From Dictyostelium discoideum (lineage: Eukaryota): 64,000 nucleotides of DNA. The notes under the pieces are model-generated. The model was not told the origin of the DNA. It saw nothing but the letters and a program-made list of their open reading frames with translations, and did not search any database. The stretch is taken from contig CM000150.2 of the NCBI GenBank assembly GCA_000004695.1, positions 3,776,001-3,840,000 of the forward strand, in the 5' to 3' direction. The position numbers were made by a program, and so were the translations under genes. Shown piece after piece: positions 1-64,000 of the stretch. How positions within the stretch are numbered: position 1 is the stretch's first letter; each line of letters opens with the position of its first letter.

Positions 1-84
<84 letters not shown>

Positions 85-100
85 TAATAATAATAGTAAT
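1..100. repeat. (TAA)n microsatellite; coding (poly-N) in frame 2 of kinase paralog 1
   Basis: About 33 perfect TAA units at the window start, continuous in frame with the downstream kinase exon. Confidence 0.9.
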
Positions 101-474
101 AGTAATAGTACCAATATCAATAACAATTGTAGCAATAACAATAGTAACAATAACCATATTAATTTCAATAGCAATAGTAATATTACCAATATAAAAAATA
201 ATGACAGTAAAATAAAAAATAAAAAAGAAGAAAATAAAGTACCAATTATTGATTTAAACCAGTACGAATATGTTGAATCAATTTCACTTGGAGTTTTCAG
301 TGTTGTTGGGAAATATAAAAGAAAAGGTCAAGAAAATGAATTTATAGCAATAAAAAAAATTGATATTTTATCTCTAAATGAAGAAAAGGTAATTAATACA
401 ATATTAATATTATAGTGAAAAAAAAAAAAAAAAAAAAAAGAAAATTTTTAAATACTAGTAGTTCATTATTTTAA

Positions 475-508
<34 letters not shown>

Positions 509-1740
509 TTTAGATAATTAAAGAAATTAATAAACTTTATTCAATTAATCATCCAAATATAATTAAAATAATTGGATATTGTAAAGATCAAAAAAATTAT
601 TATATTGCAAGTAAATATTATCCAAAAGGGTCAATTAAAAAGAATACAAAACAATCACCATATAGTGAGATGAATGCAAAAAGGATATCGGTCAAAATTT
701 TAAGCGGAATTGATTATTTACATTCATTAAATCCACCAATTATTCATAGAGATATTAAATGTGATAATATATTATTAGATGAAAATGATGATCCAATTTT
801 AATAGATTTTGGATTATCATATAAAACTATTGATGATTCTACCAATTTGAAAACGTTATGTAAAAAACCATTTTGGGCATCACCAGATGTCAATAATCAA
901 GAGATACAAATCTTTAGCGAAAAAACTGATATATATAGTTTTGGTTGTACAATTTTTGAGATGATTGTTGGTTGGGAATCATATTCCAAAAAAGAAAATA
1001 ATCAACCTAATTTACAAAAATTACCAGATAATTTAACTATATCTTGTAGACTCGCATTAGGTGATATTATTGGACTTGAACAAAATTTTAAACCAGATTC
1101 AAAAGATTTACAAAAATTATCTTGGTTTAATGAATCATTACCACCAATTTTTCAATCACAAGAATTAACAAAATCGACAACCAATACCACTACCACTACC
1201 ACTACTACTACTACACCACCACCACCACCATCACCATCATCATCATCACCAAGTATGAATGAAAATAAAAAAATAGTAACATCAGATTGTTTAATTAATA
1301 GTTTCAAAGAAAGTGGTTGTCTAATTTTTCTTAATGGAGAATTGATGTATGATAATCCTTTTGATAAAGATTGTTATCAATATAATATAGTGATACCATT
1401 TGGTACTCCTCACTTAAGGGAAGTGATACATAAAGATAAAAATAAATCTAAACACCTAGACAAGATTGAATTATTTATAGATGACCATTTAGCAAAGGGA
1501 CTTGTTATAAAATTGGGAAATTTTAAATTAGATTTATCAAAAGAGTTTAAAAAAACTCCAACATTCATAGATTCAATTATCGAATATCTTTTAGATTTAT
1601 TGCAAAAAGATAATGATGATGATGATGATGATGATGTTCCCGAATCCATTATTCTCAATATAGCTGTTGGATTTTACAAATACATTTCAAATTTTATCAC
1701 ATACCAATATGTCTTAAATCAACCTTCACATTTTTGTTAA
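1..1740 (+). CDS. SAM-kinase family paralog 1 (5'-partial): protein kinase catalytic domain + conserved ~150-aa C-terminal domain; exons <1..388 and 514..1740 (intron 389..513)
   Basis: Frame 2 is open from base 1: a (TAA)n tract encodes poly-N, then ...IPIIDLNQYEYVESISLGVFSVVGKYKRKGQENEFIAIKK (degenerate Gly-loop + VAIK lysine), ending GAA AAG|gtaatt at 388. The acceptor ...tttag at 513 joins in phase to ORF 670..1740 (IIKEINKLYSINHPNIIK..., HRDIKCDN, DFGLS, DIYSFGCT). The N-terminus, presumably a SAM domain as in the paralogs, lies upstream of the window. Confidence 0.75.
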
Positions 1741-1786
1741 TTTAATATAAAACAAACAAAAATTAAATACACTTAAATGGAAATAA

Positions 1787-1821
<35 letters not shown>

Positions 1822-2023
1822 ATTACCAAAATACAAATATTAGTTTTACTCACTCCATATTTAATTAATTTATTTAAACACAAAAATAAATAATTTGAAC
1901 CTAATAAATTTTTTTTTATTTTTTTTTTTTTATTTTTTTTTTTTTTTTAAAATTGAAAAAGTTTGATAAGATATAAAAAGAAATTGTTTTTATTTCAAAT
2001 TGTTTAGATTGGACAAATACAAG

Positions 2024-2037
2024 AATCCATATGGATT
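2024..2037. promoter_or_regulatory. perfect 14-bp palindrome AATCCATATGGATT upstream of kinase paralog 2
   Basis: aatccatatggatt lies about 170 bp upstream of the ATG in otherwise poly-A/T sequence. Confidence 0.35.
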
Positions 2038-2168
2038 TTTGAAATTTTATTTTTTATTTTTTTTTTATTTTTATTTTTCAAGTTTTTTTTTTTTATTTTA
2101 ATTTTAAGTATATTTTTAAATTCAATTCATACATTCACATACACAAAAATTTGTTTACTACTTTGAAC

Positions 2169-2185
2169 TTTCACACAGTGTGAAA
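2169..2185. promoter_or_regulatory. perfect 17-bp palindrome tttcacac-a-gtgtgaaa in the 5' leader, 18 bp upstream of the ATG of kinase paralog 2
   Basis: tttcacacagtgtgaaa is its own reverse complement around a central A. It sits between the AT-rich promoter region and ATG 2203. Confidence 0.4.
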
Positions 2186-2202
2186 TATTCAAAGAAAAAA
2201 CA

Positions 2203-4924
<2,722 letters not shown>

Positions 4925-4994
4925 AATAAAATTAAATAATAATAAAAAAAAAAAAAAAAAAAAAAAAAAATTACACACATATAATTTTATATTA

Positions 4995-5055
<61 letters not shown>

Positions 5056-5181
5056 AATATTTTATTATTATTATTATTATTATTATTAAATTTATTTAAA
5101 TAAATTAAAATTAAAACTAAAAATTAATTTAAATAAAAAATAAAAATAGTTTTTTTTTTTTAATTTTCAGTTTTGTCTTGT

Positions 5182-5219
<38 letters not shown>

Positions 5220-5296
5220 CAATTTTAGTTTTATTTCATTTAGAAACAAATAAAATTTATTGTGTTTATTTTATTTATTTATTTTTATTTAAAGAA

Positions 5297-7053
5297 ATGG
5301 AAAAGAGTATAGAATCAATTTCTTCCTCTACTTTAAATATTTTAGATAATAAAAATTATAAAAAATGGGATAATGAAACAGTATGCAAATGGCTTTTAAA
5401 TAATATAAAAACAATACAAAAAGTTTCAATTGAAATCTTTCAAGCAAATGAAATCATTGGAAAAGATTTAGAATTTTTAACAGATAAAATATTATTAAAA
5501 ATGGGTGTTGGAATTCGTGATATCTTAAATTTTAAATTTGAATATCAAATTTTAAAAAATTGTTATAATAATAATAATAATAATAACCATATTACTATTA
5601 ATAATTTTAATTATAATTTTAATAATTTCAAAATAAATATAAATAAAGATTTATTAAAAGTTGTTGTAAATGCTCCAATTATTAATATTAATGAATATCA
5701 ATATATTGAAACCATTTCAAAAAATAAATTTTGTGAAATTGAAAAATATAAAAAAAGTCAAACTAAAGTGAATGAATATATAATTATTAAAAAAATTATT
5801 AAAAATTCAACATTGAATGAAGAAAAAGTAAGTCTTTTTAATTTTATTTTTATTTTAATTTATTTTTATATAAATTATTTTTAAAAATAATATTAATTTT
5901 CAAAAAATTATTAATTAATTAGTTAATTAATGAAATTGATACAATTTATTTACTTGATCATCCAAATTTAATTAAAATAATTGGATATTGTAAAGATAAA
6001 AATTATTTTTATATTGGAATGAAATATTATGAAACATTTAAATTTAAACAATCAAATATATCAAAATTTGGTAAAAATTTTGAACAAGTTATTAGAAAGA
6101 TTTCATTTAAAATTTTAAGTGCAATCGATTATTTACATTCATTAGAACCACCAATTATTCATGGAAATATTAATGCAAAGAATATATTATTAGATAATGA
6201 AAATAATGAACCAATTTTAATAGATTTTGGGCTATCATATAAATCAATTGATTTGTTAACAAATCAAAAAACTCAATTCATAAGTCCATGTTTTATTACA
6301 CCAGAATATTTTTATAAAAAAACAAAAAATAAAATTAGTAAAGAAGCTGATATTTTTAGTTTTGGTTCAACAATTTCAAATATGATAAAAGGTGGAACCG
6401 ATTTCAAAGAGGATGAAGAAGGATTTGAAGAATTGAAAAGAACGTTTGCAGGTGTTCTCACTAGTCGTGATAAAGTATCCTTTGATTATAGATCATTATT
6501 CACTGAAATCAATAAAGATGAACCATGTTTTAGACCAAGTTCAAAAGAACTTTTAAAATCATTTTGGTTTGTTGAACCACCTCAACCATCTTTTAAAACT
6601 TCGGAAATTACAACAAATCTTTTAATTTATTATTTAAAAAAATATGGTTGTTATATAATTCGAGATGGTGTAGCTATGGTTTCCCTTAATTTCAATGAAA
6701 ACATTTATTCTACCTCAAGTATTATAGGTTCTGAATTTTCACATCAACCAAAAATAAATGAAAAACATAAATATTTTAAAGAAATTAATCAATTTTATTC
6801 AAAAATCTTATCAGAATCATTTCAAGCAAAAATTGGATGGTATTTATTAAATTTAAACAATGAATTTAAAGATAAACCATATTTTAAAAATATATTTTTA
6901 TCTTTTTCAACTTCTGATAAACTTGAAATCAATTCTGTCGCTGATCTTAATTTAAAATTAACAATTTTTTTTTATAACTCTATTACTATGAGTTTAATTT
7001 ATCAAACAATTTATCAAAAACCTAAAAGTTTTAAAATTGTTGATTATTTATAA
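5297..7053 (+). CDS. SAM-kinase family paralog 3: SAM domain + predicted pseudokinase (HRD->HGN) + conserved C-terminal domain; exons 5297..5827, 5923..7053
   Basis: ORF 5297..5884 has a SAM motif (YKKWDNETVCKWL...IIGKDLEFLTDKILLKMGVGIRDIL) and the N-lobe (YIIIKKIIKNSTLNEEK|gtaagt at 5828). The acceptor ttaattag| is at 5922. LINEIDTIYLLDHPNLIKIIGYCKDK... continues in frame 1 into ORF 6019..7053. The catalytic loop reads IIHGNINAKN instead of HRDxKxxN, while DFG is retained. Confidence 0.7.
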
Positions 7054-7410
7054 AAAAAAAAAAAATAAAAAAAAATAAAAAATAAAAATAAAAAGATGTA
7101 AATAAAAAATATAATAATAATAATAATTTTAACTTTTTTTAAAAAAATTTTTTTTTAATATAATTTATTTATTAAATCTTTTATTTTATTTTATTTTATT
7201 TTATTTTTTTCAAACCAAAAGTTTATTTTTAGAATTTAATTATTAATTCATTCTTTTTTTTTATTCCTTCTTTATTTTGAATATTCATTTAATAAAATAT
7301 TGAATATTAAATTAAATCTTTTATTTTTTTTTATTTATTTTTTTTTTTTCCCTTCTTTAATTAAAAAAAAAAAAAAAAAACTATTATAATCTATAAATAT
7401 ATTTATTATA

Positions 7411-7446
<36 letters not shown>

Positions 7447-7827
7447 AGGGAAATGTTTAGAAAAAAAAAAAAATAAAAAATAATATAATCTAAAAATATT
7501 TTTAAAAACTGGAAAAAATGGTGGTTGATTTACTAAGTTCGGAATCAGTTTATTTTTAAAAAAAAAAAAATTTAAAAAAAATCAAAAAAATGAAAAAAAA
7601 AAAACGAAAGTTTTTTTTTTTTTATTTTTTTTTAATTTTTTTTTTTAATTTTTTTTTTTTTTTTTATTTTTCATTTTTTTTGAAATTTTTTTTTTTATTT
7701 TTTTTTTTCAAACGAGTCACGCGGATATAGATAGATAATTTTATTATTTTCTTTCTATTGTCTTTCTTTATAATCAAAAAGTTTTTTTCTTTTTAATTCA
7801 ATTTCTCGGAAAATATATATATAAATA

Positions 7828-9196
7828 ATGGAAGGTACGATAATTAATAATTATTATTATAAATTTTTAAAATATAAAATAAAAATAAAATCAATCACCA
7901 CTCGCTTTTTTTTATTTTTTTTATTATTACCTATTATTTTATTTTCCAATTTTTTCTATTCACATAAAGAATAATTGAACAAGTATTATAATAGTAATAA
8001 TAATAATAAATAACTTTATCATTTAAACAACACTCATTATTTTGTTAACAATTAAAAAAAATAATCGTTTTTTTTTTTTTTTTTTTTTTCTCAATTTTTT
8101 TTACCACTTTTTTTTTTTTCAACCGAAATATTATTATTATTATTTATTATTTTTTTAAATTTAATATTAATATGTTTTATTTTAAAAAATTATTATAGGA
8201 AGAGGTGGTTCTAGAGGTGGTGCTATGGCTCGTGGTGGTGGTCGTGGTGGTTTTGGCGGTGGTAGAGGTGGTTTTGGCGGTGGTGATCGTGGTGGCCGTG
8301 GTGGTGGTAGAGGTGGTTTTGGCGGTGGTGATCGTGGTGGTAGAGGAGGTTTTGGCGGTGGTCGTGGTGGTAGAGGTGGTTTTGGCGGTGGTGATCGTGG
8401 TGGTAGAGGTGGTGCCCGTGGTGGTAGAGGTGGTGCTCGTGGTGGTAAACCAGCTGCAGGTGGTAAACCAGGTGCTAAAGTTATTGTTGAAAAACATCCA
8501 AGACACGAAGGTGTATTCATTGTTAGAGGTAAAGAAGAATCATTAGCCACATTAAACTCTGTACCAGGTGAATCAGTTTACGGAGAAAAGAGAGTTTCAG
8601 TTGGTGAAGGCGAAGATAAAAAAGAATACAGAATTTGGAATCCATTCAGATCAAAGATTGCCGCCGGTTTACATCGTGGTGTTGATGAAATTCATATTAA
8701 ACCAGGTAGTAAAGTACTCTACATTGGTGCTGCTTCAGGTACTACCATTTCACATGTTTCAGATATAGTTGGTCCAACCGGTGTTGTCTATGGTATTGAA
8801 TTATCCCATCGTCCAGGTAGAGATTTAATTGGTATGGCCAAAAAGAGAACCAATGTTATCCCAATCATTGAAGATGCTCGTCACCCACAAAAATATAGAA
8901 TGCTCATCGGTATGGTCGATGTTGTATTTGCTGATGTTGCTCAACCAAATCAAGCTCAAATTGTTGCTCAAAACTCTGCTTACTTTTTAAAGAACGAAGG
9001 TCACTTTATCATTTCAATTAAAGCAAGCTGTATCGATTCAACTGCTCCAACTGAAGTTGTTGTACAAAATGAAATCACAAAATTAAAGAAAGAAAAATTA
9101 AGACCACAACATCTTTTAAAAACTTTAGATCCATATGAACGTAATCACTCTTTAGTAATTGGTGTCTATAGAAAATTTGGTTCATCTGAAAAATAA
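7828..9196 (+). CDS. fbl: rRNA 2'-O-methyltransferase fibrillarin (N-terminal GAR domain); predicted exons 7828..7834 (ATGGAAG) and 8199..9196
   Basis: ORF 8225..9196 carries GGRGGFGGG repeats followed by the conserved fibrillarin methyltransferase core ([14 protein letters not shown]...[21 protein letters not shown]-like, [15 protein letters not shown]). Frame 2 stays open upstream to a consensus acceptor ttattatag|GA AGA GGT GGT TCT AGA GGT at 8198/8199. ATG GAA G|gtacga at 7828..7836 supplies a phase-1 first exon, giving [17 protein letters not shown].... The alternative is an unspliced start at M8225. Confidence 0.7.
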
Positions 9197-9576
9197 ATTG
9201 TTTTAAAAAAAAAAAAAAAAAAAAAAACTTGATAATAAAAAAAAAAAAAAAAGATAATAAAAAAAAAAATAAAAAAAAAAAATTTTTAAAAAAAAAATAA
9301 AAAAAAAGATATAATGAGATTTTTTTTTTTTAAAAAGGTGTGGTTTCTAATATTTTTTTTTCCTTTAAAATTGGTGTTTAAGTATGTTCTTTTTTTTTTT
9401 TAATGTATCCATTTTAATTTTAGTTTTTTTGATATTTTATAAAACTATTTTTTTTTTTTCAATAACTTTTCCAAAAACAAAAAAAAAAATAAAAAATGAA
9501 AATAAAATAAAAATAAAATTATCGCTCAAAACATTAAAAATAATAAATCAATATATAATAATTACAATATATAATA

Positions 9577-10992
9577 ATGTTTTTAAATAAATTAATTAAA
9601 AATAAATATAAACAAAATTTCTTTAGTTTTAAAAACTATTGTACAATTAATAATAATAAACCATTAAATGGATTTAAAATTTTAGATTTATCAAGAGTAT
9701 TAGCAGGACCATACGCAACACAAATATTTGGAGATTTAGGAGCACAAGTTATAAAGGTTGAAAATGTTGGTAAAGGTGATGATACAAGACAATATGGACC
9801 ACCATTTTATGTTGATGAACAAGGTAGAAAAGGTAGTGCCTATTTTAGTTGTGCAAATAGAAATAAGAAATCGATTGCATTGGATATTTCAACAAAGGAA
9901 GGTCAAGATATAGTTTATTCATTAGCAAAGGAATCAGATGTTTTCATTGAGAATTTTAAAGTTGGTGGATTAAAAAAGTATTCATTAGATTATGAAACCA
10001 TTAAACAAATTAATCCATCGATTATCTATTGTTCAATCACTGGATTTGGACAAGATGGTGAGTATAGTAAATTACCAGGTTATGATTTTAGTGTTCAAGC
10101 AATGGGTGGTTTAATTTCAATTACAGGTGATAAAGAGAATCCATATAAATGTGGTGTGGCAATTGTTGATATGATGACAGGACTCTATGCAAATATTGCC
10201 ATTCAAGCTGCACTTCATCATAGAGAGAAATCCAAAGATAAAAAAGGTCAATATATAGATGTTAGTCTATTGGATGTTCAAGCTTCTTTCTTGGCAAATC
10301 ATGGTTCAAGTTATTTAGTAACTGGTGAAACCTCTGAACGTGTTGGTAATTCTCATCCAAGTATTTCACCTTATGATTCTTTAAAAACTAAAGATGGTTT
10401 CATGGTAGTTGCAATTGGTAATAATACTCAATTTCAATCAATGTGTAATGTTTTAGGTTTACCTCATTTATCAACTAATCCTTTATTCTCTACAAATCCA
10501 TCAAGAGTTTTAAATCGTAAACAATTACTTTCAATTCTAACAAATGAAACTTTAAAATTTAATACTGATGATATTGTTAAATTATTAGGTGATTCAAATG
10601 TACCTTGTTCACCAATTAATTCAATTGATAAAGTTGTAAATCATAAACAAATTAAACATAGAAATATGATTTGGAATTTACCTTTAAATGAAAATAATAA
10701 TAATAATTTAAATAATAATAATTTAAATAATAATAATAGTAATAATAATTTAAATAATAATAATAATAATAATAAAAATATTCAAAATGATAAAGGTGAA
10801 TATATAATGAATTCAATTAATTTAATTGGTAATCCAATTCATTTTAGTGAAACAAATATTCATACACCTTCAAGTATAAAAAGTAATATTCCACCACCTT
10901 TTTTAGGTCAACATACTGATGAAATTTTAAAAAATATTGGTTTAAATGAAAATCAAATTTTAAATTTAAAAAATAATAATATTGTTCAATAA
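9577..10992 (+). CDS. CoA-transferase family III (CaiB/BaiF-type; SUGCT/AMACR-like) protein with N-terminal presequence and internal poly-N insert
   Basis: A single 471-aa ORF. Family-III CoA-transferase motifs are present: [55 protein letters not shown]. Confidence 0.8.
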
Positions 10993-11681
10993 TTTATAAA
11001 ATATTTAATAATATTTATTTATTTTTTAATTTTTTTAATATTCATGTAAATAATAAATATTTGGGTAGTGTAATAAAAAATTTAATTAAACATAGAATAA
11101 TATAATTTATTTATTTATTATTGTTTTTTTTTTTTTTGTTTAAAAAAAAAAATAAAAAAAAAATAAAAAAAAAAAAATAATAATAATAATAAAGATATGA
11201 TGAGTGATTGCTAAATGATTAAATTTTATTTACAAGGTATTCATATAAAAGAAAAAAAAAAAATAAAAAAATAAAAAATAAAAGAAATAAAAAAAGAAAA
11301 AAAAATCATCTTGTTTCTCCTCAATTGTTAATATAGAGAGGTAAAAACAGTTGTATAGCGATTACAAAATTAAGTGACGACAACAATTTTTTTACAAATA
11401 ATAATTATAATTAAAATGCTATTGATAAAGATAAAATTTTTTTTTTTTAACACACAAAAAATAGCAACAACACACAAATAATTTTTTAATTGTATTTTTA
11501 TTTTTTTTTTGCAATATTAAAAAAAAAAAAAATAATAATAAAAAAAAAAAAAAATAGATTTAAAAATTTAATATAAATTAATTTTTTTTTTCATTTTCAA
11601 TATCATTATTTACATTAAAAAATAAATTAATAAAGTTTTATTAAAAAAAAAAAAAAAAAAAAAGTAAAATTAAAATTTAAA

Positions 11682-12230
11682 ATGGAATTATTAGTTGGTG
11701 GTACAATTTTAGGTGCATTAACATATGCATATAGTTCATTAAAAAGAACTATTCCAGAAGGTGCTCATGCATGTTCACCATTTTATCCAGAGAAATATGT
11801 TGGAAAATGGTATGAAATCGCTCGTTTAGATTTTTATTATGAAAGAGATATGAATAATGTTAGTGCAGAGTATACATTAAATAAAGATGGTACAATTAGT
11901 GTTATTAATAGTGGTTATAATTATGTTGAAAAGAAGAGAGAATCAGTAAATGGAAAGGCTTTATTTGTACATGGTTCAGATGAAGCAATGTTAAAAGTTT
12001 CCTTTTTTGGTCCATTTTATGCTGGTTACAATGTTATTGCAATTGATCCTGATTATAAATATGCATTGGTTGCCGGTAGAAGTTTAGATTATTTATGGAT
12101 ACTCTCAAGAGAAACTTCAATTCCAGATCATATTAAAAAACAATATTTAGAATTAGCTGAATCAATTGGTTATAATACTTCAAAATTAATTTGGACTGAA
12201 CATGATAATATTAATAATAAAAAGGATTAA
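11682..12230 (+). CDS. bacterial-type lipocalin (Blc/ApoD-like)
   Basis: A 182-aa ORF with the lipocalin SCR1 motif GKWYEIARL and the Blc-like following strand pattern (ISVINSGYN...GKA...VSFFGPFYAGYNVIAIDPDYKYALVAGRSLDYLWILSR). Confidence 0.75.
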   Translation: MELLVGGTILGALTYAYSSLKRTIPEGAHACSPFYPEKYVGKWYEIARLDFYYERDMNNVSAEYTLNKDGTISVINSGYNYVEKKRESVNGKALFVHGSDEAMLKVSFFGPFYAGYNVIAIDPDYKYALVAGRSLDYLWILSRETSIPDHIKKQYLELAESIGYNTSKLIWTEHDNINNKKD

Positions 12231-12610
12231 TCATTAATTTTTAATAATAATAATAATAAATAATATTAATAATTATAATAAATATTTTCAGCGCTACCAT
12301 TATTATTATTTTTTTTTTTTTTTAAAATATATTTATTAATTTATTTATTTTTTTTAATTCATTATTATTATTAATATTACTAATATTATTTAAAAAAAAA
12401 AAAAAAAAAAAAATTAAAATAAATGATTATATAAGTAAATCAAAAAAAAAAAAAAATTTGGATATTAAAATTCTGAAATGAATTGAATCATTGATCTGGT
12501 AAATTTGTCATTTTTATTTCATTTTTTTTTTTTTTATTTTTTTCGAGTCTGAATAAAAAAGATACCAGAGTTAATCCTTCACTGATATTATTTTTTGTTT
12601 TTTGTTTTTT

Positions 12611-12646
<36 letters not shown>

Positions 12647-13004
12647 TTTTATTACCTTTTTTTTTTTTTCTATTTTTTTTTTTTTTTGTTTTATTACCTT
12701 TTTTTTTTTTTCTATTTTTTTTTTTTTTTCTATTTTTATTAATCAATTCCTATTTTTATTTATTTTTTAACACGCAGTTTCTTTCGGTTGGATTTTTTTT
12801 TTTTTTTAAAAAAAAATAAAAATAAAAAAAAAACCAAAATAAAAAAAAAAGAAATCAAAAAAAATATTCACCACATTTTCACCACCACGCCCATAACACT
12901 TATAATAGTTTTGTAGTAATACATTGAATAACTTTTATTCTTTTTTTTAATTTTTTTTTTTTTTAATTTTTTAATTTTTTTATTTATTTATTTTTAATAT
13001 AAAA

Positions 13005-13143
13005 ATGGTAAACACAAGAGATTTTCTTCCTAAAACCACACATTACTTAAAAGTTCCGATTATTGGTTTAAATGCAATTCTCTGGGTAAGTTTATATTAA
13101 TTTATATTAAAATAAAATAAAAATAAATACTAATACTTTTTCA

Positions 13144-13219
<76 letters not shown>

Positions 13220-14079
13220 TTTTAATTATTTATTATAATTATTTATAGTTACTTGGGTAAATTTTATATTTTTTGATAGATTTTTTTTTTTTTTTTCAAT
13301 TAATTTATTATTAACTAAATTTTTAAATATATATATATATATATATATTTTTAATTTAGACTTGTTTTAATAGTTGTTGGATCAGTTTGTATAAGTTTTT
13401 TTTCAAATTTTAAAGAGTTTACCAAAGAATCAGGATATAAGAATGCATTATCGAATCTTACAACCAGTGCACCAACTGGTGTTTTAGTTATTGGTATATT
13501 TTTCATTTTATTAACACTTGTTGGTTGCTTTGTAGCATATAAAGAGAAATTGGTTGGTTTGGTTTTATATACAATGTTAATGCTAATTTTATTGGTTGTA
13601 TTAATTGGTATTGGTGGTAAAGCTTTAACATTAGATAAAGAGGATGCTGTATCTATTATTGGTACATCATGGGTACAAATTTCAAACTCTTTAAAGAATT
13701 CCACAATTACAAAATTGGAAGATTTTTTAGAATGTTGTTGTTGGTCCGAATCTTATTCCAATCAAACCTATAAAGACCTTTGTCCAAAAGATGATGATGG
13801 AAATATTAAATATGAAGATACCTATTGCGAAGGTATCTTTACTAAACAAGTTTCAAGTAAATTAGTTTTAGGTATTTATCATTCTATTTTTATTACTATT
13901 ATTGTGTTGAATATTTTTTTATTATTTTTTTTTTTGAAAATACTAATTTATTTAATATTTTAGTTGGTATTGCTGGTGTAGTTATTGGATGTATTGAATT
14001 TGTTGCAATGGCATTATCACTCTTTTTAATCATTCGTATTTGTCGTTCTCCACGTAGTAGAGCCTATGATCAATATTAA
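13005..14079 (+). CDS. tetraspanin paralog 1; predicted exons 13005..13085, 13249..13256 (8-nt micro-exon), 13360..13871, 13964..14079
   Basis: Exon 1 encodes MVNTRDFLPKTTHYLKVPIIGLNAILW|gtaagt. Frame-2 ORF 13550..13963 plus upstream open frame encode four TM segments and a large extracellular loop with ECCCW and CPKD cysteine motifs. The phase only closes if TTACTTGG (13249..13256, flanked by tatttatag| and |gtaaat) is included, which restores W-LLG-LVLIVVG as in the paralogs. The last exon encodes ...IAGVVIGCIEFVAMALSLFLIIRICRSPRSRAYDQY*. Confidence 0.65.
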
Positions 14080-14952
14080 TAAAAGTAAAACTATTTATTT
14101 TTCTATTTTACAAATTGTCATCTCCAATTTTTATGCTTGGTTGGTAAAAAAAAAAAAAAAAAATAAACAAAATAAAAAGTTATTGTAAACACAAAAAAAA
14201 AAAAAAACTAAAAAAAAAAAAAAAAAAAAAAAAAAAAGTGATTTCACCAGGGATTATTAGGAAAAATTTAATTTTAATTTTTATATTTTTTTTTTTGGGT
14301 TTACAATAACTTTTTAAAATAAATTCTTAGGTAATATATTTTTTTTTTTTATAATTATTAACATATGTTATCTTCTTTTTTATTTTTTATTTTTTAATTA
14401 TTTTCAATAGTGATGTTTATAAATAAACAAAGAAATAATGGGAAACTCTAACAAGCCTTTGAGTGATTAGATTTTCAATCATTTCCTCTTCCATAATCCA
14501 ATGTATTTATATATTAATATCTAAAATTGGAGCTTGGTTATTTAACCCACCTCTTCTATTAAAAATTATTTAAATAAAGTTAAAACTCATTAATTTTATT
14601 TTATTTTATTTTGAAAAAAAAAAAAAAAAAAAAAAAAAAAACATTACCCTGTCCTTGCATTTGTTTTAATTTTTAAAATAAATATAGAAGGGAATAAAAT
14701 ATTGTTATTATTATTAATTAAACTAAATAAATAATTAATTTTTTAGTTTCCAAAAAATTTATTTGTTTTTCAAATTTTTTTTTTTAAAAAAAAAAAAAAT
14801 AAAAATAAAAAAAAATAAAAATTAAAAGATAGGGATATTGATTTTTTTTCCTCTCAGTTGGTGTGGTGATATTAAATAATAAAATTCAATGTGTAGTAGA
14901 AAGAAAGATATTTTATATATTGTTAAAGAATGTAATTATAATTTATTTTGTT

Positions 14953-14992
<40 letters not shown>

Positions 14993-15041
14993 TAAATTGA
15001 TTTGTTGGAATTTGAAAAAAAGGAATTGAAAATAATACTAT

Positions 15042-16432
15042 CTAAATAATTTTAAATCTTTCAGGTCTGTAAATAATGGTTTGATAAACTAAAATTCTAA
15101 CTATGTAGTGTATTGTTAATTGTAAGATATCACCATCATCACTTGATATACTAAAATTTTGAGTTAGCATAAATAAAAGGTTATTTTTCAAAAATTTAAA
15201 ATCATCAAATTCCCTATTTAAATCCAATACATAGTTCCCTATTTGTATTTGAAAAGGAAGATATTTTTTGAGAGTTTTAAAGGGTTCTAAACACTTTTTA
15301 ACAAGCTCATCCTCCTCATTCATAGGCATTGTTTCTGGTATTTTTTTTGAAAACGCCAAACAGAAAAATTGACTTTCATAATTGAATGGGTTTTCCACAA
15401 AATTTACAATAAATTTTAAACCAAACTTTTTGAAACTATCAATTATTTCATCTGAATCGATTGCCTTTTTAAAATTTGAAAATGGGATTGAAGGTGTTTC
15501 ATTAAACCACGATGCTTTGAGTAGATTTTTAGATTTTGGTCTGAGGCTTTGATCATAATTTAGAGCCAGTTTTAATACATCTTGACATTCTTGAGTTAAA
15601 TTATTGGGGATTGGGGGCGAACGACTTTGATTATTTCTTTGACCTCTCCATGGATCACTGCCAACAATCATCTCTAAAACGGTACACCCAAAACTCCAAA
15701 TATCACATTTTCTACTAAAATTTGAATTGTCTTTTTCTAAAATCTCTGGGGGTGCCCACAATGGTGTCCCACAAGCAGTTCTGAAATTGGTGTCGTTATT
15801 GATTGCTTTATATGATAAACCAAAATCTCCTAATATTGGCTCACCATTATCACTCAAATATATATTACCACCTTTGATATCTCTATGAATAATTGGTGGT
15901 TTTAATGAATGTATATAAACAATTGCTTTTAATATCGATATTGAAATCATTCTTGCCTTTGATTCACTTAATGCTGATATTTTAACAGTATCTGCGATTG
16001 AACCTTTTTTATAAAAAGGTGTCGCGATGTAATAATAATCTTTATCTTTATGATATCCAATTATTTTTAAAATATTTGGGTGATTTATTGAATAAAGAAT
16101 ATTGATTTCATTTACAATCTATATTTTTTTATTTTAAAAAAAAAATCAAAAGGTTAATATTTTGATCATAAGATTCCAATATTATATATATCTTACCTTT
16201 TCTTCTTTTAATACTGAAACATTAATTTTTTTAATAGCAATAAATTCGTTTGGTTTTGCTTTATCTCTATACTTTCCAACAGTACTGAAACTTCCTCTTC
16301 CAATATCTTCAATATATTCAAATTGATTAGTATCAAAAACTGGTGCTTTTGTAAATAACTTATTGCATTCTGAAAAATTCTCTAAAGAAAGTTTAATAGC
16401 CATTTGGAGGTCTCTATCTTTGTCACTATAAA

Positions 16433-16496
<64 letters not shown>

Positions 16497-16819
16497 ATTA
16501 TTATTATTATTACTATTATTTAATTCAACTTCATTCTTTTTATAATTTGTTGAATCTGTTTTAATTCTCTTATTACTATTATGATGATTGCTGACAAAAT
16601 TATTATTTTTTAATTTTTTAAAAAGATTTTTAAAGGATAAACAATCATTAATCCAATTTGTAATAATATTGCGTTGTCGATAAATTCCAAATGATCACCT
16701 GTGATTTTATTTTGATTAAACTTTTCAATAATAGCTATACTGAAATTATTATTAGAAAGCCATTTACAAACAGAGTCAATGTCCCATTCTTCATAATTTT
16801 CACATAACACAAATGACAT
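15042..16819 (-). CDS. SAM-kinase family paralog 4 (minus strand): SAM domain + protein kinase + conserved C-terminal domain; exons ~16197..16819 and 15042..16118; apparent -1 frameshift between SAM and linker (possible pseudogene or sequence error)
   Basis: ORF 16610..16819(-) is a SAM domain (EEWDIDSVCKWLSNNNFSIAIIEKFNQNKITGDHLEFIDNAILLQIG). A second frame continues through the homologous ...DCLSFKNLFKKLKNNN... linker, poly-N and MAIK...IGRGSFSTVGKYRDKAKPNEFIAIKKINVSVLKEEK|gtaag (ORF 16182..16403). The acceptor atatag| sits before ATTGTAAATGAAATCAATATTCTTTATTCAATAAATCACCC at 16118, joining ORF 15042..15950 (HRDIKGGN, DFGLSYK, CTD ending ...ILVYQTIIYRPERFKII*). Confidence 0.6.
16438..16530. 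repeat. (ATT)n tract (poly-N coding on minus strand) in linker of kinase paralog 4
   Basis: An ATT trinucleotide run with two single-unit interruptions. It stays in phase with MAIK... downstream. Confidence 0.85.
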
Positions 16820-17619
16820 GTTATTTATGTAAGATTCAAACCTGCTTTGACATCAAACATTGATCCATGTTTTGTTGATAGATTAATATAACTAATAACA
16901 ATAGTATTATATAAAATGAAAATTATTAAAAAATAAAAATGGTGTTTTTATAAGAAAAAATTTGGATTGTAGTTAATTTTTTAAAAAAAAAAACACCAAA
17001 ATATCTCAACACAGACTTAAGATTTTAAGTATGTGTTGTGGTTTTTTTTTTTTTTAAATTTTGAAAATCTTGATATTTTATATCTTGTTTTTTAAAGAAA
17101 AAAAATGGTGTTTTTTAAAAAAAAAAAAAAAATGTAATTTTACCATCATCCCCAAAAAGCTTCTCTAATAATTTAATAAGTTCAGATAATGGTGTGGACA
17201 TTTGATGAGGATAATTATAATAATAAAATTAATTTTGAATAAATTAACTTTGAATTAAATAATTAGTGATTTATATTTTTGATAAAACAAAATATATATT
17301 ACTTGAAATTTAAAAAATTGAGTCATTCTGTTATTTTTTAAGTCAGTTTCTTAATATTTTAAGCTTAAAGATTTAATTATTTGTTTTCCCGCACCTAACC
17401 AATTTTTTTTTTTTTTTATTTGGATTTAATTTTTAATTTTTAAAAAGGTTTATTATGTACGCGTGATATACAGCAACTTCCAGAATTGGTCGATTGCTTC
17501 AATTCCTTGTAGATTGGTGATATTTTTGTTACAATTAAAAAGGACAAGAACAATGTGAAAACTTTTAATTATTTTTTTATTTTCTAAATTTGTTTTTTTT
17601 TTTTTTTTTTTTATTTATT

Positions 17620-17620
<1 letters not shown>

Positions 17621-17659
<39 letters not shown>

Positions 17660-17660
17660 T
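17621..17660. repeat. (CTTT)n microsatellite
   Basis: ctttctttctttctttctttctttctttctttcttt. Confidence 0.9.
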
Positions 17661-18024
17661 ATTTATTTATTTTTTTAAAAAATTAAGGTTGATGTGAAAA
17701 TATTGCAAAAAAAGATTCATAAAATGAGATAAATGATCACCCTCAATAAGATTGTTCACCAAATTGAAGCTAAAAAAATTGTTTATCCCACACCCACCCT
17801 ATTTTTTTTTTTTTTTTTTTTTTTTTTTTATTTGTAAAAAGTTGAATTAACAATTTAATCAAATGATATTTATTACTTATAAATATTGATGATACAAACT
17901 TATTCCAACTATGAATGATGATTGCTGAATTAAACTATTACTATATATATTAATTTGATGGATTTTGGTTACCCAATCATGTTTCCTGTATTTTACATTG
18001 ATTGCCAAAGGCTTTAGAACAAAA

Positions 18025-18137
18025 TTGAGTGTCGAAGCAGCCCAATATAACCTAGAATATCCATTTATTGAAGTTGAGTGTCGAAGCGGCCCAATGTAAC
18101 CGAGATAATCCATTTATCGAAGATGAGATTGAGGGTT
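18025..18137. repeat. 49-bp tandem repeat (2.3 copies), relatively GC-rich
   Basis: ttgagtgtcgaagcagcccaatataacctagaatatccatttattgaag and ttgagtgtcgaagcggcccaatgtaaccgagataatccatttatcgaag, followed by the partial copy atgagattgaggg. Confidence 0.8.
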
Positions 18138-18653
18138 TTTTTTTTTTTTTTTTTTAATTATTAAAAACAACTAAAACCATTTAACCAAAATAAATTAAAG
18201 ATATTCTTACAATAAAAAAAGGCAATATGAAACTTTTATATTATTTATTTCCTAAATTTGTTTTTTTTTTTTATTTTTTTTTATTTTTTTTTTTTTTTAT
18301 TTATTTATTTAAAGCTAAAAAAAGATTCAAATACTGAGACATTTCATATGACACAATAAGATTGTTTATCAATCTGAAGTTATAATCATTGTTTATGTGG
18401 TATATTGAACACCTATATAGTTTCATTTAATACATCCCAATATTGTATCTTCTTTTTTTTTTTTTTAAAGAGTACCCATTAATGATGATTGTTCAATTAA
18501 ACTATTACTATTATTATTATTACTATTATTCTACTTGAATATAATCTCTTTATCCATCATTTTGAAAAATAATATTATTATTTAATTGAAATTCATTTTA
18601 TTATAATTGTTTGTCTTAATTTTTTTTGTAAAAAATTGTTATTATTATTACTA

Positions 18654-18723
<70 letters not shown>

Positions 18724-19203
18724 ATTATATAATTGTTAATCATTGAGCACATATAGAAAAAATAAAAATAAAAATAAAAATAAAAATAAAAATAAAAATA
18801 AAAAAAATTATTTATCTAGTTTATTTTTTATTTTTTAATTTTTTAATTTTTTTTCTTTTTTTTTTTTTTTTTAAAAACTTTAAAGGCATTAAAAATCTGA
18901 GGTTACCTGTTAATAGATTCACATTTTGGTGCCAGACCAGCAATATTTAATTTAATTTTTTTAATTTAAATTTTTTTTTTTTATTTTATTTTTTTTTTTT
19001 TTTTTTATTTATTTTTTTTTTCACGAGAAAAAAAAAAAAAAAAAAAAATTAAAAATAAAAAATTAAATTGTTTTTTTTTTTCCAACACACACACATAACC
19101 AATCATACTATTGTTATAATATCTTTTTTTTTTTTTATAGTTCTATAAATAAACACACACATATAATTTTAAATTCTTTTTATAAACATATATTTTTAAA
19201 AAC

Positions 19204-20160
19204 ATGGTAGATACATCAAATCTTTTACCACAAACACCAAGACTTTTAAAAGTCCCATTAATTATTTTAAATATTATCCTTTGGGTATGTATTTTAATTT
19301 TTTTTTTTTTTTTTTTTTAAAACAAAAACTAAAAATAAAAAAAAAAAAAAAGATAATTGCAATATTAAAAAATAAATAAATAAATAAAAAAAATAAAATA
19401 AAAAAATATATTTTAATTAATAATATCTTAAAAAAAAAAAAAAAAAAATCTTTAGATTCTTGGTTTAGTTTTAGTTATTGTTGGTGGTATTTGTGTTAGC
19501 TTTTTATCAAATTTCAAAGATTTCACAAAAGCCAGTGATGCTAAATCAGCTCTTTCAAATCTTACAACCAGTATTCCAGCTGGTGTTTTAGTTATTGGTA
19601 TCCTCTTTGTAATTTTCACTGTTGTTGGTTGTTTCGTTGCGTAAGTATACCAATAATAATAAATTATTATTATTATTATTATTATTTATTTTTATTAACA
19701 TTTTATAAAATAATATAGTTACAAAGAGAAATTAGTTGGTTTAGTAATCTATTGTGCAGTAATGTTAATTTTATTAGTTATTTTAATTGGTGTTGGTGGT
19801 AAAGCTATAACATTACACAATGATGATATCATTAATGAAGTTGGTGGTGCTTGGGAACATGTTGCCAATGGTACAAAGAATAGCACCCTCACTCGTCTCG
19901 AAAATTTCTTAAAATGTTGTAAATGGTCAAACGTCTCAATAGACTCTTCAGATTTATGTCCAAAAGATGGTGATAAAATTAAATATGAAGGTCACTATTG
20001 TGGTGAAGCTTTAAGTGACCAATTCAGTTCAAAAATCTATGCTGTTGGTGCTGCTGGTTTAGCCATTGGTATCATTGAACTCGTTGCCATCCTTTTCTCA
20101 TTATTCTTAATTATTCGTATTTGTCGTTCACCAAGAACTCGTTCATATGATCAATATTAA
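19204..20160 (+). CDS. tetraspanin paralog 2; exons 19204..19284, 19456..19640, 19719..20160
   Basis: MVDTSNLLPQTPRLLKVPLIILNIILW|gtatgt; tttag|ILGLVLVIVGGICVSF...VGCFVA with donor GC|gtaagt at 19641; aatatag|T joins in phase to YKEKLVGLVIYCAVMLILLVILIGVGGK... (ORF 19762..20160 with KCCKW and CPKD motifs, TM4 and the ...RICRSPRTRSYDQY* tail). Confidence 0.75.
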
Positions 20161-20606
20161 ATAAATAAATAAAACAAAATAAATAAATAATAGTAATAAA
20201 ATCAAAAATTTAAAAATATCAACAAAATTAATTTTTTTTTTTTTTTTTTTTTCTAAAAATAGAAAAAAATAAATAAATAAAAAATTTAAAAAAATAAAAA
20301 AAAAATACAAATATGCATCAAAACTGTTTAATTCTCTTTTTTTTTTTTTTTTTATTTATTTTTTATGAGAACCAAAACCTTGTTTTTTGATTTTTTTTTT
20401 TTCAGCCTGTGGTTTCGATTTCTTTAAATAAACGTTTATTTTTTTTAATTTTTTTTTTTTTTTTTTTTAATTTTTTTTATTTTTTAATTTTTTTTTTTTA
20501 TTCACACTGTTTTTTTACATGTGAAACTATTGACCACAAATATTTAAAAAAAAAAAAAAAAAAATTAAAAACTATAATAAAATTGTAATATATATATAAA
20601 TAAAAT

Positions 20607-20891
20607 ATGGTAGAATATCTTCCTTCAACTCCACGTTATTTAAAAGGTATGATTATTATTATTTTATTTTTTTTGATTGTTTTTTTAATTGATTGTTTTT
20701 TTTTTTTTTTTTTTTTTTTTTAATCACCTTTTTCTATTTTATTCTACTAATTTAAGAAAAATTTTATAATTTACTAATTTATTCCAATTTATATATATAT
20801 GTATATATAAAGTTCCATTAATAATATTAAATGTCATTCTTTGGGTAAAGTTTTTCCTGTTTTTTTAACACCATCATACCAGGGGCAAAAA

Positions 20892-20930
<39 letters not shown>

Positions 20931-21645
20931 TTAAAGATTTTAATTTATGAATATAATAATAAATTTTATTATTATTAATTATTAATTATAAATTATTATT
21001 ATTATTATTATTATTATTATTTAGTTATTAGGATTAGTACTTGTTATTATTGGTGGAATTTGTGTTGGATTTTTTTCAAGATTTAAAGAGTTACAAGAAG
21101 TAGGAGGAGTTTCAGAATCAATAAAGAGTATATCGGTATCATTACCAGCTGGTGTATTAAGTATTGGTATATTCTTTATGGTATTAACAGTAGCAGGATG
21201 TATCGTAGCTTATAAAGAGAAAATGGTAGGATTGGTATTCTACACAATATTGATGTTGGTTTTATTAGTTGTTTTAATTGGTATTGGTGGTGAAGCATTA
21301 ACTTACCATAATGCTGATATCGGTATTGAAATCGAAGATAATTGGAAAAACATCTCATATTCAAATCAAAGTGTTGTAATTAAAAAATTGGAACAATTCT
21401 TTGAATGTTGTTGTTTTGATGAAAGTGATCTAAAATTAAATTGTACTGCATTATGTCCACAAGATGATCAAAAAAATATATTATATAATGGTACTTTTTG
21501 TTATGATGTAATATTTGGTGCTGTAAATTCGAAATTGTATTTAGTTGGTAGTGCTGGTGTTGCAATTGGTGTGATTGAATTGGTTTCATTAATGTTTGCT
21601 TTATTTTTAATTGTTAGATTATATAAATCAAATTCTTATAGATAA
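20607..21645 (+). CDS. tetraspanin paralog 3; exons 20607..20646, 20813..20844, 21025..21645
   Basis: ATG GTA GAA TAT CTT CCT TCA ACT CCA CGT TAT TTA AAA G|gtatga; ag|TT CCA TTA ATA ATA TTA AAT GTC ATT CTT TGG|gtaaag; ttatttag|TTA TTA GGA TTA GTA CTT GTT ATT ATT GGT GGA... continues into ORF 21178..21645 (ECCCF and CPQDD motifs, TM4). Confidence 0.7.
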
Positions 21646-21961
21646 TAATAAATAATAAATAAAATAATAATAATAAATAAAATAATAAATAATAATAAAT
21701 AACAATTAATTAAAAATATTAAATAAAAATAAAATATTCATAATTTGAATATTTCTTTTTTTTTTTTTCACCCCCTCCCCTAAACTCTTAAAATTTCATA
21801 TGTTTTTCTCATAATTTTTTTTTTTTATTTTTTTTATTTTTTTTATTGATAATTTTCATTTTTTTTTTTTTTTTTTTCTTTTTATTTTCATCATTTTTTT
21901 AGTATTTTAAAAAACAAATAATAATAATAATAATAATATATAAATAATAGAAAAAAAAAAA

Positions 21962-24493
21962 ATGAATATAATTACAACATTAGGTAATAATAATAGTAAT
22001 AATAATAAAAATAATGATAAACCAATGTCATATGAAGAGATTGAAAAATGGACAATTGAAAAGATGGATAAAATGTTGGGAGTTGATTCAAAGGAGATGG
22101 CAAAATATGTACTTTCAATGGATACAAATTCAGAGATTGAAAATTATTTAGCAGATGTTTTAGGTAATACAAAAAAAGTTCAAACATTTATTGAACAATT
22201 AATTAAAAAAATTAATTCATTACCAAGAAGAGTTTCAACAATTAAAGTTTATAAACCACAATCAAATCAAATGAATAATATTAAAAATAAAAAAAATACA
22301 ACCACAACCACAACCACAACCACTACAACTACTACTAATAAACCAACAAAACAACAAATTAGATCATTTAAAGAGATTGAAATTGAAATGAAACCAGGTG
22401 AACCATGTGATTGTCAAGCAACAAGACATAAACTATTAACCAATTGTTTAAATTGTGGTAAAATTATGTGTGAACAAGATGCAGGGTTATCAAAGAAATG
22501 TAGTTTTTGTTCAACACCATTATTTACAAATCCAATTAATTTATCAACACAACAACAACAATTGGTTGAAAAAAATTTAACAAATGCAGTTGAATATAAA
22601 GATAGAATTTTAGGTTATCAAAATACTCATGCTAAACGTACAATGGTTTATGATGATCAAGAGGATTATTTCTCAAATTCTACAAACAAATGGTTAACTG
22701 AAGAGGAAAGAAAAAAAGTTTTACAACAAGAACAAGAATTTAAACAAAAACAAGAAGATTATAAAAAAACTACTAGAATTTCAATCGATTTTCAAGGTAG
22801 AAGAATTATTACTGCACCAATTGATAAAAAATTATTTGAATTTGAAAAATTATCATTTCAAGATAAAAATAAATCACAACAACAACAACAACAAGATGAA
22901 TATAAATCAATTCAAGATTTTAAAAGTAGAAATGCTGAAATTGATAATAATCTTGGTAAAGATGTTAAATATACAAATTCAAAACAAATTAATAATAATA
23001 ATAATAATGATGATGGTAATGATAATAAAAAGATATCGGATCAAAGTGGTAAAATTATATTAGGTAGTGGTGGTGATGATTTAATTACAAAACAATATTA
23101 TGGCGTTGAAGAAGATATTGTTGTTTTTAATTCAAAAGAAGTTTTATCAAATGTAAATCTAAAATATAGAGGTATTATGGAAGGTTTATGGTATGATCAT
23201 ACTGGTTCAATTAAAAAGAGATTACCAAATTTATCAATTTATAAAAATTATATTCAAAATTTAAAAGATAATTCTTGTAATTTCATTTCAATTTCACCAC
23301 AAAATTATAGTAATCAAGAATTTCAATTTATTGGTTTAAATAGTATTGAAAATTCAAATTCAAATAGTTTAATATTACCAAATCAAATTAAAGAATTTTT
23401 AAAACAATTAATTGATTTTACAAATAAAAAAGATTTAAATAATTCAAATAATTCTATTAAAATTAATATATCAATATTAATACCAAGAGAATTTGAATTT
23501 TCAAATGAAAATAATTTTAAATTGTTAAAGAGTATAATTGAAATGTATGTTATGGTTGGAATTAAATCATTTAGTTTAATATTACCAAGTGGTTGGAATG
23601 ATTCATTTACGTTACCAATTTGTGCACCAAATTCAACAAAGAGTGAAGTTAACAATTCAAAAACTTATTCACAAACCCAAACCGCTTTCTTGACTCAATT
23701 GTATAAACATTATAAAAACAATATCGAATTTATAATTTGTCCATCAATGTTTGAATTGAATTTATCTTCTGGTACACCACCACCATCACGTCAACAAATT
23801 GAATATTGGTTAGAGATTAATAAATCAACACCTCAATCTTATCCAATTCTATTCACAACTTTATCAGGTTCTTTACAAAATTCAACTTTATCAAAAATTA
23901 AAAATATTTTTGATAAAAGAGATTTAATTGTAATTGAAAAATATCCTTATAAAAATAAACAAGTTCAAGCTCAACAAAAATCAATCATTTTACCAATTCA
24001 ATGGGATCCATATCATTGTTCATTTGATGATTATAAATCATTTTTATGTGGTGTTTTAGCTTCACCGTTTGATTCAGAGTTTTATTTAGATGATTTAACA
24101 ACAATGATAACTTTATGTACAACTTTTATTCAATATTTGAAATCACCTTTCAATTATCAAAGTGAATTAAGTTTACGTGCTACACTTGTTAACTTTACTG
24201 ATGGTAATGAAGAGGTTGCTGATTGTTTAGCAAATTTAATTTTAGCACTTTCAAATGGTGTTTTCGATCAAATTAATTCAATAGTTTTAACAAATCAATT
24301 AGAAAGACAACAACAACAACAAACTGATAATATCATTAAAAAAGATTCAATTGATCCAAGAGATAGAATCTTTTTTGAAAATCTTATTAATTATTCAAAT
24401 TTAGTTTTAGATTGTTTCAATAATTTACCTCATGACCCATTATTTGATTATTTAAATTTAATTAAAAAAACTTTATTAAATTATTTAGATTAA
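21962..24493 (+). CDS. activating signal cointegrator-1 (ASC-1/TRIP4)-like protein: N-terminal ASC-1 region with C2HC5 zinc finger, then low-complexity linker and a C-terminal domain unrelated to ASCH
   Basis: A single 843-aa ORF. It carries the TRIP4-like N-terminus (EEIEKWTIEKMDKMLGVDSKEMAKYVLSM...FIEQLIKKI), a zf-C2HC5 motif (PCDCQATRHKLLTNCLNCGKIMCEQ...CSFCSTPL), and the conserved RTMVYDDQEDYFSNSTNKWLTEEERK and ISIDFQGRRII blocks. The ~300-aa C-terminal region is discussed in the findings. Confidence 0.7.
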   Translation: MNIITTLGNNNSNNNKNNDKPMSYEEIEKWTIEKMDKMLGVDSKEMAKYVLSMDTNSEIENYLADVLGNTKKVQTFIEQLIKKINSLPRRVSTIKVYKPQSNQMNNIKNKKNTTTTTTTTTTTTTNKPTKQQIRSFKEIEIEMKPGEPCDCQATRHKLLTNCLNCGKIMCEQDAGLSKKCSFCSTPLFTNPINLSTQQQQLVEKNLTNAVEYKDRILGYQNTHAKRTMVYDDQEDYFSNSTNKWLTEEERKKVLQQEQEFKQKQEDYKKTTRISIDFQGRRIITAPIDKKLFEFEKLSFQDKNKSQQQQQQDEYKSIQDFKSRNAEIDNNLGKDVKYTNSKQINNNNNNDDGNDNKKISDQSGKIILGSGGDDLITKQYYGVEEDIVVFNSKEVLSNVNLKYRGIMEGLWYDHTGSIKKRLPNLSIYKNYIQNLKDNSCNFISISPQNYSNQEFQFIGLNSIENSNSNSLILPNQIKEFLKQLIDFTNKKDLNNSNNSIKINISILIPREFEFSNENNFKLLKSIIEMYVMVGIKSFSLILPSGWNDSFTLPICAPNSTKSEVNNSKTYSQTQTAFLTQLYKHYKNNIEFIICPSMFELNLSSGTPPPSRQQIEYWLEINKSTPQSYPILFTTLSGSLQNSTLSKIKNIFDKRDLIVIEKYPYKNKQVQAQQKSIILPIQWDPYHCSFDDYKSFLCGVLASPFDSEFYLDDLTTMITLCTTFIQYLKSPFNYQSELSLRATLVNFTDGNEEVADCLANLILALSNGVFDQINSIVLTNQLERQQQQQTDNIIKKDSIDPRDRIFFENLINYSNLVLDCFNNLPHDPLFDYLNLIKKTLLNYLD

Positions 24494-24955
24494 ATAAATG
24501 AAAAAATAATTATTTATTAAAAATAATTTAAAAATAGTTTTTTTTTTTTTTTTAAAAAATTTAATTAATATGTAAAGAAAAAATAATAAAAATAAAATAA
24601 AAAATAAAAATAAAAACAATACTTATGTGTTTTTTTTTTTTTTTTTTTTTCATAAAAATATTATTTGTAGTTTGAAACAATACCACTAATTCAATGGAAA
24701 TATTTGTAAAATTTGGAAATTATAATAATTATTTTTTATTTTTTTTATTTTTTTTATTGTAATGAATTGGTGGGCATTTATTATGATTATTTTATTTAAT
24801 ATTTTCATATTGATTTTTTTTTTTTTTTTTTTATCATTATAATTTCTTTTTTTTAATTTTTTAATTTTTTCCTTTTCTGACAAAATTTAAATAAAATCTA
24901 AAAAAAAAAAAAAAATAAAAAAATAAAAAAAAAAAAAAGAAAGAAACTACCGATT

Positions 24956-24992
<37 letters not shown>

Positions 24993-25075
24993 TTTTTATT
25001 AAATAAATTATATCACTTGAACATAATAATAATAAAAATAATTTCTTATCTTTTTTAAAAAAAAAAAAAAAAAAA

Positions 25076-26204
25076 ATGGAAAAAGAAAATTTGGAATTAG
25101 AAGAGCTTGAATTAAAAGAGAAATTAGATGAATCGATTAAAAGTAAAAATAGATTTTATTTTATTTTTTATTTTATTTATTTTATTTTATTTATTATTAA
25201 TAATATGTGTTTATTAATAATTTTACTTTTATTAAATTTTTAATAATTATTATTTTTTTTAAATTTTTTTTTTTTTTTTAGTTTGTAGAAGTAAAAGTGA
25301 AGAATTGGTTAATAATTTAAAATATTGTTTAGAAAGTAGAGATTTTGAAAAATTTAATGATTTTTTCGATCCAAAAGCAGTATTAAATCATTGTAATGAA
25401 GAGATAATTGGTAGAAATTTAATAAAGAATTCTATAAATGACCTTTATATTGATAAAGAATTAAAACTTTACAAAGTAAGAACATTGATTGATTCAAATC
25501 AAAGACATATTGCATGTGAATGGGTCACAAGAAGAAGAGATTTAAATAGTGATAACCAATATGACCAAGGTATGGCAAGTTGGTATTTAAAATTATCACC
25601 AAATGATTATACCGTTAAAACATGGTATATTTGGATTGACAGAGTTTTCGATGGTGATAAAGTCGCAAATTTACAAATACCAATACCAAAGGAATCAGGC
25701 TGGATACCATGTCCCATTCAGTATTATTCTCGTAAGGAGATGTCTGAATTCTTGCGTTTAAGAAGTCAATCGTTTGAAGAGGAGGATTTGGATTTGTGGG
25801 GATCATACATTCATGATGACATTGTTGTACGTCCACCTTGGAATGAACAGGTCAATAAGAATTGTTGTATCGAAGGTGCAAAAGAGTTCTTTAACAATTA
25901 TGATTCTCCATCCATATCGAAAATGGAGTTACTCTATGATGAAACTATTCCAAATTGGTGTGTTTACATTCAAATCTTTTCAAGTACAAATAAAAAAACT
26001 GGTAAAAAAGGTGAAGATATTGATTTTGTTTTCAATGAAATTATTGATGGTAAAGTTCGTTATTGGAGATCTTATTTCAATGCAAATTTTAATAAAATTT
26101 TTACTGAAAATAATTTTAACTTTTTCATTGAAACTTTATCAAAATGTTCAAAAAATCAAAAAAATTTAGAAAATCAAAAAAAATTAAATTCATCAAATAA
26201 TAAC

Positions 26205-26240
<36 letters not shown>

Positions 26241-26258
26241 GGTAGTGGTAAAGATTAA
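25076..26258 (+). CDS. hypothetical protein, possibly tandem NTF2/SnoaL-like domains; exons 25076..25142, 25282..26258
   Basis: ATG GAA AAA GAA AAT TTG GAA...ATT AAA A|gtaaaaatag gives a phase-1 donor. The acceptor ttttttttag|TT TGT AGA AGT AAA AGT GAA GAA TTG GTT joins in frame 0 to ORF 25305..26258, whose listed start is TTG, so the true N-terminus is the upstream ATG exon. No confident family assignment. Confidence 0.5.
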
Positions 26259-26689
26259 AAAAAAAAAAAAGAAAAAGAAAAAAAGAAAAAACCTAATTGA
26301 TAATATATATATTAATTTAACTTTATATATACAAGTTTAAATATTTTAATTAGTAAAAATAAAATTTAATGAGAAATAAAATAAATAAATAAATAAAAAA
26401 AAAAAAAAATTTATTGATAAAAAGGCACAAAAATTTAATTATTTTAATTTCCTAATAATCCATTTCAAATGGTTTTTTATATATTTTTTATAATAATAAT
26501 AAATTATTTTAATTGAATAAAAGAAATAATTTTTATTTTTATTTTTAATTTGGGTGTTTATTTTGATTTTTGGATAAAACAAATATTTGTTTTCTCCAAA
26601 AAAAAAAAAAAAAAAAATTTTTTAACCCTTTTTTTTTATTTTTTTTTTTTTTTTTTTTATTTTTAAATTTCCCTCACCCAAATCATTTT

Positions 26690-26723
<34 letters not shown>

Positions 26724-26779
26724 CTTATTTGTTTTTTATTTATTTAAATAAAATCAAATATATATATATTATTTTTAAA

Positions 26780-27589
<810 letters not shown>

Positions 27590-27701
27590 AATTTTTCAAA
27601 GAATTTATAAAAATAAAAATAAAAATAAATTAAAATTTAATTATAAAAAAAATAAAAAAAAAATAAAAAAAAAAATAAAATTTTTGATCATGGTAATGTT
27701 C

Positions 27702-27732
<31 letters not shown>

Positions 27733-27771
27733 TAATTTTCCCACATTTTCAGTTAATAAAAAAAATAAATA

Positions 27772-28667
<896 letters not shown>

Positions 28668-29347
28668 ATATCTTCAAAATTATAAATTCAAATAAATTCA
28701 AATAAATTAATTAAATAAAATTAAATAAATATAAAAAAAAAAAAAAAAACTATAATTTCTTCAGATTTTTATTATAATTTCTAAATTTATTATATATATA
28801 TTAGATTGTTTACCTTTTTTTTTTTTTTTTTGTTTATTTAAATCAAAAATTTTATTTTTAGAATTTAATTATTTATCATTCATTTTTGTATATGTTTTTT
28901 ATTTTGAACAAAGAGAGGGAATATATTTTTTTTAAAAAAAGATTAAAAAAAAAAAAAAATATTGGTTGGCACCTCTGTTTTTTAAATTTTTATTAAAACT
29001 GATTAACCTGATAAAACTGTAATGACAGTACCTGTTAAACCTTTACCTGTTAACCTAAAAATAAAAATAAAAAATAATAATAAATATTAAAAATAGATTT
29101 TTTAAATTAAAAACACTTATTGGTGTTGCAATATAATTGTGTAAATACAATTATTGTAAAATATTTATATAATAATAATAATAATGTTTAGAAAAATTTA
29201 AAATTAGACTTTTATCACCCAAGTGGGAAAAATTCACATGGTGAGTTTTTAATGTCTTTTTCTTAAGATTTATTTTAATTATTTTATTATGTTATAATTT
29301 ATATATCAAATTGTTGTGGAAATGTTCAACATTTGTTGGGGCTTTAG

Positions 29348-29378
<31 letters not shown>

Positions 29379-29488
29379 ACTGGAAAAAGTTTAATCTAAT
29401 TAGTGAATATTTTTAAATCAGATTTATGAATTGTTTTAAAATCTTTTTTTTGTTTGATTTAAAAAATGAAAAAATTTTAAAGAACTGG

Positions 29489-29538
<50 letters not shown>

Positions 29539-30513
29539 GGAACACGTAGAATCAAATTTGGCAAAATCGAGTTTGTAGAGTATTTAATACAATAAGGATG
29601 TAAAGTTTATTTTACAATCTTTTGTCAAAAAAAAATAGTGCGAAATGAATAAAATATTACAAGAATTTAATGATAATAATTCAAACACATTAACATTTCT
29701 TAATAAAATTGTTTTGTTTTAAAAAAAAAAAAAAAAAATTAAAAATTAAAAAAAAAAAAAACAATGATAATAATGATAAAACTGTTAATGATATTTGAAC
29801 ATAAAAAAAAAAAAAAAACTAAAAATAAAACATATTTTTTTTAACCCCAAAATAAAAAGAAAATAAAAGATTTTTTTTTTTTTGGGAATTAAAGAAAAAG
29901 AAAAGAGTAGTGCACAACAAAATGTCAATAAACCGAGTGTTTCCTGAAAACAGAGAAAAATTCGATAATTTAAATTTTGGATTTTTTTTTTTTAAAATTT
30001 CTAAACCTTTTTTGATGATCACAATATTTTAAAAACATGATACTCGCTTTTAAAAAAAAAAATATGAAATCTTTTATTTGAAAAAAATAATTTATTCGTG
30101 CGAGTCAAAAAAAAAAACTAGGATTGGTTTACTACTTGGAGTGAGTGCATATTCGTGAACGAAAGGGGTTATCTCAGAAAAATAAAAATAAAAAAAAAAA
30201 AAAAAAAAAATTTCTCAACTGATTCAGATATTTTAAAAAAAAAAACTCAATCATTGATTGGCTATTTTAAATGATTGCGGGGTTTCGTTTGCAATTTTTT
30301 CAACGAATGAATGAGCTATGAGTTATTGCTGATATTTATCATTATTTTTTTTTTTTATATAATATTTAAATTTTATTTTTTATTTTAATTTTATTTATTT
30401 TTTATTTTTTTTTTTTATTTTTATTTTTTTTTTTTCCATATAAAATAAATTTTTTTTTTTTAAATTCTTCATATATATTTTTACAAACAAAAACTGTAAC
30501 ATTAAAAAAAAAA

Positions 30514-31971
30514 ATGAATAAAATTTTAATTTTATTTATTTGTGTATTATCATGTTTTATTAATAGTGCTCAATCATTAACTTTACCTCAATTAACAGCT
30601 CAAATTAATGGTAAAGTAATTTCACAATCTTCACCAGACTTTAACAATGCTCGTTTTGGTTACAACTATCGTTATAATAGAGTACCACAAATTATTGTTC
30701 AACCATTAGATACTGCATCAGTTGTTTTAGCTTTAGAATATGCTCAAACCAATAACCTCTTAGTATCAGTCAAATCAGGTGGTCATTCAGCCATTGCTGA
30801 AGGTGTTCAAGATCTTCGTGTTGTTATCGATGTTTCACAAATGAAACAAATTTCATACGACCCAGTTTCAAATATTATCACCACCCAAAGTGGTAATAAA
30901 TGGGTTGAAGTTTACAACTACACAATCAATCAACATCAAGTTGCCACACCAGGTGGTTCATGTCCATCCGTTTCAGTTGGTGGTTTAACATTAGGTGGTG
31001 GTGCCAATGATCTTTCAACCGTACACGGTCTTGCCACTGATAACGTTGTTGAATTAGAAGTTGTTCTTGCCAATCGTTCAGTTGTCATTGCTAACGAACA
31101 AACCAATGTTGATCTTTTCTGGGCTCTTCGTGGTGGTGGTCATGGTGGTTTTGGTATTGTTACCCTCTTCAAATTCAGAGCTCATCCAGTTCTCCCAACT
31201 TATTACAGCGCTTGGATTACCTATGCATGGTCTGATTTTGAAGATGTTTTAACCTATGTCAACACATTCTCTGAAACTATGCCAAACACTGTCAATCTTT
31301 ACTTCACCGCTTGGAGAAGTTCAAATGCCACAAATCCATCAGTTGCCCTCTCATGTTTCTTCAATGGTCCATCTCAACTCGGTGAAAGCCATTGTGGTTC
31401 ATTCAGAAACTTCTCTGGTTCTAAAAGAAACACCTATATCACTCCAGTCACCATCTCTGTAACAAACGCCTCATACTATGAAACCGTCAAAAATGGTACT
31501 GATCCAAAAGCAAGATCATCATACACTAGTGGTTCTTTCCTCACTGGTATCGATAAAAAAGTCATTAAAAATATTAAAACTCAATTGGAGAAATCACCAG
31601 TCACTCCATACACTTTCAACACTGCTAGATTAAATTTATACTGGCAAGGTGGTCAAATGCTCAACCAAGCTAGAGATTACAATGCTTACGTTCATCGTAC
31701 TTATCCATGGAATGCCGTTTGGTTAGTAAGTTATACTGGTGGTGAATTTGAAGAACCATACAGAAAATGGATTAAACAAACCTATCGTAAATTTGAATCA
31801 TTCTCTGAAGGTGTTTATCAAAATTATCCAGATGAAAATAATCTCGATAATTGGGCTGAAGCTTATTATATGGAAAATTATCCAAAATTACAAGTTGTTA
31901 AAGCTACTTATGATCCAAATAATTACTTTAGATTTGCTCAATCAATTGGTTCACCATCATTATCATCATAA
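30514..31971 (+). CDS. secreted FAD-linked oxidase, berberine-bridge-enzyme-like (PCMH-type FAD-binding + BBE C-terminal domain)
   Basis: A 485-aa ORF with a signal peptide (MNKILILFICVLSCFINSA), the SGGHS covalent-FAD His motif, GGSCPSVSVGGLTLGGG, and a BBE-type C-terminus (YQNYPD...NW...NYPKLQVVKATYDPNNYFRFAQSI). Codon usage is shifted to C/T-ending codons, as in highly expressed Dictyostelium genes. Confidence 0.8.
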   Translation: MNKILILFICVLSCFINSAQSLTLPQLTAQINGKVISQSSPDFNNARFGYNYRYNRVPQIIVQPLDTASVVLALEYAQTNNLLVSVKSGGHSAIAEGVQDLRVVIDVSQMKQISYDPVSNIITTQSGNKWVEVYNYTINQHQVATPGGSCPSVSVGGLTLGGGANDLSTVHGLATDNVVELEVVLANRSVVIANEQTNVDLFWALRGGGHGGFGIVTLFKFRAHPVLPTYYSAWITYAWSDFEDVLTYVNTFSETMPNTVNLYFTAWRSSNATNPSVALSCFFNGPSQLGESHCGSFRNFSGSKRNTYITPVTISVTNASYYETVKNGTDPKARSSYTSGSFLTGIDKKVIKNIKTQLEKSPVTPYTFNTARLNLYWQGGQMLNQARDYNAYVHRTYPWNAVWLVSYTGGEFEEPYRKWIKQTYRKFESFSEGVYQNYPDENNLDNWAEAYYMENYPKLQVVKATYDPNNYFRFAQSIGSPSLSS

Positions 31972-32024
31972 ATTTTTAAAAAAAATAATAAAATAAAAAT
32001 TATTTAATTTAGCGATATATTTAA

Positions 32025-32099
<75 letters not shown>

Positions 32100-33034
32100 T
32101 ATTTTTATTTCTAAAAAAAAGATTTTATTTTTAAAAAAAAAAAAAAAAGTGGTAAAGATTGTGTGTCTTTTTCTTTTTTTTTTTATAAACATAAAATTAA
32201 TTTTTTTTTTTTTTTTTATTTTATGGGTTTAAAATCCAGAATACCATAATTATACTACTTTTTATTTTTTTTTTTTTTTAAATTGTTTTATTTTTTTTTT
32301 TTTATGGAATCATTCGATTACTTGAACCTTATATAAAAATTAATTTAGATTTTTTTTAAAAATTTATTTTTAATAAATTGCGACATAAAGCTCGAGAATG
32401 ATGTTTTTTTTTTATTTTTTTTTTTTTTTTAATTTGACCAGCACTAACCTAACGCCATCATTTATTGAATAATGTCATACGTAATACCAGAGACAGAATT
32501 TTCATACAAAATAAAAAATAAAAAAAAAAAAAAAAATAATAAAAATTAATTTATTTTTTTTTTTTATTTTTTTTATTATTAAACACATACACACACTACA
32601 TCCAGAGTAAAATTTTTTTTTTATTCTTTTTTATTTTCTATTCCATTTTTATTACAAAACAAAAAAAAAAAAAACAAAAAAAATTTTATTTGTATTAATT
32701 TAAATATTTGCAAAAATAAAATAAAACAAAACAAAACAAAATATAAAAAAACAAAAATAAAAAATAAATTTATTAAAAAAAAAAAAAAAATAAAATAAAA
32801 TAAAAATAAAAATTTGTTTCATTACTCCATAGTATCGACATCTCGGTAAGTTTTTTTTTTTTTTTTTTTATTTTTTTTTTTTTTTTATTTTTTAATTTCC
32901 TTTTTTCTAATTTTTTTTTTTTATTTTTTTTATTTTTTTCAATATATAACCCTTATACCATTAATATATATAATATTACACAAAAAAAGTAGAACCAAAT
33001 AAAATTAAAAGAAATCTTAAAAATATTAAAAGAA

Positions 33035-33411
33035 ATGGAATCAACAGCATCAACAAGCGATAGTGCATCCGCCATAACCACTGGTTTAAGTGAAGTAGAC
33101 ATTAATCAACAATCTCCACCAATTATACTTAAAGAGGGTGAGATTTTTGACCCATTAAAAAATTTAAATGAAAAACAATTAGAAGCATTCAAAGAGATTA
33201 AATCAAATTTCTCAGATTTAACTGATCCAACTGATATTGCATTTTGTACAGATATGTGTTTTTTAAGATATTTAAGAGCTAGAAATTATATTGTTTCAAA
33301 ATCTGAAAAAGTAAGTTTTTTTTTAAAATTAATTAATTTAAAAAAATAAAAAAAATAAAAAAATAATAAAAAAATAAAACTTTTACTAATCGAATTTCAA
33401 ATTTATTTTTT

Positions 33412-33450
<39 letters not shown>

Positions 33451-33882
33451 GATTTCTAAAATTTTTTTTATTATTTATTTTTAGATGTTAAGAGACACAT
33501 TAGAATGGAGAAAGAAATTTAGACCACAAGATATCCAATTAGGTGGTGATATTAGAGAAATTGGTTCAGCTGGTTGTGTTTATGTAAATAAAAGAGACAA
33601 AAAAGGAAGACCAATCATTTTTGCAGTTCCAAGAAATGATACACTCAAAAATGTACCAAGTGAACTCAAATTTAAAAATTTAGTTTATTGGTTAGAACAA
33701 GGTTTCAGTCGTATGGATGAACCAAAAGGTATTGAACAATTTTGTTTCATTGTCGATTATAAAGATTTCGGTAGTGGTAATATGGATATGAAAACAAATT
33801 TAGAAGCTATGCACTTTTTATTAGATCATTGTCCAGAAAGAATGGGTCAATCTTTATTCCTTGATGTATGTATTATTAATTA

Positions 33883-33943
<61 letters not shown>

Positions 33944-34441
33944 TTTTTTTTGGTATTAATAATTTTATTTTTTTTTTTTTTTATTTTTTTTTTTTTTTTT
34001 TAGCCACCAGCACTCTTTTGGTTTGCATGGAAAATTATTTCACCATTTTTAAATGAAGTTACACTTTCAAAAGTTAGATTTATAAATAGTAAAAAAGTTG
34101 ATGGAAAAAGAACTTTTGCAGAATTATTAGAATATGTTGATATTGAAAATTTGGAACAAAATTTAGGTGGTAATTTAGATTATAATTACAATATCGATGA
34201 ATACTTGAAAGAAAATCCAGATCCAATCGTAGATACTCCACCAATCACTTTTTCAACTGAAACAGATTCAAAAAAACAAAAGAAAGAAAAGAAAAAAGAA
34301 GAAAAAGAAAAGAAAAAAGAAGAAAAAGAAAAGAAAAAAGAAGAAAAAGAAGAGAAAAAGAAAGAAAAAGAAGAGAAAAAGAAATTAAAGAAAGAAGCAT
34401 CTTTTACTAAACAACAAGAAAATGCTGATGAAGTTGATTAA
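33035..34441 (+). CDS. SEC14-like CRAL-TRIO lipid-binding protein with K/E-rich C-terminal tail; exons 33035..33310, 33485..33865, 34004..34441
   Basis: CRAL-TRIO N-terminal motif [17 protein letters not shown]|gtaagt. The acceptor ttttag|ATG TTA AGA GAC ACA TTA GAA TGG AGA AAG continues with [11 protein letters not shown] and ...QSLFLD|gtatgt. The third exon begins tttag|CCA CCA GCA CTC TTT TGG TTT GCA TGG AAA ATT ATT TCA CCA TTT and ends with an (EKEKKKE)n tail. All junctions are phase 0. Confidence 0.75.
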
Positions 34442-34509
34442 ATTTAATTTAATTTTTGTTACACCTTTTTTTAAAAAAACATTGTTAAATTTCCATTTGT
34501 TGTAAATAA

Positions 34510-34556
<47 letters not shown>

Positions 34557-34810
34557 ATATCTTTTTTAAATAAAACCCGATTCATATTTATTGATTATCA
34601 AATCAATAAATAAATTACCATTTTAATTTTAATTTTTATTATTATTTTTTCCAGATATTTCAAAGTTTCGTTTAAAACGTTTTTTTTAATTAGAAAATAT
34701 TTTTTTTTTTTTTTTTTTTATTTTTTTTTTTTTTATATTTTTTTTTTTTTTTTTAATCATATTTTTTTTTTTTTTATTTAAAAATAATTATAAAATAAAT
34801 TTTCTATAAA

Positions 34811-36257
34811 ATGGAAGAATATACAGATTCAGGAGAAGATAAAAATGTATATAGTGATGATGATAATGATTATTTTACGGCATCAACACAAAATAATAGA
34901 ACCTCAAAGAATACTGATTCCTCTCCTTTGGATCCAAAAGTAAATACTTGTTTTTAAACAATAATTATAATAATAATAGTAATATTAATAATAAATAAAT
35001 AATAATAAATAATAGTAATCTATTATTATTATTCTTACTAATATTAGTAATGATATAATGAATTACTCAATTTGTTGTAAAATTTTTTTTTTTAAAAAAA
35101 AAAAAAAGAGATTAGCAGAAGAAATGTCAAAAATTCAACCAAAACATGAAAAAGAGAAAAAAAAATTATTTGAATCATATTATAAGACAAGAGAAAATGA
35201 AGAAAATGGTGCTGATAATCATTGTTTTAAATTTAATAAAATATATACAGATTTAAAATTTGATTATAGTGTATTGGTATCGGGTTTTGGTAGTAAAATT
35301 CAATTAATTGAAACCTTTGTAAAAGAATTTTGTACTGATGGTCCTTCACTTCATTTTAAAGGTTATTTACCAAATTTAAGTGTTAGAGATGTATGTTTTT
35401 TTTTTTATTTTTTTTCAATTCTTTATTTTTGTTTAGAAAAAAAAAAAAAAAAAAAAAAAAAATAATATTAATATAAATATTTTTTAATTTTATTTAGTTA
35501 TTATATAAAATTACTTTTTCATTATTTGGTATTGACAAAAAGATAGCATCACCAATTGCACATTGTAATTTTATAAAGAGTATATTTGAAAGTGGTAGTA
35601 TGGATATTAATAAAATGAGACAAACATTTGGTGGTAGATTTGATTATGGAATACCTGATCATGTTTATGTTGTAATTCATAATATTGATGGATATTCATT
35701 AAGAAATGAAACTAGTCAATTAACATTAGCATTATTAGCAACTATACCTCAAGTACATATGATTGCAACAATAGATGCAATAGGTGCACAATTATTATGG
35801 GATAATAGAATGTTATCAAATTTCAATTGGACAACTTATTCAATGCCAACTTATCAACCATATGATTTAGAATTATCTTATGATACAAACACCAAAGGTG
35901 GTGGTGGTGGCGGTGGTATTGGTAGTAAATCTTCAAGTGGTACCAATAAGAATTTACAACCATCAACAATTTTAACCGTTTTGAAAAGTTTAACTGAAAT
36001 TTCAACAGATATATTCAAAGAATTATTAACTTATCTAATTAAGAAAAAGAAAAATAAAATGGAATTTAAAATACTTTTTGATATTTGTAGAGACGCATTT
36101 TTAGTTAGTTCTGAATCTGGTTTAAAAACTCAACTTCGAGAATTTATTGATCATAAAATTATTATTCAAAAAGAAATTGGTGATACAACTTTTTTAATTA
36201 TTCCAATTGAAACTTCTGTTATGGAAATTATTTTATCACAATTAGAAAATTCAATAT

Positions 36258-36262
<5 letters not shown>
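34811..36262 (+). CDS. orcB: origin recognition complex subunit 2 (ORC2); predicted exons 34811..34939, 35109..35390, 35498..36262 (~391 aa)
   Basis: The ORC2 C-terminal domain is recognisable: DYSVLVSGFGSKIQLIETFVKEF...GPSLHFKGYLPNLSVRD|gtatgt; ttatttag|LLYKITFSLFG...VYVVIHNIDGYSLRNETSQLTLALLATIPQVHMIATIDAIGAQLLWDNRMLSNFNWTTYSMPTYQPY. Exon 1 (MEEYTDSGEDKNVYSDDD...LDPK|gtaaat) and the exon-2 acceptor at 35108 were chosen by phase. The exon-2 start is the least certain point. Confidence 0.65.
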
Positions 36263-36296
<34 letters not shown>

Positions 36297-36396
36297 TAAT
36301 TAATAATAAAAAATATATAAATATTTTTGTAAATTTTAAAAAATTAGTTTTATGGTTTTATAAATTTCTTTAAACAATTTGTTTTATTATTAAATA

Positions 36397-36452
<56 letters not shown>

Positions 36453-36472
36453 CCTATTTTTTAGATTTTAAT

Positions 36473-39400
36473 TCAATTTGAATTTGAACTTGAAGCACCT
36501 TCATAAGAATGATCTTCATGTTGATCATAAACAGAATTTGATTGAAATCTAATTAAAATAAATAATCTATCATCTTCACGTAACATAGTCGATGGTGAAG
36601 GATTTGTTAGTACATAACGAGTGATTTCATCATTATGAGAATCAAGATCATCAATTAAATGAGGAGGTAAACCTGATACAACTGGATTGATTGGTGTATT
36701 CATATTAGTTTTTTGAGAAGTACCAGAGGCATCTATTGGAGTTGAATTGTAACTATTGTTTAGATCTTGATTTGGGGAGGAAGCACCATTTACAGTATTC
36801 TTATTAGCACCACCACCTTTATGATGAGTTCTAAATAAAGCTATACAAATTATATTTGATTCGACTAAACTTTCAAATAAGTAACCAAATCTATGATGAT
36901 AGAAATGTTCAGGTAATGGTACTTGAAATACTTTGGTAACACTTTTTTTGAATTGATTATCAGTGTTCATACCAACCAATACACTAATCATACTTAATAA
37001 ATGTGGATTAAAGAAACATTGACATAATAAACTATCGAAAACTGAACTAAGGAAAACATTACCAGCTGCGAATGATGGTGAATGATAAAATGGTTGATTT
37101 TGTTTCCAATTGAAATTACCAGGTAAGAATTTCATATTTAAAGGTTCAGAGATTTCATAGATTGGAAATATTTTAATATTTTTTCTAGCTACTTCTCTTA
37201 TACAAACCATTGATAATAATGTTTCACGATCATTGAATAATAATTCTTCAGAGTTTGCATCATGAGTGAGTACGACGATCTTTGAACATTTATAGACACC
37301 AGCTCTTTTCAAATCACTAAATTCATAACATTTACCTTCAACTACATAAATCTCTGGATAACTTTCAATATATTTCCATTGATCTTCTGTTAGTTTTGGT
37401 GTTAAAATGACGATTGGTTCATAACGTCTAATATGACCTTCTCTAAGTGGTGAAATGAAATTTTCAATACAATCAACTGATGAACCTGCAATGATAATAT
37501 GATTTCTAATATTATCCATTGATTCTACACTATCTACAATACAATCATCTAAAAAGTGAGAACCCCAAAATCTTTTTGGTAATCTACTTGAAAATAAATC
37601 ATTTGAAGGTGGTTGTGGTATATCGGTCATTAAACTAGTTGAATTACCAGTAGTTGTACTAAAATCCATACTTGGTGGTCTACCAATAGTTTGATGTAAA
37701 TGTATATCGGTACTATTTAATGGATTAAAGTTATTGGAAGCAGCGGCAATATTATTAGTAGTATTATCTTCAAAATCAATTGAAGAATTACGTTTATGAT
37801 GTTGATGATGATGTTGTTGTTGTTGTTGTTGTTGTTGTTGTCTATGTTGACCATTTGTTAAAAATGTAAAATTATCAACACCAACAGTACCATTTGTATC
37901 AGTTGTAAGACCACCACCAATACTTGTTGTTTTTTGAAAAGTATTTTTTGAAATTGTATCATCACTACTATCAGTATTACCATTTAAAATATCTCTTTTC
38001 TTTTCTAATAACATTCTTCTTAATGATTTTTTATTCGTATTTTTATTATGAGATTTTGGTATGAATTTTAATTTACATTGATAAGATTTATCAATTGGAT
38101 CATATTCCCAAACCAATTTACAATCTTTATCCAATATACCAATTTCAGTATTACGTAGATTTGTTTGTTTAATTGCTTCAATCTTTCTTTTGACCAATTC
38201 AGTACCACAAAATTTAATTCTTTTAGATTGAAGTTTATTCTTTGCCAATAATACACCATAGGTACCTTCTTGAATGATGAATGAATTCTTTGGATTAATT
38301 TTAATTCTACGTTTATCACCACTTTGAACTTCTATACCAAAAATGATCATACCAAAAGTTTCATAAACCAATTGAACCACTTGTGAGAATGTTAAACCAT
38401 AGAATGCACTTGAAAAAGGTTGAGTGAAAATTTCATAAGAATTACCACTTGCATATTCATCGGAATCATTATATTTCTCAAGATCTGATCTTAATAAATT
38501 CATAACCAATGTGATAAAACCTGGTGAAATACAAGATTGTGCTAAAAGATTCATTTTTAATTCTTGTACTGATACTACTTGAGTTGCACCTGCAGCAATC
38601 ATTTTTCTCTTTAATCTTGGTACCATTGCTTGAGCGAAAATTGGTATAGTTGCATTGAATGATCTAACAGACATCACTCTTAAAATGTTTTCATTATCAT
38701 CTTGTTGTGAATGATTTAATGATTTCTTAGAGAAAATGAAAACTGCTTTCGATCGATCCAATTTAACCCTTTGAACATCTTGTTGACTACCTATTGAACC
38801 TTTGAAAAAGAAATATCTTTTTTTAATTCTATTGGTTAAAGAATCCCAAAATGAAGGTTGGTCAACATTTGATAGAATAATCACTGGCATTTCACCAATT
38901 CTAGAATTAAAGAAGAATTCCCTTAGAAATGTGGTTAAAGAACTTTCGAAAATGTTACCAATGATAGTTACAAATTTCTTCTTTTTAGATGGTTTATATT
39001 CACCATTCCATGATTTAGTTGCTGAAAGTACTGCAATTAATTTACCAGTTTGAACAGGTAAATAACCCAATGCAACCATAATCATTAAAATCGCTACCAT
39101 TCTACCCAATGTTGATCTTGGTGTTATATCACCATAACCAACGGTTGACAATGATACAACTGCATAATAAATTGAATCATGAAATTTAATACCTTCAATT
39201 TCACATATCATTGATGCAAATAAAATAATTAATATAATAATCGATAATATCAATTGAATTATTTGTTTCAATACTGATGTTGCGCCATGAAGTTTAAATA
39301 ATCTTGGAGCTTTTAAAATTCTTAAAACTCTTAAAAATCCTAATGGTGTTACTGGAATTGATGGTATCATTGTAATTAAAATTGGTACAATTGTAATAAT

Positions 39401-40336
39401 ATCTAAAATTGTATTTTTTTTTTTAAAAAATTTAATTCTTTTTTTTTAAAAAAAAAAAAATAAAAATAAATTAATAAATAAATAATTTATAAATAATTAA
39501 TAAAATATATATATTTATTATTAATATTTTTTATTTTTTTTTTATTTTTTTTTTTATTTTACTTACTTATCTTTTGCAAAAATAAAAATTCTAACAAAAT
39601 CAAAACAAAAATAAGCAGAAATTGCAACAACAACATGATTAATTTGACGAACTCTAAAATTATTAGTAATTTCATCTTGAGTGATTGGATATTTTACCAT
39701 ATTTGGTAAATAAGATAAAGCAATGAATAAACCAATTGAAACTATTGATAGGAAAATATTGATATGTTCAAGTACGAAATCAACTCTTTGATAAGTTTCT
39801 TTATATGCTTTTAAATATAATCTCTTTTTTTTATCTTCTTCAAAATTTACTATATCATTATTTTCAAATGAATTCTCATCAATTTCTTCGATTGAACCAT
39901 CTGAATCTGAATCTGAATCTGAATTCTCCAAATGTGATGATACACCCAATACAGTATCCTTTTGATGATTTCCTGTTAATTGTTGTTCATAAACTTCATT
40001 TTGATCTCTAAATGATTCATTATAAAATGATGATTGCTTTAAATAACCTTCATCATCAAATCTTGATTTATTAAAATCAACTTTTGGTATTATTTTATCT
40101 GCATTCAAATTTGGACTACTCCTATTAATTGATTCATTAATATTTACAATTTTACTAACTCTTCTTTCTCTAATTCCATTATTATTATCATTTAAATTAT
40201 TATTATTACTATTATTATTATTATTTTTTAAAATACTATTATTATTATTATTATTATTTTTATCACCATCACCTATATTATTTCCATTATTGATAATAGG
40301 GGATGGTGATGGCTTTTTTCCTTCCTCTTCATCCAT
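36473..40336 (-). CDS. large-conductance Ca2+-activated (BK/Slo-like) potassium channel alpha subunit; two exons (approx. 39567..40336 and 36473..~39410), junction uncertain
   Basis: ORF 39563..40336(-) encodes S1-S2 (INIFLSIVSIGLFIALSYL; INHVVVAISAYFCFDFVRIFIFAKDK) and ends at gtaagt. ORF 36473..39370(-) plus upstream open frame encode S3 (ILDIITIVPILITM), S4 (LGFLRVLRILKAPRLFKL), the pore TVGYGD, S6, and an RCK/Slo-type cytoplasmic region (VTIIGNIFESSLTTFLREFF...MPVIILSN...). Confidence 0.65.
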
Positions 40337-41625
40337 TAAAGGTTGATAAAAATGATTTCCTAAAATTTTATTTCCCTTTTGAAAAAATCTAACTTGTCTC
40401 TATATTTTTTTTTTTTTTTTAAAAATAAACATAAAAATATTAATTATTTTTATCTTTAGATTATAAAAAAAAAAAAAAGGATCTTTATATTTTTTCTTTT
40501 TCTTTTTTTTTTTTTTTTTTTTCTCTTTATTTATTTAGTAATTTGATGTATTTGAGAAAAAAAAAAAAAAAAAAAAAAAAAAAGAAATTATTTTTGTAAA
40601 AAAAAAAATTTAAAAATAAATTATTTTGGTACCAAGGACCACTTTTTTTTATTTGGGGTCTGAAAATAAAAATATTTCGATTTCTTGTGAAAAAAAATAA
40701 TAAAAAAAATAAAAAAAAAAATGGAAAAAAATTTTTTTTTTTTAAATTCTTTTTTAATTTTTTTTATTTTTTTTATTTTTTTTATTTTTTTTATTTTTTT
40801 TATTTTTTTTTTTTAATTTAAGCCTGGTCATAAAAAGATTTATTATAATATGTTACAAAAAAAAAAACTAAATAAAAATGCAATTATTTTTTGATTTTAA
40901 ATTTTTTTTTTTTTTTTTTTACCATTTAAATAAATAATATAATAAAAATAAAATAAAAAACTTACACATTATAATAAAAATATTATTTATAATAATAAAA
41001 AAAAAAAAAAAAAAAAAAAAGTAAAAATTAATTTATATCTATAATTAAATAGTAAAATTTACTATTGTTTCAAATATATTTTATAAACAACGTGTTTAAT
41101 TTAGATAATTAAATTAGGTACCAAGTGTTTTTAGACAAAATAAAAATTAAATGGATAAAACAAAAAAAAAAAATAAAAAAATAAATAAAAAATTTTTAAA
41201 AATTAAAATTAAAAATAAAATAAAAATTATTATTTTTTTTTTTTAATTTTTCCTTTTATTTTAAATTTTTTTTTTTTTAAATCTCAGATCTGTGATACCA
41301 TATTCTTGAAACTAAAAAATATTTATATTTTTTATTTTTTTTTTATTTTTCATTTTTTTTTATAAAATTAAAAAAAAAATTAAAAAATAAAAATAAATAA
41401 TATTTATTTATTAGTTGGACTATTTTTATTTATTTATTTTTTTTTTTTTTTTGATCTATTTAATGGATTTTTACCACCCCTGAGCATATATAAAAAAAAA
41501 ATAAAAAAAAATATAAAAAAAATATAAATTACTTAATAATTTATATTATTATTCATATTATTTATACATAAATATATATATATTTTTTTTTTTTTATTAT
41601 TTTTTTTTTTTTTTTTAAATTAAAT

Positions 41626-42924
41626 TTATTTTTCTAATAATTTATCAAATTTTCTTTGGTCTAAAACTATTGACTGAATTTCTTCAAATAATTTATCTTC
41701 AGAAATTTTTCTTTGAGGTAATTTATTGAATAAATCTATACATTCATCATAAGTTGCTTGAATTAGATCAGAGATGAAGTAACGTAGAATGGATAGTGCA
41801 GTTCTATATATGAAAATTTCACCTTCAATGAAAACTAAATCCCAAATACGAGTTGCAACATCCAATGGCAATGCTTTTGAGAAGAGGGTTGTTATCCAAT
41901 CGACTAAATAATTCTTTGCACTTATACCAATCTCTTTGAAATGTTTATGTAGTGGTGGTGTCAATGCCTCAACCGTTGAATCCATTGCCGCTAAATATTT
42001 TGGTATACCAGATTGATCTTGACGAAAGAATGGTAAGAAACAAACACTATTGATATGATTTGATAATGATAGAAATGCATCACATTTCTCCATATTCAAT
42101 AGAAACATCGCCGCCAAGAACGTCATGCCCGGCACGTACCCAATGTCGGGCCTGTAGCAAATATAGGCCCCCAACACGTCGATCAAATCGCTATGTAGCG
42201 GACCGCCCTTTTGAAAGATCATCAACGATGGGAACGTGTCTTGAATATCCTGTAAAATCAACGCCATATTAGTCGTCTCCAAATCCAACACGTCATCCTC
42301 GCCATCGGTTGATGTATTCATCGGTGATCTACTATGATGTATTGAATTATTTGCCTGTCTTAAATCTATATTTATATTTGGTGATTTCGATGATGACGAT
42401 AGTGATGATTTTAAAGGTGGTGAAGTAGTTTTATTATATGCGTTATTCGCATGCCCTAAAAATATATTGAAAAGTTCATCGGTGACACGAAGATCATTGC
42501 CTATGCATAGTCTCCAAATTTTGCCGCGCACTGCTGGTGGCAGTCCCCTCCATGATAAATCTTTTATCTTTTTTATATCTCTTTTCTTGCTGTTCTTCTC
42601 CCACACTGGTATGATATCCTCTTCCCATACCTTTCTTGCATCTATCAATGATCTCTCTTTTTCTTTTCTAATTGCATCTAGTTTCTCTTTTTCTTTTGCT
42701 TCTCTCTCTAAAGTTTTCTTTGCTTTCCTCTGTATCTCTTCATATTCTCTCTGATGTTTTAATACTTCCTCTTGTGATTTTGGTGGTAATGTTTTTGGTC
42801 TATCCAATGATGAACTTGGACTTAAAATTAATTTCTCAACTTTACCTGTTGTCACTAATTCTTTATAATTTTCTGGTAAATCACATTGATTATTATTATT
42901 ATTACTACTATTACTCTCTGACAT
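41626..42924 (-). CDS. TBC (Rab-GAP) domain protein, TBC1D12/13/14-like, with both catalytic-finger residues substituted
   Basis: A single 432-aa ORF. It has a coiled-coil K/E-rich N-half. The TBC domain contains WRGLPPAVRGKIWRLCIGNDLRVTDELF, ILQDIQDTFPSL (the canonical IxxDxxRTFP Arg is D here), and GYVPGMTFLAAMFLL (the canonical YxQGM Gln is P here). Confidence 0.75.
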   Translation of the reverse strand: MSESNSSNNNNNQCDLPENYKELVTTGKVEKLILSPSSSLDRPKTLPPKSQEEVLKHQREYEEIQRKAKKTLEREAKEKEKLDAIRKEKERSLIDARKVWEEDIIPVWEKNSKKRDIKKIKDLSWRGLPPAVRGKIWRLCIGNDLRVTDELFNIFLGHANNAYNKTTSPPLKSSLSSSSKSPNINIDLRQANNSIHHSRSPMNTSTDGEDDVLDLETTNMALILQDIQDTFPSLMIFQKGGPLHSDLIDVLGAYICYRPDIGYVPGMTFLAAMFLLNMEKCDAFLSLSNHINSVCFLPFFRQDQSGIPKYLAAMDSTVEALTPPLHKHFKEIGISAKNYLVDWITTLFSKALPLDVATRIWDLVFIEGEIFIYRTALSILRYFISDLIQATYDECIDLFNKLPQRKISEDKLFEEIQSIVLDQRKFDKLLEK

Positions 42925-43030
42925 TATATGTCAATGAAAAAATAAAAAAAATATAAATATATATATATTAAATAAATAATAAATAATAAATAATAAATAA
43001 AAACAAATAAATAAATTAGACTCTTTCTTT

Positions 43031-43063
<33 letters not shown>

Positions 43064-43068
43064 TATTA

Positions 43069-43108
<40 letters not shown>

Positions 43109-43514
43109 TTTGAAAAAATTAAAAAATTAAAAAATAAAAAAAAAAATAAAAAAAATAAAAAATTCACTCAGTGTGGGCAGTACTGTTGTCAAAACAAATC
43201 ATTTTTTTTCTGCATGATGGTATTCAAATATATAACCCAGGGTCATATTTATTTTTTGAAAATGTTTTTATTTTTTTTTTATTTTTATTTTTTAAAATTA
43301 GTGTAGAATAAAAATAATAATTTTTATAAATTCTCCACTACTTTTTGATATGGCTTGTAAATATTGCTTTGTTTTGATGGTTTTGAAATCCAAATATTAT
43401 TATGAATAAAGTTTGTAGTACTAGAAAAAAAAAAAATAAAAAAAAAAAAAAATTAAAAAAATAAAAATAAACATAAAATAAAAATAATATCGATCTATTT
43501 TAAAAACCCTGATT

Positions 43515-43546
<32 letters not shown>

Positions 43547-44453
43547 TTTGAATCCTTTTTTACTTTCTTTTTTGTTTTTTTTTTTTGTTATTGATTTTTT
43601 TTTTATTTTTGAATTTTTTTTGTTATCGATTTCTTTTTTATTTTTTGAATTTTTTTTTAATTAATCAGATTTTTTTTTTTTTTTTTTTTTCTGAAAAGTT
43701 TCTTTTTGTTTTTTCCATTTAATTTTTAATTTTTAAAATTTCTTGAAAGTTTTTGATGCGCCTGACTTGACAGGAATTTTCTTTAGGACATAGATACTAT
43801 ACAAAAAAAAAAAAAAATAAAAAAAAATAAAAAAAATATATTTATTTATATAAAAAATAAATAAAAAAAAATTCAAAAAAAAAAAAAAAAAAAACAATAG
43901 TAATAAAAATAATAATAAATAAAAATGAAAATATAAAAAAAAAAAAGTGTTCCACAGAAACAAAAAAGAAAAACCAGTTATTATTGTAGTTTTCGAAATG
44001 ATATAATTAGATTATCTTTTTTCTTTCTATTGTTTTTGATGATGAAAATAAAAAAAATATTCAAAAATAAAAAAAAAATTTGATTTTGTCTAAAAACGAT
44101 GGATGCTTCCAAAAATTTTCTATTTTTTTTTTTTTCTTTATTATTTTTATTTTTTAAAATTTTTTTTATTTTTTATTTTTTTATTTTTTTTATTTTTTTT
44201 TAATTTTTTTTTTTTTCAATTTTTTTTTTTTTCAAATTTTACAACAGTTATACCGCACAAAAAAAAAATAATATAGAATTAATAAAGAAAATTAAATGTT
44301 TAAATAACAAATACAAATACATATCAATAATTAATAATAATAATAATAACAATAATAAAAATAATAATAATATTAGTGAAATCATAAATTTAAATTAAAT
44401 ATAATATTCAAATAATAAATAATAATTAATTAATTAAAAAAAAAAAAAAAATA

Positions 44454-45391
44454 ATGAGTGAAATAACACAAAAACCAGAATTAATAAAATATTTATCAAT
44501 TATACATCATTTAGGAGCAGCACATATAGAAACTATAAATGGATTTTTACAAAAACCATCATATATTGGTTTAAGTCCACCCATTACATTATTACCATCA
44601 GGGTCGGATCAAAAGTTAAACAATGATACATTATACCAAATTGCAACAGTTTTAGAGAGAATGGATGATACACAATTCGATGATGTTATATTTTATTTAA
44701 CCAAACAACTTAGACAACCATTGGACCCTGATGAACATCGCCGTCTATCAGAGATATCTTTAACATTGAAGGTATCGCCAGACTATTTAAGTTCAATTGG
44801 TAGAATCTATCAATCATTTCAATTATTCGAGCTATTAACTTGCCACTGTACAGAAGAACATATCAATAAATTAAAGAATGCCTTGACCTCGGTATTCCCA
44901 TTGCCAATGGAGTCCACCGAGGACCAGGATGTTTTAAATCAATTGGTGACACCATCAAAACAAAAGAATTATTTATCAATTTTAGAGAAACTAAAACAAT
45001 TGTTCATACGTACTCGTATCGACTCAATATTACACATTCAAAGTGAAATGATGGAATATCAACAAAATCCATTAGGTAAACAATCAATCACTCAACAACA
45101 TATATGTGACACTTTGGATATTAAATCTGACGAATATTATTTAGCCACTTGTTTAAAAGAGTTATTATTAACTGATGAATTTACTCTCACTTCACTCGCT
45201 GATACATTTCCAAAACTTCAACCATTACAATTACTTCAACTCTCATTATTACCATTTAAAAATATTTATGAAATTTTAGATTTACGTTTAAATTTTGTAA
45301 ATCTTTCTTCAACTTATCAAATTTATGCACCATTACCAAATGATTTAGAATTTAATTATCAATTACCAAATCCAAATAAGTAAGTTTTTTT

Positions 45392-45425
<34 letters not shown>

Positions 45426-47389
45426 CTTAAAAATTTCTAATTTTTTTTTATTGTTATTATTTTTTATTTTAGATTGGAAGTTAGAATTGTTGAACAACCA
45501 CCAGAAAAAGCAATTTATAAAAGAAATGTTAAACCAGCACCATCAGTTGTTTTTGATGGTGATTCAAAATTATTAAATGGAAATTATTATGTACATGTAG
45601 CATTATTAAGGTAAATTTATAAAATATTATTGAAAAAAAAAAAAAAAAAAAAAAAAAAATTTAATATTAATATTTTTTTATTATTTTTTGTTTTTTTATT
45701 AAAGATGTACTGATTTTATTGAAGAACCAACATTTTTAAATGGTGCAAGTAAACCATTTAAAATTGGATGTGGTAAAGTTGTTACATTTAAGAAATTAAA
45801 GATTTTAGTTACAAGTCATCAACAAGGTGAAACATTATTTTGTTTTAGATTTGATCTACGTTGCTATGCATCAGATCCAGAAACCAATCCAACTGATTTC
45901 ACAGTGGTTTCATCAGTACAAACCAATCCAATTAGTGTTTTATCACATTCAACTCAATTAAAGAGTACTGCCATAGCTGATTTACCAAAGGTTACAGAGA
46001 TTTTCCCATTGAATGGTCCAGCCACTGGTGGAACAAGAATTGCATTGTTGGGTTCAAATTTTGCTGATACACCTGCCACTCGTATCAAGTTTGGTAATAC
46101 AGAGGTTGTACCAGAGTTTTATAGTAATGGTACCTTGTTATGCTATGCACCAGAACATGCACCAGGACCCGTTGAAGTGAAAGTAAGTAATAGTGCAAAC
46201 TCTTGGAGTGTCACAATGTGCACCTTCACCTACGACAATGTAGCCACCATTGATAATGGTGATTCAGCTACCCAACAAACCAATGATTTACTATTACCAA
46301 AGAGTTTGTTTGGTTTGGATTTCTCAAAGACGTTCGATTCATCATTTATCATTAAAGGATTGGATAGTGCATCCAATAATTTACCATCAAATAGTGGTGC
46401 TCATCGTAGTTTTAGTACACAACATCAACAACAATCAAGATCTGTAAATCAATTGAATCACAATGGTTATGCTCCAATTCATTATGCTTGTACCTATGGC
46501 AATCAAGTACTCTTGGAGAAAATATTATCTTTACCATTGTCATCAATCAATTGTATCGATAAACATGGTAACACTGGTCTTCACTATGCTGTAATCTTTG
46601 GTCATTTCCAATTGGTTCAATGGATGCTTCGTGTTGGTGGTGCTTCACCAAATATTCAAAATTTCATTGGTCAAACTCCACTTCATTTAATCTCTACTAT
46701 TGCAAACAACCACCACAACAACGAAAAATGTACATTATTTATTGCAAGAGAATTGGTTAAATTTGGTGCCAATGTAAACATTGGTGACATTGATAGTGTT
46801 ACACCACTTCATTATTCTGCTGCTTTTGGAAAGTCTCAAATCCTTTCTTTCCTTCTCAATGAATGTGCTGTTGATTTATATTGTAGAGATGATTCTAATG
46901 AAACTGCCCTTCATTATGCCACTAGAGAACAACATTTAAATTGTATAGAAATTTTATTATCACATGCTTTCAATAAGGAGAGTGATTCAACAACAACAAC
47001 ATCAACAACAAATGAATATGATAATATTTTACATTATTTATCATCAAGTAAACGTTATAATTTTAATCACAATGATCATGAAGATAACGTTCCTCAAGAT
47101 GATGAAGACTTTGATGAAGATGATGAAAATAGTAATGAACCATTTCATTTATTAAAAAATGAAGATGGTGAAACATCATTCCATCTCTCTTTACTAAATA
47201 ATTTAAATAACTCTATAAATAACTCTAATAATAACAAAATCATTGATACCTTTTTAAAATATAATTCAAAATTCCAAGATAAAATTAATAATTCAAAAAA
47301 TTTAAACAAAACAGAACAATCTTTAAATAATAATCATAATAATAATAATAGCTCAATTCTAAAAATAATATCAACTTTTAATCATATTC

Positions 47390-47437
<48 letters not shown>

Positions 47438-47469
47438 GTAATAATAATTTACTTCAAGTAAATATATGA
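44454..47469 (+). CDS. IPT/TIG-domain and ankyrin-repeat protein (putative transcription factor with Rel-homology-like beta-sandwich N-terminal to the IPT domain); exons 44454..45379, 45472..45609, 45705..47469
   Basis: Exon 1 (ORF 44454..45383) ends AAT AA|gtaagt in phase 2. The acceptor ttttatttag|A TTG GAA GTT AGA ATT GTT GAA CAA CCA CCA gives ...K LEVRIVEQPPEKAIYKRNVKP...VALL + AG|gtaaat, and ttattaaag|A gives R CTDFIEEPTFLNG.... This is in frame with ORF 45904..47469, which has an IPT/TIG domain (ITEIFPLNGPATGGTRIALLGSNF...GPVEVKV), at least four ankyrin repeats (TGLHYAVIFGHFQLVQWML.., TPLHLIS.., TPLHYSAAFGKSQILSFLL.., TALHYATREQHLNCIEILL) and an N-rich tail. Confidence 0.7.
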
Positions 47470-47764
47470 AAATTAAATAAAAAAAAAATAAATAAAAAAT
47501 TAATTTATTATAGAAAAAAAAAAAAAAATATTCATACCCACACCCAAACACACACACCCACAAACAAATTATTTCTTTTTTTAATTTTATTTATTTTTTT
47601 TTTATTTTATTTTTTTGTATTTTTAATTTACTTTTTAATCATTGGTCAACGTAAAAAAAAGTTTATTTTTTTTTTTTTTTCTTTTTATTTTTCTTTCTTT
47701 TTAATCTATCTTTCTTTTTATTTTTCTTTATATATTTATTTTTAAATTAATTAATCTATTAGTC

Positions 47765-47815
<51 letters not shown>

Positions 47816-47853
47816 ATCTATTGATTTCTATTTAAATCAATAGATAAAAAAAA

Positions 47854-50081
47854 ATGAATAAAATTTTAATTTTATTTTTATCAGTAATTCTTTTATCACT
47901 ATTTTCAATATTTTTATTAAATTCAATAAATAATCATGATATTGAAATTAAAAATCCAGAAAATAATAAAAATTATAATAATATTAAAAAACAAAAAAAA
48001 ACAGTTAATAATAGACCAGAAAAAATAAAGTTATCAGGTGGTATAACATCAACATTATCAGATATACAATCAAATATTATTAATCAATTAAATAAAAAAA
48101 ATGAATTAAAAATAAAAAATGAAAATAAAAAAAAAAATAATAAAAATAATAAAAATAAAAAAAATAAAAGTAATAAAAAATTAGAAACTTTAGATAATAA
48201 TAAAAATAATAATGAAAATAATAATAAAAATAATATTAATAAAAATAATAAAAAAGTTAAAAATAATTTAATTAATTTTAAAAAAGATGAAATATCAATA
48301 TTTGGATTTAAATGTGAAAATGGTGGTATTGGATTTCATGATGGTTGTATTTGTCCATACGGTTTCAAAGATGAATTTTGTGAAACACCTTCAAAAAATA
48401 TTTCAACTTGTTTTGACCCAAGTTTTAAAATTGAATACTTGTATAAATTAGATCAAGTTGATCCACAAACATGTAAATCAAAAATTGGTTCATTATGTTG
48501 TTGGTCAAAATTTAGAAGTGATAATAAAATTTCAAATTCAATTTTAAATTATAAACAATTATTATTAAAAACAAATAATATTCAAAATTATGAATTAAAT
48601 AACTCTTCAAAATTCAGTATTAATAATAATGATAATCATGATTTAATTATTAAATCAATTTTACAATCATATGGTCCATGGGATGAAAATGATAAATTAT
48701 TTTTAAAATATATTATTATGAATAATATTCAAAAGACAAATTATATTTTAAAATATTCTAATCCAGTTTCACAAAATTTTAATTATAAATTAAATATTAA
48801 TAATAATAATTATAATAATATTAATAATAATAAAAATAAACCTTCAAATAATCATCAAACTCAATTACCAGCATTATCTTTAATACCATCTAAATCAAGA
48901 GCAAAATTAGCATTCGTTTTATTAATTCATGATATTGATATGCCAGCTATAAAATTATTATTCAATCACATTTATAAAGTTAAACATTATTATGTTATTC
49001 ATGGTTTGTATTTTAAAAAGTTTAAATAATTTTTATTATTATTTTTTTACTAATTTTATTTTTATAATTATTATTATTATTATTATTTAGTTGATGCTAA
49101 TTTTAAAGATAGAGTAAAAATAAATCAATTAAAAGAATATGTTAAAAATTTAAAGAATCAAAATTATAAAAAGGATATATTCATTCCAAAGAAATATCCA
49201 AATAATATTGAAATATTACAAGAAAGATTTCAAAATAGTTGGGGTTCAATTTCATTGGTTTATTCTGAATTGGCATGTTATACAAAATTAGTTGATATGG
49301 TATTAGATAGGTCAATGGTAACTGGTGTTGATGAAAAATGGTCACATGTTATTAACCTTTCAATTAATGATTTCCCAATTAAACCAATCTATAAATTAGA
49401 ACAATTCTTTTCTCAAAAATCAAATATACAAAAGAATTTTATAAATGAAGATAATATTTTAAAAGAATCTGAAAGATATAATGTAATTATAATTATGATA
49501 TTAATATTAATAATAATAATATTTAAATTACTCATTCATAATTATATTAATTTTATTTTTATATTATTTTAATTTTTTTATTATTTTAGAAATCATGGGT
49601 TGAATGTGGTAAGAGACAAATGGTATCTATTAATTTTGGTAGTGTTGGATTAGAGGATGCTGATGCTGATGGTGATAATTATCATTTATGTGGTTTAGAT
49701 AATGGTGGTGTTGAAAAAACAATTAATAGAAAAAATTATAAAGAAGGTTCACAATGGCATTTTATTACATTTAAATTTGCACATTATTTAATTTCTGATT
49801 TCAGATCAATTTCAAGATTATTCTCAATGAAATTCTCTTTTATTCCAGATGAATCTTTTTTCCAAATTGCAAAGTCTGAATCAAAAGATTTATTAATTGA
49901 TCAAGATTGGGATATTGATAATTATAGATTCATTCCATGGTATAATAGTGATAAAGCTTTAATTGTTGGAATGGACGAAATAAAGAGTAATTTCAATAAT
50001 AATTCAAGATATTTCTTCACACGTAAAGTTTATACATCAGATATTAAAAATGAAATAATTGAAAAATATTTAAAAGATTAA
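47854..50081 (+). CDS. glycosyltransferase family 14 (core-2/I-branching beta-1,6-GlcNAc-transferase-like), type II membrane protein; exons 47854..49003, 49091..49482, 49590..50081
   Basis: An N-terminal signal anchor and an N/K-rich stem are followed by GT14 motifs AFVLLIHDIDMPAIKLLFNHIYKVKHYYVIH + G|gtttgt. The acceptor ttatttag|TT GAT GCT reconstitutes VIHVDANF.... WGSISLVYSELACYTKLVD...ESERYN|gtaatt is followed by ttttag|AAA TCA TGG GTT GAA TGT GGT, in frame with ORF 49620..50081. Confidence 0.75.
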
Positions 50082-50452
50082 AATTAAAATTAAAATTAAA
50101 ATAAAATAAATAAATTAAAAAAATAAAAATTATCTTATTTCCAATTCCACCAAAAAAAAAAAAAAAAACCCATGAACAGTGGATTTTGTATAAATCCACT
50201 TTTTTTGGGTTTTAATTTTTAAAATTTTTCAATTTTTTTTTTTTTCTAAAAATAATCAAAGAATCTTATTATTAATTTTAATTTTAAAAAGAATTTTATA
50301 AATAAATTTCATGAAATAATAAAATAATAAAATATTGAAGTGTTATAATTTTTTAATTGAAAAATAAAAATAAAAAAATAAAATAAAAAAAAAATGTAAT
50401 ATAAATTTATATTTAAAAAGAAAATAATTAAAAAATAATAATAATAATAATA

Positions 50453-51580
50453 ATGGAGGATAATATAACTTCAATTGTAATTGATTGTGGATCTGGTATG
50501 TGTAAAGCTGGAATTGGTGGTGAAGAATTTCCAAGAGTTTCATTTCCATCAATTGTAGGAAAGCCAAGATTTGAAAAAACAATGTGTGCTATTGGTAATA
50601 AAGAATATTATGTTGGTGATGAAGCTCAATCTCAAAGAGGAATGTTATCATTAAAATATCCAATTAAGAATGGAATAGTTGTTAATTGGGAATATATGGA
50701 AAAATTGTTATTTCATATGTTTTATAATGAATTACGTGTTTCTCCAGATCAGTATCCAATTCTTTTCACTGAATCACCATTAAATCCTAAATCAAATAGG
50801 GAAATGTTAACACAAATAATGTTTGAAAAATTTAATGTACCAGCTTTATATATAGCAATTCAAGCTGTCCTTTCATTATATGCGTCTGGTCGTACATGTG
50901 GTATTGTTTTGGATTCAGGTGATGACGTTACACATACAGTGCCAATTTATGGTGGTTATGTTTTACAACATTCAATAATTCGTTTAAATTTTGCTGGAAG
51001 TGATTTAACAGAATATATGGCAAAATTATTATTAGAACGTGGGTATTCATTTACAACAACTTCTGAAATGGAAATTGTTAAATCAATTAAAGAGAAATTA
51101 GCATATGTTGCTATTAACTTTAATGCTGAAATGTCAAAACCAATCGATACATTAGAAACAACTTATCAACTACCAGATGGTCAAATAATAATAATTGGAA
51201 ATGAAAGATTTCGTTGTGCTGAAGCGTTATTTCAGCCATCAATGATTGGCTTAGAATGTGATGGTATTCATGAAACAATTTTCAAATCAATAATGATGTG
51301 TGATATTGATATTCGTAAACATATGTATGCAAATATTTTATTATCAGGTGGTAATACAATGCTCTCAGGAATTTCCGACCGTATCTATAACCAACTAAGA
51401 GAATTGGCACCAAATAATATGAAAATTTTAATTGTTGCTTCCCCAGAAAGAAAAAATCTTGTATGGATAGGTGGATCAATTTTAACTACTCTTCCCCTAT
51501 TCCAAGAAATGTGGATCTCAAAAGAAGAATATGATGAACATGGCCCATCAATTATTAATAAAAAAGTTGGATTATATTAA
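50453..51580 (+). CDS. divergent actin (actin family, 375 aa)
   Basis: A full-length actin-like ORF ([32 protein letters not shown]...[19 protein letters not shown]...[55 protein letters not shown]...). It is roughly 60-65% identical to conventional actin by eye. Confidence 0.8.
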
Positions 51581-51660
51581 ATAAATTGTTTTTAGGGAAT
51601 TAAAATATGTATTTATTTTATTTATAGTTTTAATAAATAATAATAGACAAATAAAAAAAA

Positions 51661-51938
51661 TTAAATATTGACATAAAGATCTAAAAGTGAGCCAAGATTC
51701 AAAGATAAACCCAATAATTGAGATCTATCGTCACTTTGGGAAGTACCTTGATTAGCACTAACTTTAAAGTTTGACATTGACTTATTTGTTTGGGTTGATT
51801 TAACACTTCCCATTGATGCAATTGATTCTATTATTAAAAAAAAATTATAATTAGTAAATTATTAACTTGTTTATTTAAAAAAAAAAAAATTATTTAAAAA
51901 AACATTTTTTTAACAATTTAATAATTACTGTATAACAT
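51661..51938 (-). CDS. small S/T/L-rich peptide gene, hssA/2C/7E-like (58 aa); exons 51929..51938 (ATGTTATACA) and 51661..51827
   Basis: On the minus strand, ATG TTA TAC A|gtaatt is followed by a ~90-nt AT-rich intron and ttttttttaatag|AA TCA ATT GCA TCA ATG GGA.... The product is MLYKSIASMGSVKSTQTNKSMSNFKVSANQGTSQSDDRSQLLGLSLNLGSLLDLYVNI*. It is not in the ORF track because the first exon is 10 nt. A paralog lies 1 kb away. Confidence 0.55.
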
Positions 51939-52712
51939 TTTATTTTTATTTTTTTAAAAAAATTGTAATTAAAACTTTTTTGTTTTATTTGTTTTATATG
52001 TTTTATTTGTTTTGGAATGAAAAATAAAATTATTAAATTTGAAATTTATAGTTTTTTTTTTTAAGGTTTTTTTTTTTACTTATATTAAACTATATTAATT
52101 ATATTATATTTTTAATAATTTTCTTATTTTATTTTTTAAGATCTCATTTTTTTGAAAAAAAAATACAAAACAAGATTGTGTTTGAAAAAAAAAAAAAGGT
52201 ACATCTTCCAATTTATTCTTAGTAAAAAATAGGAATAAAAATTTTAAGAAAAGTAAATCCCATTTTGTATTTTGTATTTGAGATCATTGTTTTTTATCAA
52301 TTAAAAATTGAATTCGTATATTTTTTATTTTGGAAATAATAATATTTTGATTAAAAAATACCAAATGGTTTTATATTGGTTAAAATTTTTAATTACGTAA
52401 ATGGTGGGGGGATCTAAAAAAAATAAAAGATATATAATTTCAATACCCCCTAAAAAAAACAGCAAAATAATTTAAATAAAAATTATGATTGCACCAGGTG
52501 TGTGTGTTTTAAATTTTAAATTTTAAATCCAACAATTAAAGAGGATATTTTTTTTTTAGAACTCCTGAACACCCAGCATTAATACTTATATCATGTATAA
52601 AAACTCATTATAAAAAAGAATATTACATTTTAATATTAAAAATTTAAAATCTATTAATTGTTTATTTAAATTTTAAAATAAATTTATTTTAATTATTATT
52701 ATAACTAAATTT

Positions 52713-52950
52713 TTAAATATATATATCCAATCCTAACAATGAACCAAGGTTGAGAGAAAGGCCAAGCAATTGGACATTATTTAAACTTTGTTTACTTGAG
52801 GCATCACTAATATTGGTAAAATTAACAGATGCGGTTTTGGTTTGGGATTTACCAATAGAAGAAATTGATTCTAAATTAAAAATTTGGTATTAGTATCTTT
52901 TTTTTTTTTTTGTATTTCTCAAAAAAAAATTAATATTTACTGTATAACAT
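52713..52950 (-). CDS. small S/T/L-rich peptide gene, hssA/2C/7E-like (55 aa); exons 52941..52950 (ATGTTATACA) and 52713..52870
   Basis: Same structure as the 51661..51938 gene: ATG TTA TAC A|gtaaat, then tttag|AA TCA ATT TCT TCT ATT GGT.... The product is MLYKSISSIGKSQTKTASVNFTNISDASSKQSLNNVQLLGLSLNLGSLLGLDIYI*. The first exon, donor, acceptor phase and upstream 'ttactgtataacatttta' block are all conserved. Confidence 0.55.
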
Positions 52951-53650
52951 TTTAGCTTTTTTGAGTTTATAATTTTTTGTTTTTAATGTTTAAAAAAAAA
53001 TTTTAATTAAACAAATTTATACTTTTTTTTTTTTTTTTTTTATCCATAAAAAATAATTTTAAAAGTCCAAAAAAAAAAAAAAAAACAAATTAAATAATTA
53101 ATAGGAATTAATAATAATAATTTGGTGTTTCTAAATAAACAAATACCAAAAATCTATTACATTTTCGTTTTAATTAATTTAATAAAAAGGAAACAAAATA
53201 ATTTAAAATTGTTTTGTCCAAGAAAATTTTAATTTTATTTTAATTTTTGAAAGATTAATGTAGATAATAATTTCGAAAATAGGATTATTTCTTGGTATAG
53301 ACATACGAGTTGGATGTATTTTCTTGGACAAAACAAAAATCCTTTATAAATTATTACAAATCTTTTTTTTATCTTGCCAATAGTGCCAATGGATTCCAAT
53401 ATAAAGAAAAGTTTTTTTAAGTAATAAATTATAATTATATTATAATAGTTTATTTGTTAATTGAAGAATTTATATTTTTAATGAAGCCAATTTTGGTTGG
53501 TTTGAATTAAATAATTCAATCCATTTTAAAAACAATTAAAACATTTAATAAAGACTTTTTTTTTTTTTTTTTTTTTTAGTTTATAAATACGTTTACTTTT
53601 TTTTTTTAGTTTTTTTTATTATTATTTATTTTTTTATTTATTTATTTATT

Positions 53651-54649
53651 TTAGTAATTATTGAAATAACCCATTGAAACAACAAAAGTACTTTCAGCAG
53701 TTTGAGAGATAATTTTAGCATTTTGGATATCGAGTGAAACGAAATTTAAGACAGCGTTAAAGTTGACAGCTGCGTAGAGAGTAGTTTGATGAGCAGCATG
53801 TGAAACAACATTAACTTGTTGAGCTGCAGTGAAAATACCTAATGGTTTGACAGCACCAGTTTCTGGATCGATTAAAGCATAATCTTGACCAGAGTTACCG
53901 TTTGAATCGGTGATGATTACAGTACCAACTAAAACATCCAATGATGGTACATAAAGTAAATCGTATGGACCAGAGGTGACACCAGTTGGTAATACTAAAT
54001 TGACGGAACCAAGGTTTTCACCTGAACGAGTATCAAAAGTGGTGACAGTGACATCGTTGACAGTTGCAGTGACAACATAATAAGTATGATTCCAAGTTGA
54101 AAGACCAACACCTAAAAATGCACCTTCAACTGATCCATAAACATCATATGAACCTGAAGCTGGATCAATTTCACCAACTAACCATGTATTGTTACCTTCT
54201 GAAATTACACATTTTAATGAATTAACATCACTATCATATCTTAAACCATAAACTAATTCAGTTGTTGGTAATGGTACGAAATAATTAACTTTATTTTTTG
54301 CAACATTAATTGTAACTAAATAATTAATCTATAAAAAAAAAAAAAAAAAAAAAATTTTAAGTTAATATATATATATTTTTTAAAATAATAATAATAAATG
54401 AATAAATAAGTTTTAAAAACTTACACCATTATTTGAAAGTTGGAAAGTAAAGATTGAAGTTAAATCATTCATTGCGCTATTACCTGGAAGTGAATTTGTG
54501 AAATTTGGGAATAATAATGAGTAAGTGGCTTGACCAGCAGTGGTTGAGATTTGACCAAAGTTGGCTGTGTTACCAGTTTGCCAAACACCATATAAATTTG
54601 CACTTGCATATGAAATTAATGAGAGAATAACTAAAAATAATAACTTCAT
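53651..54649 (-). CDS. secreted protein of unknown function with YVTN-type beta-propeller-like repeats (300 aa); exons 54425..54649 and 53651..54328
   Basis: Exon 1 (ORF 54413..54649-) encodes the signal peptide MKLLFLVILSLISYASA...QLSNNG|gtaagt. The acceptor ttttatag|ATT AAT TAT TTA GTT ACA continues in phase to ORF 53651..53941(-). Repeated motifs resemble DYALIDPETGAVKPLG / YDLLYVPSLDVLVGTVIITD. Codon usage is strongly C/T-biased (GGT, GTC, ACT, TTC), suggesting high expression. Confidence 0.6.
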
Positions 54650-55692
54650 TTCTTTTTCTTTCTTTTTTATAATATCTACAATATATATAAATAAATAAAT
54701 GAATGAAAAAAAAAAAAAAAAAAATAAAAAAAAAACGGCCTCGGGTTTTGTTTATTTTTTTTTTTTTTTTTTTTTTTTTAAAATTAAAAAAAAAAGAAAA
54801 AAAATAAAAAAAATAAAATATTTTAAAAAATATCTAAAAAAAAAATCGTAAAAATCATCCAAATTTATACTGAATTGTTATTTTTATTTTATTTTTTTAT
54901 TTTTATTTTTATTTTATTTTTTTATTTTTATTTTTTAATAATTGATCAATTAATTCCCAATATTTAAAATTCTTAAGAATCATTTGAAACCAATTAATTA
55001 TTCCTTATTTCTTTTTAATTTTTTTTTTTTTTCATTTTTTTATTTTTTTTTTTTTTTTTTTTCTTTCATTTTTTGTTTTTCTCACTTTTTTTTTTTTTTC
55101 TTTCATTTTTTTTTTTTTTTTTTTTCAATGTAAACTCAAAAGCAACAGTTGTAAATCAATATGGTACATGTTTATAAAGGATTATTTTTAGAATGGTAAG
55201 TTACAAATGAATAATTAAATTAGTGGTAAAAATTTAGCAAATCATAAATTCTAAATATTAATATTACTTTAATTTATTATAAAGTGACCCACCAACTAAA
55301 CAATTTGTAGAGTATATAAGTAAACAAGAACATTTCGAAGTAATTGTTTTGGATGAAACACATTTATTCCTTCAAGGTGGTGATGAAAAAGTTATAAATT
55401 CAATACAAAGAAGAATTGATGATTTACAAAATCAAAATACATATTCAGTATTTGATAAAGATCAATAATTATAGAGAGAAAAAAAAAAAAAAAAAAAAAA
55501 AAAACATATAATATATAATTGTAAATAATAAATAAAATGAAACTATTTTTTTTAATGTAAATAATTTTTATTATTATTATTATTTTATATCTTTATTTCT
55601 ATTTATTTTTTATTTTTTTATTTTTTATTTTTTTATTTTTTTTTTTTTATTTTTATTTTTTTTTTTTTATTTATTTATTTTAAAATTAATTT

Positions 55693-56274
55693 TTAAATTG
55701 TATTAAAAACATAATCAAAAATTGGAGAAGTTACACCAAAATTTCTATTATCATCTTTGAAATGATGATTGAGATGATTAGTTTTAATTGTTTTGAAGAT
55801 GGTTGGTAACCAATCGATATCGGCATGATGGAAATAGTAATGGAAAGTATCGTAAAGCATGTAACCACAAGCAATACCGGAATAGAGAGCCCATGGTATA
55901 CCAGTGATTTGTAAAAAGTCTGGGAAATTTAAGAAAAGTTTATAAGCACCATATCCAATAAACACAGAGAAAACTGGTGGAAATGTTAAACGAGTATGAT
56001 CCATTGGAGTTAAATGATGAATACCGTGAATGAAAAAATGGAAAAAGTTACCCCAATATGATGATGTCTCCAAATGAAATACAAATCTATGTAAAATATA
56101 TTCAATTAATGACCACATAAATAAACCTATAAAAAATATAACTGTTGATACTAAAACTGATGATTTCTCTTGAATTATTGAATAAATATAACATGCTGTA
56201 ATAATTGGTATCCACTATAAAAAAAATAATAAAAAAGGGGGAATTAGATTAGTATTTATTTTATATATATGTTT

Positions 56275-56315
<41 letters not shown>

Positions 56316-56921
56316 ACATACTAAAATGAAAATATACCACCATGGCCAACGTGTGAATAATTCTAAGATTGAATTATCGAAAATGATGATTTTATTTAAA
56401 CCAGTTTGAGAATGAATCCATTTTAAGTAGTTTTTACCCTCTAATAATTTAAGTTGTGGTACCATTGCTTTATTTACATCTATACTATTTAAAATTTTCT
56501 CATCTATTGAATTATCTGATGTATATGAAATTTTATTACTATTGTTGTTATTATTGTTATTATTGTTTATGTCAGCACCATCTTTTTGTTTTTCTTGTTT
56601 TAATTTTTGTTGATTTTTAATATATTCTAAAACTGTTGGTTTGGTTGTTGGTTTACGGTAACCTGCTAATTGACCAATTGAATATTGTTTTAACATGTTA
56701 TAGGCTACTAATGAATGTTCATGTAATTGACCATCTATGAAAACATCTGAAATATCTTCACCTAAATGTTCAACTAAAATATCGGAACCACCTGGATGAT
56801 CATATATAAATGATGTTATATCATAAACTTGTCCATCAATTACTACCCATGCATTTGATTTTTCATTATGTTTTTTTACTTCACTTAATAATATACCATT
56901 ATTTTGTTCTGATTCAATCAT
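55693..56921 (-). CDS. fatty acid 2-hydroxylase (FA2H/Scs7-like): N-terminal cytochrome b5 domain + sterol-desaturase-type di-iron hydroxylase; exons 56322..56921 and 55693..56214 (373 aa)
   Basis: There is a cytochrome b5 HPGG heme motif (DHPGGSDIL) and His boxes HRFVFH, HGIHH, HHFKDDNRNFGVTSPIFD. The donor ...WPWWYIFIL|gtatgt is at 56321 and the acceptor ttttttttatag|TGG ATA CCA ATT ATT at 56214, in phase 0. This matches the Scs7/FA2H WWxxPxxWxP region. Confidence 0.8.
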
Positions 56922-57424
56922 TTTTTGATTTTGATTTTTTTGATTTTCTTTGTTTTTTGATACTCTCTTTTTTTTTTTTTTTTGATTTTTTTTTTTTTTT
57001 AAGGGAATATTTTTACAATATATAAATAAACAATAAATAAATGAATTACTATGGAAAAAAAGAAAAAAAATTGTGTTGTTTTTTTTTTTTTTTTTTTCTT
57101 TTTTTTTTTTGTTAATATTATTATTAAAAGTAGTGTGGGTGTTTGAAAATTAATAATATTTAGTTTTTAACCCAAAGAAAAAAAAAAAAATTTTAAAAAA
57201 TATATCTAGAGGAATATGGAGAGTGGTGTGTGTGTGTAGGATAACTATTTTTTTTTATTTTTTTTTTTTATTTTTTTTTTTTTATTATTCTGGTTTTGTA
57301 TTAATTTTTATTATTACTATTATTTTTTTTTTTATTAATTAAATATTAACCCTGGTATAGATGAGTGAATATTTTGACACTTGCTGCAAAAAAAATGAAA
57401 ATTATAAAAAAAAAAAAAAAATGG

Positions 57425-57455
<31 letters not shown>

Positions 57456-57765
57456 TTGCGAACGGAAAAAAAAATAAAAAAAATCAAAAAATTTCGAATA
57501 AAATGGCTACTGTTGTCGTAATTTATGAGAAAGAAAATTTTGCCCAATAATAGCCCAAATAATTAATTGTTGTAACCCAATTTGATTTAATTTTTTTTTT
57601 TATTTTTTTTTTTTTTCCCTCCTAATGTATTGGTATAGATGTAATATTACAAAAATAAAAAAAAAAAAATAAAAATAATAGTGAATAATGTAAGGTGTTA
57701 CAATTGTGTGAGCAGGTATTGGATATTAAATTAAATGATTTAAAAAAACTAAAATAAAAAAAAAA

Positions 57766-57805
<40 letters not shown>

Positions 57806-58718
57806 GGAAAGCGCAATTAAATTAAATTTATTAACTATAAACGAAAAAAAAAATTTTAAAAAAAAAAATAAAATAAAAATAAAAAATGAAAAATAAAAAA
57901 TAAAATAATTCGAAATATAACGTTTGTATGAAGTCATTCTATCTCTTATGTTTAAGCAATCAAAGAAATTTCATTCTTTAATTTTTTTTATTTTCTTTTA
58001 TTTTTTATTTTATTTTTTTTTTTTATATTTTTTGATTGGATTGCACAACAATTACGATGCAAATTAAATTGAATTTTTTAAAAAAAAAAAAAAAAAAAAA
58101 AAAGTACATTACTAAAATTCAAATAATGTTTAAGATGGACCAAAAAAACCATAAAAAAATCTTTTTCAAAAAAAAAAAAAAAAATGCAAAACCAATATAA
58201 ATTCCACAAATATATATATATAATTTTTAAAAAAAAAATTTAAAATTAATTAATTTTCAATTCAATTTTATTTATCATTTTCCAAAAATTTCAAAAAAGA
58301 TATTTTTTTTTTTTTTTTTTTGACCAGTTTGTGATTTAAATTAATACAAAAAATAAAATAAAATAACAATGTAAAGTAAAATATTAATAAAAAAAAAAAA
58401 AATTAATTTATAAAAATCATAAGTATTTGGATTGTAATTCAAAAAAAAAAAAAAAAAAATAAAAAATATCTTTTTAGAAATTTCATTTTGAAAAAACAAA
58501 CGACATGAAAAACTCTTTTTGGATACCAACATCGTATCACCAAAAAAAAAAATAAAAAAAAAAAAAAATAAAAAATAAAAAATAAATAAAACCCACACCC
58601 CTGTTTTTTTTTTTTTTTTTTTTATTTTATTTTAATTTTATTTTTCAAATTTTTTTTTTTATTATTTGTATTTGTATTTATTTATATATTTTGTATTTTA
58701 CTATTTTTTAAAAACATA

Positions 58719-58758
<40 letters not shown>

Positions 58759-58759
58759 A

Positions 58760-60838
58760 ATGGAAAGATTATCAATTATTTGTAATCATTTTGAAGATAA
58801 TGATTCATTAGAATCAAATGAAGTTGCAGCAAATTCTAATAATAATAATATTAATAATAATAATAATAATGGATTAGCAACATTAAATCAAAATTCATTA
58901 AATAATTTAATTCAAATTAATTCAAAGATTAACTTGGATTCAGAAAAGATTGAAAAAATTACAAAAATATTATTTGACCATCCAGATAAAGAATGGACAG
59001 CAGCACGTAATAGATTAATAGAGGTATTGAAAGATCCAATCTTTGAGTGTAAACCATATGCGTCATTCCATGAACAAAGAGAATTGGCACAAAAGAGAGT
59101 AGCACATTTAGCATCGATACCAGGTGGACCAATTTTAAAAGTTGGTGAAATCGTATCAAACTATAAGAAATTTTCAATGTTTCAATCTACATTGGTCTAT
59201 TGCGATATGTCAATGGCAGTGAAATCCTCAGTGCATTGGGGTTTATTCGGAGCATCGGTATGTTGTTTAGGTTCAGAGAAACACGAGAAATATTACGACG
59301 ATATCGATACTTGCAAAATGAGTGGCTGTTTTGCATTGACAGAGTTGGCTCATGGTTCAAATGTGAAAGGTGTTGAAACCATTGCAGAGTACGATAACAA
59401 GACACAAGAGTTTGTAATTCACACACCATCAGACACAGCACAAAAGATTTGGATTGGTAATGCTGCAACCTATGGTTGTTTTGCTACAGTGTTTGCAAAT
59501 TTAATTTCAAATGGCGAGAATTATGGTTTACATCCATTCCTTGTACAAATTAGAGACACCACAACATTGAAACCATTGGCAGGCATCACAACAGCTGATA
59601 ACGGACCAAAGATTGGGTTGAATGGTGTTGATAATGGTCGTTTATGGTTTAACAAGGTTAGAATCCCACGTGATAATCTTTTGAACAAGTTTGGTGATAT
59701 TGATGCCAATGGTGTTTATAGTACACCAATTAAGAATCCAAGCGTTCGTTTCAATTCAATGTTAGAGTCGTTGATTGGTGGTCGTATCACTGTTGCAAAT
59801 ATGGCAAATTCAGCAGCAAAGATGGGACTTTACATTGCTTTACATTATGCATTCTCACGTCGTCAATTTGGTCCATCCAATGGTAAAGAGGTGTTGTTAA
59901 TCGATTATATCACACATCAACGTCGTTTATTCCCACAATTGGCAGAGGTTTACATCAATCAAGTCGGTATAAATTATGTTATCAATAAATTCCAAAATAG
60001 AACTGAAAAGGATGCAAGAGATGTCTTCCTATTGGCATGTGGTTTCAAAGCAGCAACAACTTGGAATCGTTCAAAAACTTTACAACTCTGTCGTGAATGT
60101 TGTGGTGGTCAAGGTATGGCAGCAAGTAATAAAATTGGTATTCTTCGTGCTGATACCGATGTAGATTTAACCTACGAAGGTGATAACACAGTACTAATGC
60201 AAGCCGTTGCCAAAGCATTGCTTCAAGAGTTTAAATCCTATTTCACCGGTACAAAACGTATAACTGGTATGTTGAGTTACACCTATTCCAAGGGCCACAT
60301 TGGTATCTTTTTAAGAAATAAAAACTTTTTCACCAAACGTTTACACACAGAATCCCATCTATTGGATCCAGATGTATTGTTGGATGCTTTCATCTATCGT
60401 GAATTCAAACTCCTTCGTAACTTGATCAAAACTCTTAGAGCCAAAGTAAAGAATGAAAAAATGACAGGTCTTCAAGCTTGGAATAGTAGTTTGGATTTAG
60501 TACTTCAATTGGCAAATGCTTACATTGAAAGAGTTTCCATTGAGAAATTCTTGGAAGAAGTTCAAAAATCTCCAGAAGATATTAAACCAATCTTAACTTC
60601 ACTTTGTATCCTCTATGAATTAACAAAGATTGAAAATGATCTTGGTTGGTTCCTTTCAAATAAATACTTTGCACCAGTTAAAGGTCAAGCAATTGGTAAT
60701 ACAATCAATAAGGTTTGTGGTGCATTAAAAGATCATGCAATTCCATTAGTTAAAGCATTTGATATTCCATCTCAATTTTTAACTGCTCCAATTATTGGTG
60801 ATTGGGTTTCTCATTTTTCAAATCCAAATAATTGTTAA
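58760..60838 (+). CDS. peroxisomal-type acyl-CoA oxidase (ACOX family)
   Basis: A single 692-aa ORF with the acyl-CoA dehydrogenase/oxidase fold motifs (CFALTELAHGSNVKGVETIAEYD, HTPSDTAQKIWIGN, GRLWFNKVRIPRDNLLNKFG, CRECCGGQGMAASNKIGILRADTDVDLTYEGDNTVL). Confidence 0.85.
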   Translation: MERLSIICNHFEDNDSLESNEVAANSNNNNINNNNNNGLATLNQNSLNNLIQINSKINLDSEKIEKITKILFDHPDKEWTAARNRLIEVLKDPIFECKPYASFHEQRELAQKRVAHLASIPGGPILKVGEIVSNYKKFSMFQSTLVYCDMSMAVKSSVHWGLFGASVCCLGSEKHEKYYDDIDTCKMSGCFALTELAHGSNVKGVETIAEYDNKTQEFVIHTPSDTAQKIWIGNAATYGCFATVFANLISNGENYGLHPFLVQIRDTTTLKPLAGITTADNGPKIGLNGVDNGRLWFNKVRIPRDNLLNKFGDIDANGVYSTPIKNPSVRFNSMLESLIGGRITVANMANSAAKMGLYIALHYAFSRRQFGPSNGKEVLLIDYITHQRRLFPQLAEVYINQVGINYVINKFQNRTEKDARDVFLLACGFKAATTWNRSKTLQLCRECCGGQGMAASNKIGILRADTDVDLTYEGDNTVLMQAVAKALLQEFKSYFTGTKRITGMLSYTYSKGHIGIFLRNKNFFTKRLHTESHLLDPDVLLDAFIYREFKLLRNLIKTLRAKVKNEKMTGLQAWNSSLDLVLQLANAYIERVSIEKFLEEVQKSPEDIKPILTSLCILYELTKIENDLGWFLSNKYFAPVKGQAIGNTINKVCGALKDHAIPLVKAFDIPSQFLTAPIIGDWVSHFSNPNNC

Positions 60839-61508
60839 TTAGTAATTACTTAGGAGAGGAAAAAAAAAAAAATTTAAAACACAACAAATTCAAATATTGT
60901 AAAAATCTTTAAAAATTTAAATTTTTTGTTTTCCCAAATCGTCTATCATCCAAATGTTGTAAAAAAATAAAAATTAAATTAATGACTCATATATCTTTTT
61001 TTCTAAACAAAAATAATAAAAAATAATAAAAAAAATAAAAAAAGTTAATAATATCAATGTCTACGTCTTTAAATACACGATTAAACCTATCTGTTGTGTG
61101 AGTCATTAATTTTTAAAATTTTTTTTTCAAATTTTTTCTTTTTTTAAATATTTTTTTTTTTTTAATTTTTTTTTTTTTTTTTTTTTTAATTTTTTTAAGC
61201 GAACTTGATAAAAAAAAAAAAAAATTTCATTTATCATTTTTTTTTTTTTTTTTTATAAAGTAAAATATTTCTTTTTTTTTTTTTTTTTTTTAATCAAAAA
61301 AATACATATTTAAAATTTTTTTTAAAAAAAAACTATAATATTATATAAAAAAAAAAATATCATTCATTTTTTATTTTTTATTTTTTTTAATTAAAAAAAA
61401 ATAGTAATAAATAAAAAAAAAAAGTAAAAAAAAAAAAAAAAAAATTGTTGTATTTATAAAAAAAAAAAACAAAATATAATTTTAAAATAAAAAAAAAAAA
61501 AAGAGAAA

Positions 61509-64000
61509 ATGTCAAAATTAAAAGAAATATCAAGACAATCAACAACATCATGGAGTCCAATTGCACAATATCCAGATTATATGGCAGTTGGTACAGTAAC
61601 AGGTACAATTGGAGCAGATTTTGATACATCATCTAAATTAGAAATCTATTCATTAGATATTACCAATGAAAGCAAGCAAATGACATTAAAAGGGTCAACA
61701 TCATCAAGTACAAGATTCAATAAAGTAGTATGGGGACAAGCATCAAGTAATTTTCAAAATGGTATTATTGCTGGTGCAATGGATAATGGTACAATCAATC
61801 TTTGGGATCCAACAAAGATTTTAGCATCAGATGCCACTGATGGTGGTGGTAGTGATGATCAATCATCATTGATCGGTGTTGGTCAAAGACACTCTGGTCC
61901 AGTTCAATCCATCGATTTTAACGTTCAAAATCCAAATCTTTTAGCATCTGGTGGTTCAGATTCTGAAGTTTTCATTTGGGATTTATCCGATCCAACTCAA
62001 CCATCTGCTCTTAATCCAGGTAGTAAATCGCAACAATCTTCTGATATCACTTGTGTTGCATGGAATAAAAAAGTAGCACATGTAAGTATTTATAAATAAA
62101 TAAATAAAAAAATAAATAAATAATAAATAATAATAATATTTTATTAATTTTATTATTTATTAGATTTTGGGTTCAGCATCATATAATGGTTATATTGTAA
62201 TTTGGGATTTAAAATCAAAGAAAACATTAATGACAATTAATGATCGTAATAGAAAATGTAAATATAGATCAATTGTTTGGCATCCATCAGAGGCAACACA
62301 AATCGTTGCAGCATCAGAGGATGATGATCATCCAGTGATTCAAGCATGGGATTTACGTAATACTACATCACCAGTTAAATCAATGGAAGGTCATAAAAAA
62401 GGTGTTTGGGGTTTATCTTGGTGTCCATCTGATAATGCTTTATTATTATCAACTGGTAAAGATAATAAAACATTTTGTTGGAATTTTGATCGTCAAGAAA
62501 TACTTTGTGAAATTAATGATAATAATAGTAGAAATAATATTAATAACAATAGCAATAATAGTAATAGTGATAATAATAATGGTAATACAGATCCAAATGC
62601 ATGGAATTTCGAAGTTCAATGGTCACCACGTGTACCAGCTTTATTATCAACATCATCATATGTTGGTAAAGTTAATGTTTATTCATTACAAGATGTAAAT
62701 GAGAAATCAACTAGTGGTAGCAGTGCTGGTCAACTCAATGCATTGGGTATTCAAGAACAAACTAGCCAAATCACACCAACAATTAAACATACACCAAATT
62801 GGTTATTAAGACCATGTGGTGCTGCTTTTGGTTTCGGTGGTAAGATCGCAGTTTTTGGTAGAAATAAAAAAGTTACTGCCGCTGCCAATGGTGCAACTTC
62901 ACCATCATCATCTTCTTCACCAGCATCATCAGTTCAACAATCACAATTACAACAACAACAACGTGTAATTCATATCTCACATGTTACAACTGAAGTTGAT
63001 ATTGTTAAATCAAGTGAACAACTTGAAAATGTCATTCACACTGGTCAATATGAACAATATTGTCAAGAGAAAATCGATCAATCAACTTCCGATGAAGAGA
63101 AATCAATTTGGGGTTTCCTTAAAGTTAAATTCGCCAAAGATGATCGTTTAAAGATTTTAGATTATCTCGGTTATGATATTGAAACCATTAAAAAAGAATT
63201 AAAACAATTCCTTGGAACTTTACCAGAATTACCAATTGAAAGTGGTTTCAATGAATTACCAATTGAAAATGTCGATGATCAAAGTAAACCAGAACCAACA
63301 ACAACTACCACCAATGAAACTGTCCATCTTGAACCAGTTGTTGATGAAAATAATAATGTTGTAGATGCTGATAGTTTCTTTGATACTGCCGCTTCTGATG
63401 CAAATAAAGAACAACAAGACGATTCATCATCATCACCATCAACTAAATCACCAACAACTACAACAACACCTATTGAATTCCCAGGTGATGAAAAAGAACA
63501 AATGATTACAAAAGCATTATTAGTTGGTGATCATAATAGTGCAGTTGAATGTTGTCTTCGTTTAGGTAGATATTCAGATGCATTGATTTTAGCACATGCA
63601 GCAGGTCAAGAACTTTGGAAAAAGACTCAAGAGGCTTACTTTGAGATTGTACGTAGTCCATTTGGTAGAGTTGTATCATGTATTGTTAAACGTGATTTCC
63701 AACTTTTGGTAAAGAGTGCCGATCTAAAGGATTGGAAGGCTTCATTGGCTATCCTTTGTACTTATGCCCCTCCAACCGATTTCAAAATTTTATCAGGCAT
63801 TCTTGGTGATCGTTTAGATAAAGAAGCAAGTGATTTGAAATCCGCTATCCTTTGTTACATTTGCGCTGGTGATATCGATAAAACCGTCGATATTTGGAGT
63901 CGTGTCTCTCAACAACATCAACAACAACAACGTCAATCTTTAACTTCAAGTGGTAATAGTATCACTGTTTTAGAACAAGAGTCAAATAAAGATCTTCAAA
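61509..64000 (+). CDS. sec31: COPII coat protein SEC31 (3'-partial); exons 61509..62081 and 62164..>64000
   Basis: ORF 61509..62099 gives MSKLKEISRQSTTSWSPIAQYPDYMAVGTVTGTIGADFDTSSKLEIYSLD... (WD40 repeats) and ends CAT|gtaagt. The acceptor ttatttattag|ATT TTG GGT TCA GCA TCA TAT AAT GGT TAT ATT GTA ATT TGG GAT opens frame 1, which has no stop to the window end (...NWLLRPCGAAFGFGGKIAVF...). Confidence 0.8.

Follow-up and report, generated by a model that had tools for sequence, protein, structure and literature searches.

The SAMK gene samkD of Dictyostelium discoideum encodes a predicted pseudokinase with an ancient HGN catalytic loop

The SAMK gene samkD of Dictyostelium discoideum carries HGN in place of the HRD motif of its catalytic loop, and its product is classed as a pseudokinase by the standard sequence definition, that is, the loss of any of the residues equivalent to K72, D166 or D184 of PKA. 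We analyzed a 64,000-nucleotide stretch of D. discoideum DNA, referred to below as the window, in which the triplet CAT GGA AAT (H257, G258, and N259) occupies positions 6160..6168, in frame in exon 2 of samkD. The loop is ancient, to judge from orthologues in related genomes, and the reading frame around it has been held by selection under a weak constraint. We think it probable that the selected function of samkD is noncatalytic and exerted through its SAM domain, by a protein that combines a kinase fold lacking the general base with a weakly kept frame.

The gene at 5297-7053 is samkD, the third member of the chromosome 1 tandem array samkA-samkC-samkD. Its spliced product is residue-for-residue identical to XP_646370.1/EAL72690.1 (DDB_G0270680, D. 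discoideum AX4) and is the protein of UniRef100_Q55CW1, entered in UniProt (Q55CW1) as “Probable inactive serine/threonine-protein kinase samkD.” Goldberg et al. (2006, PLoS Genet 2:e38, PMC1420674) described the SAMKs as a Dictyostelium-specific family of the “Other” group, with a relationship to the STE group, and entered samkD as SAMK-D in their Table S2 and in their tree. Table S2 gives the motifs of samkD as IIIK / HGNINAKN / DFG, with the predicted activity “i” and the remark “lacks D166.” It lists samkA (DDB0231307) as IAIK / HRDIKCDN / DFG, scored “aq” (active, qualified) and lacking G52; samkC (DDB0229990) as ILIK / HRDINSDN / DFG, also scored “aq”; and samkB_ps (DDB0229999p) as IAIK / HRDIKGGN / DFG, labelled “pseudogene.” An earlier note on this DNA had proposed, from the sequence, that the third kinase paralog is a pseudokinase that has changed HRD to HGN. 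Given the identity with Q55CW1 and the score of 2006, this was already known: the proposal is a correct rediscovery of a published annotation rather than a new finding, and as stated it adds nothing to a record in which samkD has been predicted inactive since 2006 and is so labelled in UniProt. Indeed, the samkD described here and the published one agree in protein sequence, motif call, and inactive prediction, without any difference. Our additions to that record consist solely of orthologue, selection, and loop-convergence data. A literature search by gene name and gene IDs returned nothing on samkD function, with no biochemical, expression, or genetic data found.

Lying on the plus strand, samkD comprises exon 1 (5297-5827), a 95-nt GT..AG intron (5828-5922), and exon 2 (5923-7053, stop codon included). 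The G+C content of the window, about 20%, and its short GT..AG introns are typical of Dictyostelium. The coding frame is clean (553 codons and a canonical intron, with no frameshift or stop), and on this count samkD is not a pseudogene. The N-terminal SAM domain (about residues 22 to 90; 5360..5566) corresponds to Pfam SAM_2, reaching 24.3 bits against a cutoff of 20.5 when residues 1 to 90 are scanned alone. The kinase domain matches Pfam PF00069 (Pkinase) with 105.3 bits (cutoff, 31.7) over profile positions 16 to 263 of 263, spanning both lobes, and all four SAMK products in the window match the same family (145, 111, 105, and 183 bits, 105 being samkD). Residues 400 to 553 (6589..7050) form a SAMK-specific C-terminal α/β domain of about 150 amino acids that is common to SAMKs; a profile of this domain matched only SAMK-like proteins. 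One protein from the representative search, P0038 (281 amino acids), has a samkD-like C-terminal domain (..AFWFTQPPSFKT..INEKHK..VKIGWYILNINKEF..) without a kinase domain upstream; it could be a SAMK in truncated form or an error of gene calling.

The affiliation of samkD with the SAMKs is shown by its N-terminal SAM domain, a kinase domain that clusters with the paralogs (41 to 46% identity to them), the C-terminal domain, and the phase-0 intron after ..NEEK, which sits at the same codon in samkA, samkC, samkD, and samkB_ps. The SAM domain is its best-conserved module among the paralogs, with 65 to 69% identity to samkA and samkC, compared to 46 to 50% for the kinase domain and 27 to 29% for the C-terminal domain among the SAMK paralogs. 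The AlphaFold model of samkD has a normal bilobal kinase core (pLDDT, 75 to 95), with TM scores of about 0.8 to the kinase domains of Aurora, ASK1, and CDK2. Foldseek neighbors of the full model (MARK, SIK, ASK1, Aurora, and CDK2) were generic kinases only, with no affinity to any pseudokinase family, and the nearest solved sequences are those of the CDPK, MARK, and Snf1 Ser/Thr kinases.

Within the catalytic loop, HGNINAKN (6160..6183), both the Arg and the catalytic-base Asp (PKA D166) of HRD are gone. Of the 33 kinases in our alignment, at least 90% have Asp in the column of N259. N264, the N171 equivalent (6181-6183), is kept, and the loop Lys has shifted from the K168 position to K263, the residue just before N264. 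The β3 Lys (K165, the K of IIIK; 5789..5791) and the DFG motif (D278, F279, and G280; GAT TTT GGG at 6223..6231) are retained in invariant columns, as the earlier note had stated, and so is the αC Glu (E181; 5932..5934). K165, E181, N264, D278-F-G, and D320 do not vary in alignments that span the SAMK paralogs, their orthologues, and 27 distant kinases. Since the equivalents of K72 and D184 (K165 and D278) are present, D166 by itself decides the assignment to the pseudokinase class. The Gly-rich loop is degenerate as well: the alignments place it at S141-K-N143-K-F-C146 (5717..5734), where there are zero glycines and N143 occupies the G52-equivalent column. The orthologue of Dictyostelium dimigraforme still has a glycine here (ISEGKFS), which suggests that the Gly-rich loop was eroded stepwise, after the HGN change. 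The lack of any glycine in the D. discoideum loop means that nucleotide binding may also be gone.

Could the HGN codons be a sequencing or assembly artifact of the reference? The CAT GGA AAT codons recur in three independent Logan genomic contigs, which were seen in six SRA runs and match the window with 99.2% identity. HGN is also found in three other genome assemblies, and the protein published in 2006 has the same motif. With nothing found in its support, the artifact reading is refuted by the contigs and the other assemblies, and its probability is negligible. The Logan contigs were also examined for a spliced samkD junction as evidence of expression; all of them retain the intron and are therefore genomic and silent on transcription.

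A homologue search found four close relatives, three of which gave syntenic loci: two D. cf. discoideum assemblies (L001 and L006) and D. dimigraforme (L002). Each of these loci contains, in this order, samkA-like, samkC-like, and samkD-like genes, fibrillarin, CoA-transferase, lipocalin, and tetraspanin. The samkD orthologues read HGNINEKN in L001, HGNINARN in L006, and HGNIIGQN in D. dimigraforme, and the codons CAT GGA AAT are the same in L001 and D. dimigraforme. The protein identity of samkD to its D. dimigraforme orthologue is 54%. The presence of HGN in all three orthologues places the loss of D166 before the split from D. dimigraforme.

Scanning the whole window in six frames for the motif turned up four catalytic loops of one family: HRDIKCDN at 745, HRDINSDN at 3191, HGNINAKN at 6160, and, on the minus strand, HRDIKGGN at 15887-15864. 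All four loops quoted by the earlier note are thus correct, as is its remark that the second paralog, samkC, has an atypical HRDxN instead of HRDxK. The first, samkA (HRDIKCDN, plus strand), is cut at its 5′ end by the window start and covers 1..1740 (an exon to 388, an intron at 389-513, and an exon at 514-1740); its L001 orthologue has the loop HRDIHCDN. The second, samkC (2203..4924, plus strand; exons 2203-2865 and 2960-4924, intron 2866-2959), encodes 875 amino acids. In its exon 2, a long, repetitive, P/Q/S/K-rich linker (3650-4450) separates the kinase and C-terminal domains, with repeats of the type ...SQSKPKPSSSLSS.EPPPLEPQP... and polyQ, polyT, and polyN tracts; the length and sequence of this linker vary greatly among orthologues. 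The fourth, samkB_ps (DDB_G0270988; 15042..16819, minus strand; HRDIKGGN), has a frameshift near 16650; its linker and kinase domain do not share the frame of the SAM domain (ATG at 16819). The earlier note had set samkD beside active tandem paralogs. Tandem arrangement on the same (plus) strand holds for samkA and samkC, but these are only scored “aq”; the fourth copy is on the minus strand and neither tandem nor active.

About 8 kb lie between samkD and samkB_ps, which is on the opposite strand, with fibrillarin, CoA-transferase, lipocalin, and tetraspanin genes in between. This order agrees with a figure legend of the tspC paper, which places “pseudogene samkB, DDB_G0270988” beside tspC and the lipocalin DDB_G0269882. 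The window does not include the true samkB, whose loop is HRDIKGDN. In L001, the orthologue of samkB_ps (about 20438-21763, minus strand) looks intact in the captured part, the locus ending before the SAM-encoding 5′ end; in L006 (20217-21155), it is N-terminally truncated. L006 also has a gene of the Phage_integrase (tyrosine recombinase) type at 18729-19928 (minus strand), between the tetraspanin gene and the truncated samkB_ps orthologue and about 0.3 kb from the latter; neither that interval in L001 and L002 nor the first 17 kb of the window contains this gene. It may represent the insertion of a DIRS-like element that is linked to the truncation.

For the selection analysis, three genes downstream of samkD served as calibration: fibrillarin with its N-terminal GAR repeat (8225-9196), a CoA-transferase family III gene (9577-10992), and a lipocalin (11682-12230), whose order (8225-12230) is kept in all three related genomes. 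These adjacent housekeeping genes have omega values of 0 to 0.33, and the dN of the SAMK genes is 5 to 20 times higher. The whole-gene NG86 omega of samkD against two orthologues is 0.70 (P = 0.04) and 0.68 (P = 0.0016), with the proviso that NG86 estimates are crude in an 80% AT genome. All nine exonic indels between the window and L001 samkD are multiples of 3. In a neutral simulation, the observed number and spectrum of substitutions were placed at random on the AX4 coding sequence in 2,000 runs; the mean number of stop codons was 11.7 at the L001 divergence and 25.1 at the L002 divergence, and none of the 2,000 runs was stop free. The reading frame of samkD has thus been held by selection in at least three lineages, under a weak constraint.

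By module, identity to the two orthologues is 96% and 88% for the SAM domain, 81% and 59% for the kinase domain, and 77% and 39% for the C-terminal domain. Between the window and D. dimigraforme, the kinase-domain omega is 0.62 for samkD, 0.40 for samkA, and 0.35 for samkC; the dead kinase domain of samkD is relaxed but not neutral. Whole-exon NG86 omega values do not set samkD apart from samkA and samkC, with samkA reaching 1.5 against L001. The samkA kinase domain (window 514-1740 versus L001 5492-6682) has an NG86 dN/dS of 1.6, but this excess over 1 is not significant (Fisher P = 0.25), and we therefore make no claim of positive selection.

The L006 orthologue of samkD (GCA_054859205, 10001-11660) tells a different story from the open frames, with indels of -10, -70, -4, and +1 nt relative to window positions 5381, 5966, 6395, and 6846, respectively. 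L006 is the closest relative, and no break in frame affects samkA, fibrillarin, or CoA-transferase at this locus. We considered homopolymer errors in long reads as the source of these frameshifts and rejected them, given the 10-nt and 70-nt deletions and the neighbors in frame. With the four frameshifting indels, samkD has therefore been lost as a gene in that lineage, and together with the nearly neutral omega of about 0.7, these indels indicate that its function is dispensable in at least one lineage. Such data are what one would expect if samkD were a functionless duplicate nearing loss, in which decay had begun with HGN and the frame of AX4 was open for the time being. The omega of about 0.7 to 0.9 in several domain comparisons and the birth and death of genes in the cluster (samkB_ps, and the HRN, NFR, or in-frame stop found in samkC orthologues) fit this reading too. 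However, the open reading frame is intact in AX4, a second D. discoideum strain, L001, and L002 despite a dS of about 0.5; the absence of stop-free neutral runs, the in-frame indels, the 88 to 96% conservation of the SAM domain, and the whole-gene omega significantly below 1 likewise count against it. We regard it as distinctly improbable.

We favor a selected, noncatalytic role. With the general base missing, phosphotransfer by samkD would be inefficient. Nevertheless, it seems likely that the protein can still bind a nucleotide and a single cation in the manner of HER3 and the JAK JH2 domains, since the equivalents of K72, E91, N171, and D184 and a loop resembling that of JAK2 JH2 (HGNxxAKN) are kept. 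Its SAM domain would pair with those of samkA, samkC, or samkB; judged from conservation, SAM-SAM association among the SAMKs is most probable. The dead kinase domain could then act as an allosteric partner, a scaffold, or a competitor of samkA, samkC, or samkB.

Alternatively, samkD may be a low-activity or atypical kinase, in which N259 or a neighboring residue supports slow phosphotransfer and K263 takes the role of K168. All of the other catalytic residues (K165, E181, N264, and DFG) are kept in all intact orthologues, and the loop hardly differs from that of JAK2 JH2, a domain that, like HER3, has been reported in a review to have residual activity (autophosphorylation). Moreover, a study of the WNG family (PMC6442604) describes kinases without a Gly-rich loop that can be active. 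Against this stand the absent general base, the Gly-rich loop without a glycine, and the faster evolution of the samkD kinase domain relative to those of samkA and samkC. At K263 itself, L006 has Arg, and D. dimigraforme, with Gln (HGNIIGQN), has not kept the Lys. A residual catalytic role is thus unlikely, and the noncatalytic, SAM-mediated one is the reading that we retain.

The sister genes raise a broader idea. The positional orthologue of samkC in D. dimigraforme (L002 7929-7937) reads HRN (CAC AGG AAT), the one in L001 (about 8130-8138) has changed DFG to NFR (AAT TTC AGA), and the P/Q-rich linker of the one in L006 (about 8950) is interrupted by an in-frame stop. Since samkC orthologues have independently lost D166 or the Asp of DFG, the loss of catalysis is recurrent in the SAMK family: D166 was lost in the ancestor of samkD and, separately, in the samkC of D. 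dimigraforme, L001 samkC has lost the Asp of DFG, and other copies are pseudogenes. A tentative possibility is that samkA-samkC-samkD(-samkB_ps) is a fast birth-and-death family that repeatedly abandons catalysis while keeping the SAM domain, with a role in SAM-mediated assembly or as a decoy, an evolution like that of ROP5, and a convergent, JAK-JH2-like loop as a solution for holding nucleotide. If so, the selected role of SAMKs would be SAM assembly or decoy rather than phosphorylation, and their near-neutral-to-positive evolution would resemble that of conflict-driven arrays. This suggested birth and death with repeated loss of catalysis is a hypothesis and the sole part of our work that goes beyond the literature.

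The newer Dictyostelium genomes thus add modest value, in revealing an ancient dead loop in a gene that is kept in most lineages yet dispensable in one; the independent catalytic losses of the sister genes and the convergence on the JAK2 JH2 solution add further to it. Moreover, samkD offers a cheap and genetically tractable case for the role of a SAM-tethered predicted pseudokinase beside paralogs predicted to be active, with qualification.

Among known systems, the yeast MAPKKK Ste11 and its adaptor Ste50 reportedly use SAM heterodimerization to bring a noncatalytic partner to a kinase. Like the SAMKs, Ste11 has an N-terminal SAM domain on an STE-related kinase, whereas Ste50 has no kinase domain and the SAMKs additionally carry an orphan C-terminal domain. 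The ROP5 genes of Toxoplasma are tandemly duplicated, fast-evolving genes of the kinase fold that have lost catalytic residues, the dead copies regulating active relatives. ROP5 proteins, which a review mentions, are however secreted virulence factors with a ROPK-specific extension of the fold, and nothing ties the SAMKs to host-pathogen conflict.

HER3 (ERBB3) and the JAK JH2 domains both have Asn at the D166 position and, according to the review, are nonetheless able to bind ATP and a single cation by way of N171 and D184. HER3 resembles samkD in the replacement of Asp166 by Asn and in keeping N171 and D184; it is described in the review as binding ATP with one cation and activating catalytically competent family members allosterically. 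Yet HER3 is a receptor tyrosine kinase without E91 that dimerizes via its kinase domains, whereas samkD has retained E181, and its recruitment would occur via the SAM domain. The closest likeness in the loop is to JAK2 JH2: the samkD sequence IIHGNINAKNILL (window 6154-6192) and LIHGNVCAKNILL of JAK2 JH2, checked against PDB sequences, are identical at 10 of 13 positions. Both have Asn for D166, Gly for the Arg, and a Lys directly before N171 replacing K168, and in JAK2 JH2, this Lys takes the part of K168, according to the review. Beyond the loop, JAK2 JH2 has DPG and keeps G50 and G52, whereas samkD has DFG and no glycine in the Gly-rich loop. JAK2 JH2 belongs to the tyrosine kinase group and acts in cis on the JH1 domain of the same polypeptide; the nearest relatives of samkD are Ser/Thr kinases, and its SAM-kinase-C-terminal domain architecture, as opposed to FERM-SH2-JH2-JH1, places it outside the JAK JH2 family. 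Since the paralogs of samkD read HRDIKxDN and its nearest relatives are Ser/Thr kinases, the likeness is convergent and not homologous: the samkD loop has converged on that of JAK2 JH2, a domain that regulates an active kinase noncatalytically, as we propose here for samkD.

Follow-up and report, generated by a model that had tools for sequence, protein, structure and literature searches.

Intron evolution in the tetraspanin family was surveyed by Garcia-Espana et al. (2009; PMC2650405), who included three Dictyostelium discoideum proteins, TspA, TspB, and TspD (XP_646376, XP_646364, and XP_646377), and who assigned two ancestral phase-0 introns, 1 and 4, to Amoebozoa. According to that survey, most derived introns disrupt the reading frame and arise during paralog diversification, and the hot spot for new introns in animals is the small extracellular loop. 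Because neither tspC nor other dictyostelid genomes were part of the survey, gain and loss were inseparable within Dictyostelia. At the genome scale, Ma et al. (2015; PMC4683709) reported 441 intron losses versus 40 putative gains in D. discoideum. Their logic is the same as that used here, i.e., a gained intron is one whose homologous site is empty in every outgroup, and the outcome was likewise that source sequences were almost never found; their study differs in its use of one-to-one reciprocal best hits, and the tsp genes are absent from its tables. The genes themselves were described by Albers et al. (2016; PMC5012570), who cloned the tspA, tspC, and tspD cDNAs, found them identical to the database entries, gave their intron numbers as 2, 3, and 2, placed these tetraspanins at the contractile vacuole, and reported a contribution of tspC to recovery after hypo-osmotic stress. 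Intron positions and their evolution are not treated in that paper, and our literature search found no report on the direction of intron change in these genes.

The window, i.e., the 64,000-nt stretch of chromosome 1 analysed here, contains tspC (DDB_G0270986), tspA (DDB_G0269110), and tspD (DDB_G0270682) of D. discoideum AX4 in the order tspC, a samkB kinase remnant, tspA, tspD. A scan of the window for tetraspanins returned only these three loci; tspB lies outside. The spliced translations of 238, 235, and 230 aa are residue-for-residue identical to TSPC_DICDI/XP_646374.2, TSPA_DICDI/XP_646376.1, and TSPD_DICDI/XP_646377.1, respectively. The three genes are identical to those of Albers et al. 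(2016; PMC5012570) and are already annotated and published, intron counts included: the published counts (3, 2, and 2 for tspC, tspA, and tspD), the motifs (CCC, CCK, and CCC), and the neighbours (lipocalin, the samkB pseudogene, tspA beside tspD) all agree with the window. The original prediction, made from the sequence alone, had every coordinate and junction of the three genes right. All their introns are GT..AG, with 4-12% G+C. In the following list, private introns are those confined to one paralog.

12952..13004, + strand: tspC 5′ UTR, minimum extent (bases 1-53 of the transcript contig are contiguous with the genome)
13005..13085, + strand: tspC coding exon 1, M1-W27 (exact protein-to-genome splice map and transcript)
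13086..13248, + strand: tspC intron 1, ancestral phase-0 intron after the conserved Trp, holding an (ATT)n microsatellite (position occupied in 16/16 dictyostelid genes)
13249..13256, + strand: tspC 8-nt micro-exon, TTACTTGG (in the transcript between the sequences of exons 1 and 3)
13257..13359, + strand: tspC intron 2, private probable gain, phase 2, GG|A (only in D. discoideum and D. firmibasis tspC)
13360..13871, + strand: tspC coding exon 3 (splice map and transcript)
13872..13963, + strand: tspC intron 3, private probable gain, phase 1, TTA G|TT, EC2/TM4 boundary (codon table; removed in the transcript)
13964..14079, + strand: tspC coding exon 4 and stop codon (splice map and transcript)
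14140..14410, + strand: tspC 3′ UTR intron, GT..AG, 271 nt, beginning 60 nt past the stop (the transcript joins 14139 to 14411)
19204..19284, + strand: tspA coding exon 1 (splice map)
19285..19455, + strand: tspA intron 1, ancestral phase-0 intron (splice map and codon table)
19456..19640, + strand: tspA coding exon 2 (splice map)
19641..19718, + strand: tspA intron 2, private probable gain, phase 2, GC|T, TM2/intracellular-loop boundary (only in D. discoideum and D. firmibasis tspA)
19719..20160, + strand: tspA coding exon 3 and stop codon (splice map)
20607..20646, + strand: tspD coding exon 1 (splice map)
20647..20812, + strand: tspD intron 1, private probable gain, phase 1, AAA G|TT, 32 nt upstream of the ancestral intron (confined to tspD of D. 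discoideum and D. firmibasis)
20813..20844, + strand: tspD coding exon 2, 32 nt (splice map)
20845..21024, + strand: tspD intron 2, ancestral phase-0 intron (splice map and codon table)
21025..21645, + strand: tspD coding exon 3 and stop codon (splice map)

The intron in the tspC 3′ UTR had been missed in the original prediction and is absent from the table of Albers et al. (2016; PMC5012570). Comparison of the tspC 3′ UTR with that of D. firmibasis gave no alignment.

The gene models, hydropathy, and Pfam all bear out the expectation of tetraspanins of about 230-238 aa with a like TM layout and common loop motifs, CC(C/K)(W/F) and CP(K/Q)D. Family PF00335 matches all three proteins with E-values of 7e-29 to 5e-33 and scores of 101.5, 115.0, and 106.6 bits (curated cut-off 32.1), and the matches span positions 1-223 of the 225-position profile. 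A Kyte-Doolittle scan, used in place of a dedicated topology predictor, finds four hydrophobic segments per protein (in TspC at about 14-49, 62-92, 91-123, and 193-229, and correspondingly in TspA and TspD), arranged as in a four-pass tetraspanin, in which the first extracellular loop is short, the intracellular loop very short, and the second extracellular loop large. All sequences of the family alignment have the CC pair; the canonical Cys-Cys-Gly of the large loop is not found in these proteins, which have CCC (TspC and TspD) or CCK (TspA). Beyond this pair, each large loop has at least two further conserved cysteines (Cys171 and Cys186 in TspC; Cys169 and Cys183 in TspA; Cys164, Cys168, and Cys183 in TspD). 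The tail predicted for two of the proteins, RICRSPR..Y..DQY, is indeed present in TspC and TspA, with a trivial correction to its spacing: the real tail is RICRSPR(S/T)R(A/S)YDQY.

It might be argued that the private introns are created by wrong gene models and that the real transcripts share their intron positions. An 8-nt micro-exon is the sort of feature that gene predictors can invent, and the tspA and tspD junctions rest on the published cDNA statement rather than on inspected reads. Such an artefact is nonetheless almost inconceivable. A 971-nt transcript (assembled contig L013 from SRR24091722) contains the tspC CDS with all three introns removed, identical to the model at 717/717 positions and including the exact junctions of the micro-exon; the transcript check proposed along with the original prediction thereby supports the micro-exon and all three coding introns of this gene. 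Splicing support is direct for the tspC gains, comes from the published cDNAs for tspA and tspD (PMC5012570), which equal the database entries, and is by annotation only for tspB. Moreover, the reading frames break without the private introns, which are non-coding by virtue of their lengths (103, 92, and 166 nt) or of an immediate stop (GCG TAA if tspA intron 2 is retained, ...TAT TAG for tspB intron 2), and the same structures recur in the independent annotation of D. firmibasis, where the tspC micro-exon reads TTACTCGG, a synonymous change relative to D. discoideum. A search for literature on micro-exons in Dictyostelium gave nothing relevant.

Exact splice maps of 16 dictyostelid genes (15 in the codon-level table, with the second A. 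subglobosum gene added) place the introns of this family at six positions, one universal and five private. The phase-0 intron after the conserved Trp (LNxILW), which probably corresponds to intron 1 of Garcia-Espana et al. (2009; PMC2650405), is present in 16/16 genes. The five private introns, all of phase 1 or 2 and in this respect like the derived introns of that survey, each occur in a single paralog: two in tspC and one each in tspA, tspD, and tspB. Accordingly, the original view that the three window genes share only the phase-0 post-Trp intron and are otherwise discordant holds, as do the private junctions it named (GG|A and TTA G|TT in tspC, a phase-2 GC|T in tspA, and a phase-1 intron in the N-terminal tail of tspD). 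The private introns lie at three boundaries (N-tail/TM1, TM2/intracellular loop, and EC2/TM4) and, in two cases, inside TM1; none of the five falls in the small extracellular loop that is the animal hot spot (PMC2650405).

Those of tspA, tspC, and tspD occupy identical positions in D. firmibasis; tspB was mapped only in another D. discoideum strain. All five are absent from the four D. purpureum paralogs, P. violaceum, T. lacteum, A. subglobosum (two genes), and C. fasciculata, so that in these nine homologs outside the D. discoideum complex the shared intron is the sole one. For example, tspC intron 2 is absent at the homologous codon of 14 other mapped genes (13 tabulated plus A. subglobosum paralog 2), and the D. 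purpureum gene that groups with tspD runs uninterrupted through the tspD intron 1 site as TTA AAA GTA CCT. No indels occur at the private sites in any of the 16 genes; each private intron is therefore found in one clade, with a gap-free homologous site that is empty in all outgroups examined. Intronization and intron sliding were considered and rejected, as none of the sites has lost or gained codons and the position of intron 1 is unchanged. The intron change is specific to the tetraspanin genes: as judged from gene spans and product lengths, the neighbouring CoA-transferase, lipocalin, and TRIP4 genes have the same intron number between species.

Gene order points to the origin of the cluster. 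A single tetraspanin gene lies between rpl44 and TRIP4 in T. lacteum and C. fasciculata; in D. discoideum tspB adjoins rpl44, and in D. firmibasis, where the order tspC-tspA-tspD is that of the window, tspD adjoins TRIP4. All four paralogs thus appear to descend from a single ancestral gene of this rpl44-TRIP4 interval. In a neighbor-joining bootstrap tree, the group-4 clade is recovered at 100%, tspD with Dp_21115 at 97%, and tspC with Dp_39101 at 72%, while the pairings of tspA and tspB with particular D. purpureum genes reach 25-46% (NJ only). At least tspD and tspC, on this sequence evidence, seem to be older than the D. purpureum split. The characterization of the genes as young tandem duplicates consequently does not hold: the paralogs are 50-62% identical, and the partner of tspD in the tree, like that of tspC, is a D. 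purpureum gene and not a cluster neighbour. Nor is the turnover of introns recent, as had been suggested, given that the private introns of tspA, tspC, and tspD are at the same positions in D. firmibasis and that most orthologous introns are no longer alignable. What survives of the proposed recent gain or loss is turnover after duplication, in the direction of gain.

We consider the following account to have a probability of roughly 0.85. One ancestral dictyostelid tetraspanin gene in the rpl44-TRIP4 interval would have carried a single phase-0 intron after the TM1 Trp. Duplications in the Dictyostelium (group 4) lineage would have turned it into the four paralogs tspA-D, with tspD and tspC, at least, already distinct before D. 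discoideum and D. purpureum separated. The extra introns would then have been acquired on the stem of the D. discoideum species complex, prior to the divergence of D. firmibasis, with two coding introns entering tspC and one each entering tspA, tspD, and tspB. The private introns are most probably gains rather than losses, added atop one ancient shared intron, because they are absent from the nine outgroup homologs and those of tspA, tspC, and tspD are kept in D. firmibasis; comparison of orthologous clusters, which had been proposed as the means of polarising them, thus decides for gain. The gains would postdate the D. purpureum split and predate that of D. discoideum and D. firmibasis, the D. 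firmibasis positions being mapped for tspA, tspC, and tspD.

Differential loss from a six-intron ancestor, in which other lineages and paralogs shed the extra introns, e.g., by recombination with reverse-transcribed mRNA, deserves consideration in a genome where loss exceeds gain about 10:1, with a tendency for the lost introns to be 3′ of those retained (Ma et al. 2015; PMC4683709), the more so as the universally retained intron is near the 5′ end. Under this reading, however, C. fasciculata, A. subglobosum, T. lacteum, P. violaceum, and each of the four D. purpureum paralogs would have to have lost every extra intron independently, and the D. discoideum paralogs would each have to have lost a different subset, i.e., at least 12 independent events versus five gains. 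No private intron is common to any two paralogs, tspD intron 1 is 5′ of the retained intron, and two private introns are just 8 and 19 nt 3′ of it, a placing that would require a 3′-biased cDNA conversion to end within a few bases. We regard this explanation as very improbable. Somewhat less remote, yet still improbable, is a scenario in which the five introns entered the already duplicated genes before D. discoideum and D. purpureum separated and D. purpureum later shed every one of them. Between the D. discoideum complex and the outgroups from beyond group 4, the sampling includes D. purpureum alone, so that one species represents its side of the split, and 202 precise losses have been reported for it (Ma et al. 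2015; PMC4683709). This scenario nevertheless needs five gains plus four to five losses where five gains suffice, and intron 1 is kept in 4/4 D. purpureum genes, which are therefore not processed copies. The data of Ma et al. give about 0.09 introns unique to D. discoideum for each ortholog pair (PMC4683709), against five private introns in these four genes; a rough, post hoc Poisson tail is about 4e-5.

In each gain, very AT-rich DNA was inserted precisely into an intact codon, with codons neither lost nor added; four of the five follow an exonic G, and three are at A G|T, resembling a proto-splice site. Recent traceable gains (introner-like elements, tandem AGGT duplication, and break repair with short repeats) show the same precise insertion at G|N; they differ in that the new tsp introns have no mutual similarity beyond low-complexity matches and their junction repeats are explained by the splice consensus. 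The likeliest route is de novo insertion, perhaps of filler DNA at a repaired break or of a reverse-spliced intron. AT-rich insertions may have been tolerated because Dictyostelium splice signals are minimal (GTA...AG) and would readily be supplied by such DNA. BLAST searches with every intron, run against the window and the comparison loci, returned only self matches, low-complexity AT sequence, and one orthologous pair, the sole one still aligning (tspD intron 2, D. discoideum versus D. firmibasis, 74-77%); no introner or transposon similarity of the new introns to one another, to intron 1, or to repeats was found in about 260 kb of sequence. Short direct repeats had been put forward as possible insertion signatures, and a search for them recovered no evidence of target-site duplication. 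TTTTAG at tspC intron 3 (not conserved in D. firmibasis) and AAAG at tspD intron 1 were rejected because both coincide in part with the 3′ splice consensus; the repeated ACTTG around the micro-exon was rejected as belonging to the ancestral coding sequence CTT GGA CTT G. Such a search is uninformative, and the mechanism of gain is not opened up by these genes, because the events are old and the orthologous introns of the sister species are mostly unalignable. Of the two elements in the strict standard of Logsdon et al., a phylogeny that is clear and a source that has been identified, this family provides at most one.

Three of the five coding gains are 8, 19, and 32 nt from ancestral intron 1, creating exons of 8, 19, and 32 nt (P of about 0.007 under a uniform null, in a post hoc test). 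The family could conceivably be a local hot spot in which an existing intron seeds new ones: the excised neighbouring intron might be reinserted in the same pre-mRNA, with subsequent cDNA recombination, or segments bearing splice sites might be duplicated locally. We think this doubtful. Introns of intron-poor genomes have a 5′ bias, which could explain the clustering near intron 1.

In our opinion, this is a tidy but modest example of intron gain. What is new is a small, well-polarised set, in which five private coding introns entered four paralogs, each about 700 nt long, along a single branch, in contrast to nine homologs in other species that kept the one-intron state. It adds several better-supported cases, an expressed 8-nt micro-exon among them, to the 40 putative D. 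discoideum gains (PMC4683709). Its practical value is that of a marker set, with which denser sampling of group-4 Dictyostelium could date the gains and might catch a younger one.

The inverted kinase gene and the duplicated non-coding block that the original prediction described as flanked by the tetraspanin genes both sit between tspC and tspA:

15042..16819, - strand: SAM-domain protein kinase remnant (samkB), with ORF matches to Pkinase (E 1.6e-31) and SAM_2 (E 4.6e-05)
17540..18530, no strand assigned: duplicated non-coding block, 17540-17960 versus 18205-18530, with 75% column identity including indels (repeat families D6, D15, D18, and D20)

A stop closes the SAM ORF of samkB ahead of the kinase ORFs, and Albers et al. 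(2016; PMC5012570) name this neighbour of tspC "pseudogene samkB, DDB_G0270988". The region of the duplicated block also contains a tandem 49-nt repeat at 18022-18119.

Gene models for tspC, tspA, and tspD, the three tetraspanin paralogs of this extremely AT-rich window (G+C 11–38% per kilobase), were rebuilt from the sequence and then checked with an exact protein-to-genome splice mapper. The mapped exons are as follows:

13005-13085, 13249-13256, 13360-13871, 13964-14079: exons of tspC (gene 1)
19204-19284, 19456-19640, 19719-20160: exons of tspA (gene 2)
20607-20646, 20813-20844, 21025-21645: exons of tspD (gene 3)

All seven coding-region introns have GT..AG termini and a G+C content of 4–12%. 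The three genes translate into proteins of 238, 235, and 230 aa that match D. discoideum AX4 TspC (XP_646374.2), TspA (XP_646376.1), and TspD (XP_646377.1), respectively, without a single difference. The genes are already annotated, and every junction of the original prediction proved correct. Each protein matches the Pfam Tetraspanin family at 101–115 bits and contains the loop cysteines as well as four hydrophobic stretches. A search of the window for further tetraspanins returned none beyond these three.

The coding junctions of tspC, including those of its micro-exon, are matched by a transcript. Contig L013 (971 nt, assembled from public run SRR24091722) carries the intron-free tspC coding sequence, identical to the model at 717 of 717 positions, with the 8-nt exon TTACTTGG flanked by the sequences of exons 1 and 3. 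In L013, position 14139 is also followed directly by 14411, and it is only by this join that a fourth tspC intron is seen, a 271-nt GT..AG intron in the 3′ UTR (window 14140-14410) beginning 60 nt past the stop codon. Complementary DNAs of tspA, tspC, and tspD have been amplified and sequenced by others and found identical to database entries, with two, three, and two introns listed, respectively (Albers et al. 2016, PMC5012570).

To place these introns in an evolutionary context, homologous loci were fetched and each annotated protein was mapped exactly onto its own DNA. D. firmibasis has the gene order lipocalin-tspC-tspA-tspD-TRIP4 and shares with D. discoideum all intron positions of the three genes, including the micro-exon, which there reads TTACTCGG, a synonymous change. 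The window does not include the fourth paralog, tspB, which sits some 20 genes from the cluster; its introns were mapped in a different D. discoideum strain. Besides the shared intron, which follows the conserved Trp in phase 0, tspB carries a phase-1 intron of its own 19 nt downstream, and the 19-nt exon so created is the second micro-exon in the family (locus L006, 5082-5335). The phase-0 intron is the sole intron in all four D. purpureum paralogs, as well as in the genes of P. violaceum, T. lacteum, and C. fasciculata and in both A. subglobosum genes. A codon-level alignment, free of indels at the intron sites, resolves six positions, of which one is universal and five are each private to a single paralog of the D. 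discoideum complex. The discordance among tspC, tspA, and tspD is genuine and postdates duplication. Every private intron is in phase 1 or 2, and three of the five interrupt a Val codon at A G|T. None of them can be coding: each either has a length not divisible by three or begins with a stop codon, as in tspA intron 2, which if retained would read GCG TAA. Gene spans and product lengths indicate no change of intron number between species in the neighboring CoA-transferase, lipocalin, and TRIP4 genes.

The ancestry of the paralogs is indicated by the flanking genes. In T. lacteum and C. fasciculata, a single tetraspanin gene lies between rpl44 and TRIP4, while in the D. discoideum complex rpl44 adjoins tspB and TRIP4 adjoins tspD (the latter in D. 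firmibasis); these shared flanks imply that all four paralogs descend from a single ancestral gene with one intron. In a neighbor-joining tree, all group-4 tetraspanin genes form one clade (100% bootstrap), within which tspD pairs with one D. purpureum gene (97%) and tspC with another (72%); tspA and tspB are placed without resolution. These pairings, together with the 50–62% identity among the three window paralogs, date the tspD and tspC duplications before the split of D. discoideum from D. purpureum, cited as ~400 Myr (Ma et al. 2015, PMC4683709).

Five gains along the D. discoideum branch account for the data. The opposite polarity, in which all private introns are ancestral and were lost elsewhere, is highly improbable, as it demands at least 12 independent losses. 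A mixed history of gain followed by loss in D. purpureum is somewhat less far-fetched and still unlikely, requiring 9–10 events. The original prediction, of recent gain or loss among young duplicates, holds in part: comparison with other dictyostelids retains the gain and removes the loss, whereas neither adjective holds. The duplicates are not young, and the intron positions are common to D. firmibasis, with the orthologous introns mostly diverged past alignment.

The D. purpureum paralogs are scattered over four scaffolds (L002–L005), in contrast to the D. discoideum cluster. They are not retrocopies, since intron 1 is present in each. In L002, 7 kb without a called gene separate the CoA-transferase and tetraspanin genes. 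Both A. subglobosum genes (loci L010 and L014), which keep the one-intron structure, are preceded by an SH3-domain gene and followed by an alpha/beta-hydrolase gene, a resemblance suggesting that the ancestral locus underwent segmental duplication; rpl44 is the immediate upstream neighbor of the tetraspanin gene in L014, and small unannotated genes are found there in L010.

As to how the introns arose, the intact, colinear coding sequence at each site and the persistence of intron 1 in its place rule out both intronization and intron sliding. Searches of the new introns against the window and loci L001–L010 revealed no donor sequence and no likeness among them, nor did the junctions show a convincing target-site duplication, the kind of short direct repeat proposed earlier as an insertion signature. 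This outcome is expected, because only tspD intron 2 still aligns between D. discoideum and D. firmibasis, even though the tspC coding sequences are ~91% identical. In our opinion, the new introns most plausibly arose from AT-rich DNA inserted de novo at G|N sites, which could have been spliced at once, given how minimal the splice signals of Dictyostelium are. Of the five gains, three lie no more than 32 nt from intron 1 (post hoc P ~0.007 against uniform placement), a suggestive clustering that a general 5′ bias of introns could also produce.

Motifs, expression, and localization of the tsp genes and the tspC knockout phenotype have been published (Albers et al. 2016, PMC5012570), and TspA, TspB, and TspD were included in a survey that assigned ancestral introns 1 and 4 to Amoebozoa and noted that derived tetraspanin introns tend to break the reading frame (Garcia-Espana et al. 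2009, PMC2650405). We infer that the shared intron is intron 1 of that survey. The polarized gains, the expressed micro-exon, and the tspC 3′ UTR intron are small additions to known genes. Genome-wide, D. discoideum shows 441 intron losses versus only 40 putative gains, and 679 unique introns in 7,503 ortholog pairs (Ma et al. 2015, PMC4683709); the tsp genes are absent from the tables of that study. At this rate, ~0.36 unique introns are expected in four genes and five are observed, with a rough, post hoc Poisson tail of ~4e-5.

The inverted kinase predicted amid the paralogs is present between tspC and tspA on the minus strand (15042-16819, perhaps to ~17210). It encodes a SAM-domain protein kinase, with the SAM ORF parted from the kinase ORFs by a stop; the SAM-domain kinase next to tspC has been published as pseudogene samkB (Albers et al. 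2016, PMC5012570). A 541-aa gene is called at this position in another D. discoideum strain (L011). The tspC-tspA spacer measures 5.1 kb here versus only 1.6 kb in D. firmibasis, where no gene is called. The predicted non-coding duplication was likewise recovered, as two copies of a ~400-nt block (17540-17960 and 18205-18530) ~650 nt apart and 75% identical, with indels. Between them lies a tandem pair of 49-nt units (18022-18119; 86% identical), unusually G+C-rich for the surrounding intergenic DNA. Long (ATT)n or (AAT)n microsatellites occur in the ancestral intron 1 of tspC (13147-13219), the kinase remnant (16430-16500), and the spacer (18650-18725), and two tandem copies of the T-rich sequence gttttattacc t(n) ctattttt immediately precede the tspC promoter region (12640-12740). 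The gene following tspD begins at 21964 on the plus strand; conserved gene order in D. firmibasis, T. lacteum, and C. fasciculata predicts a TRIP4/ASC-1 homolog here.

Follow-up and report, generated by a model that had tools for sequence, protein, structure and literature searches.

An 8-Nucleotide Coding Exon in the Tetraspanin Gene tspC of Dictyostelium discoideum

Introduction

Can a segment of only eight nucleotides, enclosed by two introns, be a genuine internal exon of a protein-coding gene? The question is raised by a tetraspanin gene in the window, by which we mean the whole 64,000-nt stretch of Dictyostelium discoideum DNA that was analysed. The window has a G+C content of about 21% and carries three tandem tetraspanin genes on its + strand, tspC, tspA, and tspD, all of which score far above the Pfam Tetraspanin threshold. 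In an earlier note, which was made from the letters of the DNA, an 8-nt micro-exon was predicted in the first of these genes, at 13249-13256. The reasoning was that exon 1 ends on a complete codon, that the following large exon is out of frame unless some bases are supplied before it, and that the conserved residues following a tryptophan in the two paralogs would be restored by exactly these eight nucleotides. The paralog motifs read as they were quoted there:

19204..20160, + strand: tspA, W-ILG-LVLVIVGG
20607..21645, + strand: tspD, W-LLG-LVLVIIGG

Structure of the tspC Gene

The gene that the earlier note called paralog 1 is tspC (DDB_G0270986) of D. discoideum AX4, on chromosome 1. By exact protein look-up and homologue search, it occupies 13005-14079 on the + strand, and it is composed of the following parts:

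13005..13085, + strand: exon 1, 81 nt, 27 codons from ATG to TGG, MVNTRDFLPKTTHYLKVPIIGLNAILW; joined to the micro-exon in the RNA-seq contig L010
13086..13248, + strand: intron 1, 163 nt, phase 0, GTAAGT...TTATAG, 96% A+T
13249..13256, + strand: micro-exon, 8 nt, TTACTTGG; Leu28, Leu29, and the first two bases of Gly30
13257..13359, + strand: intron 2, 103 nt, phase 2, GTAAAT...ATTTAG, 94% A+T; splits the 8 nt from the large exon
13360..13871, + strand: exon 3, 512 nt; the remainder of transmembrane helix 1 (TM1), EC1, TM2, TM3, and the large extracellular loop
13872..13963, + strand: intron 3, 92 nt, phase 1, GTATTT...TTTTAG
13964..14079, + strand: coding part of exon 4; TM4 and the C-terminal tail, with the stop codon TAA at 14077-14079; the exon extends to 14139 in the RNA-seq contig

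The letters agree with the prediction at each point. The last codon of exon 1 is complete, ...CTC TGG at 13085, and is followed by gtaagt. The large exon opens at 13360 with A CTT GTT TTA ATA GTT GTT GGA, and two bases are needed before it for the frame. The eight nucleotides at 13249-13256 are preceded by ataattatttatag and followed by gtaaatttta, and their flanks are canonical, with an AG acceptor (tatttatag|) on one side and a GT donor (|gtaaat) on the other. When 13005-13085, 13249-13256, 13360-13871, and 13964-14079 are joined, an open frame of 238 codons results, and translation of the join yields ...AILW-LLG-LVLIVVGS..., reproducing the W-LLG-LVLIVVGS that had been predicted. When the micro-exon is omitted, the translation shifts frame and meets a stop 17 codons later.

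Directly upstream of tspC, at 11682-12230 on the + strand, lies an intron-less lipocalin gene (Lipocalin_2) of 182 amino acids, and the synteny of the two genes holds in D. citrinum, D. dimigraforme, and D. firmibasis.

The Micro-Exon in the mRNA and in Existing Annotation

The 238-residue product of the four-exon model is identical, residue for residue, to XP_646374.2, EAL72843.2, and UniProt TSPC_DICDI. Albers et al. (2016; PMC5012570) entered TspC as DDB_G0270986, with three introns, a mass of 26.3 kDa, and two slug ESTs. The same authors amplified the tspC ORF from AX2 amoeba and slug cDNA, cloned it, and sequenced it, and they found it "identical to the database entry" (PMC5012570). Since the computed mass of the 238-residue model is 26.33 kDa and its coding region has exactly three introns, the gene model of Albers et al. 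is the four-exon model described here.

A second line of evidence comes from the RNA-seq assembly contig Logan SRR24091722_1878 (L010, 971 nt), which contains an uninterrupted ORF of 717 nt. Both junctions of the micro-exon, 13085^13249 and 13256^13360, are present in it (...aattctctgg[TTACTTGG]acttgtttta...), and it matches the joined segments 12952-13085, 13249-13256, 13360-13871, and 13964-14139 with 0 mismatches over 830 nt. The earlier note had suggested a search for spliced reads across 13085/13249/13256/13360, and this contig supplies both of the junctions concerned. In place of the different cDNA junction or the silent locus that the note had considered as counter-evidence, there is a cDNA that matches the database entry and a gene that is transcribed.

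One RNA-seq contig and bulk cDNA cloning could miss a minor skipped isoform; in every record found the micro-exon is part of the mRNA. We conclude that tspC has a true internal coding exon at 13249-13256 that is spliced into the mRNA, a reading against which nothing speaks, and we put its probability at about 0.93. The micro-exon is used exactly as had been proposed, to judge from the identity with XP_646374.2, the published cDNA, the junctions in L010, and the conservation in three other species that is described below.

The prediction carried an implication of novelty, which does not hold: the exon is present in the public gene model already. It is part of the RefSeq, UniProt, and dictyBase model and of a published, sequenced cDNA, and it is not a discovery. 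Albers et al. (2016; PMC5012570) made no remark on the 8-nt exon itself, and our literature search found no paper on micro-exons in Dictyostelium. The GenBank and RefSeq proteins of tspC are at version 2 (EAL72843.2 and XP_646374.2), so the model must have been revised at some point.

It had also been said that such an exon is exceptional in a genome with very few introns. The genome is indeed intron-poor, but it is far from being nearly intron-free: according to PMC5173251, 69% of D. discoideum genes undergo splicing, and introns average 1.9 in number and 146 bp in length.

Beyond the coding region, L010 passes from 14139 to 14411 (TGCTTG|gttggt ... ttcaatag|TGATGT), which marks a GT-AG intron of 271 nt in the 3′UTR of tspC, at 14140-14410. 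This intron begins 60 nt past the stop codon (14077-14079), encloses a 92-nt A-rich tract (14146-14237), and lies outside the three-intron count of Albers et al. (2016).

Chance and Alternative Splice Paths

How easily could an 8-nt segment of this kind arise by accident? The interval between exon 1 and the large exon, 13086-13359, is 274 nt long and about 95% A+T, and it contains 4 AG and 4 GT dinucleotides in all. With the outer splice sites fixed, enumeration shows that 13249-13256 is the sole internal AG..GT segment that restores the frame. The interval was shuffled 200,000 times with its composition preserved. Some stop-free, frame-restoring segment turned up in 13% of the 200,000 shuffles and a stop-free AG..GT segment of 8 nt in 1.3%; an 8-nt segment encoding [LIVMF][LIVMF]G appeared in 0 of the 200,000. 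A chance origin of the tspC 8-nt exon is excluded.

If the eight nucleotides were no exon, exon 1 and the large exon would have to be joined in frame by a single intron with other GT/AG sites. Enumeration shows that ten stop-free joins of this type are possible on paper, and the best candidate combines a donor at 13090 (TAA|gtttat) with an acceptor at 13373 (tttaatag|TTG), giving ...ILWVIVGS.... However, all ten joins would cost TM1 or EC1 between 5 and 33 residues, among them the invariant [ILV]LG, and an exact look-up in a collection of about 15 billion proteins retrieved none of the ten products. Moreover, D. citrinum, D. dimigraforme, and D. firmibasis lack the AG at 13372-13373 and have AAT TGT there, and it is the micro-exon junctions that are found in the cDNA and in the RNA-seq contig. 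A single intron is therefore extremely improbable, and the joins that it would require are ruled out by the transcript evidence.

It is harder still to credit that tspC is a decaying, frameshifted pseudogene in which TTACTTGG is a chance motif that only resembles an exon. Nothing speaks for this beyond the oddness of an 8-nt exon. Against it, not one of the 200,000 shuffles reproduces the exon, the changes within the exon over four species are synonymous only, and tspC is transcribed. In addition, the available text of Albers et al. (PMC5012570) places TspC at the contractile vacuole and reports a defect of osmoregulation in TspC-minus cells. Shuffles, conservation, transcription, and the TspC-minus phenotype together refute the pseudogene.

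Conservation Across Dictyostelium Species

Orthologues of tspC encoding 238 amino acids were found in D. citrinum, D. dimigraforme, and D. firmibasis, and in further strains of D. discoideum. The micro-exon and its two flanking introns compare as follows:

D. discoideum AX4 (window) and L008: micro-exon TTACTTGG; intron 1, 163 nt; intron 2, 103 nt
D. discoideum L009: micro-exon TTACTTGG; intron 1, 115 nt; intron 2, 96 nt
D. citrinum L003: micro-exon TTACTTGG; intron 1, 73 nt; intron 2, 95 nt
D. citrinum L004: micro-exon TTACTTGG; intron 1, 70 nt; intron 2, 86 nt
D. dimigraforme L005: micro-exon TTGTTAGG; intron 1, 84 nt; intron 2, 91 nt
D. firmibasis L001: micro-exon TTACTCGG; intron 1, 98 nt; intron 2, 128 nt

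All seven genomes retain the length of 8 nt, the coding of Leu-Leu-Gly, and the AG and GTAAAT on either side. The substitutions within the micro-exon are all synonymous (TTA/TTG; CTT/CTC/TTA), and the introns diverge freely in length and sequence, intron 1 spanning 70-163 nt and intron 2 spanning 86-128 nt. From this pattern of substitution, the micro-exon is evidently under purifying selection as coding sequence.

Intron 1 contains a simple repeat:

13146..13243, + strand: (TTA)n microsatellite inside tspC intron 1, with 24 perfect units at 13146-13217

The repeat is polymorphic, with 24 units in AX4 and L008 and about 6 in D. discoideum L009, and it is absent from D. citrinum, D. dimigraforme, and D. 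firmibasis. The (TTA)n tract is outside the splicing signal. In AX4, it separates a conserved TACTAAT (13128-13134) from the acceptor of intron 1 by 115 nt.

What the Eight Nucleotides Encode

Leu28, Leu29, and the two bases of Gly30 that the micro-exon supplies are situated in the middle of transmembrane helix 1 of TspC. In all 19 of the family members collected (19/19), the W-[ILV]-L-G motif and the N-x6-G-x6-G spacing, represented in tspC by N23, G30, and G37, are invariant, and Gly30 is the central residue of this Asn-Gly-Gly heptad. The closest solved structure to TspC is that of human CD9 (6k4j, E = 8.7e-9), to which N23, W27, L28-L29-G30, and G37 of TspC align at N18, W22, L23-A24-G25, and G32. 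This TM1 heptad of conserved Asn and Gly has been described by Kovalenko et al. (2005; PMC1190194), who also found that CD9 aggregates when Gly25 or Gly32 is mutated. Since Gly30 aligns to CD9 Gly25, whose mutation causes CD9 to aggregate, the micro-exon holds part of a structurally critical codon. Its inclusion must accordingly be essentially error-free, as it encodes part of this critical TM1 glycine.

TspC matches the Pfam Tetraspanin family (PF00335) over residues 15-223 with 101.5 bits, the cut-off being 32.1. Its large loop contains ECCCW, with CCC in place of CCG, and two further Cys; the motif of TspC was classed as modified by Albers et al. (PMC5012570).

Origin of the Second Intron

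The two introns that enclose the micro-exon differ in their distribution. A phase-0 intron directly behind the Trp of TM1 occurs in tspA, a tspB-like gene, tspC, tspD, and four D. purpureum homologues. The intron 8 nt further on (+8, phase 2) is present in tspC only; it is absent from tspA, tspD, the tspB-like gene, and the four D. purpureum genes, and in these genes the [ILV]LG codons run without interruption into the sequence that follows.

Short exons of other kinds are found in two members of the family. The tspB-like gene, P0016 on L011, lies about 19 kb outside the window and has an exon of 19 nt, GTTCTTGGCTTGGTTTTAG, at L011 673-691, right after the conserved phase-0 intron. Its extra intron, 144 nt long, is at +19 in phase 1, and a model of 81 + 19 + remainder yields P0016 exactly. 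In tspD, exon 2 is only 32 nt long (20813-20844; TTCCATTAATAATATTAAATGTCATTCTTTGG) and lies between a phase-1 intron that is specific to tspD and the family-wide phase-0 intron; a model with three exons reproduces TSPD_DICDI (Q55CV4) exactly. The 19-nt exon of tspB shares with the tspC micro-exon the family, the position in TM1, and a start at the conserved phase-0 intron, but its extra intron differs in being at +19 and in phase 1. The 32-nt exon of tspD likewise shares the family and TM1, but it ends at the phase-0 intron, and its extra intron is upstream and in phase 1. The claim that an 8-nt exon is exceptional has then to be tempered: the exon is used, as claimed, but it has short counterparts of 19 nt in tspB and 32 nt in tspD. 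The extra introns of tspB, tspC, and tspD, as they differ in position and phase, are separate events.

It is most likely that the second intron was gained in tspC within the D. discoideum species group, 8 nt past the old intron. An origin by gain is favored on grounds of parsimony, as a single event would replace several losses, and also by a neighbor-joining tree in which D. purpureum 39101, which is without the +8 intron, is sister to the tspC clade; we hold it to be probable. Alternatively, the +8 intron may date back to the ancestor of the tspB/tspC group, or further, the other genes having lost it. Lineages poor in introns commonly lose them, which lends this some weight, as does the poorly resolved orthology of the D. 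purpureum genes: the placement of 39101 has a bootstrap of about 50%, and synteny gives the orthology no support, as no lipocalin gene was found within the flanks of 1.5-3 kb that were fetched for the four D. purpureum tetraspanin genes. On the other hand, loss would require several independent and exact events where one gain suffices, and the tspB intron, at +19 in phase 1 and not at +8 in phase 2, is a different intron. Loss seems to us the less likely explanation, though one to be kept in mind beside the gain that we prefer.

It is tempting to propose that the gain in tspC was recent and datable, following the split from D. purpureum, that an independent gain took place at +19 in tspB, and that the start of TM1 is a small hot spot of intron gain. 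We offer this composite picture tentatively, at somewhat less than even odds. The literature search on tetraspanin intron evolution, Dictyostelium included, returned nothing relevant.

The micro-exon shares the sequence ACTTG with the first bases of exon 3, and this was considered as a target-site duplication. It was dismissed as a coincidence because it is not kept in D. dimigraforme (TTGTTAGG) and because no residues are added relative to the paralogues.

Environmental homologues were also found, at 66-785 of L013 and at 66-785 of L014, in 1.7-kb contigs of a JGI soil metagenome. They are 41-42% identical to tspC and have an uninterrupted tetraspanin ORF, and the contigs carry, in the opposite orientation, a START-domain gene. 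These homologues may be genes of another amoebozoan that have no introns, or they may have been assembled from transcripts.

Splicing of the Micro-Exon

Since 8 is not a multiple of three and skipping leads to a stop 17 codons on, inclusion of the micro-exon is obligatory for a functional protein. How might so short an exon be spliced? Steric limits apply to the splicing of very short exons, and 3′ and 5′ splice-site complexes only 8 nt apart would hardly fit simultaneously. Because the complexes would overlap, the two introns are probably removed sequentially. Both flanking introns are short (163 and 103 nt) and rich in A+T (96% and 94%), and in each of them the donor is GTAA and the acceptor TAG. 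Short introns are generally recognized across the intron, that is, by intron definition (PMC2397502). Introns of D. discoideum being few and short (mean 146 bp; PMC5173251), each of the two could be defined alone. We suggest that each flanking intron is probably recognized across itself and that, under intron definition, the length of the exon would not need to be measured.

One internal element of intron 2 may take part in this process:

13309..13315, + strand: TATTAAC, candidate branch site in intron 2; 13-64 nt from the 3′ splice site across seven genomes

TATTAAC is the sole intron-internal heptamer that is kept in all seven genomes. It was located by pattern search, as a MAFFT alignment of the introns misplaced the motif. 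It is one base off the yeast consensus, TACTAAC, and at 13309-13315 it could plausibly serve intron 2 as its branch site.

Could the micro-exon also serve as a regulated cassette, some transcripts skipping it to produce a premature-stop mRNA and hence less TspC by unproductive splicing? Skipping does yield a stop 17 codons downstream, the tspC transcript has an intron in its 3′UTR, and exons of very small size are by nature difficult to include. Against regulated skipping, the exon is included in the sole assembled transcript and in the published cDNA, and errors of intron-definition splicing tend to produce intron retention and not exon skipping (PMC2397502). We regard such regulation as improbable, and the micro-exon appears to be constitutive.

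Significance and Comparison with Known Micro-Exons

The consequences for annotation are small, since the exon is in the public model and in a sequenced cDNA. It is nevertheless a case in which an 8-nt exon could be recovered from the raw sequence by reasoning from the frame and the paralogues. The point of interest lies in the sister genes, which have different extra introns 8 and 19 nt from a shared old intron. If the twin gains are true, they would amount to a natural test of an intron-definition spliceosome on exons of 8 and 19 nt in an intron-poor amoebozoan.

The tspC exon is an apparently constitutive, coding micro-exon of a length that is not a multiple of three, the term micro-exon being taken for a spliceosomal, internal exon of ≤15 nt. 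Among known systems, the micro-exons of plants (≤15 nt; PMC8831610) are likewise tiny, conserved, and needed for frame or function, according to the available part of that study, and they are easily missed, being often misannotated or absent in genome annotation. As described in the same part, however, plant micro-exons are conserved in 10 diverse species, whereas that of tspC has so far been seen in a single gene, within one group of closely related Dictyostelium species.

The 4-nt exon of human MPC1 provides a second parallel. In the accessible portion of its description (PMC9929638), it is constitutive, its length is not a multiple of three, and its inclusion is obligatory for the frame, as in tspC. 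The difference lies in the setting: the MPC1 exon is in a mammalian context with strong exon-definition elements, whereas the tspC exon is flanked by A+T-rich introns of about 100-160 nt, fitting intron definition. The neuronal micro-exons of animals (3-27 nt, dependent on SRRM3/4), so far as the available parts of the published accounts describe them, have their size class alone in common with the tspC exon. They are alternatively spliced, switch-like, neuron-specific cassettes, whereas the tspC exon is apparently constitutive, and skipping it destroys the frame.

Follow-up and report, generated by a model that had tools for sequence, protein, structure and literature searches.

The ASCH domain of TRIP4 is thought to stimulate the ASCC3 helicase by touching the nucleic acid that leaves the enzyme. 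The arrangement of human TRIP4 on ASCC3 has been described, including the zinc finger as the ASCC3-docking element, the lasso and the position of the ASCH domain, and TRIP4 and ALKBH3 are alternative, competing partners of ASCC3 in humans (PMC10076317). The ASCH domain is not universal in the TRIP4 family, since several fungal homologs also lack it and have nothing recognisable in its place. Pseudo-glycosidases serve as binding modules in other settings, as seen for alpha/beta-Klotho (GH1-like), the BZR1-type beta-amylases BAM7/8 and the chitinase-like lectins (GH18). For the GH84 family, catalysis requires an adjacent carboxylate pair, and the GlcNAc contacts in human OGA (hOGA) are D174, N280, K98, G67, N313 and D285, with D174 and D175 having the catalytic roles (PMC10636738).

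The window analyzed here is a 64,000-nucleotide stretch of Dictyostelium discoideum DNA, and one of its genes brings these two families together. A complete ORF of 843 codons plus stop (21962..24493, plus strand, as are all features below) encodes a homolog of TRIP4/ASC-1 that ends in a pseudo-GH84 module. Judging from sequence comparisons and modeling, we consider it probable that this is a dictyostelid TRIP4/ASC-1 (Rqt4) homolog in which a pseudo-GH84 module has replaced ASCH and has a non-catalytic role at ASCC3.

The TRIP4 half and the distribution of the fusion

The single-exon ORF runs for 2,529 nt without interruption in a genome of ~20% GC where out-of-frame stop codons are frequent, and AT-rich non-coding DNA lies on both flanks. 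The proteins of D. discoideum, D. citrinum and D. firmibasis share the start MNIITTLG, and orthologs from many dictyostelids are colinear with the 843-aa protein from end to end. An exact-sequence look-up returned no protein identical to the window's product, and the nearest database protein in a word-indexed search came from a D. discoideum isolate (96% identity).

The N-terminal part of the protein carries the TRI4_N domain (PF23135; aa 28-85, 22043..22216; E = 1.3e-16, 60.8 bits, cut-off 27.8), which aligns with human ASC-1 residues 12-75, the zf-C2HC5 zinc finger (PF06221; aa 147-190, 22400..22531; E = 2.1e-13, 50.5 bits, cut-off 25.8) and the TRIP4 third domain (TRIP4_3rd, PF23134; aa 232-284, 22655..22813; E = 6.5e-15, 55.7 bits, cut-off 27.7), which contains DDQEDYF...W...IDFQGR and aligns with 8alz_A 252-341. 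The order of the three Pfam domains is identical to that in human TRIP4/ASC-1 (yeast Rqt4; ASC-1/RQT complex, PDB 8alz), and the zinc ligands are kept, with C149, C151, H156, C162, C165, C170, C180 and C183 being invariant in alignment A4. A phmmer match to human ASC-1 (8alz_A) at E = 1e-27 is limited to human residues 12-341. These results bear out the proposal, made in a sequence-only reading of this DNA, that the protein is a TRIP4/ASC-1 homolog.

Human TRIP4 continues with the PUA-like, nucleic-acid-binding ASCH domain, whereas the Dictyostelium protein has a GH84-fold module of ~445 aa, as well as long, low-complexity linkers that include a 13-residue poly-Thr run. Pfam gave no match to ASCH (PF04266) in the 843-aa protein, and an ASCH profile matched neither the orthologs nor any of the six translated frames of the 64-kb window, while the positive controls scored E ~1e-89. 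A downstream ASCH exon was rejected on the strength of the same six-frame search. The sequence-only reading was therefore right that ASCH is missing and that a degenerate GH84 module stands in its place.

The two halves are joined by a low-complexity, weakly conserved linker (aa 285-377, 22814..23092) at the place of the human TRIP4 lasso region. Just upstream of the barrel is an invariant QYYGV-E/D-D motif (aa 378-385, 23093..23116), in which Q378, Y379, Y380, G381, V382 and D385 do not vary among the orthologs. Distant fusion proteins have FSKRIQHQYF, FSKRIQYDYF or SRRIQHEYF at this position, and the counterparts in canonical TRIP4 are QLRIQDQEF (human, 8alz_A 424-431), FRLQDREL and FSKVQDAEL. 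Based on these motifs, QYYGV-E/D-D is likely what remains of the lasso-end sequence R-I/V/L-Q-D-x-E-F/L found ahead of ASCH in canonical TRIP4; the dictyostelid form is short and degenerate (QYYG), which leaves its equivalence with the human motif short of statistical proof. Alignments produced by phmmer against 8alz, including those of the fusion proteins P0016 and P0017, ended at residue 381 or earlier and did not take in the lasso region, so the junction argument is one of motif comparison. At its junction to the C-terminal globular domain, the protein would have a short motif that resembles the end of the human lasso peptide.

The fusion was found in D. discoideum, D. citrinum, D. firmibasis, D. 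purpureum, Tieghemostelium, Acytostelium, Synstelium, Cavenderia, Nematostelium (Variosea) and further eukaryotic contigs. Its architecture is colinear in at least 10 species and also occurs as one ORF in a eukaryote of ~52% GC. Among ten amoebozoan species it was the sole TRIP4-like form recovered, in word-indexed searches that returned few distant relatives. In one relative, P0025, a single ORF without interruption encodes the TRIP4 zinc finger and third domain, a GH84-like module and an AlkB-like dioxygenase. The gene model of the C. fasciculata ortholog (2031 aa) is a clear over-merge at the 3' end. A literature search for TRIP4 with GH84, or for GH84 or TRIP4 in Dictyostelium, found nothing relevant, in keeping with the earlier statement that the combination has not been described. 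The databases weaken that statement, as the architecture is already on record there: UniRef/UniProt gives the automatic name 'GH84 domain-containing protein' to the orthologs of D. purpureum, D. firmibasis, T. lacteum and C. fasciculata.

The C-terminal GH84 fold

Residues ~400-843 form a genuine GH84 fold, in which a (beta/alpha)8 barrel (aa 400-733, 23159..24160) is followed by a C-terminal helical bundle (aa 734-843, 24161..24490) that is the counterpart of the GH84 stalk domain. The span proposed earlier for the module, 23150-24100 (aa 397-713), lies inside the barrel; its 3' boundary was slightly short given where the barrel ends and the stalk begins.

Several lines of evidence support the assignment. 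The C-terminal part alone matches PF07555 (GH84 NAGidase) at E = 6.9e-5 with 22.8 bits, ~2 bits short of Pfam's curated threshold of 25. Of six dictyostelid modules in an alignment (the window's and those of five orthologs, alignment A2), four match the same profile (best E = 1.7e-16), and the relatives P0006 and P0007 reach 43 and 50 bits. The single C-terminal sequence had no match in the PDB by phmmer and a profile was needed, with the ortholog profile retrieving GH84 structures at E = 4.7e-13. An hhalign comparison with nine canonical GH84 proteins gave a probability of 99.24% and E = 6.4e-20 over 292 columns. An AF2 model from six orthologs (pLDDT 58.6), for which all Foldseek matches were GH84 proteins at TM ~0.4, was replaced by a model from 30 sequences with a pLDDT of 82. 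The structural matches include the substrate-trap mutants CpOGA D298N and TtOGA D120N, and among the distant barrel matches were beta-Klotho and a BZR1-type beta-amylase. The GH84-like fold had been suggested from five motif pairs matched by eye (GIMEGLW/GVVEGFY, NFISISPQ/NTYLYAPK, KSFSLILPS/RSFALLFDD, CPSMFE/CPTEYC and PILFTT/EVLWTG), and when 25 sequences were aligned with MAFFT L-INS-i, the members of all five pairs fell opposite each other, far beyond chance.

Identity in the barrel is 35-63% across non-sibling dictyostelids, near the conservation of the TRIP4 domains, while the linker (aa 285-377) reaches just 9-29%. Conservation along the protein is highest in the extended beta4-alpha4 loop, GWNDSFTLPICAPNSTKSEVNNSKTYSQTQT (aa 544-574, 23591..23683), with 97% identity in D. 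purpureum, 90% in P0002 and 84% in T. lacteum. According to the ortholog profile search of the PDB, the loop is partly homologous to an hOGA segment, and in the AF2 model it is partly of low confidence (pLDDT <50 at aa 554-559).

Active site and sugar contacts

Strand beta4 is SFSLI (aa 536-540). In the MAFFT alignment with intermediates, the position of human OGA Asp174-Asp175 falls right after this strand on P542-S543 (23585..23590); hhalign places P542, a 4-residue gap and D547 there, and HMMER places N546-D547. An adjacent Asp-Asp is absent in all three registers. The HMMER register (WND/FDD), which would keep one Asp, was rejected: it requires a 4-5-residue gap right after beta4, the residues at its N/D positions differ between orthologs (ND, DA, NS, NE), and intermediate members of the family, which align gap-free to DD, speak against it. 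Those relatives have DD (P0024), DK (P0008), DR (P0019), AD (P0025), EP (P0018) or PF (P0012) at the catalytic-pair position. Among dictyostelids P542 is invariant and S543 is replaced by A in Synstelium and by Y in Cavenderia. The intermediate sequences thereby favor the earlier claim that PS replaces the catalytic pair, and no choice of register brings the pair back.

The loss extends to the sugar contacts. In the MAFFT alignment, K98 of hOGA is replaced by Q, E, D or Y (Q in the window protein), N280 by K, and N313 by S or T (S in the window protein), and D285 is lost. Y219 and W278, which we take to be further GlcNAc-binding residues of hOGA, are replaced by F and I. Of the six GlcNAc contacts listed above, G67 alone is kept, and the acid/base D175 is gone as well as D174. 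The segment VIEKYPY (aa 657-663, 23930..23950) has I-E-K in place of the W278-D279-N280 sugar-binding triad, and I658, E659, K660, P662 and Y663 are invariant among orthologs. In the wider family, P0024 keeps DD and N313, and the fragment P0014 keeps W-D-N, D-Y and N313.

Because the Asp-Asp pair and almost every residue that holds GlcNAc are lost, we regard the module as a pseudo-enzyme, and beta-N-acetylglucosaminidase activity is predicted to be absent. The same replacements make GlcNAc binding in the canonical manner unlikely, and the description of the module as sugar-binding in the sequence-only reading is not supported. The GH fold has been kept, the catalytic residues have been lost and the sequence is conserved under purifying selection, which is the combination expected of a pseudo-glycosidase. 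Since the substituted residues of the presumed pocket and the enlarged beta4-alpha4 loop are strongly conserved, selection appears to have acted for a new, non-catalytic function.

Possible roles of the module

The most likely function of the module is that of a non-catalytic binding or scaffold unit that is brought to the ASCC3 helicase instead of ASCH. The exchange of ASCH for the GH84 barrel and stalk probably occurred in an ancestor of at least Dictyostelia and Variosea. Dictyostelium TRIP4 would be an adaptor that docks on the helicase ASCC3/Slh1 in the RQT (ASC-1/ribosome-quality-control-trigger) complex, with the zinc finger anchoring it on the C-terminal cassette of ASCC3 and the retained lasso-end motif leading to the pseudo-GH84 module, set at the usual ASCH site near the nucleic-acid exit. 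At this site the module may offer a binding or scaffold surface, with a protein or peptide segment or else nucleic acid as its partner, rather than act as a glycosidase. Alternatively, it may mediate dimerization through the stalk, as in OGA.

Could the pocket still handle a glycan? One possibility is that the module is a non-catalytic glycan reader, for O-GlcNAc or, more plausibly, for Spy-dependent O-fucose or the Skp1 glycan, that recruits ASC-1/RQT to glycosylated targets. The GH84 fold and pocket-forming positions that appear conserved rather than decayed would fit such a role. Catalytically dead glycosidases do serve as lectins, and the CpOGA D298N and TtOGA D120N traps are among the structural matches. 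Moreover, O-Fuc is abundant on Ser/Thr-rich tracts of nucleocytoplasmic proteins in Dictyostelium, with its eraser not identified and a reader not mentioned (PMC11853108). We nevertheless consider a glycan reader unlikely, as five of the six polar GlcNAc contacts and the acid/base are replaced or lost and some of the substitutes are hydrophobic or basic residues (P, I, K, F), whereas the engineered traps change one Asp. A more speculative idea, to which we assign a slim chance, is that the TRIP4-GH84 fusion is an ancient coupling of nucleocytoplasmic glycosylation to ASCC3, with an active O-GlcNAcase in the ancestor and a dictyostelid pocket that now reads or removes another glycan, such as Spy-dependent O-fucose. 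This idea draws on the family members that still have DD or the W-D-N/D-Y/N set; if true, ribosome rescue or transcriptional co-activation would be aimed at glycosylated substrates, and the missing O-Fuc reader or eraser would be supplied. The canonical residues of P0024 and P0014, together with several invariant acidic residues near the former active site, could also be taken to mean that the module is active on another glycoside or a non-glycoside substrate through a re-invented site (E407, E598, E659). That seems very improbable to us: the polarizing residue is now an invariant proline, and we know of no GH84 member with a relocated catalytic apparatus. The adjacent carboxylate pair that GH84 catalysis requires (PMC10636738) is also absent in every register.

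A different concern is whether this gene is the TRIP4 gene at all. The protein might be a paralog with a side function unrelated to RQT/ASC-1, with a canonical TRIP4-ASCH protein encoded elsewhere in the genome, and the word index used in the ortholog and paralog searches was of limited sensitivity. An N-terminal profile search recovered no ASCH-bearing dictyostelid protein, though that word-indexed search also missed the dictyostelid orthologs and is therefore uninformative here. The zinc ligands and each of the three domains specific to TRIP4 are kept and conserved, and the fusion is the only TRIP4-like form recovered in the ten amoebozoan species, which makes a paralog decidedly unlikely. 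It is hardly credible that the fusion is a gene-model artefact, with two genes or exons read through, or a decaying, functionless remnant. The low-complexity, weakly conserved linker and the over-merged C. fasciculata model might raise that suspicion, but the frame stays open for 2,529 nt despite the frequent out-of-frame stops of a ~20% GC genome, the architecture recurs in at least 10 species and in one ORF at ~52% GC, and the barrel is conserved nearly as well as the TRIP4 domains.

If a non-catalytic pseudo-GH84 module does take the place of ASCH at ASCC3, the lineage-wide swap for an unrelated, dead glycosidase fold would mean that the nucleic-acid contact is dispensable or is achieved very differently, and the tuning of the RQT/ASC-1 complex could be studied in Dictyostelia as a natural experiment. 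The GH84 family would gain a conserved intracellular pseudo-enzyme, and to our knowledge no other naturally inactive member of the family is known. Dictyostelium is genetically tractable, and thus the role of the domain is directly testable. The organism is also suited to the study of RQT/ASC-1 because poly(A) tracks, on which ribosomes are made to stall, are found in ~21% of its genes (PMC6908487).

Compared with GH84 O-GlcNAcases (human OGA 5m7r, 5un9 and 5uhk; TtOGA 5diy; CpOGA/NagJ; BtGH84; OgOGA), the module shares RG-I/V-x-EG at beta1, N-x-Y/F at beta2, CP-T/S at beta5, xNP/xSP at beta8 and NY/Y-x-P-E-x-S in the first stalk helix. It differs from them in the loss of the Asp-Asp pair and the replacement or loss of K98, Y219, W278, N280, D285 and N313, in its larger, highly conserved beta4-alpha4 loop and in having no pseudo-HAT domain. 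In addition, it is fused to the N-terminus of TRIP4, whereas GH84 O-GlcNAcases stand alone or carry bacterial modules of the CBM/FIVAR type. The one-ORF TRIP4-GH84-AlkB relative, P0025, links the module to the ASCC3/ALKBH3 axis and recalls the ASCC3-ALKBH3 alkylation-repair module in uniting the TRIP4 zinc finger and the GH84-like module with an AlkB-like dioxygenase. The Dictyostelium protein itself has no AlkB domain, and the human partners are separate, mutually exclusive proteins. Klotho, BAM7/8 and the chitinase-like lectins offer a further parallel, in that a GH barrel was kept under selection after catalytic loss in signaling or regulatory proteins. They belong to other GH families with other partner domains, and none is joined to an adaptor of a helicase complex. 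The Dictyostelium protein is predicted to be nucleocytoplasmic, unlike Klotho and the chitinase-like proteins, which are extracellular.

TRIP4 domains, missing ASCH and GH84-like barrel

The N-terminal half of the 843-aa protein has three Pfam domains well over their curated cut-offs, TRI4_N (aa 28-85), zf-C2HC5 (aa 147-190) and TRIP4_3rd (aa 232-284), and none of the eight zinc-ligand positions varies even when distant relatives are aligned. Pfam gave no ASCH match in the protein, and the solved human ASC-1 chain (8alz_A) was matched at E=1.2e-27, reaching only its residue 341. An ASCH profile made from 13 canonical TRIP4 proteins was silent in the orthologs and in all six reading frames of the 64-kb window, while as a positive control it recovered two held-out canonical TRIP4 proteins (E about 1e-89). 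Thus, ASCH is truly absent from the protein, and the six-frame search rules out an ASCH domain hidden in a downstream exon. Five fungal TRIP4 homologs (P0060, P0063, P0064, P0065 and P0071) have zf-C2HC5 and in some cases the third domain, but neither ASCH nor another recognised C-terminal domain, so the C-terminal module of the TRIP4 family is labile in evolution, and in at least two lineages.

On its own, the C-terminal half matched PF07555 (GH84) at E=6.9e-5, its 22.8 bits falling short of the cut-off of 25. When the window module was aligned with those of five dictyostelid orthologs, four of these six matched the family, with E=1.7e-16 for the best. A profile built from all six found Thermobaculum OGA (5diy; E=4.7e-13) and human OGA (E=1.3e-6), and the 12 sequences that it matched at E up to 10 were without exception GH84 chains. 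The hhalign comparison with nine canonical GH84 proteins gave a probability of 99.24% (E=6.4e-20, 292 columns). An AlphaFold2 model built from a 30-sequence alignment (mean pLDDT 82, pTM 0.84) has eight strand/helix repeats forming a complete TIM barrel at aa 400-733, followed by a helical bundle at aa 734-843, and the top 50 Foldseek matches in the PDB were all GH84 (best E=5e-14, TM about 0.6). The sequence-only reading had placed a GH84-like region where ASCH would be, and these searches bear it out; each of its five by-eye motif pairs is also aligned together in a 25-sequence L-INS-i alignment.

Catalytic pair and sugar pocket

In human OGA (hOGA), polarisation of the acetamido group falls to D174 and general acid/base catalysis to D175, and GlcNAc is contacted by D174, N280, K98, G67, N313 and D285 (PMC10636738). 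Dictyostelids keep G67, have Q/E/D/Y for K98, S/A/Y for D175, S/T for N313 and no equivalent of D285, and show invariant replacements by P at D174, F at Y219 and I-E-K at W278-D279-N280. MAFFT places the second catalytic position at S543, whereas hhalign and HMMER place it after a gap at D547, HMMER additionally moving the first to N546. We prefer the ungapped register since L-P-S follows strand beta4 of the model (SFSLI, aa 536-540) as F-D-D does in OGA, and since intermediate homologs align at this site without gaps (P0024 DD, P0008 DK, P0019 DR, P0025 AD, P0018 EP and P0012 PF). Positions 546-547 vary across orthologs (ND, DA, NS, NE). The ungapped register agrees with the earlier claim that PS replaces the Asp-Asp pair, and no register (MAFFT, hhalign or HMMER) yields an adjacent carboxylate pair, so, to the extent that sequence can tell, the module cannot hydrolyse substrates by the GH84 mechanism.

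A re-invented active site in the module is unlikely, as is canonical GlcNAc binding. The module had also been called sugar-binding, a proposal that fares poorly because, among the GlcNAc contacts of hOGA, only G67 is kept. It is possible that the module reads glycans, either O-GlcNAc or O-Fuc, the latter being abundant in Dictyostelium with no removing fucosidase identified (PMC11853108), but with the polar sugar contacts gone this role is disfavoured. Homopolymeric Ser/Thr tracts are targets of Spy-dependent O-fucose in Dictyostelium (PMC11853108), and since the linker that leads from TRI4_N to the zinc finger contains a 13-residue poly-threonine run (window 22298-22336, aa 113-125), one may speculate that the window protein is itself O-fucosylated.

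Active-site degeneration is graded across the wider family in the alignment comparison. Three proteins of this GH84-like subfamily, all with its EYW and SL-K/R-xAL motifs, have a more canonical active site: P0024 retains DD and N313; P0014 W-D-N, D-Y and N313; and P0008 D-K, W-D-N and N313. These are fragments or have no visible TRIP4 part.

Conservation, gene structure and reach of the fusion

Among non-sibling dictyostelids, identity is 35-63% in the barrel and 36-79% in the TRIP4 domains, against only 9-29% in the linker that joins the halves. Conservation within the protein peaks in the beta4-alpha4 loop (aa 544-574, GWNDSFTLPICAPNSTKSEVNNSKTYSQTQT), which is partly homologous to the human OGA loop and is 97% identical in D. 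purpureum, 90% in P0002 and 84% in T. lacteum. These values rule out a decaying remnant.

An exhaustive HMMER scan over 1.84 billion representatives (E up to 1e-3) returned only 29 proteins, and between the five close relatives and the rest the score falls from 400 bits to 79. The species represented are D. purpureum, Tieghemostelium lacteum, Acytostelium subglobosum, Synstelium polycarpum, Cavenderia fasciculata and the much more distant Nematostelium gracile (Variosea). TRIP4 domains are joined to a GH84-like module in proteins from further eukaryotic contigs (P0012, P0016 and P0025), and together with Nematostelium these indicate that the fusion predates Dictyostelia. P0025, from a eukaryote of roughly 52% GC, is a single uninterrupted ORF of 1,258 codons (L001 7908-11684, forward strand, Logan SRR12105370) that combines the TRIP4 zinc finger, third domain, junction motif, GH84-like module (PF07555, 140 bits; DD to AD) and a C-terminal AlkB-like 2OG-Fe(II) dioxygenase (PF13532, E=5e-21). 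Since ASCC3 in humans partners with either TRIP4 or ALKBH3, this one-ORF fusion is a Rosetta-stone-type link and independently supports an ASCC3 context for the module.

A gene-model artefact is an unlikely source of the TRIP4-GH84 fusion. The ORF (21962-24493, forward strand) lies between AT-rich non-coding flanks in DNA of about 20% GC with coding tracts of poly-N, poly-Q and poly-T, and its start, MNIITTLG..., is that of annotated sibling-species proteins. Its nearest protein is D. discoideum ACTFIW_009630 (96% identity), followed by D. citrinum (87-88%) and D. firmibasis (85%) proteins; the exact sequence is absent from a collection of 15 billion proteins. A less likely reading is that the protein is a paralog, with the orthologous, canonical TRIP4-ASCH encoded elsewhere in the genome. 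In the public model of P0007 (C. fasciculata DFA_00171, 2031 aa), a TRIP4-GH84 protein ending at about aa 765 is continued by a ComC-supersandwich/EGF-like transmembrane protein; the annotation has almost certainly merged two genes here.

The neighbouring genes, all on the forward strand, include two tandem Tetraspanin-family ORFs upstream (19762-20160, E=2e-13; 21178-21645, E=8e-21), probably exons of two neighbouring paralogs. Three genes downstream are unrelated to the finding. The next one has two exons and a weak match to SnoaL-like proteins (25077-26258; ATG at 25077, an AT-rich intron-like gap, ORF from 25305), and the others are a HAD-family hydrolase (26570-27589) and a YjeF_N fragment (28293-28667).

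Predicted ASCC3 docking and comparison with canonical TRIP4

The human TRIP4 zinc finger is necessary and sufficient for stable binding to the ASCC3 helicase, for which ALKBH3 competes, and the lasso and ASCH, placed on the C-terminal helicase cassette, contact nucleic acid and thereby promote unwinding (PMC10076317). Given the intact zinc finger, the parsimonious expectation is that the window protein would use it to dock on the ASCC3 homolog of Dictyostelium. This would display the pseudo-GH84 module at or near the ASCH site, where it may offer a surface for binding or scaffolding without catalysis.

The literature search found nothing on TRIP4 together with GH84, or on either with Dictyostelium in a relevant sense, consistent with the earlier statement that the combination had not been described; however, UniRef auto-labels several orthologs 'GH84 domain-containing protein', so the domain call itself is already in databases. 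What appears undescribed is the probable replacement of ASCH at its boundary, the loss of the sugar pocket beyond the catalytic pair alone, the conservation of the replacement residues, the reach of the fusion beyond Dictyostelia, and the AlkB-like dioxygenase added in P0025.

In human TRIP4, the groove-inserted lasso peptide spans residues 411-424 and ASCH residues 425-578 (PMC10076317), and QLRIQDQEF (8alz_A 424-431) falls at their junction; the equivalent site reads FRLQDREL in Trichoplax TRIP4 and FSKVQDAEL in aphid TRIP4. Just upstream of the barrel, fusion proteins have FSKRIQHQYF, FSKRIQYDYF, QSRIQHDYY or SRRIQHEYF, and dictyostelids an invariant QYYGV-E/D-D. Whereas the lasso-end motif leads into ASCH in canonical TRIP4, a similar motif leads into the barrel in the fusion proteins, and this short motif suggests, without proving, that ASCH was replaced exactly at its boundary with the lasso end retained. 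The window protein combines two known kinds of protein, a TRIP4 adaptor and a pseudo-glycosidase.

What the first reader, a model, noticed from the sequence alone, without database searches (positions are those of the whole stretch)
42105..42330. Sharply GC-rich codon island inside the TBC-domain gene
In a gene and genome that are otherwise ~25% GC, a ~220-bp stretch of the minus-strand exon uses GC-ending codons almost exclusively. Examples are ...GAC GTG TTG GGG GCC TAT ATT TGC TAC AGG CCC GAC ATT GGG TAC GTG CCG GGC ATG ACG... and ...CAA AAG GGC GGT CCG CTA CAT AGC GAT.... This patch covers exactly the catalytic core of the TBC domain (IxxDxxRTFP and YxQGM regions). It also creates antisense ORFs (42060..42272+, 42467..42754+). 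Such a local composition spike could reflect any of these:
- a recent gene-conversion or foreign-DNA patch;
- strong selection on mRNA structure or translation pausing;
- an embedded regulatory element or ncRNA on the opposite strand.
Basis: seen in the sequence. Interest (0 to 1): 0.55.

Follow-up and report, generated by a model that had tools for sequence, protein, structure and literature searches.

The report
Lineage-specific GC codon island in drainin
A 216-bp stretch of the Dictyostelium discoideum drainin gene has swapped over half of its A/T-ending codons for rare G/C-ending ones without changing the protein, which looks like GC-biased gene conversion in a species reported to show none genome-wide.

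Summary
The gene at 41626-42924(-) is drainin/phgA, identical to AX4 O96904 over 426 aa. Codons 201-272 (window 42109-42324) reach GC3 0.67-0.85 while GC at codon positions 1 and 2 stays flat. No other 70-codon window in about 10,000 codons of this 64 kb exceeds GC3 0.41.

Codon alignments with six group-4 relatives show it arose in place. The amino acids are identical, and island GC3 climbs from 0.29-0.35 (purpureum, dimigraforme, firmibasis, citrinum) to 0.41, 0.59 and 0.67 (two cryptic sister species, then D. discoideum). On the path to D. discoideum there are 26 AT-to-GC changes against 2 GC-to-AT. All are synonymous, nearly all are transitions, and they are spread over three successive branches and interspersed along the tract.

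Ruled out or unsupported:
- foreign DNA
- assembly artefact
- structured RNA
- a constrained antisense ORF
- translational codon optimisation

Sister lineages fixed different G/C bases at the same sites, so composition is being driven, not a motif.

Best explanation, inferred: a transient, narrow GC-biased gene-conversion hotspot. A local mutational hotspot and selection for GC or rare codons remain open. The gene is a known one; the island is a locus-level curiosity of moderate interest.

The parts
41626..42924 (-). Single-exon CDS of drainin/phgA (432 aa), a catalytically inactive TBC/RabGAP-like Rab11a effector of the contractile vacuole
   Evidence: ORF and translation. Pfam RabGAP-TBC E=1.2e-44 over aa 131-387. 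Same 90% cluster as DDB_G0269130/O96904 'Drainin' and 100% identical to it over 426 aa. 'No measurable GAP activity' and Rab11a effector are from PMC3315810.
42109..42324 (-). Main synonymous GC3 island (codons 201-272). GC3 is 0.67 (G3 0.43, C3 0.24), with 19 CpG and 29/75 rare codons
   Evidence: Polarised changes: 22 AT-to-GC against 2 GC-to-AT relative to citrinum=firmibasis, with 54% of ancestral A/T third positions flipped. Fitch parsimony gives 26 against 2, with 28 of 29 changes at codon position 3.
42442..42630 (-). Second, weaker patch of AT-to-GC synonymous substitutions (codons ~99-161, covering the RxxxW motif region). GC3 is 0.39, against 0.19-0.20 in citrinum, firmibasis and dimigraforme
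   Evidence: 13 AT-to-GC against 0 GC-to-AT. Codon alignment; GC3 by region.
42325..42441 (-). Unaffected gap between the two patches (codons 162-200). It is a low-complexity Ser/Asn-rich insert that includes a length-variable TCA (Ser) repeat. GC3 is 0.10
   Evidence: 1 AT-to-GC change among 26 ancestral A/T third positions, against 35/89 in the two patches, Fisher p=2.6e-4. Indels between species at codons 172-180.
42229..42258 (-). TBC motif B position, reading ILQDIQDTFP. The arginine finger is replaced by Asp229
   Evidence: Translation. Conserved as D in C. fasciculata, A. subglobosum, T. lacteum and H. album.
42124..42138 (-). TBC motif C position, reading YVPGM. The glutamine finger is replaced by Pro265
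   Evidence: Translation. Pro is conserved in all dictyostelid orthologues examined.
42060..42272 (+). It is a by-product, not a gene
   Evidence: Listed. The frame is open in all six D. discoideum-clade, citrinum, firmibasis and dimigraforme sequences regardless of the island. Its translation differs at many residues even between D. discoideum and its sister species.

Best explanation
The island is the footprint of a narrow, lineage-specific process that drove A/T-to-G/C substitutions to fixation at synonymous sites of drainin, while purifying selection held every amino acid constant. The most likely mechanism is GC-biased gene conversion at a transient recombination or heteroduplex hotspot in the D. 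discoideum clade.

**Proposed mechanism (inferred).** During sexual (macrocyst) recombination, heteroduplex DNA repeatedly forms over this ~200-bp tract. A:C and G:T mismatches at heterozygous sites are repaired preferentially towards G:C, especially T:G mismatches in a CpG context. New G/C alleles are therefore over-transmitted and fix. The G/C-ending rare codons, the CpG excess, the ACGT cores and the long antisense ORFs are all side effects.

**What is shown.**
- The island originated in place.
- The changes are directional, entirely synonymous and spread over several branches.
- Composition is what is driven, not a specific sequence.

**What is inferred.**
- That the cause is a fixation bias linked to recombination, and not a mutational bias or selection.
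For: - **In-situ origin with an unchanged protein.** The codon alignment of seven group-4 species has identical amino acids across codons 212-279, while third positions change.
- **Stepwise rise of island GC3.** Values are 0.29-0.35 in the four outgroup species, then 0.41, 0.59 and 0.67. The rest of the gene stays at 0.17-0.25 in all species.
- **Direction of change.** On the path to D. discoideum there are 26 AT-to-GC changes against 2 GC-to-AT (A>G 14, T>C 11), with 28 of 29 at codon position 3. By branch the AT-to-GC counts are 2, 8, 10 and 6.
- **Rates.** The AT-to-GC rate per ancestral A/T third position is 0.54 in the island and 0.059 in the N- and C-terminal flanks. That is 9-fold, p=3e-11.
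  - The GC-to-AT rate is 0.125 against 0.33, lower in the island as a fixation bias predicts, but not significant.
  - Implied equilibrium GC3 is 0.81 against 0.15.
  - The log-odds shift is about 3.2, the order of strong hotspots elsewhere.
- **Any G/C will do.** D. discoideum and its sister species fixed different G/C bases at the same site (codon 217 G vs C, 240 C vs G, 252 G vs C). Each lineage also has private AT-to-GC changes.
- **Transience.** Acceleration relative to the rest of the gene is 1.7x, 4.9x, 3.6x, 1.4x and 0x on the five branches of the D. discoideum clade. This fits hotspot turnover.
- **CpG-creating changes.** They are favoured inside the island (18/23) and absent outside it (0/52). 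This would fit repair of T:G mismatches towards C:G.
- **Not translational selection.** The codons gained (CCG, ACG, GCG, GGG: 1-2% family share) are the rarest in this genome.
- **Precedent.** Pessia et al. 2012 report a chromosome-length/GC correlation of -0.94 for D. discoideum, consistent with some GC-biased conversion.
Against: - A genome-wide study of D. discoideum found no coherent evidence of GC-biased gene conversion. It tested GC against chromosome position, intron GC against GC3, and the allele-frequency spectrum of intronic AT-to-GC against GC-to-AT SNPs (PMC8321536).
- No recombination data exist for this locus here, and I had no polymorphism data to separate fixation bias from mutation bias.
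- The 117-bp gap between the two patches shows 1 change in 26 available sites. A single conversion hotspot does not predict that.
- A-ending codons flipped somewhat more than T-ending ones (18/25 against 12/27, p=0.055). This hints at strand asymmetry, which conversion alone does not predict.
- The homologous region also has raised GC3 in C. fasciculata and H. album. That could mean a position-specific cause, although in-gene GC3 heterogeneity is common in H. album.
Confidence: 0.45

Rival explanations
1. A local mutational hotspot with an A:T-to-G:C bias. Candidates are error-prone repair synthesis at a recurrent lesion or break, or adenine deamination on the exposed non-template strand in a transcription bubble or R-loop. 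Neutral fixation would follow. As the coding strand becomes G-richer, R-loop formation could reinforce itself.
For: - Nearly all changes are A:T-to-G:C transitions.
- The synonymous divergence of the island is about 2.7-fold that of the rest of the gene between D. discoideum and one cryptic sister species (20/75 against 35/352).
- A-ending codons on the non-transcribed strand changed more often than T-ending ones (18/25 against 12/27, p=0.055).
- The coding strand has positive GC skew in the island.
- The GC-to-AT rate is not significantly reduced (p=0.18), as expected if only mutation input changed.
- This explanation needs no GC-biased conversion, in line with PMC8321536.
Against: - No known process gives a 9-fold AT-to-GC mutation excess confined to ~200 bp for tens of millions of years in one lineage and switched off in a sister lineage (0 private changes in one cryptic species).
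- Transversions to G/C also occur at the same sites (codons 217, 240, 252).
- Both strands are strongly affected.
- The strand asymmetry is marginal.
Confidence: 0.22
2. Selection on synonymous sites. One version is a rare-codon cluster that slows ribosomes while the central TBC helices fold. Another is selection for higher local GC or CpG content affecting mRNA stability, export or chromatin.
For: - The island is a dense cluster of the rarest codons: 29/75 with under 10% family share, and relative adaptiveness 0.13-0.26 against 0.4-0.8 elsewhere.
- The low-complexity, probably disordered insert between the two patches is spared.
- The same region has raised GC3 in C. fasciculata (0.52 against 0.18-0.30) and H. 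album (0.64-0.69 against 0.26-0.37).
- CpG-creating changes are favoured inside the island but avoided outside it.
Against: - The protein sequence of the island is identical in citrinum, firmibasis, dimigraforme and nearly so in purpureum. All of these use ordinary AT-ending codons there, and T. lacteum has GC3 of 0.21. Any folding requirement would have to be new to one clade.
- The equally conserved C-terminal half of the TBC domain is unaffected.
- No RNA-structure signal.
- Different G/C bases were fixed at the same site in sister lineages.
Confidence: 0.2
3. An embedded functional element on either strand: an antisense transcript or ncRNA, a small antisense protein, or an exonic transcription-factor binding cluster (for example the ACGT cores).
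For: - Five ACGT cores lie in 225 bp, against 61 in the whole 64 kb.
- The 10-bp string GACGTGTTGG occurs twice.
- The antisense ORFs exist.
Against: - No Rfam family matches even at E<=1.
- The antisense fold z-score is -1.31.
- The antisense ORF translation is not conserved even among the three closest lineages, and the frame is open in relatives that lack the island.
- The sequence is evolving fast and directionally, not being conserved.
- Different G/C bases are fixed at the same site in sister lineages.
- The ACGT cores arise automatically when Asp-Val, Tyr-Val and Thr-Phe codon pairs switch to G/C endings.
Confidence: 0.06
4. A foreign-DNA patch, ectopic conversion from a GC-richer paralogue, or an assembly or polishing artefact.
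For: Only the sharp edges and the atypical composition.
Against: - Amino acids are identical to the orthologues.
- Derived sites are interspersed and distributed over three nested branches.
- The derived states are shared by three independently assembled genomes.
- No blastn match in plasmids or phages.
- The closest paralogues share under 40% amino-acid identity, too divergent for conversion.
Confidence: 0.02

Closest known systems
GC-biased gene conversion hotspots / 'biased clustered substitutions' (for example the Fxy gene of Mus musculus after its move across the pseudoautosomal boundary, and human accelerated regions with AT-to-GC bias). Recalled from established literature, not tested here
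   Same: - A sudden, lineage-specific rise in GC3 in part of a gene.
- A strong excess of AT-to-GC over GC-to-AT substitutions.
- An elevated local substitution rate and a sub-kilobase scale.
- Indifference to which G/C base is fixed.
- No adaptive rationale.
   Different: - The host genome is 22% GC. It is reported to lack detectable genome-wide GC-biased conversion (PMC8321536). To my knowledge it also lacks Spo11.
- Only synonymous sites changed, with no collateral amino-acid changes.
- The tract is very short (216 bp) and entirely exonic.
- There is an unaffected 117-bp gap before a second patch.
- No recombination evidence is available for the locus.
Drainin / TBC1D12-TBC1D14 family of catalytically inactive RabGAP-like Rab11 effectors
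   Same: The host gene is drainin itself, 100% identical to AX4 O96904 over 426 aa. It has the TBC fold and lacks both catalytic fingers.
   Different: This identifies the gene, not the compositional anomaly. Nothing known about drainin function predicts a GC island.
Rare-codon clusters proposed to tune co-translational folding
   Same: A contiguous run of very rare codons within a structured domain.
   Different: Functional rare-codon clusters are expected to be conserved among orthologues. This one is absent from close relatives encoding the identical peptide.

Membership tests
Drainin (phgA) / TBC-domain RabGAP-like proteins | Pfam RabGAP-TBC domain above the gathering threshold | tested here: met
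   PF00566 at 153 bits (cut-off 25.2) over aa 131-387. PF23436 at 98.9 bits.
Drainin (phgA) / TBC-domain RabGAP-like proteins | Orthology to D. discoideum DDB_G0269130 / UniProt O96904 | tested here: met
   Same 90% cluster. 426/426 identical residues. Conserved neighbours in the relatives: a BK-channel gene in five of the six and a TIG/ankyrin gene in all but D. dimigraforme.
Drainin (phgA) / TBC-domain RabGAP-like proteins | Absence of the catalytic Arg (IxxDxxR) and Gln (YxQ) fingers, in line with no measurable GAP activity | tested here: met
   The sequence reads IQDIQD229TFP and YVP265GM, conserved across dictyostelids. The lack of activity is stated in PMC3315810 and was not assayed here.
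GC-biased gene conversion tract | Excess of AT-to-GC over GC-to-AT substitutions, polarised by outgroups and clustered in space | tested here: met
   26:2 by Fitch parsimony and 22:2 by outgroup agreement. The per-site rate is 9-fold that of the flanks, p=3e-11.
GC-biased gene conversion tract | Acts regardless of function or of which G/C base is gained, and is not explained by codon preference | tested here: met
   Different G/C bases at the same site in sister lineages. The gained codons are the rarest in the genome. Only synonymous sites could be assessed, because no non-coding DNA lies within the tract.
GC-biased gene conversion tract | AT-to-GC alleles segregate at higher frequencies than GC-to-AT alleles (fixation bias, not mutation bias) | not testable with these tools
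   Needs population SNP data for phgA. Only single genomes per lineage were available. The GC-to-AT rate is lower in the island (0.125 against 0.33) but not significantly (p=0.18).
GC-biased gene conversion tract | Coincides with a recombination or heteroduplex hotspot | not testable with these tools
   No recombination map was available. Only 4 phylogenetically incongruent sites occur in the gene, which is uninformative.
Structured ncRNA / antisense gene | Match to a known RNA family, thermodynamic stability beyond composition, or a conserved antisense product | tested here: not met
   No Rfam hits. Fold z-scores are -0.03 and -1.31. The antisense ORF translation is not conserved.
Horizontally acquired or ectopically converted patch | Sequence discontinuity with the orthologues, a contiguous block of derived states from one event, and a donor sequence | tested here: not met
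   The protein is identical to the orthologues, and derived sites are interspersed over three or more branches. No match in plasmids or phages. Bacterial chromosomes and the rest of the D. discoideum genome were not searched.

The most novel reading that the evidence does not exclude
D. discoideum has been used as a 'gBGC-free' reference species and, to my knowledge, carries out meiosis without Spo11. The most novel reading is that it nevertheless has narrow, short-lived and very strong GC-biased, CpG-favouring conversion hotspots inside genes. The phgA island would then be the first mapped footprint of such a hotspot. It would give a sequence-level handle on where Spo11-independent recombination initiates, and a caveat for codon-usage studies that assume no biased conversion in this species.
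Probability: 0.3. Interest if true: 0.6.

Novelty: new member of a known kind. Interest (0 to 1): 0.38.

Why it matters
The gene itself is long known, and nothing here changes what drainin does. What matters is the evolutionary process.

A published genome-wide analysis treats D. discoideum as essentially free of GC-biased gene conversion, and builds its inference of adaptive codon preference on that assumption. This locus shows the opposite locally: over half of the available synonymous A/T sites switched to G/C, and to the genome's rarest codons, within one clade.

If such islands recur genome-wide, three things follow:
- They would mark recombination or repair hotspots in an organism whose meiotic break machinery is unknown.
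- They would create local exceptions to codon-usage models.
- They would be a source of spurious 'foreign DNA' or 'antisense ORF' calls in AT-rich genomes.

If it is a one-off, it is a tidy textbook-style example with no wider consequence.

Tried and rejected
- **Rfam.** At gathering threshold on the whole window, and at E<=1 on 41900-42800, there were no hits.
- **tRNA scan.** None found.
- **RNA folding of the island, both strands.** No stability beyond dinucleotide-shuffled controls.
- **blastn (distant mode) of the island against plasmids and phages.** No match. Bacterial chromosomes were not scanned. An exact-word scan would be uninformative, and the orthologue alignment already excludes a foreign origin.
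- **Antisense ORF.** Translated in all seven species and not conserved.
- **The other GC peak in the window (8150-8450).** This is the fibrillarin Gly/Arg-rich repeat domain, an unrelated phenomenon driven by amino-acid composition.
- **Metagenome scan for more drainin orthologues.** Only one usable extra dictyostelid contig (L012), with a mild GC3 rise of 0.23 against 0.07-0.22.
- **AX4 genomic DNA for phgA.** Not on record in the contig index. Presence of the island in AX4 is therefore inferred only from 100% protein identity.
- **BK-channel exon 1 as a neighbouring control.** It is low-complexity and poorly alignable, giving 5 AT-to-GC against 6 GC-to-AT over 95 codons. TIG/ankyrin exon 1 gave 10 against 4 over 170 codons.
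- **A conserved, position-specific island across Dictyostelia.** Considered because C. fasciculata and H. album show raised GC3 at the same place. Down-weighted because a neighbouring H. album ORF shows equally large in-gene GC3 swings, 0.14-0.63, and because T. lacteum and the close group-4 relatives lack the island.
- **ADAR-type editing followed by retro-conversion.** Rejected on prior knowledge, since ADARs are metazoan-specific, and because both strands and transversions are involved.
Full report
**Provenance and the gene.**
The window is from a Dictyostelium discoideum genome (GCA_054883475.1, contig JBTAPE010000039.1). This is one of the long-read assemblies described by Holland et al. 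2025.

The minus-strand ORF 41626-42924 is a single exon of 432 codons. It has a RabGAP-TBC domain at aa 131-387. It falls in the same 90% cluster as DDB_G0269130 / UniProt O96904 'Drainin', and it is 100% identical to the AX4 protein over 426 residues. Only the annotated N-terminus differs.

Drainin is a Rab11a effector of the contractile vacuole with no measurable GAP activity (PMC3315810). In keeping with that, the two signature motifs read ILQDIQD229TFP and YVP265GM. Both the arginine and the glutamine finger are missing, in D. discoideum and in every dictyostelid orthologue examined.

Yes.
- GC in 200-bp windows peaks at 49-50% at 42100-42310, in a window that averages 21.9%.
- In reading frame, GC3 rises to 0.60-0.85 for codons 201-280. 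GC at codon positions 1 and 2 stays at 0.33-0.47, so the spike is purely synonymous.
- In 27 long ORFs of the window (9,957 codons), no other 70-codon window exceeds GC3 0.41, against 0.69 here. Third-position G alone is 0.43, against at most 0.24 elsewhere.
- 29 of 75 island codons have under 10% share of their synonymous family, against 36 of 357 in the rest of the gene. CCG, ACG, GCG and GGG each account for only 1-2% of their families in this genome.
- The only GC-richer stretch in the window (8150-8450) is the Gly/Arg-rich repeat domain of fibrillarin. That is an amino-acid effect.

**Where did it come from?**
I retrieved the orthologous loci of ten relatives:
- two cryptic sister species ('D. 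cf. discoideum');
- D. citrinum, D. firmibasis, D. dimigraforme and D. purpureum;
- four distant dictyostelids.

The codon alignment shows identical amino acids across codons 212-279 among the D. discoideum-clade, citrinum, firmibasis and dimigraforme sequences, with a single substitution in D. purpureum. Third positions differ.

Island GC3 by species:

| Species | Island GC3 |
|---|---|
| purpureum | 0.31 |
| dimigraforme | 0.29 |
| firmibasis | 0.31 |
| citrinum | 0.35 |
| cf. discoideum (locus L010) | 0.41 |
| cf. discoideum (locus L011) | 0.59 |
| D. discoideum | 0.67 |

The rest of the gene stays at 0.17-0.25 in every species.

Fitch parsimony on the seven sequences puts 26 AT-to-GC and 2 GC-to-AT changes in the island on the path to D. 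discoideum. The types are A>G 14 and T>C 11, and 28 of 29 changes are at codon position 3. The remaining one is a synonymous TTA>CTA. The AT-to-GC changes fall 2, 8, 10 and 6 on four successive branches.

With a stricter polarisation (citrinum = firmibasis as ancestor), the counts of AT-to-GC against GC-to-AT are:

| Region | AT-to-GC / GC-to-AT |
|---|---|
| Codons 1-87 | 5 / 6 |
| Codons 88-161 | 13 / 0 |
| Codons 162-200 | 1 / 0 |
| Codons 201-275 | 22 / 2 |
| Codons 276-432 | 4 / 6 |
| Neighbouring TIG/ankyrin exon 1 | 10 / 4 |

Per ancestral A/T third position, the AT-to-GC rate is 0.54 in the island and 0.059 in the flanks, a 9-fold difference (p=3e-11). Implied equilibrium GC3 is 0.81 against 0.15.

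The derived sites shared by all three D. discoideum-clade lineages, by two of them, or private to one are interspersed along the tract. They do not form contiguous blocks, and only four sites in the whole gene conflict with the species tree.

This is gradual accumulation in place. It excludes a foreign patch, a single ectopic conversion and an assembly artefact, since three independent assemblies share the derived states. blastn of the island against plasmids and phages finds nothing.

**What kind of force?**
Several features point to composition itself, not any particular sequence.
- D. discoideum and its sister fixed different G/C bases at the same site: codon 217 ACG vs ACC, codon 240 GGC vs GGG, and codon 252 GGG vs GGC. 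Each lineage also has private AT-to-GC changes.
- The sequence is changing fast and directionally. It is not conserved.
- There is no Rfam match, even at E<=1.
- Predicted folding is no more stable than dinucleotide shuffles, with z-scores of -0.03 sense and -1.31 antisense.
- The antisense ORF 42060-42272 is open in all the group-4 relatives except D. purpureum, whether or not they carry the island. Its conceptual protein changes with each sense-synonymous change, so it is a by-product.
- Translational optimisation is excluded, because the gained codons are the rarest ones. Published work also finds that preferred codons in this species are not GC-rich.

**Timing.**
Relative to the rest of the gene, the island is accelerated as follows:

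| Branch | Acceleration |
|---|---|
| Ancestor of the three D. discoideum-clade lineages | about 1.7x |
| Ancestor of D. discoideum plus its closest sister | 4.9x |
| D. discoideum branch | 3.6x |
| Closest sister (L011) | 1.4x |
| Other cryptic species (L010) | none |

The process switched on, peaked, and is lineage-dependent.

**Mechanism.**
The pattern has these features: clustered, directional AT-to-GC substitutions; sub-kilobase scale; transience; indifference to which G/C base is fixed; and indifference to codon optimality. That is the classic signature of GC-biased gene conversion at a recombination hotspot. Known examples are Fxy in mouse and AT-to-GC-biased accelerated regions in primates (prior knowledge, not tested here).

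If the whole shift were a fixation bias, the log-odds change of about 3.2 would correspond to a strong hotspot.

One extra detail fits a mismatch-repair origin. Synonymous transitions that create a CpG were fixed at 18 of 23 opportunities inside the island, and at 0 of 52 in the N- and C-terminal flanks. CpG count rose from 1-4 in citrinum, firmibasis and dimigraforme to 19, with CpG observed/expected of 1.43 and GpC observed/expected of 0.90. Preferential repair of T:G mismatches to C:G in a CpG context would do this. That link is my inference.

**Caveats.**
- A genome-wide study found no coherent signal of GC-biased conversion in D. discoideum. An older chromosome-scale analysis did report a negative chromosome-length/GC correlation. 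Broad-scale tests could miss rare, narrow, short-lived hotspots, but this remains evidence against my preferred explanation.
- I have no polymorphism or recombination data. A local A:T-to-G:C mutational hotspot therefore cannot be separated from a fixation bias. The GC-to-AT rate is lower in the island (0.125 against 0.33), as a fixation bias predicts, but not significantly (p=0.18). A-ending codons flipped marginally more than T-ending ones (p=0.055), a hint of strand asymmetry.
- The two affected patches (codons ~99-161 and 201-272) are separated by an unaffected 117-bp stretch encoding a low-complexity insert with a length-variable TCA repeat. It shows 1 change in 26 sites, against 35 of 89 in the patches (p=2.6e-4). 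I cannot explain this gap under a single-hotspot model. It is what selection limited to structured protein segments would predict. But the equally conserved C-terminal half of the TBC domain is untouched, and the close relatives with the same protein lack the island.
- C. fasciculata and H. album also have raised GC3 in the homologous region. However, in-gene GC3 swings of this size occur in a neighbouring H. album ORF. T. lacteum (0.21) and an unidentified metagenomic dictyostelid (0.23) show little.

**Verdict.**
The finding is a real and statistically extreme feature, and it is lineage-specific. It is a synonymous GC/CpG island that arose in place within drainin in the D. discoideum clade.

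It is not foreign DNA, not an artefact and not an embedded RNA or antisense gene.

Estimated likelihoods:

| Explanation | Confidence |
|---|---|
| Footprint of GC-biased gene conversion | about 0.45 |
| Local mutational hotspot | about 0.2 |
| Selection for GC or rare codons | about 0.2 |

The kind of phenomenon is well known in other eukaryotes. I found no report of one in Dictyostelium, and the prevailing view is that the process is negligible there. That gives the finding moderate interest and a clear set of follow-up tests.

Noticed in passing
window 42442-42630 (-), codons ~99-161 of drainin: A second, weaker patch of the same process. It has 13 AT-to-GC and 0 GC-to-AT changes, and GC3 of 0.39 against 0.19-0.20 in citrinum, firmibasis and dimigraforme. 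An unaffected 117-bp gap separates it from the main island.
   Followed up: yes
window 42325-42441 (-), codons 162-200: The low-complexity Ser/Asn insert inside the TBC domain has a length-variable TCA (Ser) repeat, with indels between every pair of species at codons 172-180. Its conserved part (codons 181-200) shows almost no AT-to-GC change despite sitting between two hot patches. This is unexplained.
   Followed up: partly
window 42229-42258 and 42124-42138 (-): Both TBC catalytic fingers are substituted: IxxDxxR becomes IQDIQD229, and YxQ becomes YVP265. The same holds in all dictyostelid drainins examined, and it matches the published lack of GAP activity.
   Followed up: yes
window 42109-42324 (-): CpG observed/expected is 1.43, with 19 CpG against 1-4 in citrinum, firmibasis and dimigraforme. 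CpG-creating synonymous changes were fixed 18/23 inside the island and 0/52 in the gene's flanks. Five ACGT cores lie here out of 61 in the whole 64 kb, and the 10-mer GACGTGTTGG occurs twice.
   Followed up: partly
L006 (C. fasciculata) and L009 (H. album), region homologous to codons 161-275: GC3 is also raised at the same place in two distant dictyostelids: 0.52 against 0.18-0.30 in C. fasciculata, and 0.64-0.69 against 0.26-0.37 in H. album. It is not raised in T. lacteum (0.21). This may be coincidence given the heterogeneous GC3 in those genomes, or a position-specific predisposition.
   Followed up: partly
window 8200-8450 (+): The highest GC in the window (about 61%) is the N-terminal Gly/Arg-rich (GGRGGFGG-type) tandem-repeat domain of fibrillarin (Pfam Fibrillarin, E=2.7e-101). 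It is driven by codon positions 1 and 2, not by synonymous sites.
   Followed up: yes
window 42907-42924 (-) versus AX4 O96904 N-terminus: The AX4 protein model starts MICFDNSTAHTDSNNNNN, whereas this assembly's model and ORF start MSESNSSNNNNN. The rest is 100% identical. One of the two start annotations is probably wrong, or there is a small 5' difference or intron.
   Followed up: no
window 44454-45383 (+), exon 1 of the TIG/ankyrin gene divergent from drainin: A mild AT-to-GC excess on the D. discoideum lineage (10 against 4 over 170 codons), and a local 70-codon GC3 maximum of 0.40. Other modest third-position-G-rich patches occur at 25305-26258 and 58760-60838 (acyl-CoA oxidase). These may be weaker instances of the same process.
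   Followed up: partly
L006, L007, L009 versus window 41626-42924: Drainin is intronless in the group-4 species. The tblastn matches are split near codons ~110-114 and ~308 in C. fasciculata, A. subglobosum and H. album, which suggests introns lost in the group-4 lineage.
   Followed up: no
window 30514-31971 (+): An FAD-binding/BBE oxidase gene has a local GC3 peak of 0.40 that is almost entirely C-ending (third-position G 0.03). This is the pattern expected from ordinary expression-linked codon preference in Dictyostelium, and a useful contrast with the G-rich drainin island.
   Followed up: partly

Follow-up and report, generated by a model that had tools for sequence, protein, structure and literature searches.

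A TBC1D12/TBC1D14-like domain with aspartate and proline at the two catalytic finger positions in Dictyostelium Drainin

Several classes of TBC-domain protein that lack their catalytic fingers serve as adaptors or scaffolds. TBC folds without one or both catalytic residues include TBC1D7, TBC1D19, TBC1D23, TBC1D24 and WDR67 (PMC3655817). Human TBC1D14 is a TBC protein described as an effector: among GTP-locked Rabs it bound Rab11a/b only, it was without GAP activity on 47 Rabs, and it is called a Rab11 effector even though both of its fingers are retained (PMC3365497).

In Dictyostelium, TBC proteins of contractile-vacuole discharge are covered by PMC3315810 (Essid et al. 2012), whose summary of Drainin draws on earlier work that includes Du et al. 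2008 and Becker et al. 1999. There, recruitment of Drainin to the contractile-vacuole bladder depends on Rab11a-GTP, and the protein is termed 'a Rab11a effector'; with reference to Du et al. 2008, the paper also records no measurable GAP activity for it. Bladders of the drainin null are enlarged more than 10-fold and are still tethered to the plasma membrane; the exocyst co-immunoprecipitates with Drainin, which confines Rab8a and the exocyst to the contact zone (PMC3315810). [quoted passage not shown] Like Drainin, Disgorgin is described in that literature as a TBC-domain regulator of contractile-vacuole discharge; unlike Drainin, it is reported to be catalytically active, serving as the pathway's GAP for Rab8A (PMC3315810).

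Our starting point was an open reading frame of 432 amino acids on the minus strand (41626..42924) of a 64,000-nucleotide stretch of Dictyostelium discoideum DNA (hereafter the window), which is extremely AT-rich, as is typical of Dictyostelium. An exact-sequence look-up matched the product to KAM9940936.1 from a D. discoideum isolate (assembly GCA_054883475.1), which shares a 90% cluster with O96904, XP_646386 and DDB_G0269130, that is, with Drainin. BLASTP of the 432-residue product against Drainin of strain AX4 gave 426/426 identities, with the difference confined to the first residues. This mismatch is a matter of annotation: KAM9940936.1 begins at an internal ATG (42924) and so runs to 432 residues, versus 438 in the AX4-style model, and the missing MICFDNSTAHT is encoded 260 nt upstream. 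The complete gene (phgA, DDB_G0269130) occupies 41626-43202 on the minus strand, where it matches the AX4 protein, and comprises a 35-nt exon 1 (43168..43202, minus strand; MICFDNSTAHT plus the first two bases of an Asp codon, assigned from the upstream translation and the identity of the spliced product), a 260-nt intron (42908..43167, minus strand; GTGAAT...TAATAG, the sole GT..AG choice that gives the exact AX4 protein) and exon 2, including the stop codon (41626..42907, minus strand). Spliced in this way, the product is identical to AX4 Drainin (O96904, DDB_G0269130) at all 438 of 438 residues; the gene product is Drainin, with no protein-level difference from AX4. Drainin numbering equals that of the reading frame plus six, so that Asp229 becomes Asp235 and Pro265 becomes Pro271, and the numbering of RTALSILRYFIS as 380-391 in PMC7079120 is consistent with this offset.

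Near the start of the reading frame lies a poly-Asn tract (42880-42924, minus strand) whose length differs among isolates and species of the D. discoideum group; protein lengths in the group range from 429 to 451 amino acids, and the remainder beyond the tract is almost invariant.

Downstream of drainin lies a BK/Slo-like potassium-channel gene, present as two minus-strand reading frames about 190 nt apart (36473-39370 and 39563-40336) whose gap is probably an intron. The upstream neighbour, on the plus strand (45904-47469), encodes ankyrin-like repeats and sits at the position taken by a TIG-domain gene in D. purpureum and D. firmibasis; the arrangement of genes flanking drainin, with the channel gene downstream and the TIG gene upstream, is therefore conserved and matches that of D. 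purpureum. D. firmibasis likewise has the TIG gene upstream, and its large downstream gene (1238 amino acids, unannotated) is without a recorded domain hit.

Residues 131-387 of the reading frame (41764..42534, minus strand) form a RabGAP-TBC domain (Pfam PF00566, E 1.2e-44); the match scored 153 bits (cutoff 25.2) and covered the profile from position 2 to position 215 of 216. An AlphaFold model based on a MAFFT alignment had a mean pLDDT of 78.1; values exceeded 85 over most of the TBC domain and were low only in an insertion rich in Ser and Asn and in the N-terminal tail. When the model was searched with Foldseek, all of the top 33 matches were TBC domains, the best being the RabGAP domain of TBC1D14 (2qq8; TM 0.90, rmsd 2.5 A). 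TBC motif A is intact (VRGKIWRL, of the form RxxxW; 42508..42531, minus strand), its R133 and W137 being invariant in the alignment. Secondary structure of the model places a long N-terminal helix at residues 51-107 (42604..42774, minus strand), the start of which carries RPxxLPPKSxxExxKHxxxYEE...AKK, a pattern common to the metazoan TBC1D12/14 proteins in the alignment consensus. The Ser/Asn-rich insertion, which separates motif A from motif B (residues 171-209; 42298..42414, minus strand), is disordered, with pLDDT below 50; it varies in length and sequence among dictyostelids and is missing from metazoan relatives.

Both catalytic motifs are altered within this otherwise conserved fold. Motif B reads ILQDIQDTFP (42229..42258, minus strand) in place of IxxDxxRTFP, and motif C reads GYVPGM (42124..42141, minus strand) in place of GYxQGM, as placed by HMMER and MAFFT alignments. 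The arginine-finger position is taken by Asp229 of the reading frame (Asp235 of Drainin; GAC at 42238..42240, minus strand) and the glutamine-finger position by Pro265 (Pro271 of Drainin; CCG at 42130..42132, minus strand). HMMER comparison with four solved TBC domains, namely TBC1D14 (2qq8, E 5.7e-68), RABGAP1L (3hzj), RABGAP1 (4nc6) and TBC1D4 (3qyb), set the aspartate opposite the Arg of IxxDxxRTFP and the proline opposite the Gln of GYxQG, and a MAFFT alignment of 19 dictyostelid, metazoan and Thecamonas sequences placed both residues in the identical columns. By dual-finger criteria, neither an Arg finger (IxxDxxR) nor a Gln finger (YxQ) was found in Drainin. The original prediction had named just these two replacements in 42130-42240, an interval that codon mapping shows to be bounded by exactly the two finger codons, and had proposed alignment with TBC1D14 as the check; the four solved domains and the MAFFT alignment bear it out. 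One of its quoted motifs needs correction, since 'LIDWITTLFSK' reads LVDWITTLFSK in the sequence.

Human TBC1D14 is the closest solved structure to Drainin (2qq8; the next TBC class follows at E 1.7e-25) and is about 39-40% identical to it. Both TBC1D12 and TBC1D14 share the RPxxLPxK...KH..YEE N-terminal motif with Drainin, and every named non-amoebozoan match of Drainin is a TBC1D12 or a TBC1D14. The original prediction had spoken of TBC1D12/13/14-type proteins; TBC1D12 and TBC1D14 were among the relatives retrieved, none of which bears the name TBC1D13. Unlike Drainin, TBC1D14 keeps the arginine and glutamine (IKLDISRTFP, GYVQGM) and has a much longer N-terminal region. The two also differ in where they act: the recycling-endosome and autophagy roles offered as examples in the original prediction belong to human TBC1D14, which acts on recycling endosomes and in autophagosome formation, whereas the documented role of Drainin is in discharge of the contractile vacuole.

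Dictyostelids also have an F-box-TBC paralogue (for example P0062 in D. discoideum and P0046 in D. purpureum), whose TBC1D12/14-like domain is 37-40% identical to Drainin. Unlike Drainin, this paralogue has an arginine and a glutamine finger (LDLPRTFP, GYVQGM) as well as an F-box, and it groups in a clade apart from Drainin. The other finger-less TBC classes are only distant structural matches of Drainin (6jl7, 5hjq and 5ejc; E 1e-4 to 1e-3); in them the loss is class-wide and ancient, whereas in Drainin it is limited to an amoebozoan sub-branch of a class that otherwise bears arginine and glutamine.

Fifteen dictyostelid sequences carry ILQDIQDTFP and GYVPGM, among them sequences from independently assembled genomes of seven closely related isolates or species, so that neither chance nor a sequencing error accounts for the motifs. 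Both read the same, letter for letter, in four D. discoideum or 'cf. discoideum' isolates, D. dimigraforme, D. citrinum, D. firmibasis and D. purpureum, and likewise in Polysphondylium violaceum (cluster), Tieghemostelium lacteum, Acytostelium subglobosum and Cavenderia fasciculata, so that the Asp/Pro pair is invariant in every dictyostelid ortholog that covers the motifs. The species sampled span all major dictyostelid groups. This identity across dictyostelids argues for strong purifying selection on the altered motifs rather than decay, and the invariance of the pair argues that the aspartate and proline are themselves constrained in Dictyostelia. The Heterostelium album PN500 ortholog (P0008, 337 amino acids) is without the segment that holds both motifs and resumes at '...RMTFLGAMFLLNM'; this gap is most likely an error of the gene model and not a genuine deletion.

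We searched exhaustively for relatives with phmmer and mapped their residues at the finger columns. Arginine and glutamine are retained together by 228 of the 261 relatives, and the Asp/Pro pair is exclusive to dictyostelid Drainins. The nearest non-dictyostelid relatives are also finger-less, with Ala/Pro in Ceratiomyxa fruticulosa (P0129), Glu/Pro in P0128, Lys/Pro in P0130 and Lys/Gln in P0009, the last of which derives from a 1.6-kb Logan contig (locus L011). In a neighbour-joining tree these four group with the dictyostelid Drainins (bootstrap 74), and the F-box-TBC paralogue, with its arginine and glutamine, forms a clade of its own (bootstrap 100); the relation of the Drainin-like and F-box-TBC clades to the metazoan TBC1D12/14 group has bootstraps of only 15-44. 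Because the finger-less relatives group with the Drainins and the paralogue stands apart, loss of the arginine appears to predate Dictyostelia, and the tree suggests that the finger-less Drainin clade is older than Dictyostelia. The residue in the arginine column varies deep in the Drainin-like clade (Asp, Glu, Ala, Lys) and is fixed as Asp within Dictyostelia; proline at the glutamine position is nearly universal in the clade and recurs in lamprey.

Two groups of vertebrate sequences among the relatives have also lost fingers. TBC1D12-like proteins of percid fish (P0053, P0064, P0066, P0070, P0100 and P0177) read ITRDISGVLP, with the arginine replaced by glycine and the glutamine kept, and lamprey TBC1D14-like proteins (the P0234 cluster) read MTLDISSTFP and GYAPMT, with serine for arginine and proline for glutamine. 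These are independent events inside the vertebrate TBC1D12/14 paralogues, and they fit the report that some TBC classes show evolutionary flexibility in whether they carry arginine and glutamine (PMC3655817).

Both finger codons lie in a synonymous GC-rich island of codons 200-276 (42097..42327, minus strand), where GC3 is 0.66 over 77 codons versus 0.21 in the rest of the gene. Across the 21 reading frames of at least 200 amino acids in the window it stands out most by GC3, the runner-up among 77-codon windows reaching 0.42. GC3 falls in a gradient from 0.66 in the window to 0.58 and 0.42 in two 'cf. discoideum' isolates and to 0.30-0.35, near background, in D. dimigraforme, D. citrinum, D. 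firmibasis and D. purpureum, in all four of which the finger codons are GAT and CCA. The amino acids of the island are identical across six genomes of the D. discoideum group, and D. citrinum differs at one residue pair. When substitutions were polarised with four outgroups, the 77 island codons had undergone 23 synonymous AT-to-GC changes versus 2 GC-to-AT changes in the D. discoideum lineage, with no nonsynonymous change; the other 348 codons showed 27 versus 12. This pattern suggests a recent, local GC-biased process, which may be biased gene conversion or selection at synonymous sites. G/C-ending codons are rare in D. discoideum codon usage, and the island is thus a rare-codon cluster.

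Two other origins of the island were considered and rejected. For a structured or known RNA, Rfam returned nothing at E<=1 in 41400-43200 and nothing at gathering threshold across the whole window, folding of the island showed no excess structure (z-score 0.18), and a tRNA search found none. Gene conversion from the F-box-TBC paralogue would be expected to bring in arginine and glutamine together with further amino-acid changes, and these are absent. The original prediction had noted that both substitutions fall in the island; the placement is true, but the link is coincidental, since the substitutions are of ancient origin and the island is a recent feature made up of synonymous changes.

Taken with the published work, these observations make it very probable that Drainin is a protein of the TBC1D12/TBC1D14 branch that has kept the fold, lost both fingers and serves as a non-catalytic Rab11A-GTP effector in vacuole discharge. 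Its identity, fold, substitutions and conservation were computed here; the absence of GAP activity, the dependence on Rab11a-GTP and the vacuole phenotype come from the literature, chiefly as PMC3315810 summarises it. Since Asp replaces Arg and Pro replaces Gln, the two catalytic side chains cannot be supplied, and Drainin would have none to insert into the nucleotide pocket of the Rab. Rab11A-GTP would bring Drainin to the filled contractile-vacuole bladder, where the finger-less TBC domain would sit on Rab11A-GTP without triggering hydrolysis and so form a stable effector complex; we infer that finger loss makes this complex non-hydrolysing and hence long-lived. Drainin at the bladder would then be needed for orderly Rab8a/exocyst tethering, Disgorgin action and fusion-pore formation, leading to discharge. 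The predicted Rab binding without GTP hydrolysis agrees with the lack of GAP activity as relayed in PMC3315810, and an effector or scaffold with Rab11 as a candidate partner is what Drainin has been published to be.

The substitutions may nevertheless be a consequence and not a cause of inactivity. The direction is uncertain because human TBC1D14 is inactive with both fingers present (PMC3365497), and the branch may have been non-catalytic beforehand. It is possible, though on the whole unlikely, that finger loss was a neutral after-effect in a TBC1D12/14/Drainin branch that was already a non-catalytic Rab11 effector by geometry, with constraint on the fingers relaxed. Such a history would accommodate the lack of detectable GAP activity in TBC1D14, whose finger spacing reportedly deviates from that of Gyp1 (PMC3365497), as well as the variability of the arginine position (Asp, Glu, Ala, Lys) in the wider finger-less amoebozoan group and the independent losses in percid-fish TBC1D12-like (Arg to Gly) and lamprey TBC1D14-like (Arg to Ser, Gln to Pro) proteins. 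It sits less well with the retention of both residues in 228 of 261 relatives, which implies selection in most lineages, or with the replacing residues and their neighbours being invariant in Dictyostelia, contrary to drift; nor does it predict the repeated appearance of proline at the glutamine position, in Dictyostelia, Ceratiomyxa, P0128, P0130 and lamprey.

That same constraint could be read as a selected gain, in which Drainin covers the GAP-binding face of Rab11A-GTP and acts as an 'anti-GAP' by blocking hydrolysis or access by genuine GAPs. An acidic side chain at the entry of the arginine finger (Asp235) and a rigid proline at the glutamine position (Pro271) would together shield Rab11A-GTP and, if this were true, the Rab11A-GTP signal would be prolonged on the full bladder until discharge. 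Strict conservation of the dictyostelid motifs and the recurrence of proline at the glutamine position in independent lineages are compatible with this idea, which we regard as doubtful.

Less plausible still is that Drainin remains a GAP through other residues, through a finger supplied by a partner or towards another Rab. We found no support for it; in principle the panel of Rabs assayed was limited, and the TBC fold is preserved together with motif A. However, PMC3315810 reports that Drainin has no measurable GAP activity, both dual-finger residues are absent, and an aspartate is chemically the opposite of what transition-state stabilisation needs under the established TBC mechanism (Pan et al. 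2006); the genetics, moreover, give Drainin an activating role upstream of Disgorgin, which is the genuine GAP (PMC3315810). An artefact, be it an error in sequencing or assembly or a pseudogene in decay, might be imagined from the location of both finger codons in a compositionally odd stretch, but has next to no chance of being correct: the substitutions occur without the island (as GAT and CCA in D. firmibasis, D. purpureum and T. lacteum), the amino-acid sequence matches across seven independent assemblies, the reading frame is intact, the island holds no nonsynonymous change, and the null mutant has a phenotype (PMC3315810).

Drainin is well characterised, and the finding carries little weight as a discovery: its nature as a non-catalytic Rab11A effector is already known, so that the deduction from sequence, made without recognising a protein that had already been characterised, is correct and not new. 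Drainin was cloned in 1999, and its absent GAP activity and Rab11A-effector role were published in 2008 and extended in 2012; Du et al. 2008 reportedly also remarked on the missing arginine. Our literature search returned no usable explicit statement that Drainin lacks the catalytic arginine and glutamine, the search by name being confounded by 'draining'. Two finger motifs read from raw sequence nonetheless predicted the biochemistry of Drainin correctly. What is added here is an evolutionary frame, in which the finger-less state is fixed in the dictyostelid orthologs that cover the motifs, extends at the arginine position to Ceratiomyxa, P0128, P0130 and P0009, and stands beside a paralogue with both fingers. 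The losses in lamprey, percid fish and Drainin support the view that the TBC1D12/14 branch is prone to turning into a pure Rab11 effector.

Follow-up and report, generated by a model that had tools for sequence, protein, structure and literature searches.

Whether two short, spliced reading frames that each begin with a coding exon of only 10 nucleotides are real genes, and to which family of small proteins they would then belong, is the question raised by a locus on chromosome 1 of Dictyostelium discoideum AX4. The locus lies in a stretch of 64,000 nucleotides, here called the window, which was analysed as a whole. An original prediction had read there two paralogous micro-genes on the minus strand, with small, possibly secreted peptides resembling the hssA/2C/7E (sigN) family, and had regarded both as unannotatable. 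With a probability of about 85%, we think that the two loci, termed genes A and B in the following, are tandem paralogous protein-coding micro-genes, and that gene B is staG and gene A its unannotated neighbor; the Leu-rich tail of their products is probably functional, and the two most likely represent an offshoot of the hssA/2C/7E family.

Reassembly of the two loci confirmed the spliced, paralogous architecture, with an identical 10-nt first exon, GTAA donors and phase-1 acceptors, and the splice positions (51928/51828 and 52940/52871) as well as the sketched peptides were exact (Table 1). Both second exons open with AATCAATT behind a TAG acceptor. The introns are not of about 90 nt, as had been assumed, and have the lengths given in the table. 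The gene A intron has a GTAAAT donor, a TTTAG acceptor and a TACTAAT branch-point motif 25 nt from its 3' end, and the staG intron a GTAATT donor, an AATAG acceptor and the same branch-point motif 29 nt from the 3' end. After splicing, the exon junctions read ...AAAATGTTATACA^AATCAATTTCTTCTATTGG in gene A and ...AAAATGTTATACA^AATCAATTGCATCAATGGG in staG (^ marks the splice boundary). The predicted gene A product has 55 residues, MLYKSISSIGKSQTKTASVNFTNISDASSKQSLNNVQLLGLSLNLGSLLGLDIYI, and includes the segments TASVNFTNISDASSK and QSLNNVQLLGLSLNLGSLLGLDIYI, and the staG product has 58 residues, MLYKSIASMGSVKSTQTNKSMSNFKVSANQGTSQSDDRSQLLGLSLNLGSLLDLYVNI, and includes SQLLGLSLNLGSLLDLYVNI and VSANQGTSQSDDR; the spliced peptides are 53% identical, with a tblastn cross-match of E ~1e-8. 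A conserved upstream block, ttactgtataacatttta, had been described in addition, but it is the reverse complement of taaa+ATGTTATACA+gtaa and thus no independent flank. The genes are indeed absent from the open reading frame list at its default cut-off of 60 aa. At 40 aa, this holds no longer for gene B, exon 2 of which appears as a 50-aa ATG frame (51661..51813), whereas exon 2 of gene A is never listed, this lower cut-off included. The exon-2 frame of the A-type copies contains no Met in any of the three species compared below, so that their translation requires splicing to exon 1.

Table 1. Features of the micro-gene locus, in window coordinates.
Feature	Position	Strand	Length	Details
Gene B (staG, DDB_G0269904) exon 1	51929..51938	-	10 nt	ATGTTATACA
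staG intron	51828..51928	-	101 nt	phase 1, 6.9% GC
staG exon 2	51661..51827	-	167 nt	with TAA stop
A-B spacer, proximal staG promoter	51939..52712	-		A(n)CTATAAATTT at -112
Published staG lacZ 'promoter' fragment	51778..53491	-		-1555..+160 (Kin et al. 2018 Table S1, PMC6198379)
Gene A exon 1	52941..52950	-	10 nt	coding micro-exon ATGTTATACA, M-L-Y and base 1 of codon 4
Gene A intron	52871..52940	-	70 nt	phase 1, 12.9% GC
Gene A exon 2	52713..52870	-	158 nt	with TAA stop
Gene A putative core promoter	53014..53040	-		A-run, then GTATAAATTT, ~71 nt 5' of ATG

Gene B can be identified directly. Its product is 100% identical (58/58 residues) to XP_646390.1 / Q55CU1, and gene B is therefore DDB_G0269904, named staG, an already published stalk-cell marker. 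Far from being unannotatable, it is annotated, named and experimentally studied. The deposited protein is reproduced by one GT..AG intron only, spanning +11..+111. An exact look-up of the 58-aa product in a contig index gave no match, although the protein collection contains it. According to published data, the staG transcript is very high in mature stalk cells only, late in culmination, with RNA-seq values of ~185, 1545 and 1977 TPM in three stalk samples and ~0 in cup, spore and vegetative cells, and a staG lacZ fusion gave a signal only late and in the upper stalk (Kin et al. 2018, PMC6198379; Forbes et al. 2022, PMC9117722). Both the deposited model and the way in which this fusion was designed speak for splicing of staG, with the restriction that unspliced translation of the fusion from Met9 in exon 2 is also possible. 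Q55CU1 is also found in a STRING network table of a life-cycle proteome, a kind of table that can include non-input nodes.

What is new at this locus is gene A, a conserved sister of the already known staG and a previously unannotated paralogue of it. An exact look-up of its product in the protein collection was negative, word-indexed protein searches with B or with a profile including A gave no match to it, and neither did an exhaustive HMMER search of 1.84 billion representatives with its exon-2 profile. The only Logan contig over the locus was considered as a possible cDNA and rejected, as it is genomic, colinear with 53041..51509 and retains the introns; it thus provides no splice evidence. 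The A-type copy of D. firmibasis, on the other side, is annotated (KAK5575721.1). Across three annotated genomes, four of the seven copies are uncalled and one is mis-modelled, which bears out the expectation that such genes are hard to annotate.

The idea of a conserved duplicated pair is upheld by the comparison with other species. Syntenic tandem copies with the same exon/intron plan occur in D. firmibasis and D. cf. discoideum, and the gene order (a 300-aa gene, the micro-genes, actin and a Branch-domain gene) is the same in all three genomes. The six intact copies of the three species share the 10-nt exon, the GTAA donor, the TAG acceptor in phase 1 and the AATCAATT start, with introns that vary from 66 to 101 nt and a (T/A)ACTAA(T/C) branch-site motif 20-32 nt from every 3' splice site. 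Exon 1 of the D. cf. discoideum A-type copy is identical to that of gene A, and in D. firmibasis it reads ATGTTATTCA. One B-type copy in D. cf. discoideum is seemingly disabled by a TAA at codon 4 after splicing. Between orthologues, dN/dS ranges from 0.32 to 0.54 (Fisher p 0.0014 to 0.066). The published studies list staG as 'Ddis only, no domains' (PMC6198379, PMC9117722), whereas the present analysis finds orthologues of both the A and the B type in D. firmibasis and D. cf. discoideum, which means that staG is not specific to D. discoideum and that comparative work becomes possible. As judged from this distribution, the A/B pair is older than the split from D. firmibasis.

With these copies in hand, the suspicion that the pair is part of a dispersed non-coding repeat, or consists of chance open frames in AT-rich DNA, can practically be discarded. 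The surroundings are AT-rich and of low complexity, and the supposed upstream block is redundant with exon 1, as would suit such a reading, but tblastn finds only two copies in the 64-kb window, and these are syntenic in three genomes. Their common 14-mer, ATGTTATACAGTAA, is present in the window at these two loci and nowhere else, against 0.06 matches expected from shuffles, none of which had two. Exon 2 has a coding-type GC content of 31%, compared with 7-15% in introns and intergenic DNA (for gene A, 31% against 12-15% in the flanks), and intergenic windows of the same length are open in a given frame in only 2.9% of cases; moreover, the substitutions are biased to synonymous ones, and gene B is an expressed, named gene. 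A repeated non-coding element is hence not what these two copies with coding-type constraint look like. It is likewise very improbable that the loci act mainly as RNAs, with the peptides being incidental. An action as RNA has been suggested for hssA, where a frame-shifted construct still suppressed the culmination defect, and the nucleotides of exon 1 are almost invariant, synonymous positions included. The constraint is nevertheless seen at the protein level: in the invariant 13-codon tail segment QLLGLSLNLGSLL, 12 of the 39 nucleotides differ between A and B without any amino-acid change, codon differences over all pairs are 92 synonymous versus 19 non-synonymous, and dN/dS is below 1 throughout. 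The region showed neither an Rfam family nor a notable structure signal. A third view, according to which gene A, a pseudogene or never expressed, is a silent or decaying copy and staG the sole functional gene, appears improbable to us. It could draw on the absence of gene A from every annotation and protein set searched, on the lack of a promoter block conserved in all three species at the thresholds applied, and on the disabled D. cf. discoideum copy, which indicates that copies in the cluster can decay. The A-type orthologues nonetheless keep frame, exon 1, donor, branch site and acceptor intact in three species, their dN/dS is 0.33-0.40 (p = 0.0014 by Fisher test for D. discoideum versus D. 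firmibasis), and it is the A-type copy that has been annotated in D. firmibasis. Furthermore, an A(n)GTATAAA element lies at -71 in gene A and again at -75 and -91 in the D. cf. discoideum and D. firmibasis A-type copies; by its consensus match alone, it may serve as the core promoter element of gene A. Finally, the 13-residue tail has stayed identical between the A and B lineages despite a dS of ~1 or more. As synteny and structure are kept, dN/dS is 0.3-0.5 and the changes between A and B in the 13-codon tail segment are exclusively silent, both genes can be taken as protein-coding, and by these substitution patterns both lineages are under protein-level purifying selection.

The relation to the hssA/2C/7E family is more difficult to assess. 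That family counts ~100 small Dictyostelium proteins under developmental regulation and corresponds to Pfam PF05710 ('Coiled'). Its first-exon reading frame measures 13 nt in 89 of 96 genes and 10 nt in 3 of 96, namely sigN132, sigN176 and sigN183, the last of which has a product of 56 aa; introns are 66-122 nt long, and SigN has a high content of Ser, Cys and Gly (Vicente et al. 2008, PMC2257962). The proposed resemblance holds for the architecture: there are two exons, with a micro first exon in the 10-nt minority form, and one short intron, which lies in phase 1 in the codon directly before a SISSIG-like motif, here SI(S/A)S(I/M)G. The junction reads ...A^GTAA...TAG^AA TCA ATT (G/T)C(A/T) TC(A/T) AT(G/T) GG in the staG-like genes and ...G^GTAA...TAG^CC TCA ATT TCA TCA ATA GGT in a verified PF05710 gene (L004, 83 bits), the one gene structure from which the hssA-type intron position was read. 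Further likenesses are a Ser-rich N-terminal half ending in QS.N..Q, products below 120 aa, expression in prestalk, stalk or cup, and tandem clustering. Formal membership is a different matter. The staG-like products start with MLYK instead of MTIL, have 55-58 residues compared with the typical 87-99, and carry an 18-residue Leu-rich tail in place of the Cys/Gly-rich C-terminal half, so that they contain no Cys (one in the D. firmibasis B-type peptide), 4-5 Gly and 9-11 Leu, against 4 Cys and 14 Gly in an hssA-type control. The A-type peptides of the three species matched PF05710 over region 6-37 with 13.4, 12.8 and 11.0 bits, below the threshold of 21.4, and the B-type peptides had no Pfam match; the family consensus reached 8.1 bits, and a D. 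dimigraforme hssA-type positive control 83 bits. PF05710 was the only Pfam family that the A-type peptides matched, and none of 10 shuffles matched it.

Profile comparisons give a mixed picture and involve two hssA-type sequences, of which L004 was corrected for an apparent homopolymer error. A staG-family profile scored 11-13 bits against hssA-type proteins, a score that no more than 5 of 5000 shuffles attained, and BLASTP of staG-like against hssA-type aligned 39 aa with 38% identity (E = 0.001, calculated for this one comparison). Could the micro-exon plan and the hexamer then be convergent or coincidental, and the staG-like peptides be unrelated to hssA/2C/7E? Convergence is conceivable, because Ser-rich composition is common in Dictyostelium, and in addition to the subthreshold Pfam scores, the missing B-type match and the paucity of Cys and Gly, the similarity that remains without the SISSIG hexamer is not significant, as ~5% of shuffles reach its score. 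Also, staG is not among the 96 published genes, none of whose chromosome 1 entries combines exons of 10 and 167 nt with a 101-nt intron and a length of 58 aa (PMC2257962 Additional file 1), and Forbes et al. give it as 'domains: none' (PMC9117722). We nevertheless consider an unrelated origin rather unlikely, since both families have their phase-1 intron in the codon directly ahead of the hexamer, a minority of hssA/2C/7E genes likewise carry a 10-nt first exon, PF05710 matched the A-type peptides of all three species but none of the shuffles, and hhalign gave a probability of 76.8% over 33 columns that include the QS.N..Q motif. The link of the staG-like genes to hssA/2C/7E is thus partly supported, as far as sequence comparison can tell.

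The peptides themselves suggest how such a small protein could work. With 39-47% S+T+N+Q and without a hydrophobic N-terminus, they give no support to the proposal that they are secreted, and they would rather be cytosolic peptides of 55-58 residues without a signal peptide. They probably consist of a conserved N-terminal MLYKSI(A/S)S(I/M)G motif, followed by a disordered linker rich in S/T/N/Q and by an amphipathic, Leu-rich tail (QLLGLSLNLGSLL...) that is invariant. AF2 predicted residues 1-32 as disordered and 33-57 as helix with a pLDDT of ~78, from an alignment of 3 sequences, and in contrast to this helix the hydrophobic moment of the tail favors beta-strand periodicity. A transmembrane tail was considered and rejected, as the maximal 19-residue hydropathy is ~1.0-1.3, compared with 1.9 in an hssA-type control. 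A possible parallel is the small chaperone SRCP1, which is also Ser-rich and Dictyostelium-specific, has its activity in a short hydrophobic C-terminal segment, a pseudo-amyloid domain needed for its action against aggregation, and was put by its authors in the same broad small-protein class as the sigN genes. The alternation of hydrophobic and polar residues in the staG-like tail would fit this parallel, a functional analogy drawn from the description of SRCP1, and a difference is that staG is confined to terminal stalk cells. As to molecular function, we infer that the tail would be the functional module, which most likely lets the peptide associate with itself or bind a partner, a membrane or a wall component while stalk cells undergo terminal, vacuolising differentiation. 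Most likely, the staG-like family would be lineage-restricted and derive from the small-protein family hssA/2C/7E (sigN), of which it kept the micro-exon/intron plan and the N-terminal module, with the Cys/Gly-rich C-terminal half being replaced by the short Leu-rich tail. The fuller proposal, in which gene A is functional and expressed and belongs to a small staG family that arose recently from hssA/2C/7E, is restricted to the D. discoideum species complex and swapped the Cys/Gly-rich half for a Leu-rich self-association tail, is put forward tentatively, at slightly less than even odds. If true, staG would be a minimal two-module peptide that dying stalk cells contain in high abundance and that acts in a chaperone-like manner or in association with wall or vacuole, and hssA-type genes would exchange their C-terminal modules in the course of evolution while the micro-exon and the N-terminal module are retained.

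The significance of these observations is of a practical kind for Dictyostelium workers; they do not reveal a new kind of biological system. Gene A, a conserved protein-coding gene of a model organism, apparently lacks an entry in the reference annotation, and no RNA-seq count table or knockout design can therefore include it. As micro-exon genes were missed or mis-modelled in five of seven cases in three annotated genomes, a targeted scan of dictyostelids appears justified, for which the pattern would be ATG + 7-10 nt, GTAA, a 60-120 nt intron, TAG and an S-I-S-S-I-G-type exon.

The neighborhood of the pair is of relevance for the use of staG as a marker. The micro-genes sit between a gene for a secreted protein and the convergent actin gene act26, the 375-aa frame of which (50453..51580, plus strand) runs towards gene B, and a published RNA-seq table gives the order gnt10 (DDB_G0269900), act26 (DDB_G0269902), staG. 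The spacer between A and B contains two blocks with conservation across three species, CACAATCTTGTT (-242) and ATTTTTCATTCCAAAA (-87). No Rfam family above threshold and no tRNA were found in scans of 51000..54000 and 50000..55000. A spurious mir-3533 match (40 bits, gathering score 104) falls within the coding sequence of actin, and an antisense frame on the plus strand (52750..52893, 47 aa, TTG start) was dismissed as mechanical. The suggestion of a co-regulated unit finds no backing in convincing cis-elements common to the A and B promoters, and because each gene has its own TATA-type element, the two would rather be separate transcription units. The reporter fragment described as the staG 'promoter', which serves as a stalk-only marker and was used to argue for a stalk-inducing signal besides DIF-1 and c-di-GMP, contains all of gene A, at -1012..-775, and hence a complete second gene together with its putative core promoter, so that a dissection of this promoter should take gene A into account. 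Kin et al. placed the nearest 5' gene of staG at -1519, beyond gene A (PMC6198379). The reverse primer of the lacZ construct maps to 51778..51804, within staG exon 2, and the forward primer matches with one mismatch and one indel relative to its printed sequence.

The 58-aa product of gene B, the copy nearer the actin gene, is 100% identical to the hypothetical protein DDB_G0269904 (EAL72302.1, XP_646390.1, UniProt Q55CU1), and gene B is thus the already known gene staG, which the original prediction had wrongly regarded as unannotatable. In the RNA-seq data of Kin et al. 2018 (PMC6198379), staG is strongly stalk-specific, with TPM values of ~185, 1545 and 1977 in three stalk samples, whereas cup, spore and vegetative cells show ~0. 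In Forbes et al. 2022 (PMC9117722) it is entered as stalk-only, with "Conservation: Ddis", function unknown and no domains; these authors found it barely induced by c-di-GMP or DIF-1, from which they argued that another stalk-inducing signal exists. The 375-aa actin gene act26 (DDB_G0269902; 50453-51580, +) is convergent with staG. Only 80 bp separate their stop codons, so that the two 3' UTRs necessarily overlap or adjoin; act26 is nearly silent in the published RNA-seq table and staG reaches ~2000 TPM in stalk (PMC6198379). An Rfam mir-3533 match inside the actin coding sequence (51248-51331, +; 40 bits, where the gathering score is 104) is almost certainly spurious and due to the likeness of that Rfam model to actin.

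Gene models for staG and its neighbouring paralogue, gene A, were put together from the minus-strand reading of 51400..53300, in a window with ~20% GC. The predicted pair of two-exon minus-strand micro-genes was borne out by both the sequence reading and the assembled models. Both introns are in phase 1, start with GTAA and end with TAG, and exon 2 opens with AATCAATT in either gene; the intron length of ~90 nt proposed earlier did not hold, as 70 nt (A) and 101 nt (B) were measured. The 14-mer ATGTTATACAGTAA occurs twice in the window, only at the gene A and gene B sites, against a chance expectation of 0.06 matches, and two matches were reached in no shuffle. What had been taken for a conserved upstream block turns out to be taaa, exon 1 and gtaa read as the reverse complement, and carries no independent information. 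No third copy was found in the 64-kb window by tblastn.

Assembled models of genes A and B, and uncalled staG-like copies (window positions unless a locus is named)
Feature	Position	Strand	Basis; product
Gene A exon 1 (ATGTTATACA)	52950..52941	-	assembled model
Gene A intron, 70 nt	52940..52871	-	assembled model
Gene A exon 2 incl. stop	52870..52713	-	assembled model; 55 aa
Gene B exon 1 (ATGTTATACA)	51938..51929	-	assembled model
Gene B intron, 101 nt	51928..51828	-	assembled model
Gene B exon 2 incl. stop	51827..51661	-	assembled model; 58 aa
Uncalled copy, D. firmibasis locus L002	5973-6222		
Uncalled copy, D. cf. discoideum locus L003	2034-2294		
Uncalled copy, D. cf. discoideum locus L003	3491-3724		
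Uncalled copy, window (gene A)	52713-52950		

The exact gene A peptide was not found among ~15 billion sequences by exact look-up, word-indexed searches (with B as query, or with a six-sequence profile including A) returned no A-like protein, and gene A is also absent from the 1.84 billion cluster representatives covered by an exhaustive HMMER search. The staG lacZ construct comprises -1555..+160, with the nearest upstream gene at -1519 (Kin et al. Table S1, PMC6198379). Its reverse primer lies within exon 2 at 51778..51804, with its end on a codon boundary, and its forward primer maps to ~53491, where genome and printed sequence differ by a mismatch and an indel, so that the reporter fragment extends over 51778-53491 (-). 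Gene A, with its ATG at -1012 and its stop at -775 relative to staG, therefore lies entirely within the "5' intergenic region" of both papers. A conserved, apparently unannotated paralogue within a published reporter fragment is new. The staG intron is printed as +13_+104 (Kin et al. 2018 Table S1, PMC6198379); the deposited protein is reproduced only by a GT..AG intron at +11..+111, which the sequence supports. The upstream neighbour (~53457-54649, -) is a multi-exon gene with a signal-peptide-like start (MKLLFLVILSLISYASA...); its orthologues at L002 and L003 encode 300 aa without a Pfam domain, and it stands outside the DDB_G02699xx ID series between staG and gtf2h5.

An exhaustive search retrieved two relatives, the 56-aa KAK5575721.1 from D. 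firmibasis, which begins with MLFKSIASIG, and the 149-aa KAM9999834.1 from D. cf. discoideum, which is staG-like at its C-terminus. Both loci are syntenic with the window and share the order of a 300-aa gene, the micro-genes, a 375-aa actin on the opposite strand and a Branch-domain gene. In D. firmibasis the A-type copy, orthologous to gene A, is annotated and the B-type copy, orthologous to staG, is uncalled. D. cf. discoideum carries three copies (B-type, A-type and B-type), of which the first two are uncalled, and its extra intact B-type copy lies upstream of its A-type copy. In the third copy (next to actin, L003 ~5636-5906) exon 1 is ATGTTATACT followed by GTAAC, where canonical splicing would put TAA at codon 4; this copy is either a pseudogene or affected by a sequencing error, and the 149-aa KAM9999834.1, a fusion with N/Q-rich upstream exons, is probably a mis-model of it. 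Of the seven staG-like copies that three annotated Dictyostelium genomes contain, four are uncalled, and genes with a 10-nt first exon appear to be systematically missed by gene finders. These staG-family orthologues outside D. discoideum are likewise new.

Six intact copies from three species were compared for evidence of splicing and coding. All six keep ATGTTAT(A/T)CA followed by GTAA, the acceptor TAG followed by AATCAATT, and a branch motif (T/A)ACTAA(T/C) 20-32 nt before the 3' splice site, with introns of 66 to 101 nt. Exon 2 has 31% GC, whereas introns have 7-13% and intergenic DNA has 12-15%. An intergenic stretch of 156 nt is open in any one given frame in only 2.9% of cases, and dN/dS between orthologues is 0.32-0.54 (one-sided Fisher p 0.0014 to 0.066). 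The most telling coding evidence is the synonymous bias: the 13 codons for QLLGLSLNLGSLL show nucleotide differences between D. discoideum A and B at 12 of 39 positions, none of which changes an amino acid, and all pairs together show 92 synonymous versus 19 non-synonymous codon differences. The comparative evidence from splice sites, GC, dN/dS and synonymous bias rules out that A and B are a non-coding repeat. A function purely at the RNA level is unlikely in view of dN/dS values below 1 and the synonymous-biased codon differences, and the kept splice sites, open frame and dN/dS make it unlikely that gene A is a dead gene. Since exon 2 of A-type copies contains no Met in any species examined, translation is possible only after splicing to exon 1.

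Vicente et al. 2008 (PMC2257962) described 96 hssA/2C/7E (sigN) genes, whose products are shorter than 120 aa and have a high content of Ser, Cys and Gly. Three of these genes have a 10-nt first exon (sigN132, sigN183 with 56 aa and sigN176 with 62 aa); staG has no matching entry in the full 96-gene table. A D. dimigraforme gene (locus L004 ~10390-10730, +) of the corresponding Pfam family PF05710 resembles the staG-like genes in its phase-1 intron immediately 5' of SISSIG, the N-terminal hexamer of these proteins. It reads ATGACAATTTTTAG followed by GT, one T beyond the 13-nt family exon, and scores 83 bits once this extra T is corrected; homopolymer errors in such assemblies may corrupt many micro-exon genes. 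Its annotation has an implausible 5' extension (P0005, 105 aa), and a second, apparently frameshifted hssA-type exon lies in divergent orientation at L004 ~9697 (-).

PF05710 is the sole Pfam match of the A-type peptides in 3/3 species (11-13.4 bits; peptide region 5-38 aligned to profile 6-37), and shuffled controls gave 0/10 Pfam matches. A staG-family HMM scores two hssA-type proteins at 11-13 bits, a level that at most 5 of 5000 shuffles attained; hhalign of both families, with two hssA-type sequences only, gives 76.8% probability over 33 columns, and BLASTP 38% identity over 39 residues. Once the SISSIG hexamer is left out, the remaining similarity loses significance, and B-type peptides have no PF05710 match. 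The hssA-like character originally claimed is partly supported, by intron placement, micro-exon and the A-type match; against it, all staG-like PF05710 scores are under the 21.4-bit gathering threshold and the Cys/Gly-rich C-terminal half of hssA/2C/7E proteins is missing. The staG-like genes are not demonstrably members of that family, and as judged from sequence they are probably (roughly 70%) a divergent offshoot of it. This plausible evolutionary link is also new, and together with the unannotated paralogue and the orthologues it makes the new elements modest overall.

The staG-like peptides contain 39-47% S+T+N+Q and have a net charge of +1 to +3; they lack a hydrophobic N-terminus, so that a classical signal peptide is not expected. 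Two parts are conserved, MLYKSI(A/S)S(I/M)G at the N-terminus and QLLGLSLNLGSLL.L.... at the C-terminus. AF2, with three sequences only, predicts residues 1-32 as disordered (pLDDT ~50) and 33-57 as a helix (pLDDT ~78, pTM 0.24). Over the last 18 residues, the hydrophobic moment amounts to 1.9-2.0 at 180 degrees versus 0.5-0.9 at 100 degrees, which indicates tail amphipathicity of the beta type; a membrane-spanning tail was rejected because its hydrophobicity is too low. The tail is probably the functional module and would work via self-association or binding, which suits a very abundant small peptide in vacuolising, wall-building and dying cells.

Every copy has its own upstream A-run and (G/C)TATAAA(T/A) element, at -71, -75 and -91 in A-type and at -112, -140 and -102 in B-type copies. 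Two blocks of the staG promoter, at -242 and -87, are conserved in 3/3 species; at the thresholds applied, the A promoter has no such block, and no convincing elements are shared between the A and B promoters, so that the co-regulated unit proposed earlier gains no support from them. The A-B spacer (52380-52600, -) contains several G+C-rich islands, e.g. GCTGGGTGTTCAGGAGTTC, CACACACACCTGGTGCAATC and AGATCCCCCCACCATTTACGTAAT, in surroundings of 15% GC. None of these islands belongs to the blocks conserved in three species or matches an Rfam family, and they could be species-specific regulatory sites.
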